Source of the DNA: Escherichia coli | GTDB taxonomy: Bacteria > Pseudomonadota > Gammaproteobacteria > Enterobacterales > Enterobacteriaceae | Reading direction: 5' to 3' (one strand) | Length of the DNA: 64,000 nt | Assembly: GCF_003334815.1 (NCBI RefSeq) | Contig: NZ_QOWO01000001.1 | Shown: piece by piece, positions 1 through 64,000 of the stretch | Layout of the letters: each line of letters opens with the position of its first letter | Numbering within the stretch: position 1 is the stretch's first letter | The notes under the pieces: generated by a model | Databases searched by the model: none | The model's input: only the letters and a program-made list of their open reading frames with translations | Told to the model about the DNA's origin: nothing | Position numbers and translations under genes: made by a program

Positions 1-698
1 AAGTAACGATTATGCTTGAGGAGCTGCTGGCGCTGGGCGTTACTGGTGCAGAGTACGACGCCTGGCTGATTCGTATTGGCGATGGCGATCAATTCTCCAG
101 CGGCTTTGTCGAAGTGAACCCAAACTCGAAGATCCCGGCGCTGCGCGATCATACGCATAATCCGCCGATCCGCGTGTTTGAATCTGGTTCGATCCTGCTT
201 TATCTGGCGGAGAAATTTGGCTACTTCCTGCCGCAGGATTTGGCAAAGCGTACTGAAACGATGAACTGGCTGTTCTGGTTACAGGGCGCGGCACCGTTCC
301 TCGGCGGTGGTTTTGGTCACTTTTACCATTACGCACCGGTAAAGATTGAGTACGCCATCAACCGCTTTACCATGGAAGCCAAACGTCTGCTCGACGTGCT
401 GGATAAGCAACTGGCGCAGCATAAGTTTGTTGCGGGCGATGAGTACACCATTGCGGATATGGCGATTTGGCCGTGGTTTGGCAACGTGGTGTTAGGTGGT
501 GTGTATGATGCCGCTGAGTTTCTTGATGCGGGCAGTTATAAGCATGTACAACGCTGGGCGAAAGAAGTAGGCGAACGTCCGGCGGTGAAACGTGGGCGTA
601 TTGTTAACCGCACCAACGGACCGCTGAATGAGCAGTTGCATGAGCGCCATGACGCCAGTGATTTCGAGACGAATACGGAAGATAAGCGTCAGGGGTAA
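1..698 (+). CDS. yghU: GST-like disulfide-bond oxidoreductase YghU, 3' portion (5' end lies outside the window)
   Basis: ORF 12..698 is in frame back to position 1; translation matches the C-terminal part of E. coli YghU (GST fold, ...FYHYAPVKIEYAINRF...). Stop at 696-698. Confidence 0.85.
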   Translation, partial: VTIMLEELLALGVTGAEYDAWLIRIGDGDQFSSGFVEVNPNSKIPALRDHTHNPPIRVFESGSILLYLAEKFGYFLPQDLAKRTETMNWLFWLQGAAPFLGGGFGHFYHYAPVKIEYAINRFTMEAKRLLDVLDKQLAQHKFVAGDEYTIADMAIWPWFGNVVLGGVYDAAEFLDAGSYKHVQRWAKEVGERPAVKRGRIVNRTNGPLNEQLHERHDASDFETNTEDKRQG

Positions 699-714
699 GG
701 GTTGGTGTTCGTCG

Positions 715-810
715 CAGCAAGCCATCCAGGCCGGATAAGGCGTTCACGCCGCATCCGGCAATCGTGCACAATGCCTGATGCGACGCTGCCGCGTCTTATC
801 AGGCCTACGA
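715..810. repeat. REP/BIME element, two inverted REP-like palindromic units
   Basis: ggccggataaggcgttcacgccgcatccggca and gcctgatgcgacgctgccgcgtcttatcaggcctac motifs between the convergent yghU and hybG. Confidence 0.6.
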
Positions 811-820
811 AAGCTAATCA

Positions 821-1069
821 TCACGCGCTGGTAATGTCGTAATCCATTTGGCGCAGTGCGTCTAATGTGGCTTTGGCTTCATCTTCGTCGATGATGCTCA
901 TGGCAAATCCGACGTGTACCAGCACCCACTGGCCCAGTAGATCGGCAGGGTTACCTTCACAAATCAGGGCGATATTCACATCGCGCTTGATACCACATAC
1001 TTCAACCTGCGCAAGCTGGTGAATATCTTCACCGACAGCCAGCACCTGGCCTGGAACGCCAATACACAT
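821..1069 (-). CDS. hybG: Hydrogenase maturation factor HybG (HypC family)
   Basis: 82 aa, N-terminal MCIGVPGQV signature of HypC/HybG chaperones; last gene of the hyb operon. Confidence 0.93.
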
Positions 1070-1081
1070 TATTAACTCCGG

Positions 1082-1423
1082 TTATTCAACTTCAATACTT
1101 TTGACGATCAGCGAATCGCCGGTATCGACACGCAACCGCTCGCCGTGACAGAGCGGACACTGCGCATCGTGCTGATGAATCTCCACCACCTGGCTGCAAT
1201 CCCAGCACCAAGCCTGGGCGGGTTTATAGACGATATGTAAATCGCACCCTTGCGCCACCGTTCCGTGGCAGACAATTTCAAAACTAAAACGGACGGCGCT
1301 CTCCTCAACGCAGGAGAGCGCGCCAATTTCCAGCCACACGGCGGTGACGCGCTTAACATCGTGCTGCTCCGCCTGCCGTTGGATAATTTCAACGGCGCTC
1401 TGGCAAAGAGACAACTCATGCAT
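1082..1423 (-). CDS. hybF: Hydrogenase nickel-incorporation protein HybF (HypA family)
   Basis: Start set at MHELSLCQ (113 aa), not the longer ORF to 1477; CxxC...CxxC zinc motif (CWDCS...CPLCHG). Confidence 0.9.
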   Translation of the reverse strand: MHELSLCQSAVEIIQRQAEQHDVKRVTAVWLEIGALSCVEESAVRFSFEIVCHGTVAQGCDLHIVYKPAQAWCWDCSQVVEIHQHDAQCPLCHGERLRVDTGDSLIVKSIEVE

Positions 1424-1904
1424 TTTCGCCACTCCTGCGACCAAACAGCAGGGCGCGACGCCCTGCGTGTGGTACATCCGGATTCGTGACTGGCAGCGAA
1501 AGGATCATTCGTGCGCAGTCATCCGTCAGGCGTTGGCCCTCTTCAATCGACATGCTGTGCGAAAGCGGCGACATCAGCGAACAGGAGAGATATTGCGAAA
1601 CACCGTCCAGTTCGCCAACGGTAAAGGTCATAGTGCCATACGGCAGTTGCAGACCAATTTTTTCACTCACTTTGCGCAGCGGCCAGAGTTGATCCGGGCC
1701 GGGGAAGATAACTGCACTCAGCATCCACGGGGTGATCACACACCCCGTCCACTGACCTTCGAACAGCGTAAAATCAGAAACATACACCGGCATTGAAGGA
1801 TGCAGAAAAGAGAGATCGTGCATCGAACGCCGGGCAATTTCTTCAAACGCTGCCTGTACTTGCGCCTTCGGGGAGGTCTGGAAACCTGCTATCTCTTCAG
1901 TCAT
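1416..1904 (-). CDS. hybE: Hydrogenase-2 operon chaperone HybE
   Basis: Start set at MTEEIAGFQ (162 aa) inside the 187 aa ORF; overlaps hybF start by 8 nt and hybD stop. Confidence 0.9.
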   Translation of the reverse strand: MTEEIAGFQTSPKAQVQAAFEEIARRSMHDLSFLHPSMPVYVSDFTLFEGQWTGCVITPWMLSAVIFPGPDQLWPLRKVSEKIGLQLPYGTMTFTVGELDGVSQYLSCSLMSPLSHSMSIEEGQRLTDDCARMILSLPVTNPDVPHAGRRALLFGRRSGENA

Positions 1905-2391
1905 GAATCGCCTCCCGTGGGATGGCTTCCACGCCAGATTCACGCAGCGCAGCCAGAACCTGCTCAAGCGCAGGTTCAATCATTGCTTCAACCGTCGGCG
2001 TTAAGCCGATGTGTGGCTCCAGCGATTCCGGGATCACGCCGACCAGGGTCAGCTTTTTCGGAAACTCGCCGGTGAAGCGCAGGGCCGACAAGACGTCGGC
2101 CAGGCCAAGCTGATGCGGAGAGATTTTGTTGGTAAACAACGCCGGAACTTCTTCATCCCGCAGGATCATCATCGTTCCCGGCGCGTTCTTTTTCGAGACA
2201 ATGGCATCCGCAATAATCAAATGATCGCGATTTGCCATGTCGCCAAGCAGCTCCATTCCCGCCGTGCCGCCATCGAGGATCTCAACATAATCCGGCAGAA
2301 TGTATCGTTGCTCTAACGCTTCGACAATCCGCACACCGATGGCTTCATCGGTCAGCAAAATATTGCCGACCCCTAAGACTAAAATACGCAT
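1897..2391 (-). CDS. hybD: Hydrogenase 2 maturation endopeptidase HybD
   Basis: 164 aa, MRILVLGVGNIL... HybD/HycI protease family; start overlaps hybC stop. Confidence 0.93.
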   Translation of the reverse strand: MRILVLGVGNILLTDEAIGVRIVEALEQRYILPDYVEILDGGTAGMELLGDMANRDHLIIADAIVSKKNAPGTMMILRDEEVPALFTNKISPHQLGLADVLSALRFTGEFPKKLTLVGVIPESLEPHIGLTPTVEAMIEPALEQVLAALRESGVEAIPREAIHD

Positions 2392-4094
2392 TACAGAACC
2401 TTCACTGAAACCACTTCGTTGCCGTCAGCATCCACTACGTGTACCGCACAGGCCATGCACGGGTCAAAGGAGTGAATGGTACGCACCACTTCCAGCGGTT
2501 TATTCGGATCGGCAACCGGTGTACCCACCAGCGACTGCTCGTAAGGACCGACGTCATCATTGAAGTTACGCGGACCAGAGTTCCAGGTTGATGGAACAAC
2601 CGCCTGGTAGTTGCTGATGATACCGTCTTTAATAACCATCCAGTGAGAGAGCATACCGCGCGGCGCTTCGAGGAAGCCAACACCTTTGAATTCACCCGTT
2701 GCCGGAATGTTCGGCTTCACAAAGGTGGTGTGATCGCCTTTGCCGATATTGGTGATCAGTGCACTGTATTGGTTTTGCAGGATATCCTGCAATTCACAGC
2801 AGTGAACGGTACGACCAATAATACGGCCCAGCGTGGAGTGCAGCTGTGCCACTTCCAGCGTGTTGCCAGTCAGTTTCTGATAAATCGCAACGATTTCATT
2901 CAGTTTGTTCTGGGTAGATTCGCGACCTGCCGCCAGTTTCACCAGCATATTAGCCAGTGGCCCCACTTCTACCGTTTTGCCGTAGAAAGTCGGTGATTTC
3001 ACCCAGGAATATTTCCCGTCGTCAGACCAACCATCATAAGCCGGAATGGTGGTGCCTTCCCACGGTGCCTGCGGCGCTTCGTCTTTATACCAGGAGTGCT
3101 TCGCGCTTTCCTGAATGCCTTTGATCAGGTATTCATCGGAATGAGAAGTGATCGGACGATACGAGGACAGATCCGCATTCTCAATGTAGCCGCCCGGGAA
3201 CAGGAAGCTGCCGTTTTTACTGTCGGTCGGGAATTCCGGCACGCTCAGGTAGTTCACCGCACCTTTACCGCGTGTCAGCCATTCCGGGTAGAACGCGGCA
3301 ATAACTGCGGTATCAACCTTATAAACCTGCTCAACAAAGTCGCTCAGTTTGTCGATGAAAGACTTGATGTACATCAGGCGCTCAAGGTTCAGCACGCCCA
3401 AACCGTCGAGGTTGATCGGGTTCGCGACACCACCTACCGCCAGGTTCTGAATGTGCGGCGTTTTACCGCCCAGCAGCGCCACGACGCGGTTAGCGTCACG
3501 CTGGCACTCCAACGCTTGCAGGTAGTGCGCTACCGCAATCAGGTTCACTTCCGGCGGCAGTTTCATCGCCGGATGACCCCAGTAGCCATTAGCGAAAATA
3601 CCCAACTGACCGCTGGCAACCAGATCTTTGATCTTGTTCTGAACTTTGGTGAACTCTTCCGGACTGTTCAGGTGCCAGGTCGAAACGCCTTTCAGCATTT
3701 CGGAGGCTTTGGTTGGGTCAGCTTGCAGTGCAGAAGTGATGTCCACCCAGTCCAGCGCCGAAAGCTGATAGAAATGAACAATATGGTCATGCGTGGTGTG
3801 CGCAGCCAGAATGATGTTACGGATGTATTGCGCGTTAACCGGAACGTCGATATTCAGCGCACTTTCTGCCGCACGAACGGAAGACAGCGCGTGAGTGGTA
3901 GTACATACGCCACAGATACGTTGCACAATCATCCATGCATCGCGCGGATCGCGGTTTTTCACGATCTCTTCCATGCCGCGCCACATGGTACCGGAAGCCC
4001 ATGCTTTCGAAACGACGCCATTTTCGATTTCGCAATCGATGCGTAAATGCCCCTCAATACGGGTTACCGGATCAATAGTAATTCTCTGGCTCAT
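2391..4094 (-). CDS. hybC: [NiFe] hydrogenase 2 large subunit
   Basis: 567 aa; N-terminal RIEGH and C-terminal DPCMACAVH nickel-binding motifs, then a short C-terminal extension of the kind removed by HybD. Confidence 0.97.
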   Translation of the reverse strand: MSQRITIDPVTRIEGHLRIDCEIENGVVSKAWASGTMWRGMEEIVKNRDPRDAWMIVQRICGVCTTTHALSSVRAAESALNIDVPVNAQYIRNIILAAHTTHDHIVHFYQLSALDWVDITSALQADPTKASEMLKGVSTWHLNSPEEFTKVQNKIKDLVASGQLGIFANGYWGHPAMKLPPEVNLIAVAHYLQALECQRDANRVVALLGGKTPHIQNLAVGGVANPINLDGLGVLNLERLMYIKSFIDKLSDFVEQVYKVDTAVIAAFYPEWLTRGKGAVNYLSVPEFPTDSKNGSFLFPGGYIENADLSSYRPITSHSDEYLIKGIQESAKHSWYKDEAPQAPWEGTTIPAYDGWSDDGKYSWVKSPTFYGKTVEVGPLANMLVKLAAGRESTQNKLNEIVAIYQKLTGNTLEVAQLHSTLGRIIGRTVHCCELQDILQNQYSALITNIGKGDHTTFVKPNIPATGEFKGVGFLEAPRGMLSHWMVIKDGIISNYQAVVPSTWNSGPRNFNDDVGPYEQSLVGTPVADPNKPLEVVRTIHSFDPCMACAVHVVDADGNEVVSVKVL

Positions 4095-5269
4095 GCTTTG
4101 CTCGCCTCATGACGATTATGATCGTTTTGTTTTAAAGGAGGAAGTATCGGCAGTAGACGAATGAGTACGATGTAAGCGCAAATCTCAATAGCCACAAAAC
4201 CAATAGAAATCAACAGTTCTTCCCAGGTCGGGAAGTAGGCGTAACCGCCGCCCGGGTTGAATGCCACCAGCGAATAGGTCAGACGCCAGGTTGCACAACC
4301 TAACAGTGCGCTCAGTGCTGACAGGAACAGCATGCGGGAATCATTACGCAGCTTCGCCACACGCAGAACGACCAGCGGGAAGAGCATCAGCAGGACTTCA
4401 ATCCAGAACATCACGGAGTAGAAGTCACCGGCAAACGCTAACGACAGCTTGTCGCGATAGATAAGCTCGCCAAAGCGCAGCACGATGAAAATCGCCAGCA
4501 ACACACTGATGGTGTTGGTCAGCTTAACAAACAGACTCTTTTCATCCGGACCGTTGCCACGCAGACCCGCCTGCACCAGCGAACCTTCAAAGATGACAAT
4601 CGAGAAGCCCATGATGAACGCCGTCAGCAGCGAGAACAGCGGCAACATTTCATAGCTCTGCCACAACGGATGCACCTTGTAGCCCGCCGAGATCATCAGC
4701 GACCCCATTGAAGACTGGTGCATGGTCGGCAGCAGCGCACCGAGCGCGATGATGAAGAACATCACCTTGTTTAGTCGCTGTAGCGACACCTTCCACCCCA
4801 GACGTTCAAACAGTGCCGGAGCAAACTCCAGTGCCATCACGCCGATATAGATGGTCATACAGACCGCCGTCTCGAACAGTACCGAGTTCACGTTGAAGTG
4901 ACCCGGAATGTAGAAGTACGGCAGGTTCCAGTAGCGACCCACGTCGATAGTGATCGACAAGCCACCCAGTGAGTAACCAAACAGACTCGCCAACAGCGCC
5001 GGACGCACCAGCGGATGGTATTGCCCACGGTTAAAGACGTATACCGCCCACGCCAGCGCCCAGCCGCCACAGGCAAAGCCGGTGCCAATCAGCAGGTCAA
5101 ACGCGATCCACACGCCCCACGGGAAGCCGCCGTTCAGGTCAGAGACAGAGCCCAGACCGAACACCAGACGCTTCACAATCAGGAGCATACAGATGACGAT
5201 TAACGGTCCAAAAATCATGACCGGTTTACTGATGATTTTGCCGCCCAGCGGTTGTGGATCATGACTCAT
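4091..5269 (-). CDS. hybB: Hydrogenase 2 integral membrane subunit HybB
   Basis: 392 aa, strongly hydrophobic multi-TM protein; ATGA overlap with hybC. Confidence 0.93.
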
Positions 5270-6245
5270 GATCGTCTCCTCCGTCGTGATGGTCGTTTTT
5301 GGTGTTGCGACGAACCAGCACGGTTAAGCCCGCCAGCACAGCCAGTGGTAGCATCATGCCTTTATACAGGGTGTGTTGAATATTTTCGGAACGCGCACCG
5401 GTAGAAAGATCGTCCAGTTTCGGCAGGTCGAGATTTTCATAAGGCACACCCGTCAGTACCAGAACCTGAGTACCGCCGCCCTCTTTCTCGCCGTACAGAT
5501 GCGGATAATATTTCGGCACCGTATGCAGGTAAGTGTCGCCAGATTTCAGCGTCTGACGCGGATAGTGGTATTCGCTGCCAGGCTTCAGCGCCAGACGTTT
5601 TTTCGCCTCCGCCATCAGCTCTTCACGCGTACCGAAAATCACCGCGCCCGCCGGGCACACTTCTACGCAGCCAGGTAGACCGCCTTTATCGAGACGTTCC
5701 ACACCTTTCTGGTTGCACAGCTCGCACTTATGCAGCGCACCAAACGGGTTGTTGTAGTCGTACTTCGGCACGTTGTACGGACAGGCGACCATGCAGTAAC
5801 GGCAGCCGGTGCACACATCTTTGTCGTAATGGACAATGCCGGTTTTCGGATCTTTTTTCAGTGCAGAGACCGGGCACACAGAGACACAGTTCGGATCGAC
5901 GCAGTGCATACACTGTTTCTTAATGTACGCGTAGCCGTTCTCCTCCTGGTCTTTGTTGACCCCTGTGCCGCTGGTCCACACCTGAATGATGTTATTGGTA
6001 TACGGCGACAGTTTGTCGTTGTTCGACCAGGTCTGTTCCCCTTGCGGGTTACGTTCAGGGAAATTGATATCCTGACACTTGGTGACGCAAGCCTGGCAGC
6101 CTACGCACAAGGTCGAGTCGTACAACATCCCCAGCGATCCCGGAATTGGCGGGCGGTTTTCAGCAGCCGCATGACTGACAGACGGCAGCGCGCCCGTCAG
6201 CAATGCCCCGCAGGAGGCTGCTTTAATAAAATTACGTCTGTTCAC
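5259..6245 (-). CDS. hybA: Hydrogenase 2 ferredoxin-type Fe-S subunit HybA
   Basis: 328 aa; twin-arginine leader MNRRNFIKA; multiple CxxCxxCxxxCP ferredoxin motifs. Confidence 0.95.
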
Positions 6246-6247
6246 GG

Positions 6248-7366
6248 TTATTCTCCCCGTGAGTCAGCGTTATCTTTCTTTTGCTGACGACCCAGTTCAC
6301 GCACCGCCATCACGCTGACACCGGCAACCAACCCAACCACACCGCCGAGCAAACCAATAGCGCCTGCAGAGACGTTGCCGCCCTCTTTAGCGTTAACATC
6401 CGGTTTCTGTGAACGCGGAGTTTGATTTTCGACGTTGGCAAGCTGATGGATGCCTTTATGGAAGCCGATACCTTCTTCGTTACAGCCATAGCACGGGTGA
6501 CCAATCGCCACCGGCCACACACCGCCAACATCGCAGAATTGCAGCGTTGAGCAGTTGCCGTAAGTTTCTGGCCCTTTACAGCCGAGGTGGTACAGGCACC
6601 AGCCTTCGCGGTGGCCTTCATCACCGAACTCTTTGGCAAAACGACCAGCATCGAAGTGCGGGCGACGTTCGCAGTGTTCGTGAATCAGACGGCCATAGGC
6701 GAAGGTCGGACGGTTTTTGTCATCCAGTTTCGGCGGTTTGCCGTAAGTGATGATGTGCGCAACGGTCGCGAGGAAGTTGTGCGGGTTCGGCGGGCAGCCC
6801 GGAATATTGATAACGGTTTTGCCTGGCAGAACTTCTTGCAGGCTGACTGCGCCAGTTGGGTTAACTCCAGCTGCGGCAACACCGCCCCACGCAGAGCAGG
6901 AACCGATAGCGATAATGGCTGCTGCGCCTTCCGCCGCTTTGCGGATGTGATCCACAATCGGCTCACCGGCAACCATGCAATAAATACCGTTATCTTTTAA
7001 TGGGATGGAACCATCCACCACTAACACATACTGCCCTTTGTACTTCTCGAGAGCGTTATGTTTGTTCTCTTCGACCTGATGACCGAAGGCGGCGGAAAGC
7101 ACTTCGTGATACTCCAGAGAGATAGTCTCCAGTACGAGGTTTTCTACCGTTGGATGCGTTGCACGAAGCAGAGATTCCGTACAACCGGTGCACTCCTGCG
7201 CGCCAATCCAGATAACTGGCGGACGCTGCGGGTTAGTAACCGATTCGGCCATCTCTGCAGCGGCTTTGCTACTTAACCCCATGGTGGCGGCTAATGCTGC
7301 ACAAAGCTTCATGAAATCACGACGGTTAATGCCGTGAGAATGGATGAGGGTGTTATCTCCAGTCAT
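6248..7366 (-). CDS. hybO: [NiFe] hydrogenase 2 small subunit HybO
   Basis: 372 aa; Tat signal RRDFMK; small-subunit Fe-S cysteine clusters. Confidence 0.95.
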
Positions 7367-7554
7367 TTATAGTTATTCCGTTGCGAAGACCTGGCATATA
7401 TTTTGCCTCAATCGCAAAATCAATAATGCGATCGATGCGCCATTTACCACACATTTATTATGGTTATCGATATCATGATACTGCGGCGGGGCGCTAAAAC
7501 GAAGGGAAGAAGCATTAGTGTAATTAATTAAAGCAAGATAATACGTATGTTTGA
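7367..7554 (-). promoter_or_regulatory. hyb operon promoter / 5' regulatory region
   Basis: AT-rich 188 bp intergenic region directly upstream of hybO; contains a ttgatcaa palindrome near 7541-7550. Individual sites not resolved. Confidence 0.4.
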
Positions 7555-7842
7555 TCAATTTTCGAGGCGATAACCGGCCATAAAAAAGCGCAACGTAGAA
7601 CAGGAATTATTCTCACGAAAGAAATCCATTACCATCTCTTTATCCAGTCCATAGCGGCGCGTCAGAATACCCGCTTCCCAGGCGCTAAGCTGGCGATCTC
7701 CGGTCTTTTCGTACATCCGGTGTGAGTAGCCTAATACAAAACCGCGTTTATAATCGGCACAGAATTTTGTCACATTAACCGCACTGTCGGCATGCGTTGC
7801 TTTTAATCCCGCCATTAAGCCTTTACCAAAATGGTTATTCAT
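7555..7842 (-). CDS. yghW: Uncharacterised protein YghW (DUF2623)
   Basis: 95 aa [16 protein letters not shown]..., matches E. coli YghW. Confidence 0.8.
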
Positions 7843-7960
7843 CGTTCACCTCATTCGCTATATATTGTCATATATAGCGATATTTTAGGCAAAGAACGAC
7901 TTTTGCGCACGCTATTTTTTCATGCTTGTTTAAGACGTAATCCCGTAAGAGATAAACCTA

Positions 7961-8845
7961 TCAGGAGAGATATTTATCGAACCATTTCAGTGTCCTTTGC
8001 CAGGCAAGATCGGCGGCAGATTTGTCATAACGGGGCGTGGAATCATTATGGAATCCGTGATTAACCCCCGGATAGATATACGCCTCATAAACCTTATTAT
8101 TGGCTTTCAACGCCGCCTCGTAAGCAGGCCAGCCCTCGTTGATTCGGGTGTCCAGTTCCGCGAAGTGGAGTAGTAAAGGCGCTTCAATCTTCGCCACATC
8201 GGCAGTGGGTGCCTGACGACCATAAAACGGCACCGCGCAGGCCAGTTCCGGATACGCGACAGCCGCCGCGTTCGATACGCCACCGCCATAGCAAAATCCG
8301 GTAATACCCACTTTGCCTGTCGCTTGCGGATAGCGTTGCATAAACTCAATTGCGGCAAAGAAATCATTCATCAGTTTGTTGGATCAACCTGCTGTTGCAG
8401 CTCACGACCTTTATCATCATTTCCCGGATAACCTCCAACGGAACTTAAGCCGTCAGGTGCCAGGGCGATATACCCCGCCTTCGCCACTCGCCGTGCCACA
8501 TCTTCGATATACGGATTCAGTCCACGATTCTCATGCACCACCACTACGGCTGGCGTTTTGCCGCTCATCTTTGCGGGCTTCACCAGATAACCCCGCACCT
8601 CGCCGTGACCATTTGGCGAAGGATACGTGATGTACTCAGCAACAATTTCCGGGTCGGTAAACTCTACCTGAGTCGCCAGCGCATAATTTGGCTTGAGCAA
8701 ATCAAACAACGCTAATGCCGTCATCCCGCCTACCGCACTTCGCCGCAAGGTTGAGGAACTCACGTTTCGAGATTTTCCCGTGAGCGTAATAGTCATAGTA
8801 ATCCAGCAACTCTTGTGGGAAATCTTTGGCGGTTAAACGCGGCAT
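7961..8845 (-). pseudogene. yghX: Dienelactone hydrolase family gene disrupted by two frameshifts
   Basis: Three overlapping minus-strand ORFs (8702..8890, 8371..8796, 7961..8371) in different frames together cover one dienelactone-hydrolase-like protein. Confidence 0.75.
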
Positions 8846-9001
8846 CGTTGCACTCCTCAGTTGGTGTTTTTTTAAGCAAAGCATAAGCACGTGTTTTTGC
8901 CCAGTTTTTCGTCACTCTGTGAGCCAGACTACGGGATACGCGCTGGCGAATCGCTAAACTAGAAACATTGTTTCGAAATTGAACGGTGGAAAGGAGAGGT
9001 C

Positions 9002-10042
9002 ATGGTCTGGTTAGCGAATCCCGAACGTTACGGGCAGATGCAATACCGCTATTGCGGAAAAAGTGGTTTACGCCTGCCCGCGTTATCGCTCGGTTTATGG
9101 CACAATTTCGGTCACGTTAACGCGCTGGAATCACAGCGTGCGATCCTGCGTAAAGCGTTTGATTTGGGCATTACGCACTTTGATTTAGCCAACAATTACG
9201 GGCCGCCTCCAGGAAGCGCAGAAGAGAACTTTGGTCGCCTGCTGCGGGAGGATTTTGCCGCTTATCGCGATGAACTGATTATCTCTACCAAGGCTGGCTA
9301 CGATATGTGGCCCGGCCCTTACGGCTCTGGCGGTTCACGTAAATACCTGCTCGCCAGCCTCGACCAAAGCCTGAAGCGTATGGGGCTTGAGTATGTCGAT
9401 ATCTTTTACTCTCATCGCGTCGATGAAAATACGCCGATGGAAGAAACCGCCTCTGCGCTGGCTCATGCGGTACAAAGCGGTAAGGCGCTGTATGTCGGGA
9501 TCTCCTCTTACTCGCCAGAGCGGACGCAAAAAATGGTCGAGTTGCTGCGCGAGTGGAAAATTCCGCTGTTAATTCATCAACCTTCGTACAATTTACTGAA
9601 CCGCTGGGTGGATAAAAGCGGCCTGCTGGATACCCTGCAAAATAACGGCGTGGGCTGTATTGCCTTTACTCCTCTGGCTCAGGGATTGCTGACCGGAAAA
9701 TATCTCAACGGCATTCCGCAAGATTCACGGATGCATCGTGAAGGGAATAAAGTTCGTGGTCTGACACCGAAAATGCTTACCGAAGCCAACCTCAACAGCC
9801 TGCGCTTATTGAATGAAATGGCACAGCAGCGTGGACAATCAATGGCGCAAATGGCGTTAAGCTGGTTGCTGAAAGATGATCGCGTGACGTCGGTATTGAT
9901 TGGTGCCAGCCGCGCGGAGCAACTAGAGGAGAACGTGCAGGCGCTGAATAATCTGACATTTAGCACCAAGGAGCTGGCGCAGATTGATCAGCATATCGCC
10001 GATGGCGAGCTGAATCTGTGGCAGGCGTCTTCCGATAAATGA
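9002..10042 (+). CDS. gpr: L-glyceraldehyde 3-phosphate reductase (aldo-keto reductase)
   Basis: 346 aa, MVWLANPERYGQMQYRYCGKSGLRLPALSLGLW..., aldo-keto reductase fold. Confidence 0.93.
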   Translation: MVWLANPERYGQMQYRYCGKSGLRLPALSLGLWHNFGHVNALESQRAILRKAFDLGITHFDLANNYGPPPGSAEENFGRLLREDFAAYRDELIISTKAGYDMWPGPYGSGGSRKYLLASLDQSLKRMGLEYVDIFYSHRVDENTPMEETASALAHAVQSGKALYVGISSYSPERTQKMVELLREWKIPLLIHQPSYNLLNRWVDKSGLLDTLQNNGVGCIAFTPLAQGLLTGKYLNGIPQDSRMHREGNKVRGLTPKMLTEANLNSLRLLNEMAQQRGQSMAQMALSWLLKDDRVTSVLIGASRAEQLEENVQALNNLTFSTKELAQIDQHIADGELNLWQASSDK

Positions 10043-10054
10043 CCTGTTAATAAC

Positions 10055-10073
10055 GGGCGCGCGAACCGCGCCC
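10055..10073. terminator. GC-rich stem-loop between convergent gpr and yqhA
   Basis: gggcgcg-cgaac-cgcgccc, perfect 7 bp stem; no strong U-tract. Confidence 0.4.
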
Positions 10074-10081
10074 GAATCAGA

Positions 10082-10645
<564 letters not shown>

Positions 10646-10766
10646 TCAACATATACGTTAAACCTTTGTCGCATAATTCTGAGGTTTAGGGATCTTCCTG
10701 GTTCCCTTATCAACGCATCGAGAACGTCTACCCTTAAAGGACGTTGAACCTGAAGGGAGAAAAACG

Positions 10767-11651
10767 ATGTCTCATTTAAAAGACCCGACCACGCAGTATT
10801 ACACTGGTGAATATCCCAAACAGAAACAACCGACGCCAGGCATCCAGGCGAAGATGACACCGGTACCGGATTGCGGCGAGAAAACCTATGTTGGTAGCGG
10901 TCGCCTGAAAGATCGTAAAGCACTGGTGACAGGGGGCGATTCCGGAATAGGTCGCGCTGCCGCCATCGCTTACGCGCGTGAAGGGGCTGACGTGGCGATC
11001 AGTTATCTTCCCGTGGAAGAAGAAGACGCTCAGGATGTGAAAAAGATCATTGAAGAATGCGGACGCAAAGCCGTTCTGCTGCCAGGCGATTTAAGCGATG
11101 AGAAATTTGCCCGTTCGCTGGTTCACGAAGCGCACAAGGCGTTAGGCGGGCTGGATATTATGGCGCTGGTCGCCGGGAAACAGGTTGCCATTCCGGATAT
11201 TGCAGACCTCACCAGCGAACAGTTTCAAAAGACCTTTGCCATTAACGTTTTCGCGCTGTTCTGGCTAACCCAGGAAGCGATCCCCCTGCTACCGAAAGGT
11301 GCAAGTATCATCACCACTTCGTCAATCCAGGCATACCAGCCAAGTCCGCATTTACTGGACTATGCGGCTACGAAGGCGGCGATTCTGAACTACAGCCGTG
11401 GCTTGGCAAAACAGGTCGCGGAGAAAGGTATTCGGGTGAATATTGTCGCGCCAGGCCCGATCTGGACAGCACTGCAAATTTCCGGCGGACAAACGCAGGA
11501 TAAGATCCCGCAGTTTGGTCAGCAAACGCCGATGAAACGTGCGGGGCAACCGGCGGAACTGGCCCCTGTATATGTTTATCTGGCAAGTCAGGAGTCGAGC
11601 TACGTCACCGCAGAAGTGCACGGCGTGTGCGGCGGCGAGCATTTAGGTTAA
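10767..11651 (+). CDS. yghA: NADP-dependent short-chain dehydrogenase/reductase YghA
   Basis: 294 aa; SDR glycine-rich motif [12 protein letters not shown] and catalytic YxxxK (YAATKAA). Confidence 0.9.
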
Positions 11652-11690
11652 AAAAATGCCCGGTTGTGAAAAGCAACCGGGCATCATTGT
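11649..11690. terminator. Rho-independent terminator, strongest for minus-strand exbBD
   Basis: 10 bp stem tgcccggttg/caaccgggca (11657-11683) preceded on the plus strand by an A-run (U-run on the minus strand). Confidence 0.55.
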
Positions 11691-11704
11691 GAATTCACTC
11701 TTAC

Positions 11705-22361: not shown

Positions 22362-23774
22362 TTACGGTACCGGATTGACCAACAGTTGCCCAATCGAGCC
22401 ACGGTCCGCCATTTCCAGCGTCTGACTGTTGAAGTAGAACGGGAAGTGCGCCCAGGAAGGCTGACCGAAATAAACAAGCAGCTCCACTTGTCCGTCAACC
22501 CAAACGGTATCTTTCCAGCCTCTGTCTTCCGGGAACGGCATCGCGCCATTCACGTTACGGATCTGGAACATTACGCCTTCAATATGGAACGCTTGCGGCT
22601 CGTCCGCGCGTACCGTCCAGCGTTCCCACGTTCCTTGCTGCGCGGTGACATCAATACGGTTGACGTCCCACAGCTGTCCATTAATACCCGGGTCATCACC
22701 CAGACTGATATCGCGACTGCGAATTGGCGAACCAGCCATGATTTCAGTTGGCAGCAAGCGCATCGGAAGACTGTCTGTGACCAGCGGCAGAAGGCCGGTT
22801 GGGCGCAGCGTTAGCACCAGGGTAGAAACCAGAATACTGGATGGCTCAAAGAAGCCACGAATACGATCAACAATGCTCGCCGCTTCGCCACAGGTGATCG
22901 ACACTTCATCGCCGTTGCTCATATCCACCAGAATCTCGCGGCGCTCGCCCGGTGCCAGCGAAAGTTGCTTCACCGATACAGGAGCAGGCAGGAATCCCTG
23001 ATCGCCAGAAATCACATGTAACGGGCGACCATCGTTCATCTGTAGTTGATAGCGACGAGAGTTCGACGCGTTCAGCAGTCGCAAGCGCACCCAGCCACGC
23101 GAGACTTCAACGTACGGGCTTTGTACACCGTTAACCAGCAGCGTATCACCAACAAAGCCGCCGCTTCCCGGTTCGTTGTATTCTGGCGTACCAAAGTTAT
23201 CCAGCCGTTTATCCTGGATAATGACCGGAAAATCATCCACACCATAATGGTTGGGGATAGGCAGCGACTTGCTGACTTCATCTTCCACCAGCCACATTCC
23301 GGCAAGGCCGTTATAGACCTGCTGAGCCGTGCGGTTGGGAGTATTGGCGTGATACCACAGAGTAGCTGCGTTCTGGCGAATGGGCAGTACGGGTGCCCAG
23401 TCAGCGTTTGGCGACATCATCCGTGCCGGACCGCCCATCAGCGGGCCTGGTACCTGTAGCCCGGCCACCGTCATTGAGACATTTTCTGTCAGGCGGTTGC
23501 TGTAAATAAGCTTAACATCGTCGCCCTTCCAGACGCGGATAGTCGGCCCCAGGTAACGACCATTGATTCCCCAGACCGACGCGCGTGTCCCTGGCGTAAA
23601 TGACCAGTGCGCACGTTGTACAGTCATAAACAGCGGTTGCCCACGGCGAGATTCAAGTAGCGGCGGAACGGGTAGCGGTTGCTGTTGCCCGGCTGCGCTG
23701 GCCTTCAGGGGAACAGCGCCTGCACAAAGTGCAATCCCCGATGCCTGAATGAACTGACGCCGACTGAGTGACAT
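22362..23774 (-). CDS. ftsP: Cell division protein FtsP (SufI), multicopper-oxidase fold, Tat substrate
   Basis: 470 aa; twin-arginine signal MSLSRRQFIQASGIALCAGA. Confidence 0.93.
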   Translation of the reverse strand: MSLSRRQFIQASGIALCAGAVPLKASAAGQQQPLPVPPLLESRRGQPLFMTVQRAHWSFTPGTRASVWGINGRYLGPTIRVWKGDDVKLIYSNRLTENVSMTVAGLQVPGPLMGGPARMMSPNADWAPVLPIRQNAATLWYHANTPNRTAQQVYNGLAGMWLVEDEVSKSLPIPNHYGVDDFPVIIQDKRLDNFGTPEYNEPGSGGFVGDTLLVNGVQSPYVEVSRGWVRLRLLNASNSRRYQLQMNDGRPLHVISGDQGFLPAPVSVKQLSLAPGERREILVDMSNGDEVSITCGEAASIVDRIRGFFEPSSILVSTLVLTLRPTGLLPLVTDSLPMRLLPTEIMAGSPIRSRDISLGDDPGINGQLWDVNRIDVTAQQGTWERWTVRADEPQAFHIEGVMFQIRNVNGAMPFPEDRGWKDTVWVDGQVELLVYFGQPSWAHFPFYFNSQTLEMADRGSIGQLLVNPVP

Positions 23775-23848
23775 ATTTGCTCCATGTAAAACTGGCTAAA
23801 GTAATACCGTGCAGGAAAGTGTTCCCCGCAAAAATACAGATTGCCGAC

Positions 23849-24586
23849 TTAAACTTTTCCGGCGGCTTCGCGTTCTGCGACTTCTTTATCGAGCTCGGCG
23901 ATTTTTTGTTCCATTATCGAACGACAATGGGCAGCCAGCTCACGAACCTGATCTTTGCCATACTGACTGACGTCAATTGGCGGCAGCATTTCGACAATCA
24001 CCAGACCGTTGTGCAGTCGATTAAGATTAATCTTATTCGAAGTTGTAGAGACGCACACGGGAATAATCGGGACGCCCGCCGCAATTGCCGCGTGAAATGC
24101 TCCAGTCTTGAACGGTAGCAGGCCGCGACCACGGCTGCGGGTTCCTTCCGGGAACATCCAGATGGAAATACGGCGTTTTTTGAAGTGATTCACTACTTCC
24201 GCAATGGTGCCGTGAGCTTTAGTGCGATTGTTTCTGTCGATCAATAAGTTGCCGGTTAACCAGTACAACTGCCCGAAGAAGGGGATCCACAGCAAGCTCT
24301 TTTTACCTACCGTCACCGTCGGCGGTTGCACGATGTTCGATGCTGTCACCATGTCATAGTTGTTCTGGTGGTTAGCGATATAGATAGCATTGCCGTAGCT
24401 TTCAGCGTCTGTAGGTTTACGGCACTCAACTTTCAGGCCAAACAGCGGCGCAAGACGGCCAAACATATGCCCAAAGGTGGCCACATGTTTCGGGTTACGC
24501 GGGCTGAAAAGGCAGTAAATGGAGCCGAATACACAGACTAAGATGCTGTAAATCACGGTAATAATAAGACGAAAGATATATAGCAT
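23849..24586 (-). CDS. plsC: 1-acyl-sn-glycerol-3-phosphate acyltransferase
   Basis: 245 aa; acyltransferase motifs NHQNNYD and FPEGTR. Confidence 0.95.
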   Translation of the reverse strand: MLYIFRLIITVIYSILVCVFGSIYCLFSPRNPKHVATFGHMFGRLAPLFGLKVECRKPTDAESYGNAIYIANHQNNYDMVTASNIVQPPTVTVGKKSLLWIPFFGQLYWLTGNLLIDRNNRTKAHGTIAEVVNHFKKRRISIWMFPEGTRSRGRGLLPFKTGAFHAAIAAGVPIIPVCVSTTSNKINLNRLHNGLVIVEMLPPIDVSQYGKDQVRELAAHCRSIMEQKIAELDKEVAEREAAGKV

Positions 24587-24819
24587 AACACCCTCTGAAG
24601 GTCTGAGAGACTGGCATTGTACGTCACCTGAAATCAGGTTAGGGCATTGTTAAAAGCCGCTCTCTGGAAAAGCGTATTGTTAATCGCAACGCATGAATAA
24701 ACAACGGTTTCAAGGGAATTTTTATCGTTTCCGGGGGTTGAATACGCTGCCGGATGACGACTTAACGTTTCATCCGGCGTTCCTTGCAAGCGGGAGGAAA
24801 CAGCGCCCTCCCCGGCATA

Positions 24820-27078
24820 TTACTCTTCGCTATCACCGCTGCTGGCACGGCGAGGAGAGTCGATCTCAACACGATCGATACGCTGCAAACCGCGCATCAA
24901 CGTACCGCGGCGTCCACGTTCGCCAGTGACTTTCTGTAACTCTTCCGGGCGCAGTTTAATTTTGCGTTTCCCAACATGAATGGTCAGCGTGCTTTGCGGC
25001 GGCAGAACGTACAATTGCGCCAGACCATCTTCTCCACGCGCGGCTTCTGCCGATGGAATGTTGATAATCTTGTTGCCTTTGCCCTTCGACAGCTGCGGCA
25101 GATCACTTACCGGGAACATCAACATACGGCCTGCCTGAGTGATTGCCAGCAGCATATCGGAAGCATCTTCAATCACCACCGGCGGCATAACATGGGCATT
25201 TTCCGGTAAGGTGATCAAAGCCTTACCTGCACGGTTACGCGCCACCAGATCGTTAAAGGTGCAGACGAAACCGTAACCCGCATCGGAAGCCATCAGCAGT
25301 TTCTGATCGTCGCTTTCCATCAGCATATGGTCAACGGTCGCCCCAGGCGGCAACGTTAATTTGCCGGTGAGCGGCTCGCCCTGACCACGCGCCGACGGCA
25401 GCGTAATCGGGTCAATGGCATAGCTACGACCGGTGGAATCAACAAACACTACCGGTTGGTTGCTCTTACCTTTCACCGCCGCTTTGAAGCTATCACCCGC
25501 TTTATAATTCAGGCCCGGCGCGTCGATATCATGGCCTTTAGCGCTGCGTACCCAGCCCATCTGCGACAGCACAATGGTGACAGGTTCAGACGGCAGCATG
25601 TCGTGCTCGCTCATCGCTTTCGCTTCTTCGCGTTCCTGCAACGGCGAACGACGATCGTCACCGTAGGCTTGCGCGTCTGCCTGCAGTTCTTTCTTCAGCA
25701 GGTTATTCATTTTACGCTCGGAAGCCAAAATGCCCTGCAACTGGTCGCGCTCTTTTTCCAGTTCACTCTGCTCACCGCGAATCTTCATCTCTTCCAGTTT
25801 GGCAAGATGACGCAGTTTCAGTTCGAGGATCGCTTCCGCCTGGGTTTCCGTAAGGCCAAACCGCGACATCAGCGCCGGTTTCGGTTCATCTTCATTACGA
25901 ATGATCTCAATCACTTCGTCGATATTGAGAAACGCCACCAGCAAACCTTCGAGGATATGCAGGCGCTTGAGGACTTTCTCCAGACGATAGTTCAGTCGGC
26001 GGCGCACGGTATCGCGGCGGAACACCAGCCATTCGGAGAGGATTTCCAGCAGGTTTTTCACCGCCGGACGACCATCCAGACCGATCATATTAAGGTTAAT
26101 ACGATAGCTCTTTTCCAGATCGGTGGTAGCGAAGAGGTGGTTCATCACCTGATCCATATCCACGCGGTTGGAACGCGGCACAATCACCAGGCGGGTCGGG
26201 TTCTCGTGGTCAGATTCATCGCGCAGATCGTCAACCATCGGCAGCTTTTTGTTGCGCATTTGCGCAGCAATTTGCTCCAGTACGCGCGCACCTGAAACCT
26301 GATGCGGCAATGCGCTGATAACCACCGCGCCATCTTCTTTCTTCCACACCGCGCGCATACGCACTGAACCACGTCCGTTCTCGTAGATTTTACGGATCTC
26401 GGCGCGCGAAGTGATAATTTCCGCTTCAGTCGGATAATCCGGCCCCTGCACGATATCCAGCAGCTGATCGAGCGTGGTTTTCGGCTGGTCGATTAATGCG
26501 ATTGCCGCCTGAGCCACTTCACGCAGGTTATGCGGTGGAATATCGGTCGCCATGCCGACGGCAATACCGGTGGTGCCGTTAAGCAAAATGTTTGGCAGAC
26601 GGGCAGGTAGCATTTTCGGCTCCTGCAAAGTGCCGTCGAAGTTTGGCACCCAGTCAGCCGTCCCCTGCCCCAGCTCGCTCAATAGCAGCTCGGAATATTT
26701 CGACAACCGGGATTCGGTGTAACGCATTGCCGCGAACGATTTCGGATCGTCCGGCGCGCCCCAGTTCCCCTGACCATCAACCAGCGGATAACGGTAAGAG
26801 AACGGTTGCGCCATCAGGACCATCGCTTCATAACAGGCGCTATCGCCGTGCGGATGGTATTTACCCAGTACGTCACCGACGGTACGGGCCGATTTTTTAA
26901 ATTTGGCGCTGGCATTCAGGCCCAGTTCAGACATCGCATACACAATGCGGCGCTGAACAGGTTTCAGACCATCACCAATAAACGGCAACGCACGGTCCAT
27001 GATCACGTACATGGAGTAGTTTAAGTAGGCGTTTTCCGTAAATTCATGTAGCGCAAGGCGCTCTGCCATATCGCTCAT
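24820..27078 (-). CDS. parC: DNA topoisomerase IV subunit A
   Basis: 752 aa; GyrA/ParC family with the catalytic tyrosine region (AAMRYTE). Confidence 0.97.
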
Positions 27079-27215
27079 TAATTCTGATTCCTCAACTTAT
27101 TCGCCAGCCTTCAAAGGGGCAATATTGCCGGAGATACTACATTATCTGCCGCGTCGAGTCACAGGAGATCAGCGTGAATAGCGCCGCCGGACGTGCTCCG
27201 ACGGCGATAAAGGCA

Positions 27216-28823
27216 TCAATGTGCCTTGATATACAACTCTTTGCTGTAGACATAATCCTGGGGATTATGCAGCGGAAAACCGCCAACGTAGGGTTTAAGC
27301 AGTTTGATTAACGGCTGATAGTAGATAGGAATCAGCGGTGCCTGTTGGTTGATGATCACTTCTGCCTGCTGATACAACGCATTACGCTTTGTCGCATCAG
27401 TGATCTGCGTGGCCTGGTTTAGTAAGGCGTCATACTGCGCATTTTTCCAGTGACCGACGTTTTCTTCACTATCGCTTTTGAGCGTGTTCAGGAAGCTGGA
27501 AGCATCATTGTACGTCGCATCCCACGACTGCCGAGACAGCATGAAATCACCGGCTCGTCGGGCATCAAGATAGGTTTTCCACTCCATTGTGCGCAGCGTC
27601 ACCTGTGCACCCAGCCATTTTTTCCATTCGGAAGACAACGCTATCGCGGTCTTTTCATGCAGATCGTACTTGTTGTAGAACAGCTCAAAGCGTAGCGGAT
27701 GAGAGGCGTCGTATCCCGCCTGTTTCAGCAAGGCTTTTGCCATCGCGACGCGCTCACTCATTGGCTTTTGCAGTTCATCGAACGTCGTCGCGCTAAAGCC
27801 TTTTACCTCTGGCGGCGTCAGCGTGGTTGCGGGCGTTCTCAACCCCAGTACCTTTTGCGCAATAAGCTGTCGATCAACCGTAAGATATAGCGCCCGACGC
27901 ACTCGCACATCGTTAAATGGCGGTTTCTCAAGGTTGAAGTTGTAATATTCGCTGTTCAGACGCGGAATAATTCGTAGCTCGCCAGGCAGTGATTTTTCAA
28001 TGGCGGGAATTTGCTGCGCCGGAACCCAGGTGAGATCGACCTCTCCCGCGCGATAGCGGTTATAGCCGGTGACCGAATTATCTAGCGCCAGATACTCAAC
28101 CTGTTGCAATACTGTATGTTGCGCATCGCGGTACTTTGGATTTTTGCGTGCAGTAATCTTTTCGTTAACTACCCACTGATCAAGCACAAAGGCACCGTTG
28201 TAAACCATGTTCTCTGGCTTACTCCAGCTATCGCCATGTTTAGCGATGACATGATGAGGAACCGGGAACAGCGTCGGCCAGGCGAGCATCGTCGTGAACC
28301 AAGGAACCGGCTGCTCAAGCGTAACTTCAAGAGTACGATCATCCGTCGCTTTGACACCCAGCGATGTAACATCTGCTTTACCCGCAACAATAGCTGCGGC
28401 ATTGTTAATGTGCGCCTGTGCCAGATAGCCAGCAAAAGGGCTTGCCGTTTTCGGGTCAACCGCGCGCTGCCAGCCGAGGACAAAATCCTCTGCCGTCAGA
28501 GGCTGACCGTCGGACCACTGCAAACCGCTACGCAGATGGAAAATATAGCGCTTGCCGCCGTCCAGTATCTCCCAGCGTTCAGCCTGAGCGGGCTGCACCT
28601 GGCCTTCACCGTCCATCCATACCAGACCTTCAAACAGATCCAGCACAATCTGCGCGGCAGTATTCTCCTCCACCTTTTGCGGGTCGAGCGTACCTGGGTC
28701 GCTATGATTGTTGTAACGAAAGACTTGTTGCGGGGCGAGCGGTGTGTTGGCGGGAACGTCAGCAGCGTAGAGAGGAGCCGCACTTACCAGGCTGACCAGC
28801 CATAATAAATTTCGCGTATACAT
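27216..28823 (-). CDS. ygiS: Periplasmic solute-binding protein (family 5, oligopeptide-binding-like) YgiS
   Basis: Start set at MYTRNLLWLVSLVSAAPLYA (535 aa, signal peptide), not the longer ORF to 28886. Confidence 0.88.
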   Translation of the reverse strand: MYTRNLLWLVSLVSAAPLYAADVPANTPLAPQQVFRYNNHSDPGTLDPQKVEENTAAQIVLDLFEGLVWMDGEGQVQPAQAERWEILDGGKRYIFHLRSGLQWSDGQPLTAEDFVLGWQRAVDPKTASPFAGYLAQAHINNAAAIVAGKADVTSLGVKATDDRTLEVTLEQPVPWFTTMLAWPTLFPVPHHVIAKHGDSWSKPENMVYNGAFVLDQWVVNEKITARKNPKYRDAQHTVLQQVEYLALDNSVTGYNRYRAGEVDLTWVPAQQIPAIEKSLPGELRIIPRLNSEYYNFNLEKPPFNDVRVRRALYLTVDRQLIAQKVLGLRTPATTLTPPEVKGFSATTFDELQKPMSERVAMAKALLKQAGYDASHPLRFELFYNKYDLHEKTAIALSSEWKKWLGAQVTLRTMEWKTYLDARRAGDFMLSRQSWDATYNDASSFLNTLKSDSEENVGHWKNAQYDALLNQATQITDATKRNALYQQAEVIINQQAPLIPIYYQPLIKLLKPYVGGFPLHNPQDYVYSKELYIKAH

Positions 28824-28955
28824 GGTATTCCTTACCGGAGAAATTATAAGCCCAACAACAATACGCCTGTGGCATTGTTCGCTCAAACTTATCGCGAGTG
28901 ATTTGGCTCACACTCCGGTAAAGAAAAAAGCGAGTTGCCCCCGCTTTTCCATTAA

Positions 28956-29351
28956 TTAACGGATTTCATTCAATAGTTCTGGATGCTTATCCAGAACACG
29001 TAAAAGTTTGATTGTGGAAGGATGAGGTTGGGCATTGCCTTTTTCGTAACGCGAAAACGCATTTACACCTCCCCCAAAAATTTCGCTTGCCTCTTTTTGG
29101 GTAAGAGAGAGCTTTTTTCGAACCTTCACTATAAATTCAGGTGCCACTGTTTCGGCATTCACCGAAGCCCGAAATGCCTTTACTTGCGCCATGAAAGCAT
29201 CTGACTCTTCTTTATTCATGATGCTCTCTTCGCAATGGACACAATATAAACCGTGGATACCTTTCAATACTGTTTTTCGTCCACGGAAGGTGTATGGAAT
29301 ATCTTTAATGCCAGAAACCATTTCTCCCTGGTGGCAAACCGGACATTTCAT
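28956..29351 (-). CDS. mqsA: Antitoxin MqsA (zinc-ribbon plus HTH-XRE)
   Basis: 131 aa; N-terminal CxxC...CxxC zinc motif (CPVCHQ...CVHCEE); downstream of and adjacent to mqsR. Confidence 0.95.
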   Translation of the reverse strand: MKCPVCHQGEMVSGIKDIPYTFRGRKTVLKGIHGLYCVHCEESIMNKEESDAFMAQVKAFRASVNAETVAPEFIVKVRKKLSLTQKEASEIFGGGVNAFSRYEKGNAQPHPSTIKLLRVLDKHPELLNEIR

Positions 29352-29352
29352 A

Positions 29353-29649
29353 TTACTTCTCCTTAAACGAGACGATCAGTACGTCATGAATTACCGTAAT
29401 TTTAAGATAAACCTGGCCTGTAACAAGCCTGGGTCTGTAAACATCCTGCCAGATAGTATGATCAGAGTAGGTGGTCATGCTTTTATAAAAGTCGCTCTCT
29501 GATAATCCAATGATAACATTACACATACCATCAAAATCCAAACCTAACTCATCTGCATTTAACAGGGCACTACGTGTTGTACGAACTTGCCCGGCATTGA
29601 CAAGTTTTTTAACCTGACTCAAACGTGTATGTGGTGTGCGTTTTTCCAT
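29353..29649 (-). CDS. mqsR: mRNA interferase toxin MqsR
   Basis: 98 aa, MEKRTPHTRLSQVKKLVNAGQVRTTRS...; toxin gene precedes the antitoxin. Confidence 0.95.
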   Translation of the reverse strand: MEKRTPHTRLSQVKKLVNAGQVRTTRSALLNADELGLDFDGMCNVIIGLSESDFYKSMTTYSDHTIWQDVYRPRLVTGQVYLKITVIHDVLIVSFKEK

Positions 29650-29678
29650 AACCCCCGCCTCCCTGTTACTTTAGTTAT

Positions 29679-29722
29679 AACCTAAAAGGTTAATTACAGC
29701 AATGAAAAAGCACCTAAAAGGT
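29679..29722 (-). promoter_or_regulatory. mqsRA operator: two ACCT-N3-AGGT palindromes
   Basis: taacctaaaaggttaa (29678-29693) and cacctaaaaggttag (29711-29725), 30-75 bp upstream of mqsR; matches the known MqsA-binding palindrome. Confidence 0.75.
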
Positions 29723-29853
29723 TAGTTAGATGTACGGAGATAGTGACCACACAAAACGTATTCTTTAAGGAAAGTGATTGACCATATAAGAAAGTGGCGC
29801 ATTAGTAGCGCCAGTTTGAAGCAGGAATTTATAAGGGAAGCTGGAGTCAGGCA

Positions 29854-30336
29854 TCACGCCAACGGCACATAAACATCCGTTTCCAGTCGCTGCTCTGTCA
29901 CCCCTTCGGCAAGATTGGTGTAGTGAAACAGAATCGGTGCTTTACGCATTTTCTCGCCGCTTGCAGGCAGCCAGTGGCGAATGATGCCCCATACCGTGTG
30001 TGAAATATCGTCCAGCTCGCCAACGTGGCGGGCCACGGCATAACGTCCACCGGTAAGTTCACCATTGCTCACACCATAACGATTATCGGGAATCGGTTCG
30101 CTAACGCTGCCGCAGATATCAAAGCGAAACGCTTCCGGTGCGGTGGTGGCAGGGTCGTCCCAGGCGACGCCAAAAGTCTGGCTTTGGTTAACAGGAGAAA
30201 GCCCCGTCTCTTTACGCCACATGATAAATTTCGCCACGCTGTAGTTGAGCAATTCAGGGCTACAGCGGTGCGGCAACATCGCCACAGGTATTGATGGGAA
30301 ATCGATAATGTTTACATCCAGTGTCAGGTTTGTCAT
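29854..30336 (-). CDS. ygiV: GyrI-like/AraC-effector-domain protein YgiV
   Basis: 160 aa ORF matching E. coli YgiV. Confidence 0.85.
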   Translation of the reverse strand: MTNLTLDVNIIDFPSIPVAMLPHRCSPELLNYSVAKFIMWRKETGLSPVNQSQTFGVAWDDPATTAPEAFRFDICGSVSEPIPDNRYGVSNGELTGGRYAVARHVGELDDISHTVWGIIRHWLPASGEKMRKAPILFHYTNLAEGVTEQRLETDVYVPLA

Positions 30337-30388
30337 TTTGCCTCCCTGCGAAATTATTCCCGGGAACGCGTCCCGGGAGCGGTAACAA

Positions 30389-30781
30389 TTACGGATTTAC
30401 TTTGCGGATCTGTTTGACGTCAATTTCAACAGAATTCCAGTCTTTATCGACTTCACCCTGAATCTCAACCGTATCTTTCGGCGTCACCGTCACGCCGTTC
30501 CAGCGTTTGTGGTCGATATCAACATTGATAGTACCGCTGGCATCTTTGAACACGTAGAGATCGTCAGAGATGCGTTCAACGATATTGCCGCGCAGGGTTA
30601 CCCAGGTGTCGTCACGCAGGGATTTTGCGCTTTCTACAGTCGTTACGCTGCCGTTCGGCCCCTGGAATCCTCCGGCCTGACTTTGCGTTGCCGATGGGCC
30701 AGAAAAACCGCCCTGCTCTGCTGCCATCACCGGTGCGCTGCACAGGGCCATTACTGCGATTACTGCTGCGAATTTTTTCAT
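30389..30781 (-). CDS. ygiW: BOF (OB-fold) family periplasmic stress protein YgiW/VisP
   Basis: Start set at MKKFAAVIAVMALCSAPVMA (130 aa, signal peptide). Confidence 0.88.
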   Translation of the reverse strand: MKKFAAVIAVMALCSAPVMAAEQGGFSGPSATQSQAGGFQGPNGSVTTVESAKSLRDDTWVTLRGNIVERISDDLYVFKDASGTINVDIDHKRWNGVTVTPKDTVEIQGEVDKDWNSVEIDVKQIRKVNP

Positions 30782-30932
30782 GTTTATTACTCCCTTTAAT
30801 GTCTGTTTCCGAGCATTTAACAAGATAGTCCTTAACAACTTCTTAAGGGAAAAAAATAAAATTTAGTGCTGTACAGAGCGCGTTACAACACGGTTTACTG
30901 GCAGCAAATACGGTTATCGCAGGGATGAAAAA

Positions 30933-31592
30933 ATGCGAATTTTACTGATAGAAGATGACATGCTGATTGGCGACGGCATCAAAACGGGCCTTAGTAAAAT
31001 GGGTTTTAGCGTCGACTGGTTTACACAAGGTCGTCAGGGAAAAGAGGCGCTTTATAGCGCACCTTATGATGCGGTGATCCTGGATTTAACCTTACCAGGC
31101 ATGGATGGTCGCGATATTTTGCGCGAATGGCGAGAAAAAGGTCAGCGTGAGCCGGTACTGATCCTGACCGCGCGCGATGCGCTGGCGGAACGTGTAGAAG
31201 GGCTGCGTCTGGGAGCTGACGATTATCTGTGTAAACCTTTTGCGTTGATAGAAGTCGCCGCCAGGCTGGAAGCTCTGATGCGCCGAACCAACGGCCAGGC
31301 CAGCAACGAGCTGCGCCACGGTAACGTCATGCTCGACCCCGGCAAACGTATCGCCACGCTGGCTGGCGAACCCTTAACACTGAAACCAAAAGAATTTGCC
31401 CTGCTGGAATTACTGATGCGTAACGCTGGTCGGGTACTGCCGCGCAAACTGATTGAAGAGAAACTGTATACCTGGGACGAAGAGGTCACCAGTAATGCCG
31501 TTGAAGTGCATGTGCATCATCTGCGACGCAAACTCGGTAGTGATTTTATTCGTACCGTGCATGGTATTGGTTACACATTAGGTGAGAAATGA
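30933..31592 (+). CDS. qseB: Two-component response regulator QseB (OmpR family)
   Basis: 219 aa; receiver domain with the phospho-acceptor Asp in [12 protein letters not shown]; winged-helix C-terminus. Confidence 0.95.
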
Positions 31593-32938
31593 AATTTACC
31601 CAACGTCTTAGTCTGCGCGTCAGGCTGACGCTAATCTTTTTAATTCTGGCCTCGGTGACCTGGCTGCTTTCCAGCTTTGTCGCCTGGAAACAAACAACGG
31701 ATAACGTCGATGAATTGTTCGACACCCAACTGATGCTGTTTGCCAAGCGGTTAAGTACGCTCGATCTCAACGAAATCAACGCGGCGGATCGCATGGCACA
31801 GACGCCAAATAGATTAAAACACGGTCATGTTGATGACGATGCGCTGACCTTTGCCATCTTTACCCACGACGGCAGAATGGTCCTTAATGATGGCGATAAC
31901 GGAGAAGATATTCCCTATAGCTATCAACGGGAAGGTTTTGCTGACGGGCAACTGGTCGGTGAAGACGATCCTTGGCGTTTTGTCTGGATGACCTCACCTG
32001 ATGGCAAATATCGCATCGTTGTTGGCCAGGAATGGGAATACCGTGAAGACATGGCGCTGGCGATTGTTGCCGGGCAATTGATCCCGTGGCTGGTCGCACT
32101 GCCGATTATGTTAATCATCATGATGGTACTACTGGGTCGTGAACTCGCGCCGCTGAACAAACTGGCGCTGGCACTACGTATGCGTGACCCTGACTCGGAA
32201 AAACCACTAAACGCGACTGGCGTACCCAGCGAAGTGCGGCCACTGGTTGAGTCGCTAAATCAACTGTTCGCCCGCACACATGCGATGATGGTTCGTGAAC
32301 GACGCTTTACCTCCGACGCAGCTCACGAACTTCGTAGCCCGTTAACGGCGCTGAAAGTGCAAACCGAAGTTGCGCAGCTCTCTGACGATGATCCGCAGGC
32401 GCGGAAAAAAGCACTGCTCCAATTACATTCCGGGATCGATCGCGCTACTCGTCTGGTTGATCAACTGCTCACGCTATCGCGGCTGGACTCACTGGATAAC
32501 CTTCAGGACGTCGCGGAGATCCCGCTTGAAGATCTCCTGCAATCGTCGGTGATGGATATTTACCACACGGCGCAGCAGGCGAAAATTGACGTGCGACTGA
32601 CACTCAATGCCCACAGCATCAAACGCACCGGGCAACCGCTATTGCTAAGTTTGTTGGTGCGAAATTTGCTGGATAACGCCGTGCGCTACAGTCCACAGGG
32701 CAGCGTGGTAGACGTCACGCTGAATGCTGATAATTTCATCGTGAGGGATAACGGCCCCGGTGTGACACCAGAGGCACTGGCGCGAATTGGCGAACGCTTC
32801 TATCGCCCACCCGGACAAACCGCTACCGGCAGCGGGCTTGGGCTATCGATTGTCCAGCGAATCGCCAAATTGCATGGCATGAATGTTGAATTTGGGAATG
32901 CGGAACAAGGTGGATTTGAGGCGAAGGTAAGCTGGTAA
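31589..32938 (+). CDS. qseC: Sensor histidine kinase QseC
   Basis: 449 aa; two TM segments; H-box [11 protein letters not shown]; start overlaps the qseB stop (ATGA). Confidence 0.95.
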
Positions 32939-32945
32939 CTTCTCT

Positions 32946-32985
32946 GTCTATGAGAGCCGTTAAAACGACTCTCATAGATTTTACT
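32946..32985. terminator. Bidirectional intrinsic terminator between convergent qseC and ygiZ
   Basis: Stem tctatgagag/ctctcataga with 13 nt loop, followed by ttttact. Confidence 0.55.
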
Positions 32986-33316
32986 AATAGCAAAATATAA
33001 ACCGTCCCCAAAAAAGCCACCAACCACAAACCAGACAAATACCGAGCGAGAATACATATACCCAAAACTCGAACATTTCCCGCATAAAGAGTTTTCTTAA
33101 GATAAGAATAATAAGTGGCGTAAGAAGAAAAAATGCTGCAATCATTGCTTGCAATATACGATCTTCGCCTGAAACGGAAGGTATACTGCAAATATTTCCT
33201 CCCGACTCAAGCATCCAGTCATACTTATTGAAAGCAAAAAAAGAATCTATTAACCAATAAGTAAGCATTATATATAGCAATGCTTCAAATATTGTTTTAA
33301 TTTTCTGCTTTAACAT
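32984..33316 (-). CDS. ygiZ: Small inner membrane protein YgiZ
   Basis: 110 aa hydrophobic ORF in an AT-rich stretch; matches E. coli YgiZ. Confidence 0.8.
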   Translation of the reverse strand: MLKQKIKTIFEALLYIMLTYWLIDSFFAFNKYDWMLESGGNICSIPSVSGEDRILQAMIAAFFLLTPLIILILRKLFMREMFEFWVYVFSLGICLVCGWWLFWGRFIFCY

Positions 33317-33634
33317 ATATCAGTACGCTCATAAAAATCCATTTATAATTATCAACATGACACGTTGATACTTTCATCTTTTACTTATTCAAAGCCATAT
33401 TTTCAATCCCCAAAAAAACCGAACCAAACGTGTAAATTATTCCGGTGCGAGTAAGAATTATGAGGAATGGCTATCAGTATTGTCATTTTCAGAAAATATT
33501 TATCCTGCATCGGTGAGTCAGAGTAAGATCAGACTTTTGCTAAATTCGCAAAAGACTTTGCACATTTTGCTAATTTCACCGTACCGCTCTGTGACGTACT
33601 ATAGTCGGCAAACGTCTCACCTTGAGGTTAAAAA

Positions 33635-64000: not shown

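Follow-up and report, generated by a model that had tools for sequence, protein, structure and literature searches.

Intact hydrogenase 2 (hybOABCDEFG) operon of Escherichia coli with tightly overlapping gene junctions and plausible translational coupling

The genes for hydrogenase 2 of Escherichia coli are packed so closely that successive stop and start codons overlap, raising the question of whether this arrangement ties the translation of the enzyme's subunits to that of their maturation factors or is a by-product of genome compaction. We approached it in a 64-kb stretch of DNA from E. coli strain 4/2-1 (the window), in which positions 821 to 7366 carry eight uninterrupted minus-strand genes in the order hybO-A-B-C-D-E-F-G. 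We are highly confident that these constitute the intact chromosomal hybOABCDEFG operon of E. coli in a K-12-like background; their product is hydrogenase 2 (Hyd-2), a membrane-bound group 1c [NiFe]-hydrogenase, and no observation spoke against this identification. The features of the locus, with scores against NCBIfam models for the genes, are as follows.

7367..7554, minus strand: AT-rich intergenic region between yghW and hybO, 188 nt, presumed promoter/regulatory region and hybO leader (GC falls to 0.41-0.49)
6248..7366, minus strand: hybO, hydrogenase-2 small subunit precursor, 372 aa, ATG start (NF007779 equivalog, 834.7 bits; cut-off, 659)
5259..6245, minus strand: hybA, Tat-targeted, tail-anchored ferredoxin-type Fe-S subunit, 328 aa, GTG start (NF008134 equivalog, 596.9 bits; cut-off, 263)
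4091..5269, minus strand: hybB, integral membrane quinone-interacting subunit, 392 aa (NF008133 equivalog, 625.1 bits; cut-off, 450)
2391..4094, minus strand: hybC, [NiFe] large subunit precursor, 567 aa (NF007778 equivalog, 1273.9 bits; cut-off, 969)
1897..2391, minus strand: hybD, Hyd-2-specific maturation endopeptidase, 164 aa (NF007777 equivalog, 312.9 bits; cut-off, 190)
1416..1904, minus strand: hybE, Hyd-2-specific assembly (Tat proofreading) chaperone, 162 aa (NF007776 equivalog, 285.8 bits; cut-off, 188)
1082..1423, minus strand: hybF, HypA-type nickel insertion protein, 113 aa (NF009046, 245.3 bits; also TIGR00100)
821..1069, minus strand: hybG, HypC-type Fe(CN)2CO-delivery chaperone, 82 aa (NF007721 equivalog, 173.5 bits; cut-off, 115)
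729..805, no strand assigned: REP-type palindromic element just downstream of hybG, between the convergent yghU and hybG (Rfam RF02564, naRNA4)

Each of the eight open reading frames has a length that is a multiple of three and contains no internal stop codon, and the gene coordinates are identical to those of RefSeq/PGAP, for both strain 4/2-1 and MG1655. All eight proteins score above NCBIfam equivalog or subfamily cut-offs in full-length alignments, and PDB matches recovered the solved structures of HybOC, HybD, and HybE. Gene content, order, starts, stops, overlaps, and all eight proteins are the same as in E. coli K-12 (b2997 to b2990), which differs from the window in strain background alone: relative to MG1655 there is one synonymous difference within the operon (position 6494, hybO P291, CCG/CCT), two differences, including this one, across 9.6 kb, and 10 substitutions across 62.7 kb, and an IS2 insertion in yqiG of MG1655, 40 kb away, is missing from the window. 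The DNA of the hyb region is 100% identical to that of many E. coli genomes, and at least 80% of the region is found at an identity of at least 95% in 5417 of 5426 complete ones. The gene identities and order given in an earlier note on this DNA match the NCBIfam models, RefSeq, and the literature, in which the operon, subunit roles, the HybO and HybA Tat leaders, C-tails, and regulation are described (PMC5902676, PMC10924467). That note had also called the locus complete, which holds for the operon with its eight genes but not for the system. Hydrogenase 2 further depends on hypB/D/E/F for general maturation, on the Tat translocase, and on the uptake of nickel, and the annotation of the 64-kb window contains none of them; because these lie elsewhere, the hyb locus is not self-sufficient. 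Its designation as an H2-uptake hydrogenase 2 stands as to Hyd-2 identity but not as to a purely uptake role, since proteins identical to these form an O2-sensitive, bidirectional H2:quinone oxidoreductase (PMC5902676); physiologically, the enzyme would couple the oxidation of H2 in the periplasm to the quinone pool in anaerobic respiration.

The Tat signal of HybO is 37 residues long and has NRRDFMK at residues 14 to 20; this leader ends at ...KAAA/EMAE (residue 37/38), in agreement with PDB chains of the Hyd-2 small subunit, which start at residue 38; HybA has NRRNFIK at residues 2 to 8, followed by ...VSHA/AAEN. S/T-R-R-x-F-L-K-like motifs, hydrophobic regions, and AxA-type cleavage sites are thus present in both, bearing out the earlier claim of two twin-arginine leaders, and TatABC-dependent export of both proteins is reported in literature cited by PMC5902676 and PMC10924467. 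Hydrophobicity windows show a single C-terminal transmembrane helix in each: an anchor around residues 330 to 358 of HybO (hydrophobic 19-residue windows starting at 330 to 340) and a hydrophobic tail in HybA (19-residue window from residue 293), the latter being a Tat-dependent C-tail protein (PMC5902676, PMC10924467). HybA also contains 17 cysteines, including CxxCxxCxxxC-type motifs, and HybB has multiple hydrophobic segments; the two additionally match HmcB/HmcC and QrcC/QrcD, more weakly. Judged from sequence, Hyd-2 would therefore employ a ferredoxin-type HybA and a putatively haem-less NrfD-type membrane subunit, HybB, in place of cytochrome b. Hydrogenase 1 of E. coli (hyaABCDEF, group 1d) is likewise a membrane-bound periplasmic [NiFe]-hydrogenase with a Tat-targeted, tail-anchored small subunit, a cleaved C-terminal extension on its large subunit, and a dedicated protease, and its chains are matched by HybC and HybO at E values of about 1e-143 and 1e-78. 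In contrast to Hyd-2, it uses the haem b cytochrome HyaC, is O2 tolerant, and lacks a second Tat substrate resembling HybA (established knowledge; PMC5902676). On the equivalog model of the Hyd-1 large subunit, HybC scores 507 bits, under the cut-off of 1101.

The NiFe-ligand motifs of HybC, RICGVC (residues 59 to 64) and DPCMACAVH (residues 544 to 552), which fit the RxCGxC ... DPCxxCxxH pattern of the four NiFe-ligating cysteines, are followed after His552 by a 15-residue C-terminal tail, VVDADGNEVVSVKVL. HybC is 100% identical to PDB 6en9_L, and the mature chains 6ehq_L and 5xvc_L stop at residue 552, so that the C-terminal extension pointed out earlier is indeed absent from the mature enzyme. 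This tail is predicted to be cut off after His552 by the dedicated endopeptidase HybD, which matches PDB 1cfz/2kml and has the metal ligands E16, D62, and H93. Among the other assembly factors, HybE matches PDB 2kc5 over its full length, HybF has an MHE N terminus and two CxxC motifs, and HybG begins with MC... and matches HypC homologues in the PDB. In the assembly route supported by the sequence and by published work, nickel is delivered by HybF with HypB/SlyD and Fe(CN)2CO by HybG with HypDEF, and cleavage by HybD comes after this delivery. HybE binds the twin-arginine leader of HybO until HybO and HybC are assembled, after which Tat exports the folded HybOC dimer; HybC travels as a passenger, and the C-tail of HybO anchors the dimer. 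HybA is exported separately by its own Tat leader, is likewise tail anchored, and passes electrons to the membrane protein HybB.

The hyb promoter presumably lies in the yghW-hybO region; a scan for sigma-70-like promoters upstream of hybO gave one weak match (7565-7538), with sites no more frequent than in shuffled sequences, and hyb is regulated by nitrate and IscR (PMC5902676). At the other end of the operon, the naRNA4 model matches both strands of the REP-type element (92.6 and 60.1 bits), which likely acts as a 3'-end or stabilizer structure of the hyb transcript.

Within the operon, hybA starts 2 nt after hybO (TAA CC GTG), and the next five junctions all overlap: hybA/hybB by 11 nt (ATGAGTCATGA), hybB/hybC by 4 nt (ATGA), hybC/hybD by 1 nt (TAATG), hybD/hybE by 8 nt (ATGACTGA), and hybE/hybF by 8 nt (ATGCATGA). 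A 12-nt gap separates hybF from hybG. Remeasurement returned the very overlap lengths reported in the earlier note, which are also those in RefSeq, and independent assemblies were used in place of raw reads to confirm them. Overlaps occur at five of seven hyb junctions versus 2 of the 32 other same-strand neighbor pairs in the 64-kb window (qseBC and yqiA-cpdA; Fisher P = 7e-4), and the excess persists against the 13 same-strand pairs spaced by 30 nt or less (P = 0.02). The compaction of hyb is thus greater than expected by chance and above the local background.

Translational coupling at these junctions is plausible. Stop/start spacings of -8 to +10 nt, which define the termination-reinitiation class of Huber et al., are predictive of this process and enriched in complex subunits, with short overlaps being 4.5-fold enriched in those of E. 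coli (PMC10666635). Five of the seven hyb junctions fall inside this class (+2, -4, -1, -8, and -8), and hybA/hybB (-11) and hybF/hybG (+12) lie just outside it. In the E. coli pairs hyfHI, astDB, ydbH-ynbE, as well as menDH (Huber et al. 2019, 2023), termination-reinitiation has been examined experimentally; like those pairs, the hyb junctions show short spacing, intragenic Shine-Dalgarno (SD) motifs, and partners or subunits of a single complex. The literature searched yielded no direct coupling test for any hyb junction. On one transcript, the overlaps and the 2-nt spacer would let terminating ribosomes reinitiate on the next cistron, tying subunit synthesis to that of the dedicated maturases. 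Ribosomes arriving from the upstream cistron may also unfold start regions that would otherwise be structured: the predicted unpaired fraction is highest at the starts of hybO (0.71) and hybG (0.60), and at the overlapped starts it is average or low (0.24-0.48; background, 0.40). By this mechanism hybO would initiate independently, and probably so would hybG, which has its own SD and a predicted open initiation region.

The SD motifs themselves allow a different account. Good internal ones precede hybA, hybB, hybE, and hybF (-7 to -10 kcal/mol; for hybB, a strong GGAGGAG 7 nt upstream at -9.5 kcal/mol), so that independent initiation is possible at these four genes. The overlaps might then have arisen neutrally in Enterobacterales, as start and stop codons drifted and genomes became compact, and be devoid of any regulatory role, with each cistron self-initiated at its own SD, an explanation that we consider possible but doubtful. 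It is consistent with -4, -1, and -8 being the commonest spacings in prokaryotic genomes (PMC10666635) and with bioBF, which overlaps yet showed no coupling when Huber et al. assayed it among five such E. coli pairs. However, hybD is almost devoid of an SD (-3.5 kcal/mol, the weakest in the operon) despite lying in the TAATG overlap, and both the lower predicted accessibility of the overlapped starts and the enrichment of short overlaps among complex subunits argue against neutrality.

Comparison with relatives bears on both sides. An E. coli of 97.7% identity, E. albertii, Citrobacter werkmanii, and Enterobacter sp. all show the same junction geometry, the latter two genera keeping the exact junctions at 80 to 96% protein identity, and Yersinia aldovae retains four of the junctions at 43 to 80% protein identity, despite a HybE of only 43%; such retention counts against the neutral account. 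Conversely, distant Hyd-2-type operons (Geomesophilobacter, delta-proteobacterial, and proteobacterial MAGs) work with spacers of 20 to 117 nt at most junctions, and therefore overlap is not required for assembling a Hyd-2-type enzyme. The delta-proteobacterial operons (HybOABC / Hmc-Qrc-like) share the O-A-B-C(-D) module with proteins 31 to 60% identical, but some have another gene order (O-A-C-D-B in L072), and hybE and hybF are often absent. The hybA start nonetheless follows hybO by 2 to 3 nt in all three examined (L029, L072, and L080). Returning to coupling, we tentatively entertain the stronger proposal that the overlap pattern is derived and under selection in the Hyd-2 operons of Enterobacterales, where strict coupling would lock synthesis of the single-use protease HybD to that of its substrate HybC and synthesis of the chaperone HybE to that of HybD, and the hybO-hybA abutment would hold HybO and HybA, both Fe-S subunits with Tat export and tail anchors, at a fixed ratio.

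It is very improbable that some overlaps are annotation artefacts with the true starts downstream (e.g., hybB Met18, which would turn the 11-nt overlap into a 40-nt spacer). The open reading frame listing does offer other starts, with the longest mechanical frames of hybE and hybF beginning further upstream at TTG/ATG. Against this, positions 1 to 2 of the NCBIfam models align to residues 1 to 3 of every Hyb protein, PDB entries of HybC, HybD, and HybE use the annotated N termini, and the same start codons and overlap strings, with SDs at proper spacing, recur in Citrobacter, Enterobacter, and E. albertii; the annotated hybE and hybF starts are favored because their NCBIfam alignments run end to end and the starts are conserved in other genera. 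A decayed, pseudogenised operon is refuted by the sequence, since the alignment to reference hyb operons proposed in the earlier note revealed no frameshift or premature stop and, the only DNA difference being synonymous, every protein has the K-12 reference sequence with all ligand and motif residues intact. Rare natural disruptions exist elsewhere, such as a Mu-like prophage within hybB of E. coli MS20645; the hyb locus of the window carries none.

The hyb operon and its tightly overlapping genes are already known, ordinary, and conserved among enteric bacteria; work on the operon and its products, covering their structures, export by Tat, C-terminal processing, and regulation, goes back to the 1990s. 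The window carries the reference sequence, and the locus has little weight as a discovery. As hyb is intact in the window, its annotation can be transferred without reservation. A further modest addition is that enteric genera share the junction geometry, whereas distant Hyd-2-type operons are spaced everywhere but at hybO-hybA. The most informative junction for coupling would be hybC/hybD, with its weak SD and 1-nt overlap. If true, strict coupling would make hyb a worked example of how translation sets enzyme-to-maturase stoichiometry, without constituting a new kind of system.

Mechanical ORF listing and direct translation of the minus strand between 821 and 7366 give eight reading frames in succession, which make up the hybOABCDEFG operon for hydrogenase 2 (Hyd-2), a group 1c [NiFe]-hydrogenase:

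6248-7366, minus strand: hybO, 372 aa, ATG start
5259-6245, minus strand: hybA, 328 aa, GTG start
4091-5269, minus strand: hybB, 392 aa
2391-4094, minus strand: hybC, 567 aa
1897-2391, minus strand: hybD, 164 aa
1416-1904, minus strand: hybE, 162 aa
1082-1423, minus strand: hybF, 113 aa
821-1069, minus strand: hybG, 82 aa

The junctions between these genes are as follows:

hybO to hybA: 2-nt spacer, TAA-CC-GTG
hybA/hybB: 11-nt overlap, ATGAGTCATGA
hybB/hybC: 4-nt overlap, ATGA
hybC/hybD: 1-nt overlap, TAATG
hybD/hybE: 8-nt overlap, ATGACTGA
hybE/hybF: 8-nt overlap, ATGCATGA
hybF to hybG: 12-nt spacer

The five overlap lengths (11, 4, 1, 8, and 8 nt) listed in an earlier note made from the sequence alone proved exact upon direct translation. 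The longest possible ORFs of hybE and hybF have starts upstream of the annotated ones, and the overlaps of these two genes arise with the shorter, annotated starts. All starts and stops agree with those that RefSeq/PGAP gives for strain 4/2-1 and with those of the curated MG1655 record, and identical junction strings occur in hundreds of independent assemblies, which can therefore substitute for a check of raw reads.

Alignment to the reference hyb operon of K-12 MG1655 returned the same gene limits and a single difference, at 6494; this is synonymous (HybO Pro291, CCG for CCT), and hence all eight proteins equal their K-12 reference counterparts. A search of the eight frames for frameshifts or premature stops found none, and with no internal stops and proteins equal to those of K-12 we rejected a pseudogene reading of the operon. 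Window positions 700 to 7600 match many complete E. coli chromosomes at 100% identity, and the operon region is found in 5,417 of 5,426 complete E. coli genomes (≥80% coverage, ≥95% identity), with no match at all in 7. A rare natural disruption is seen in E. coli MS20645 (L126 1-5803; NZ_CP082091.1), where a Mu-like prophage encoding the Mor activator, Gam, gp16, and a transposase lies inside hybB, leaving hybO-hybA and a truncated hybB. Over positions 1-47200 and 47192-62664 (against MG1655 3138896-3202895) the window is K-12-like by its 99.98% identity, yet it is evidently not MG1655, because the IS2 (IS2I) copy that disrupts yqiG, a gene for a fimbrial usher, in that strain is missing (window ~47192-47200); yqiG may thus be intact here.

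Aligned from end to end, all eight products score above the curated thresholds of NCBIfam models specific to Hyd-2 (e.g., HybC, 1273.9 bits versus 969; HybO, 834.7 versus 659; HybA, 596.9 versus 263; HybB, 625.1 versus 450; HybE, 285.8 versus 188). HybC is identical at every residue to PDB 6en9 chain L and carries RICGVC (59-64) and DPCMACAVH (544-552), followed by a 15-residue tail, VVDADGNEVVSVKVL; in the mature large-subunit chains (6ehq_L and 5xvc_L) residue 552 is the last, which bears out the C-terminal extension that the note had described. Its two proposed Tat leaders are likewise present, as the twin-arginine motifs NRRDFMK in HybO (residues 14-20) and NRRNFIK in HybA (residues 2-8); the HybO leader ends at AAA|EMAE (37/38), and residue 38 is the first residue of the Hyd-2 small-subunit PDB chains. 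HybO and HybA have one hydrophobic C-terminal segment each and HybB has many hydrophobic segments, while HybA contains 17 cysteines with ferredoxin-type motifs. Among the remaining products, HybD (E16, D62, H93) matches PDB 1cfz and 2kml, HybE matches 2kc5, HybG (N-terminal Met-Cys) matches HypC structures, and HybF has an N-terminal MHE and two CxxC motifs. Published descriptions of Hyd-2 agree with these gene products and motifs (PMC5902676; PMC10924467).

This is, then, the real, intact, and fully characterised reference E. coli hyb operon, which is already known. Its description as a complete locus holds for the operon but not for a self-contained system. Hyd-2 depends on hypB/D/E/F for general maturation, on tatABC, and on nickel uptake, and in the MG1655 annotation the genes for these are absent from the 64-kb window. 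Similarly, the identification as Hyd-2 stands, but not the designation as strictly an uptake enzyme, since Hyd-2 is bidirectional (PMC5902676).

An AT-rich intergenic region of 188 nt (GC, 0.41 to 0.49) precedes hybO; further upstream are yghW, the frameshifted pseudogene yghX, and gpr. The dienelactone-hydrolase-like yghX (7961-8796) consists of two ORFs meeting at 8371, the frameshift known from K-12, and an intact 888-nt copy is present in E. coli MS20645 (L126 8495-9382). A scan for consensus promoters gave 4 sites versus 6.1 expected from shuffles and was uninformative on the hyb promoter; terminator-like sites numbered 12 versus 7.2 expected. Directly downstream of hybG the terminator scan found no canonical intrinsic terminator; instead, a REP-type palindromic element (729-805; Rfam naRNA4/CssrE, matching on both strands) separates hybG from the convergent yghU, and further REP-type copies lie at 11775-11845 and 62964-63034. 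The Rfam search had no match inside the operon. Elsewhere in the window it recovered known E. coli features: two SIB RNAs, sibD and sibE (54520-54669 and 54895-55044), annotated in MG1655 as overlapping ibsD and ibsE, genes for toxic peptides; an FMN riboswitch (45675-45823) immediately upstream of ribB; and a match to the ES173 sRNA (17626-17689) between yqhD and dkgA. Four long ORFs face the operon, none with an NCBIfam match:

3096-4046, plus strand: antisense ORF of 316 codons, opposite hybC
5730-6287, plus strand: antisense ORF
1344-1796, plus strand: antisense ORF
6587-7000, plus strand: antisense ORF

We dismissed these as genes, as they have no family matches and are of the kind usual opposite GC-rich coding DNA; the frame at 3096-4046 is most likely such a noncoding antisense frame.

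The hyb operon is unusually compact, though in a well-known way, because its overlap frequency (5 of 7 junctions) exceeds both that of local pairs and the genome-wide rate. Only 2 of the 32 other same-strand neighbor pairs in the same 64 kb of the MG1655 annotation overlap (qseB/qseC, 4 nt; yqiA/cpdA, 1 nt; one-sided Fisher P = 7 × 10−4), and the excess persists against the 13 pairs spaced ≤30 nt alone (P = 0.02). Roughly 15% of codirectional pairs overlap genome-wide in most prokaryotic groups (PMC6728339), a rate at which the probability of at least 5 in 7 is 0.001. In prokaryotes, −4, −1, and −8 nt occur more often than any other spacing, and in E. coli the range from −8 to +10 nt is enriched 4.5-fold among genes for subunits of heteromeric complexes (PMC10666635).

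Translational coupling, as the note implied, is on indirect evidence probably the best reading of these junctions; no direct test of coupling at any of them turned up in the literature searched. Five (+2, −4, −1, −8, and −8) belong to a class for which termination-reinitiation has been demonstrated in other E. coli pairs, and hybD has almost no Shine-Dalgarno sequence (−3.5 kcal/mol), yet it starts within the TAATG overlap. The predicted unpaired probability from −15 to +5 points the same way: overlapped starts are average or low (hybC, 0.24; others, 0.39 to 0.48; background, 0.40 ± 0.12), and the highest values fall at hybO (0.71, exceeding every one of the 150 background positions) and hybG (0.60), both of which would be expected to initiate independently. 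The hybO start region (7345-7388) combines the most open predicted initiation region with a weak Shine-Dalgarno sequence (−3.5 kcal/mol), and that of hybC (4075-4110) is predicted to be the most structured in the operon (7th percentile); this may have to do with how little Hyd-2 is natively present. Against an obligatory role for coupling stand the strong Shine-Dalgarno sequences before hybA, hybB, hybE, and hybF (−7 to −10.3 kcal/mol) and the lack of coupling in one of five overlapping E. coli pairs tested.

Junctions in other genomes bear on both sides. A contig scan with a degenerate version of the DPVTRIEGH motif, from the N terminus of HybC, recovered at least 120 loci, most of which were unrelated [NiFe]-hydrogenases spread over many phyla; usable among the matches listed was a small sample of four enterobacterial and about five distant O-A-B-C-type loci. 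Geometry is unchanged in E. coli MS15046 (97.7% identical). In favor of coupling, it is also identical in Citrobacter werkmanii (82 to 96% protein identity) and, through hybC, in Enterobacter sp. Bisph1 (80 to 85%) and E. albertii, and Yersinia aldovae (43 to 80%) retains the +2, −1, −8, and −8 junctions. In the Y. aldovae locus (L054; coordinates in operon orientation), hybB is seemingly shorter (351 aa) and ends 114 nt ahead of hybC (3696-4866), and ~1 kb lies between hybF and hybG (7896-8939), which would reflect an insertion or a draft error; the hybA/hybB overlap is 8 nt rather than 11 nt. Gene order sometimes differs in the distant Hyd-2-type operons, which come from Geomesophilobacter sediminis and from three MAGs, delta-proteobacterial or proteobacterial (O-A-C-D-B and O-C-D-A occur among L072, L097, L029, L080, and L086). 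Most of their junctions have spacers of 20 to 117 nt, which counts against obligatory coupling; start codons were picked by proximity to the E. coli-aligned N terminus and are less certain in distant MAGs (e.g., the 117-nt hybO-hybA gap of L086 and the TTG starts of hybD in L072 and L080). One distant locus, L086, has ATGA at hybA/hybB, and in the three delta-proteobacterial loci (L029, L072, and L080) hybA starts 2 to 3 nt past the hybO stop. Judged from these sequences, the hyb overlaps appear to be specific to Enterobacterales; this apparent specificity and the conservation of the hybO-hybA abutment in the few distant operons sampled are the only mildly new points.

Follow-up and report, generated by a model that had tools for sequence, protein, structure and literature searches.

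The yghX locus of K-12-type Escherichia coli as a lineage-specific hydrolase pseudogene whose N-terminal stub is YqhI

Introduction

In Escherichia coli, the interval flanked by gpr on one side and by yghW and hybO on the other raises the question of what a gene still encodes when its reading frame has been broken twice. The yghX locus lies at this position, and in a number of strains three overlapping open reading frames on the minus strand together span one dienelactone-hydrolase-like protein. We examined this locus in a window of 64,000 nucleotides (the whole stretch of DNA analysed, from contig NZ_QOWO01000001.1), and considered whether the interval is a true pseudogene, an intact gene obscured by sequencing errors, or a gene whose product is still obtained by recoding or by reassembly of separate pieces. 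The data presented here indicate that the interval is almost certainly a lineage-specific yghX pseudogene of K-12, E. coli C and related strains, in which two genuine deletions would have left YqhI as the only product made, with the hydrolase presumably lost.

That yghX is a pseudogene in K-12-type E. coli is correct but already known. It is annotated as such in every K-12 record, and the K-12 pseudogene, which bears the UniProt-style name 'Putative hydrolase fragment YghX', shares both lesions with the window as well as its neighbours gpr, yghW and hybO. Many papers on metabolic engineering regard yghX as a pseudogene and take its place on the chromosome as a neutral site for integration, and transcriptome tables list it as a 'putative hydrolase fragment'. 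On the basis of a GXCXG motif, the gene was once proposed as a candidate cPHB polymerase. What the present analysis adds is modest: the placement of both lesions to the base, the frequency of the broken allele, evidence at the level of the motif for a Tat leader, and the recognition that the small protein YqhI corresponds to the stump of the pseudogene.

Results

The coordinates of the locus, its neighbours and the other features identified in the window are collected in Table 1.

Table 1. Position of the yghX fragments, lesions, signals and other annotated features in the window
Feature	Position	Strand	Remarks
yghX pseudogene, whole	7961..8845	-	885 nt, 888 nt in intact alleles; same interval annotated by PGAP as 'YghX family hydrolase, frameshifted'
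Fragment 1 (yqhI ORF)	8702..8845	-	47 aa; native ATG at 8845; YghX residues 1-36 plus 11-residue frameshift tail, then stop
Middle ORF ('ORF_f141')	8371..8796	-	141 aa; +1 frame relative to native ATG; profile positions 34-155
C-terminal ORF	7961..8371	-	136 aa; YghX residues 160-295; native frame regained
Lesion 1	8737..8738	-	2-bp TA deletion junction, codon 37; alignment to intact alleles and coordinate mapping
Lesion 2	8378	-	1-bp deletion, CC to C, codon 157; alignment to intact alleles and coordinate mapping
Shine-Dalgarno GAGGAG	8853..8858	-	7 nt upstream of native ATG; anti-SD duplex -8.7 kcal/mol
Tat-like motif SKREFL	8753..8770	-	codons 26-31; KR variant of twin-arginine
Triad codon, Cys186	8291-8293	-	predicted; within C-terminal fragment
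Triad codon, Asp233	8150-8152	-	predicted; within C-terminal fragment
Triad codon, His264	8057-8059	-	predicted; within C-terminal fragment
hybO	6248-7366	-	
yghW	7555-7842	-	
gpr/yghZ	9002-10042	+	
Sib antitoxin RNAs (sibD/sibE)	54520-54669, 54895-55044	-	Rfam
FMN riboswitch	45675-45823	-	Rfam; ~100 nt upstream of minus-strand ORF 44918-45571 (probably ribB)
ES173 sRNA	17626-17689	+	Rfam
REP/naRNA4 elements (n=3)	729-805, 11775-11845, 62964-63034		Rfam

Family, fold and predicted triad of the repaired protein

When the three missing nucleotides were put back, the interval encoded a protein of 295 amino acids that scored 587.3 bits against the NCBIfam profile NF041440 (YghX family hydrolase; curated cutoff, 460 bits) and covered profile positions 1-292 of 292. 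The same protein matched the Pfam dienelactone hydrolase model PF01738 over residues 84-294 (E = 3.3e-48; model positions 1-217 of 217) and the YqhI-like model PF23678 over residues 1-36 (E = 8e-20). These results confirmed the original prediction that two frameshifts have disrupted a yghX gene for a dienelactone-hydrolase-like protein. Taken separately, the three fragments yielded 55, 234 and 262 bits at profile positions 1-35, 34-155 and 158-292, respectively. Since the window lacks 3 nt in comparison with intact E. coli YghX, no fragment reaches the family cutoff, and the locus is a member of the YghX family by descent that does not encode a member protein. The ordered matches to NF041440 are those of three minus-strand ORFs derived from a single protein, as had been proposed; the proposal that the three lie in different frames needed correction, since the net change of -3 places the first and the third ORF in one frame (8845-8371 = 474, divisible by 3), so that only two frames are involved.

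Alignment with the Pseudomonas dienelactone hydrolase ClcD (1din and 4u2c; carboxymethylenebutenolidase, EC 3.1.1.45) predicted a catalytic triad formed by Cys186 (in GFCYGG), Asp233 (in ELD) and His264 (in NHGF), aligned with the nucleophile, Asp and His of ClcD (C123, D171 and H202). Both proteins belong to the family with the alpha/beta-hydrolase DLH fold, but their relationship is distant (E ~1e-15), and ClcD is a cytoplasmic enzyme devoid of a leader, in contrast to the 58-residue Tat-like leader of YghX. A much closer structure is PDB entry 4zv9, described as 'Uncharacterized protein', which is 99% identical to the repaired YghX over residues 59-294. Orthologs with the full 295-residue architecture and 85-92% identity were found in Citrobacter, Pseudescherichia, Enterobacter, Kosakonia and Leclercia.

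Placement of the two lesions

Alignment of the window with K-12, an allele carrying one lesion and two intact alleles revealed exactly two length differences with regard to the intact alleles (WP_001297303.1 and WP_001539710.1, used as references for lesion placement), and both indels could be placed to the base. The first one converts AAG TAT GCG of the intact alleles into AAG TGC G; it lies inside the range (8720-8790) in which a first frame break had been anticipated, at the first residue of the hydrophobic region of the signal peptide, and is accompanied in the alignment by a synonymous substitution (GTG to GTA) located 8 nt downstream. The second one converts CCAACCAAAC of the intact alleles into CCAACAAAC, 7 nt upstream of the position near 8371 given for the second break, and the middle frame then stops at the TGA at 8373-8371. 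The suggestion that the indels occur at homopolymers proved wrong: no run of more than two bases is present at either site, lesion 1 removing TA from AAG-TA-TGC and lesion 2 shortening a CC pair. Only the 359 nt between the lesions are out of frame, and frame 0 of this segment contains 9 internal stops. In the middle ORF, the segment from ~8737 to 8374 codes for YghX residues ~38-157, the first ~19 codons being an out-of-frame overlap. After restoration of the 3 nt, the protein differed by one amino acid (T177A) and the gene by 9 nt from the intact allele of 2014C-3097, and one residue out of 295 differed from the intact E. coli YghX WP_001297303.1, indicating that the pseudogene is otherwise not decayed.

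PGAP annotates the identical sequence as a pseudogene ('yghX, frameshifted') in K-12 MG1655 and in strain P21_SE1_04.20, and an intact 888-nt yghX is present in other strains. Over the 1051-nt yghX region, K-12 MG1655 and the window differ at a single nucleotide located upstream of the gene. This difference corresponds to position 8893 of the window, ~48 nt upstream of the yghX ATG in the gpr-yghX spacer, with C in the window and T in K-12. A simple sigma-70 scan of this spacer identified no consensus-like promoter upstream of yghX. The window itself is not K-12: its first 25 kb show 100% identity to the natural isolates G1/2, VG48B2 and KE58 and differ only slightly from E. coli C, ML35 and WG5. 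In this respect, the window is closer to natural isolates and E. coli C-like strains than to K-12.

The leader of YghX and its twin-arginine-like motif

The original prediction had recommended a search for a Tat-type signal, which gave a positive result at the level of the motif. In Tat signal peptides, an S/T-R-R-x-F-L-K motif precedes an h-region of mild hydrophobicity and a cleavage site of the A-x-A type. YghX has a predicted leader of 58 residues that ends at a putative cleavage site between ALA and TQ; its h-region is mildly hydrophobic (Kyte-Doolittle maximum, 1.85), a basic residue (K52) is present in the c-region, and the crystallised 4zv9 construct begins at residue 59, directly after ALA. 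Scans of the repaired protein with NCBIfam and Pfam gave no match to a TAT signal HMM; the scanned libraries presumably included the TAT signal models TIGR01409 and PF10518.

The leader was also compared with its relatives through a HMMER search with residues 1-63 against 1.84 billion representatives, which recovered 1050 relatives at E<=1e-3. Among the best 150 of these 1050 relatives, which are diverged, the position aligned to K27-R28 was RR in 100 and KR in 50 sequences, R28 was invariant, F30 was present in 149 and L31 in 128, and A56-x-A58 was conserved. The family consensus S/T-R-R-x-F-L-D corresponds to the canonical twin-arginine motif, and SKREFL of the window is the KR form of it. 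From this pattern we infer that YghX is probably a periplasmic hydrolase exported by the Tat system, with an enterobacterial branch that uses the KR variant.

Upstream of the motif, the best 150 of the 1050 homologs (P0166-P0315) share a conserved 24-residue n-region (DFPQELLxLYDxYxHG, invariant at H22), at a level of conservation far above what is usual for a signal peptide; residues 1-61 of YghX correspond to positions 8663-8845 of the window after repair. Across the Enterobacteriaceae, conservation over the first 31 residues matches that of the enzyme domain; in the 150 diverged homologs, H22, R28 and F30 are invariant or nearly so.

Translation signals of the fragments

The strong ribosome binding site of the locus is found at the native ATG only. 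The ATGs at 8796 and 8371, which open the middle and the C-terminal ORFs, are preceded by weak Shine-Dalgarno sequences (-3.1 and -3.2 kcal/mol). The product expected from the native ATG, fragment 1, is an exact 47-aa match to YqhI as given in PMC6001520 and to the UniRef entry YQHI_ECOLI.

These signals bear on the possibility that yghX persists as a split gene, with separately expressed fragments that reassemble into an active hydrolase. In such an arrangement, the TGATG at 8373-8369, where the stop codon of the middle frame overlaps the ATG of the C-terminal ORF as in translational coupling, would connect ORF_f141 with this last ORF. The ATG at 8796 also happens to yield an N-terminus in which RR precedes the native h-region, and the original annotation of K-12 contained separate ORFs. 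However, pairing of ~-3 kcal/mol at both internal ATGs is weak, the TGATG is simply the CTG ATG of the ancestral gene seen in a shifted frame, and the break falls inside the alpha/beta-hydrolase core. Furthermore, the same allele has gained further disruptions, such as the IS1 insertion in STK78-E described below, as expected of neutral DNA, and the locus is routinely deleted or replaced by strain engineers. A split functional gene is therefore improbable, to the point that we give it very little weight; through the TGATG, the C-terminal piece of the pseudogene may at most show trace expression.

Distribution of the lesions among E. coli genomes

Megablast located the yghX region in each of the 5426 complete E. 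coli genomes, and in every case the annotation was yghX, 'YghX family hydrolase'. To count the alleles, we used 80-nt queries centred on each lesion and scored exact matches: the junction of lesion 1 was present in 1247 and that of lesion 2 in 1197 of the 5426 genomes, corresponding to a frequency of the broken allele of ~22-23%. Carriers include K-12 derivatives, E. coli C, and isolates of human, chicken, sheep and environmental origin. Each of the three fragment proteins is represented in public databases on at least 1000 contigs, under labels such as 'ORF_f141 [E. coli K-12 MG1655]' and 'Protein YqhI YQHI_ECOLI'. The lesions represent a derived state and were seen neither in the other E. 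coli alleles nor in any of the other Enterobacteriaceae examined.

These counts decide between the two options left open by the original prediction: the reading as a genuine pseudogene stood, in agreement with the PGAP annotation, and that as a sequencing error did not. Single-base indels are common in long-read assemblies, and lesion 2 is a change of CC to C, so that an isolate with an intact gene and two base-calling or assembly artefacts might have been envisaged. Against it, both junctions recur base for base in genomes obtained by many laboratories and on many platforms, lesion 1 is a 2-bp deletion outside any homopolymer that travels with a synonymous substitution, and several independent assemblies show 100% identity to the window over 25 kb. 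Sequencing error was rejected on the basis of the junction-specific counts, and we regard it as scarcely credible.

The least plausible alternative, programmed frameshifts at both sites that would yield full-length YghX despite the deletions, was rejected as well and can be given practically no credence: two compensating shifts with a net change of -3 would indeed restore a near-native protein, but inspection of 8737/8738 and 8378 revealed no X XXY YYZ slippery heptamer, prfB-like site or stimulatory element, frame 0 reaches a stop 11 codons past lesion 1, and lesions that are lineage-specific, derived and present in ~22% of E. coli are the opposite of a conserved recoding signal.

With regard to the origin of the pseudogene, alleles carrying only lesion 1 were found in complete genomes (L004 and ETEC1730, the latter with the exact junction 1 and a region length of 1052 nt), and the product of an allele carrying only lesion 2 was seen once (P0122), on one short ENA contig. 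Either single-lesion allele could have arisen by recombination between the two sites, 359 nt apart, and either lesion may have come first.

Other disruptions of yghX were also observed. In STK78-E (L007, NZ_CP162185.1, positions 1279-1976), IS1 is inserted into an already frameshifted yghX; in NCTC9041 (H40), a large deletion leaves 15% of the yghX region; and Shigella boydii and an MP1-like allele carry different yghX frameshifts (P0125 and P0141). These independent disruptions indicate that yghX has been lost repeatedly in E. coli and Shigella.

Other elements in the window

Rfam and tRNA scans of the window identified known elements only, with none inside the yghX interval; the Rfam matches elsewhere in the window (Table 1) were at gathering level and all correspond to known E. 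coli features. In the yghX-yghW spacer, a perfect palindrome with 11-bp arms (TCGCTATATAT-TGTC-ATATATAGCGA) occupies positions 7855-7880, which places it 13-38 nt ahead of the ATG of yghW. The RpoD promoter of yghW, reported as TTGCCT-17-GACAAT (PMC3946193), has its -10 hexamer (GACAAT) overlapped by this palindrome, whose position is operator-like.

Discussion

The observations on this locus are best accounted for by a simple course of events, against which no direct evidence was encountered. The ancestral gene would have encoded a 295-aa precursor, with a Tat-type leader of 58 residues followed by a domain of dienelactone-hydrolase fold bearing Cys186, Asp233 and His264. This leader would comprise, in order, the long conserved n-region, SKREFL, the mildly hydrophobic h-region, and the site between ALA and TQ at which it would be cleaved. 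Loss of 2 nt at codon 37 and of 1 nt at codon 157 would have set ~120 codons out of frame, and translation from the native ATG would consequently end after 47 codons, with YqhI as the sole product, a leader stub that lacks both the h-region and the enzyme domain. The middle and C-terminal ORFs appear to lack any credible start signal of their own, so that they would remain essentially silent, and neither of them alone is likely to form the alpha/beta-hydrolase core; on these two grounds, the hydrolase function has presumably been lost.

This interpretation places YqhI in a different context. The protein appears among new small proteins in the table of small-protein genes of VanOrsdel et al. 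2018 (PMC6001520), and a second study reported its validation by genomic epitope tagging and described it as induced by low Mg2+ and probably soluble (PMC11429745). The passages on YqhI in both papers present it as a small protein in its own right, and yghX is not named there as the parent gene. From the match of the two sequences, YqhI is the translated N-terminal stump of the yghX pseudogene. A delta-yqhI mutant shows a growth defect in low Mg2+, and YqhI provided in trans fails to complement it (PMC11429745). Given this lack of complementation in trans, the locus may carry something beyond the stub peptide.

The conservation of the first 31 residues, similar to that of the enzyme domain, raises the question of whether the stub, which retains the n-region and the KR motif but not the h-region, is inert. 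It might still bind the recogniser of the leader, for instance the TatBC receptor or a chaperone dedicated to this task, and serve as a decoy induced by low Mg2+ in K-12-type strains; we consider such a role unlikely, although less so than the alternatives to the pseudogene discussed above. In the same line, the 'YqhI-like' module might be a domain that functions in targeting or proofreading, and not a plain signal peptide.

As for the biology of the species, only ~22-23% of the complete genomes carry the broken allele, so most E. coli would make an intact YghX, which is probably periplasmic, and K-12 would constitute a natural null for this protein. The recognition of YqhI as the stump of a pseudogene should temper the functional reading of YqhI and of the phenotypes associated with delta-yqhI mutants.

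Follow-up and report, generated by a model that had tools for sequence, protein, structure and literature searches.

MqsR and MqsA of Escherichia coli K-12 form one of the best characterised toxin-antitoxin (TA) systems. MqsR has the RelE fold, cleaves RNA mainly at GCU and stops growth (PMC3920265, PMC7167474, PMC2791442). Its need for the ribosome was disputed in 2009, and its toxicity is relieved by alanine substitution at K56, Q68, Y81 or K96 (PMC2791442). MqsA holds MqsR via a zinc-containing N-terminal domain and DNA via a dimeric C-terminal helix-turn-helix (HTH) (PMC3920265, PMC2791442). The zinc ligands are C3, C6, C37 and C40, which the 2009 structure paper called perfectly conserved (PMC2791442). 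MqsR is not a co-repressor; on binding, it removes MqsA from the operator (PMC3920265, PMC7167474). The operator motif is 5'-AACCT N3 AGGTT in two copies, which the K-12 coordinates resolve into one 15-bp and one 11-bp palindrome with core starts 32 bp apart, and in electrophoretic mobility shift assays (EMSA) MqsA shifts a fragment with both palindromes to three bands (PMC4894380). Structures exist for the toxin-antitoxin complex and for MqsA on this very operator.

The transcription of mqsRA has also been dissected. The operon promoter is weak, giving 111 AU over a background of 104 AU, and rises to 369 AU on deletion of mqsRA (Fraikin et al., 2019; PMC6918082). The effect of the deletion is complemented in trans, and it is MqsA that represses. 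Two further promoters, constitutive and not autoregulated, lie in the mqsR open reading frame (ORF) and drive mqsA; the second internal transcription start is 111 nt upstream of the pA1 start (PMC6918082). What is the module for? The physiological role is contested in the literature, between a global regulator of stress and biofilm and a module with no detectable role (PMC6918082). It has also been published that TA systems, mqsRA included, are unevenly distributed across E. coli (PMC7167474, its refs 32 and 33).

Several other TA systems resemble mqsRA in part. The tripartite MqsR/MqsA/MqsC system of E. coli C496_10 uses the same toxin and antitoxin families and is also toxin-first, but there a third gene encodes a SecB-like chaperone that the antitoxin needs to neutralise the toxin. 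A function against phage T2 has been demonstrated for that system, and the same work notes that no defence role is documented for bipartite MqsRA (PMC9519451, PMC10783111). The "reverse-order" type II systems HigBA and HicAB share the toxin-first arrangement and an antitoxin that binds DNA by a C-terminal HTH-XRE domain, and in some systems of this type the toxin, like MqsR, drives its antitoxin off the operator (PMC7167474). Unlike them, MqsR belongs to a Pfam family of its own (MqsR_toxin) and MqsA has a structured zinc-binding N-terminal domain. The likeness to RelBE lies in the toxin. MqsR folds like RelE and YoeB, and the residues needed for its toxicity show their best superposition with those of RelE (PMC2791442). 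However, the gene order of RelBE is the opposite, its antitoxin is unrelated to the fully structured MqsA, and MqsR has been reported to cut free RNA at GCU and not only RNA on the ribosome (PMC3920265, PMC2791442).

The locus described here lies in a 64-kb window of E. coli DNA, the window being the whole stretch that was analysed. Taken whole, the evidence is best explained if it is the chromosomal type II operon mqsRA of K-12, and of this there is very little doubt. Reading of ORFs on both strands places mqsR (29353-29649, 98 aa, the RelE-fold endoribonuclease toxin) and mqsA (28956-29351, 131 aa, the antitoxin and repressor, its zinc domain N-terminal and its HTH-XRE domain C-terminal) on the minus strand. 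The single base at 29352 separates the mqsR TAA from the mqsA ATG, and an AAGGAG ribosome-binding site sits within the last mqsR codons, just before that ATG. An earlier note on this DNA had described a 98-aa toxin ahead of a 131-aa antitoxin with a 1-nt gap, beside ygiV, ygiW and qseBC. Both descriptions are borne out: the ORFs run 29649 to 29353 and 29351 to 28956, and the neighbours are ygiS, ygiV, ygiW and qseB. That note gave no strand. RefSeq names the same DNA mqsR and mqsA in thousands of genomes, with ygiS, ygiV, ygiW and qseBC as flanks. In K-12 (ygiU-ygiT, b3022-b3021) the protein sequences, the operator sequences and spacing and the flanking ygiS, ygiV, ygiW and qseBC are all the same as in the window. 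No difference was seen, so the window holds that locus or an identical allele.

The proteins bear this out. MqsR is 100% identical over its 98 aa to PDB 3HI2 chain B, "motility quorum-sensing regulator MqsR", and matches Pfam MqsR_toxin (PF15723) at 6.1e-35, residues 5-97 aligning with positions 1-95 of the 95 in the model; NCBIfam has no matching model for it. Its toxicity has been shown by experiment on the identical protein (PMC2791442). K56, Q68, Y81 and K96 are all present, and none of them varies across the 13 aligned sequences, 12 of which are homologues; this disposes of the possibility, left open earlier, that this MqsR lacks conserved catalytic residues. MqsA is 100% identical to PDB 2KZ8 and 3GN5/3O9X, "MqsA (YgiT/b3021)". 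It matches Pfam MqsA_antitoxin (PF15731) over its full length at 8e-56, HTH_3 at 8e-4, NCBIfam TIGR03830 (CxxCG_CxxCG_HTH; type II TA antitoxin MqsA family) with 146.7 bits (cut-off 61.8), and TIGR03831 (YgiT finger) with 43.7 bits; the HTH region also has a weak match to HigA-2 (E = 4.6e-4). C3, C6, C37 and C40 are all present, with the HTH-XRE domain following the zinc domain. N97 and R101 are present too, and Brown and colleagues are said to have identified these in 2011 as the HTH residues that contact bases. Neutralisation of MqsR by MqsA has been shown for identical proteins (PMC2791442, PMC6918082).

The tripartite arrangement is not found here. No SecB-like chaperone gene lies downstream of mqsA; the next gene is ygiS, which encodes an ABC-transporter substrate-binding protein (NF007287, 1292.9 bits) and is separated from mqsA by a terminator. 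The C-terminal extension associated with chaperone dependence is absent from MqsA, whose 131 aa align from first residue to last with the crystallised protein, which needs no chaperone. MqsC is not to be equated with YgiS, being a SecB-like chaperone that belongs to another strain (PMC9519451, PMC10783111). In short, the analysis found nothing against the molecular identity. The mqsRA locus is real and has been rightly delimited and read, and as a locus it is already known in detail and holds nothing new. One further idea was that the module's own mRNA avoids GCU. From base composition, 3.5 sites are expected in mqsR and 4.5 in mqsA, and the genes contain one and three, respectively. This reading was dropped because the two genes hold too few sites.

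Upstream of mqsR, ACCTAAAAGGT occurs on the plus strand at 29680-29690 and again at 29712-29722, reading ACCT-TTT-AGGT in the orientation of the genes. Measured from the mqsR ATG at 29649, the palindromes lie 31-41 and 63-73 nt upstream, in keeping with the earlier placement of two palindromes at 30-75 bp. The proximal MqsA operator is a perfect 15-bp palindrome, TAACCT-TTT-AGGTTA (TAACCTTTTAGGTTA, 29678-29692), around the core at 29680-29690. The distal operator is the 11-bp palindrome ACCT-TTT-AGGT at 29712-29722. Both lie within one 100-nt upstream region and form the core of a 17-nt direct repeat, the copies of which are identical at 16 of 17 bases and are 32 bp apart. The operator lengths and the 32-bp spacing match those published for K-12. 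The proposal that these are the sites bound by MqsA therefore agrees with the published promoter in motif, copy number and K-12 positions (PMC4894380).

Natural variation in operator number exists. In E. coli N18-04097 a 32-bp tandem duplication (around window positions 29674-29728) places three ACCT-TTT-AGGT palindromes before an otherwise identical mqsRA. The same three-operator junction is found in three of 5,426 complete genomes, namely N18-04097, SCU-104 and SW070917. Elsewhere in the window, relaxing the palindrome spacer to 2-4 nt yields one extra site only, at 33619, which is the chance level. This is an ACCT-N2-AGGT palindrome, ACCTTGAGGT, at 33619-33628. A 193-aa plus-strand ORF begins shortly after it, at 33635, so that the palindrome lies 7-16 nt upstream; we presume from the K-12 gene order that this ORF is mdaB.

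Plasmid-borne homologues provide a comparison at greater distance. The set consisted of 12 from Gamma-, Beta- and Alphaproteobacteria in which MqsR is 37-67% identical to that of E. coli; no true plasmid homologue exceeds 68% identity to E. coli MqsR. All 12 are toxin-first, and the two genes overlap or are no more than 2 nt apart. Nine of them carry an ACCW-N3-WGGT palindrome in the 100 nt that precede the toxin gene, compared with 0.06 expected from shuffling, and two more have palindromes with one mismatch. In the remaining homologue, from Pectobacterium, another ORF ends 4 nt upstream. The homologues from Caballeronia, Pseudomonas, Sulfuriferula, Mycetohabitans and Rhizobium have a half-site, then TTGCCA or TTGACA, then the palindrome and then a TAATAT-like hexamer. 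A separate observation concerns the antitoxins on the Methylocystis, Sinorhizobium and Sulfitobacter plasmids. The first two lack all four zinc cysteines and the third lacks two of them. All three have K in place of R at position 101, and their upstream palindromes read CACC-W-N3-W-GGTG as against TAACCT-N3-AGGTTA. Perhaps the changes in MqsA residues and in the palindromes represent co-variation of protein and operator.

Could the palindromes upstream of mqsR be chance matches and not operators at all? There are only two ACCTNNNAGGT matches within the 64-kb window, against 0.39 expected from shuffling, and two or more matches did turn up in six of 100 whole-window shuffles. However, the two sites are no further than 75 nt from the start codon and are part of the 17-nt direct repeat, their positions agree with the published footprints (PMC4894380), and related palindromes stand upstream in nine of the 12 distant homologues. 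A chance origin is vanishingly improbable on this evidence and is effectively refuted already.

If the palindromes are operators, how do they relate to the promoter? A relaxed sigma-70 scan (8 of 12 matches) suggests an operon promoter, pRA, at 29674-29702 on the minus strand, with TTGCTG as the -35 hexamer (29702-29697), a 17-nt spacer and TATAAC as the -10 hexamer (29679-29674). These exact hexamers are predicted from the sequence; an early paper reportedly put the palindromes in the 5' UTR. As predicted, the spacer contains the proximal palindrome, which overlaps the first two bases of the -10 hexamer. The proximal operator would then be within the promoter spacer and abut the -10 hexamer, a placement proposed because the homologues share the order hexamer, palindrome, hexamer; the -35/palindrome/-10 geometry of E. 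coli pRA is also seen in homologues L005, L007 and L009-L011. The distal operator would stand 10 nt ahead of the -35 hexamer. With the operators some three helical turns apart, both MqsA dimers would be expected on the same face of the helix.

Together with what others have shown by experiment on identical proteins (toxicity, neutralisation, operator binding, autorepression and the internal promoters), this arrangement suggests how the operon is controlled. The C-terminal HTH domains of the MqsA dimer bind both ACCT-TTT-AGGT palindromes and mqsRA is repressed. The repression would work by promoter occlusion: with the proximal palindrome inside the promoter spacer, MqsA bound there would block RNA polymerase. 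MqsR that binds MqsA displaces it from the DNA. Free MqsR arrests growth by cleaving RNA, mainly at GCU, and the zinc domain of MqsA binds and neutralises it. Since the toxin gene comes first, excess antitoxin is supplied from the two constitutive promoters within mqsR and by way of the strong AAGGAG ribosome-binding site. One of those promoters is probably pA1, at 29399-29426 on the minus strand inside mqsR (29426 to 29399 as transcribed), where TTGTTA, 16 nt and TAAAAT form the sole match of a consensus scan in the region. From the reported distance of 111 nt between the starts, pA2 should fall in a zone at 29482-29541 on the minus strand, where the relaxed sigma-70 scan offers two candidate hexamer pairs, TTGGAT-17-TGTTAT (29541-29513) and TTGGAT-17-TATAAA (29510-29482).

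The genes are bracketed by hairpins. After mqsA comes an intrinsic terminator (28924-28950, minus strand) with an 11-bp stem, a 5-nt loop and a U-run (fold energy -12.8 kcal/mol, z = -3.0), and its stem is at the edge of the accessory segment described below. At the other end, between the ygiV stop and the operators and still inside that segment, is a G+C-rich, terminator-like hairpin, TGGCGC...GCGCCA (29795-29813, minus strand; -10.9 kcal/mol, z = -4.6), and 0 of 200 shuffles folded as well. The hairpin may insulate the cassette from read-through out of ygiV. Genomes with an empty site are without this hairpin, and in them ygiS comes 108 bp after ygiV. This suggests that the cassette altered the way in which ygiV and ygiS are linked transcriptionally.

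The accessory segment is 927 bp long (28925-29851, minus strand) and comprises the hairpin, operators, promoter, mqsR, mqsA and terminator. Alignment of occupied with empty sites indicates that it is present or absent as a unit. It begins 3 nt past the ygiV stop codon and ends in the mqsA terminator stem, and empty sites have AAGAA or GGGAA where it would be. Its GC content is 41.1%, compared with 52-53% for ygiS, ygiV and ygiW. The earlier note had called the module accessory and not universal in E. coli, and this proved correct. A 770-bp query found the module in 2,298 of 5,426 complete E. coli genomes (42.4%), always at 99% identity or more and always on the chromosome. A query across the empty junction found a clean empty site in 3,111 (57.3%), including O157:H7, O104:H4 and extra-intestinal strains. 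Occupied and empty sites between them cover 5,409 genomes, and the flanks of the module are present in all 5,426. The flanks of carriers are at least 99.5% identical to the window; those of most empty-site genomes are 96-98.7% identical, and the range is 96-99% in the O157:H7, O104:H4 and extra-intestinal strains.

How did the segment get there? No direct or inverted repeats were found at its flanks, and because of this neither transposition nor a site-specific insertion mechanism is indicated. The simplest reading of the aligned sequences is one insertion into a lineage that includes K-12, with the cassette being inserted rather than lost. A vehicle was also sought. A tblastn search of the GenBank phage collection gave no match to the E. 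coli allele. A plasmid vehicle for this allele was rejected: the only two PLSDB records with MqsR at 99% identity or more, NZ_CP141089.1 and NZ_MG591698.1, are pieces of chromosome filed as E. coli plasmids. One is 4.9 Mb and the other 354 kb, and the 354-kb record has parC, ftsP, plsC and qseBC around mqsRA. Taken at face value, these records would wrongly suggest a plasmid-borne K-12 allele.

Once present, the module is occasionally broken. IS1 insertions disrupt mqsR (around 29353-29649) in some genomes, such as 30EVA1 and O25:H16 F5505-C1. About 14 of the 2,298 carriers fall below 80% module coverage, which fits occasional decay of the toxin gene. A different change affects the neighbouring gene. 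In 1,354 of 5,426 genomes (25%), all without mqsRA, a 236-bp single-copy sequence stands in place of almost the entire ygiS gene; in E. coli O104:H4 C227-11 it takes the place of window positions 27240-28800 or thereabouts. Of ygiS itself, these genomes retain approximately 20 nt at the start and 45 nt at the end. The filler has no Rfam match at the gathering threshold, and being single-copy it was rejected as a repeat element.

It remains to consider why the cassette is kept. One proposal is that mqsRA serves mainly in global regulation, with MqsA as a pleiotropic repressor acting through palindromes at rpoS, csgD and cspD, MqsR shaping the transcriptome, and effects on stress, biofilm and, via the neighbouring ygiS, bile-salt tolerance. 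EMSA and overexpression experiments in which MqsA binds a similar palindrome at csgD and represses curli are in its favour (PMC4894380), as are reviews that cite MqsA binding at rpoS, cspD, mcbR and spy (PMC3920265) and the position of ygiS, with 43 GCU sites, directly downstream. However, a study that used reporters in single copy together with a deletion mutant and mild overexpression saw no effect of MqsA on csgD, rpoS or cspD, found none of the three promoters to be stress-regulated and detected no biofilm, oxidative or deoxycholate phenotype (PMC6918082). The window itself offers no further N3 palindrome, and its single N2 site is at chance level. A core regulatory role is also argued against because the module is missing from 58% of E. 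coli genomes, and ygiS as well from 25%. Global regulation thus appears quite unlikely as the main role. Another proposal is that the cassette is kept for phage defence, with infection freeing MqsR and RNA cleavage aborting or stalling the infection. The tripartite homologue of E. coli C496_10 strongly protects against T2 (PMC9519451, PMC10783111), homologues of MqsR and MqsA form PHROG families, and the cassette itself is an accessory, low-GC element that hardly varies among its carriers. Yet there is no chaperone gene here, the downstream gene ygiS encoding a substrate-binding protein, and K-12, which carries this very module, was the phage-sensitive host in the T2 experiments (PMC10783111). 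PADLOC v2 has no MqsR model either; a scan with it gave no MqsR match and, for MqsA, only weak HTH-level matches to RmrA (2.3e-5). Phage defence is therefore rather unlikely as the reason.

The cassette might instead be a selfish, horizontally gained addiction module that brings no host benefit, its loss being counter-selected and its inheritance vertical in one lineage. It is a discrete, low-GC insertion of 927 bp with its own regulatory signals, and its presence follows flank similarity. Homologues are common on plasmids, and 30 of the 73 plasmids with homologues are conjugative. No phenotype was detected in PMC6918082, and IS1 occasionally causes mqsR to decay. On the other hand, a null hypothesis of this kind is difficult to prove, and the small number of disrupted copies, about 14 in 2,298, could equally reflect selection for function. 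A selfish module is a serious possibility, if one that stops slightly short of being probable. What if there is a real benefit after all? The insulated cassette would then have arrived between ygiV and ygiS in a single horizontal transfer and have been kept nearly invariant in 42% of E. coli for that benefit, which for the bipartite module may be, for example, defence against some phage or stabilisation of a chromosomal region. We consider this a rather unlikely scenario.

The identification itself matters little for so well characterised a system, and its value lies in the by-products. These are exact population numbers (42.4% occupied, 57.3% empty, 25% also without ygiS) and exact boundaries of the indel, within which operators, promoter and terminator travel with the genes. 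To them can be added a promoter-operator geometry kept in distant plasmid homologues and rare natural variants with three operators. They could help to settle the disputed cellular role of mqsRA.

Some minor features of the window deserve mention. The mechanical ORF for ygiS (27216-28886, minus strand) has a TTG start and 556 aa; RefSeq begins the gene at an ATG at 28823 (535 aa), and residue 22 is where the alignment to the NCBIfam model begins. Outside the module, E. coli SCPM-O-B-7615 has 13 extra bp in the ygiW-ygiV intergenic region (around 30337-30388). An Rfam scan of the whole window, with all of the following elements above the gathering score, found an FMN riboswitch (45675-45823, minus strand), the sRNA ES173 (17626-17689, plus strand) and three naRNA4 elements of the REP type (729-805, 11775-11845 and 62964-63034). 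It also found two SIB RNAs, which are antitoxins of type I toxin-antitoxin pairs, at 54520-54669 and 54895-55044 on the minus strand.
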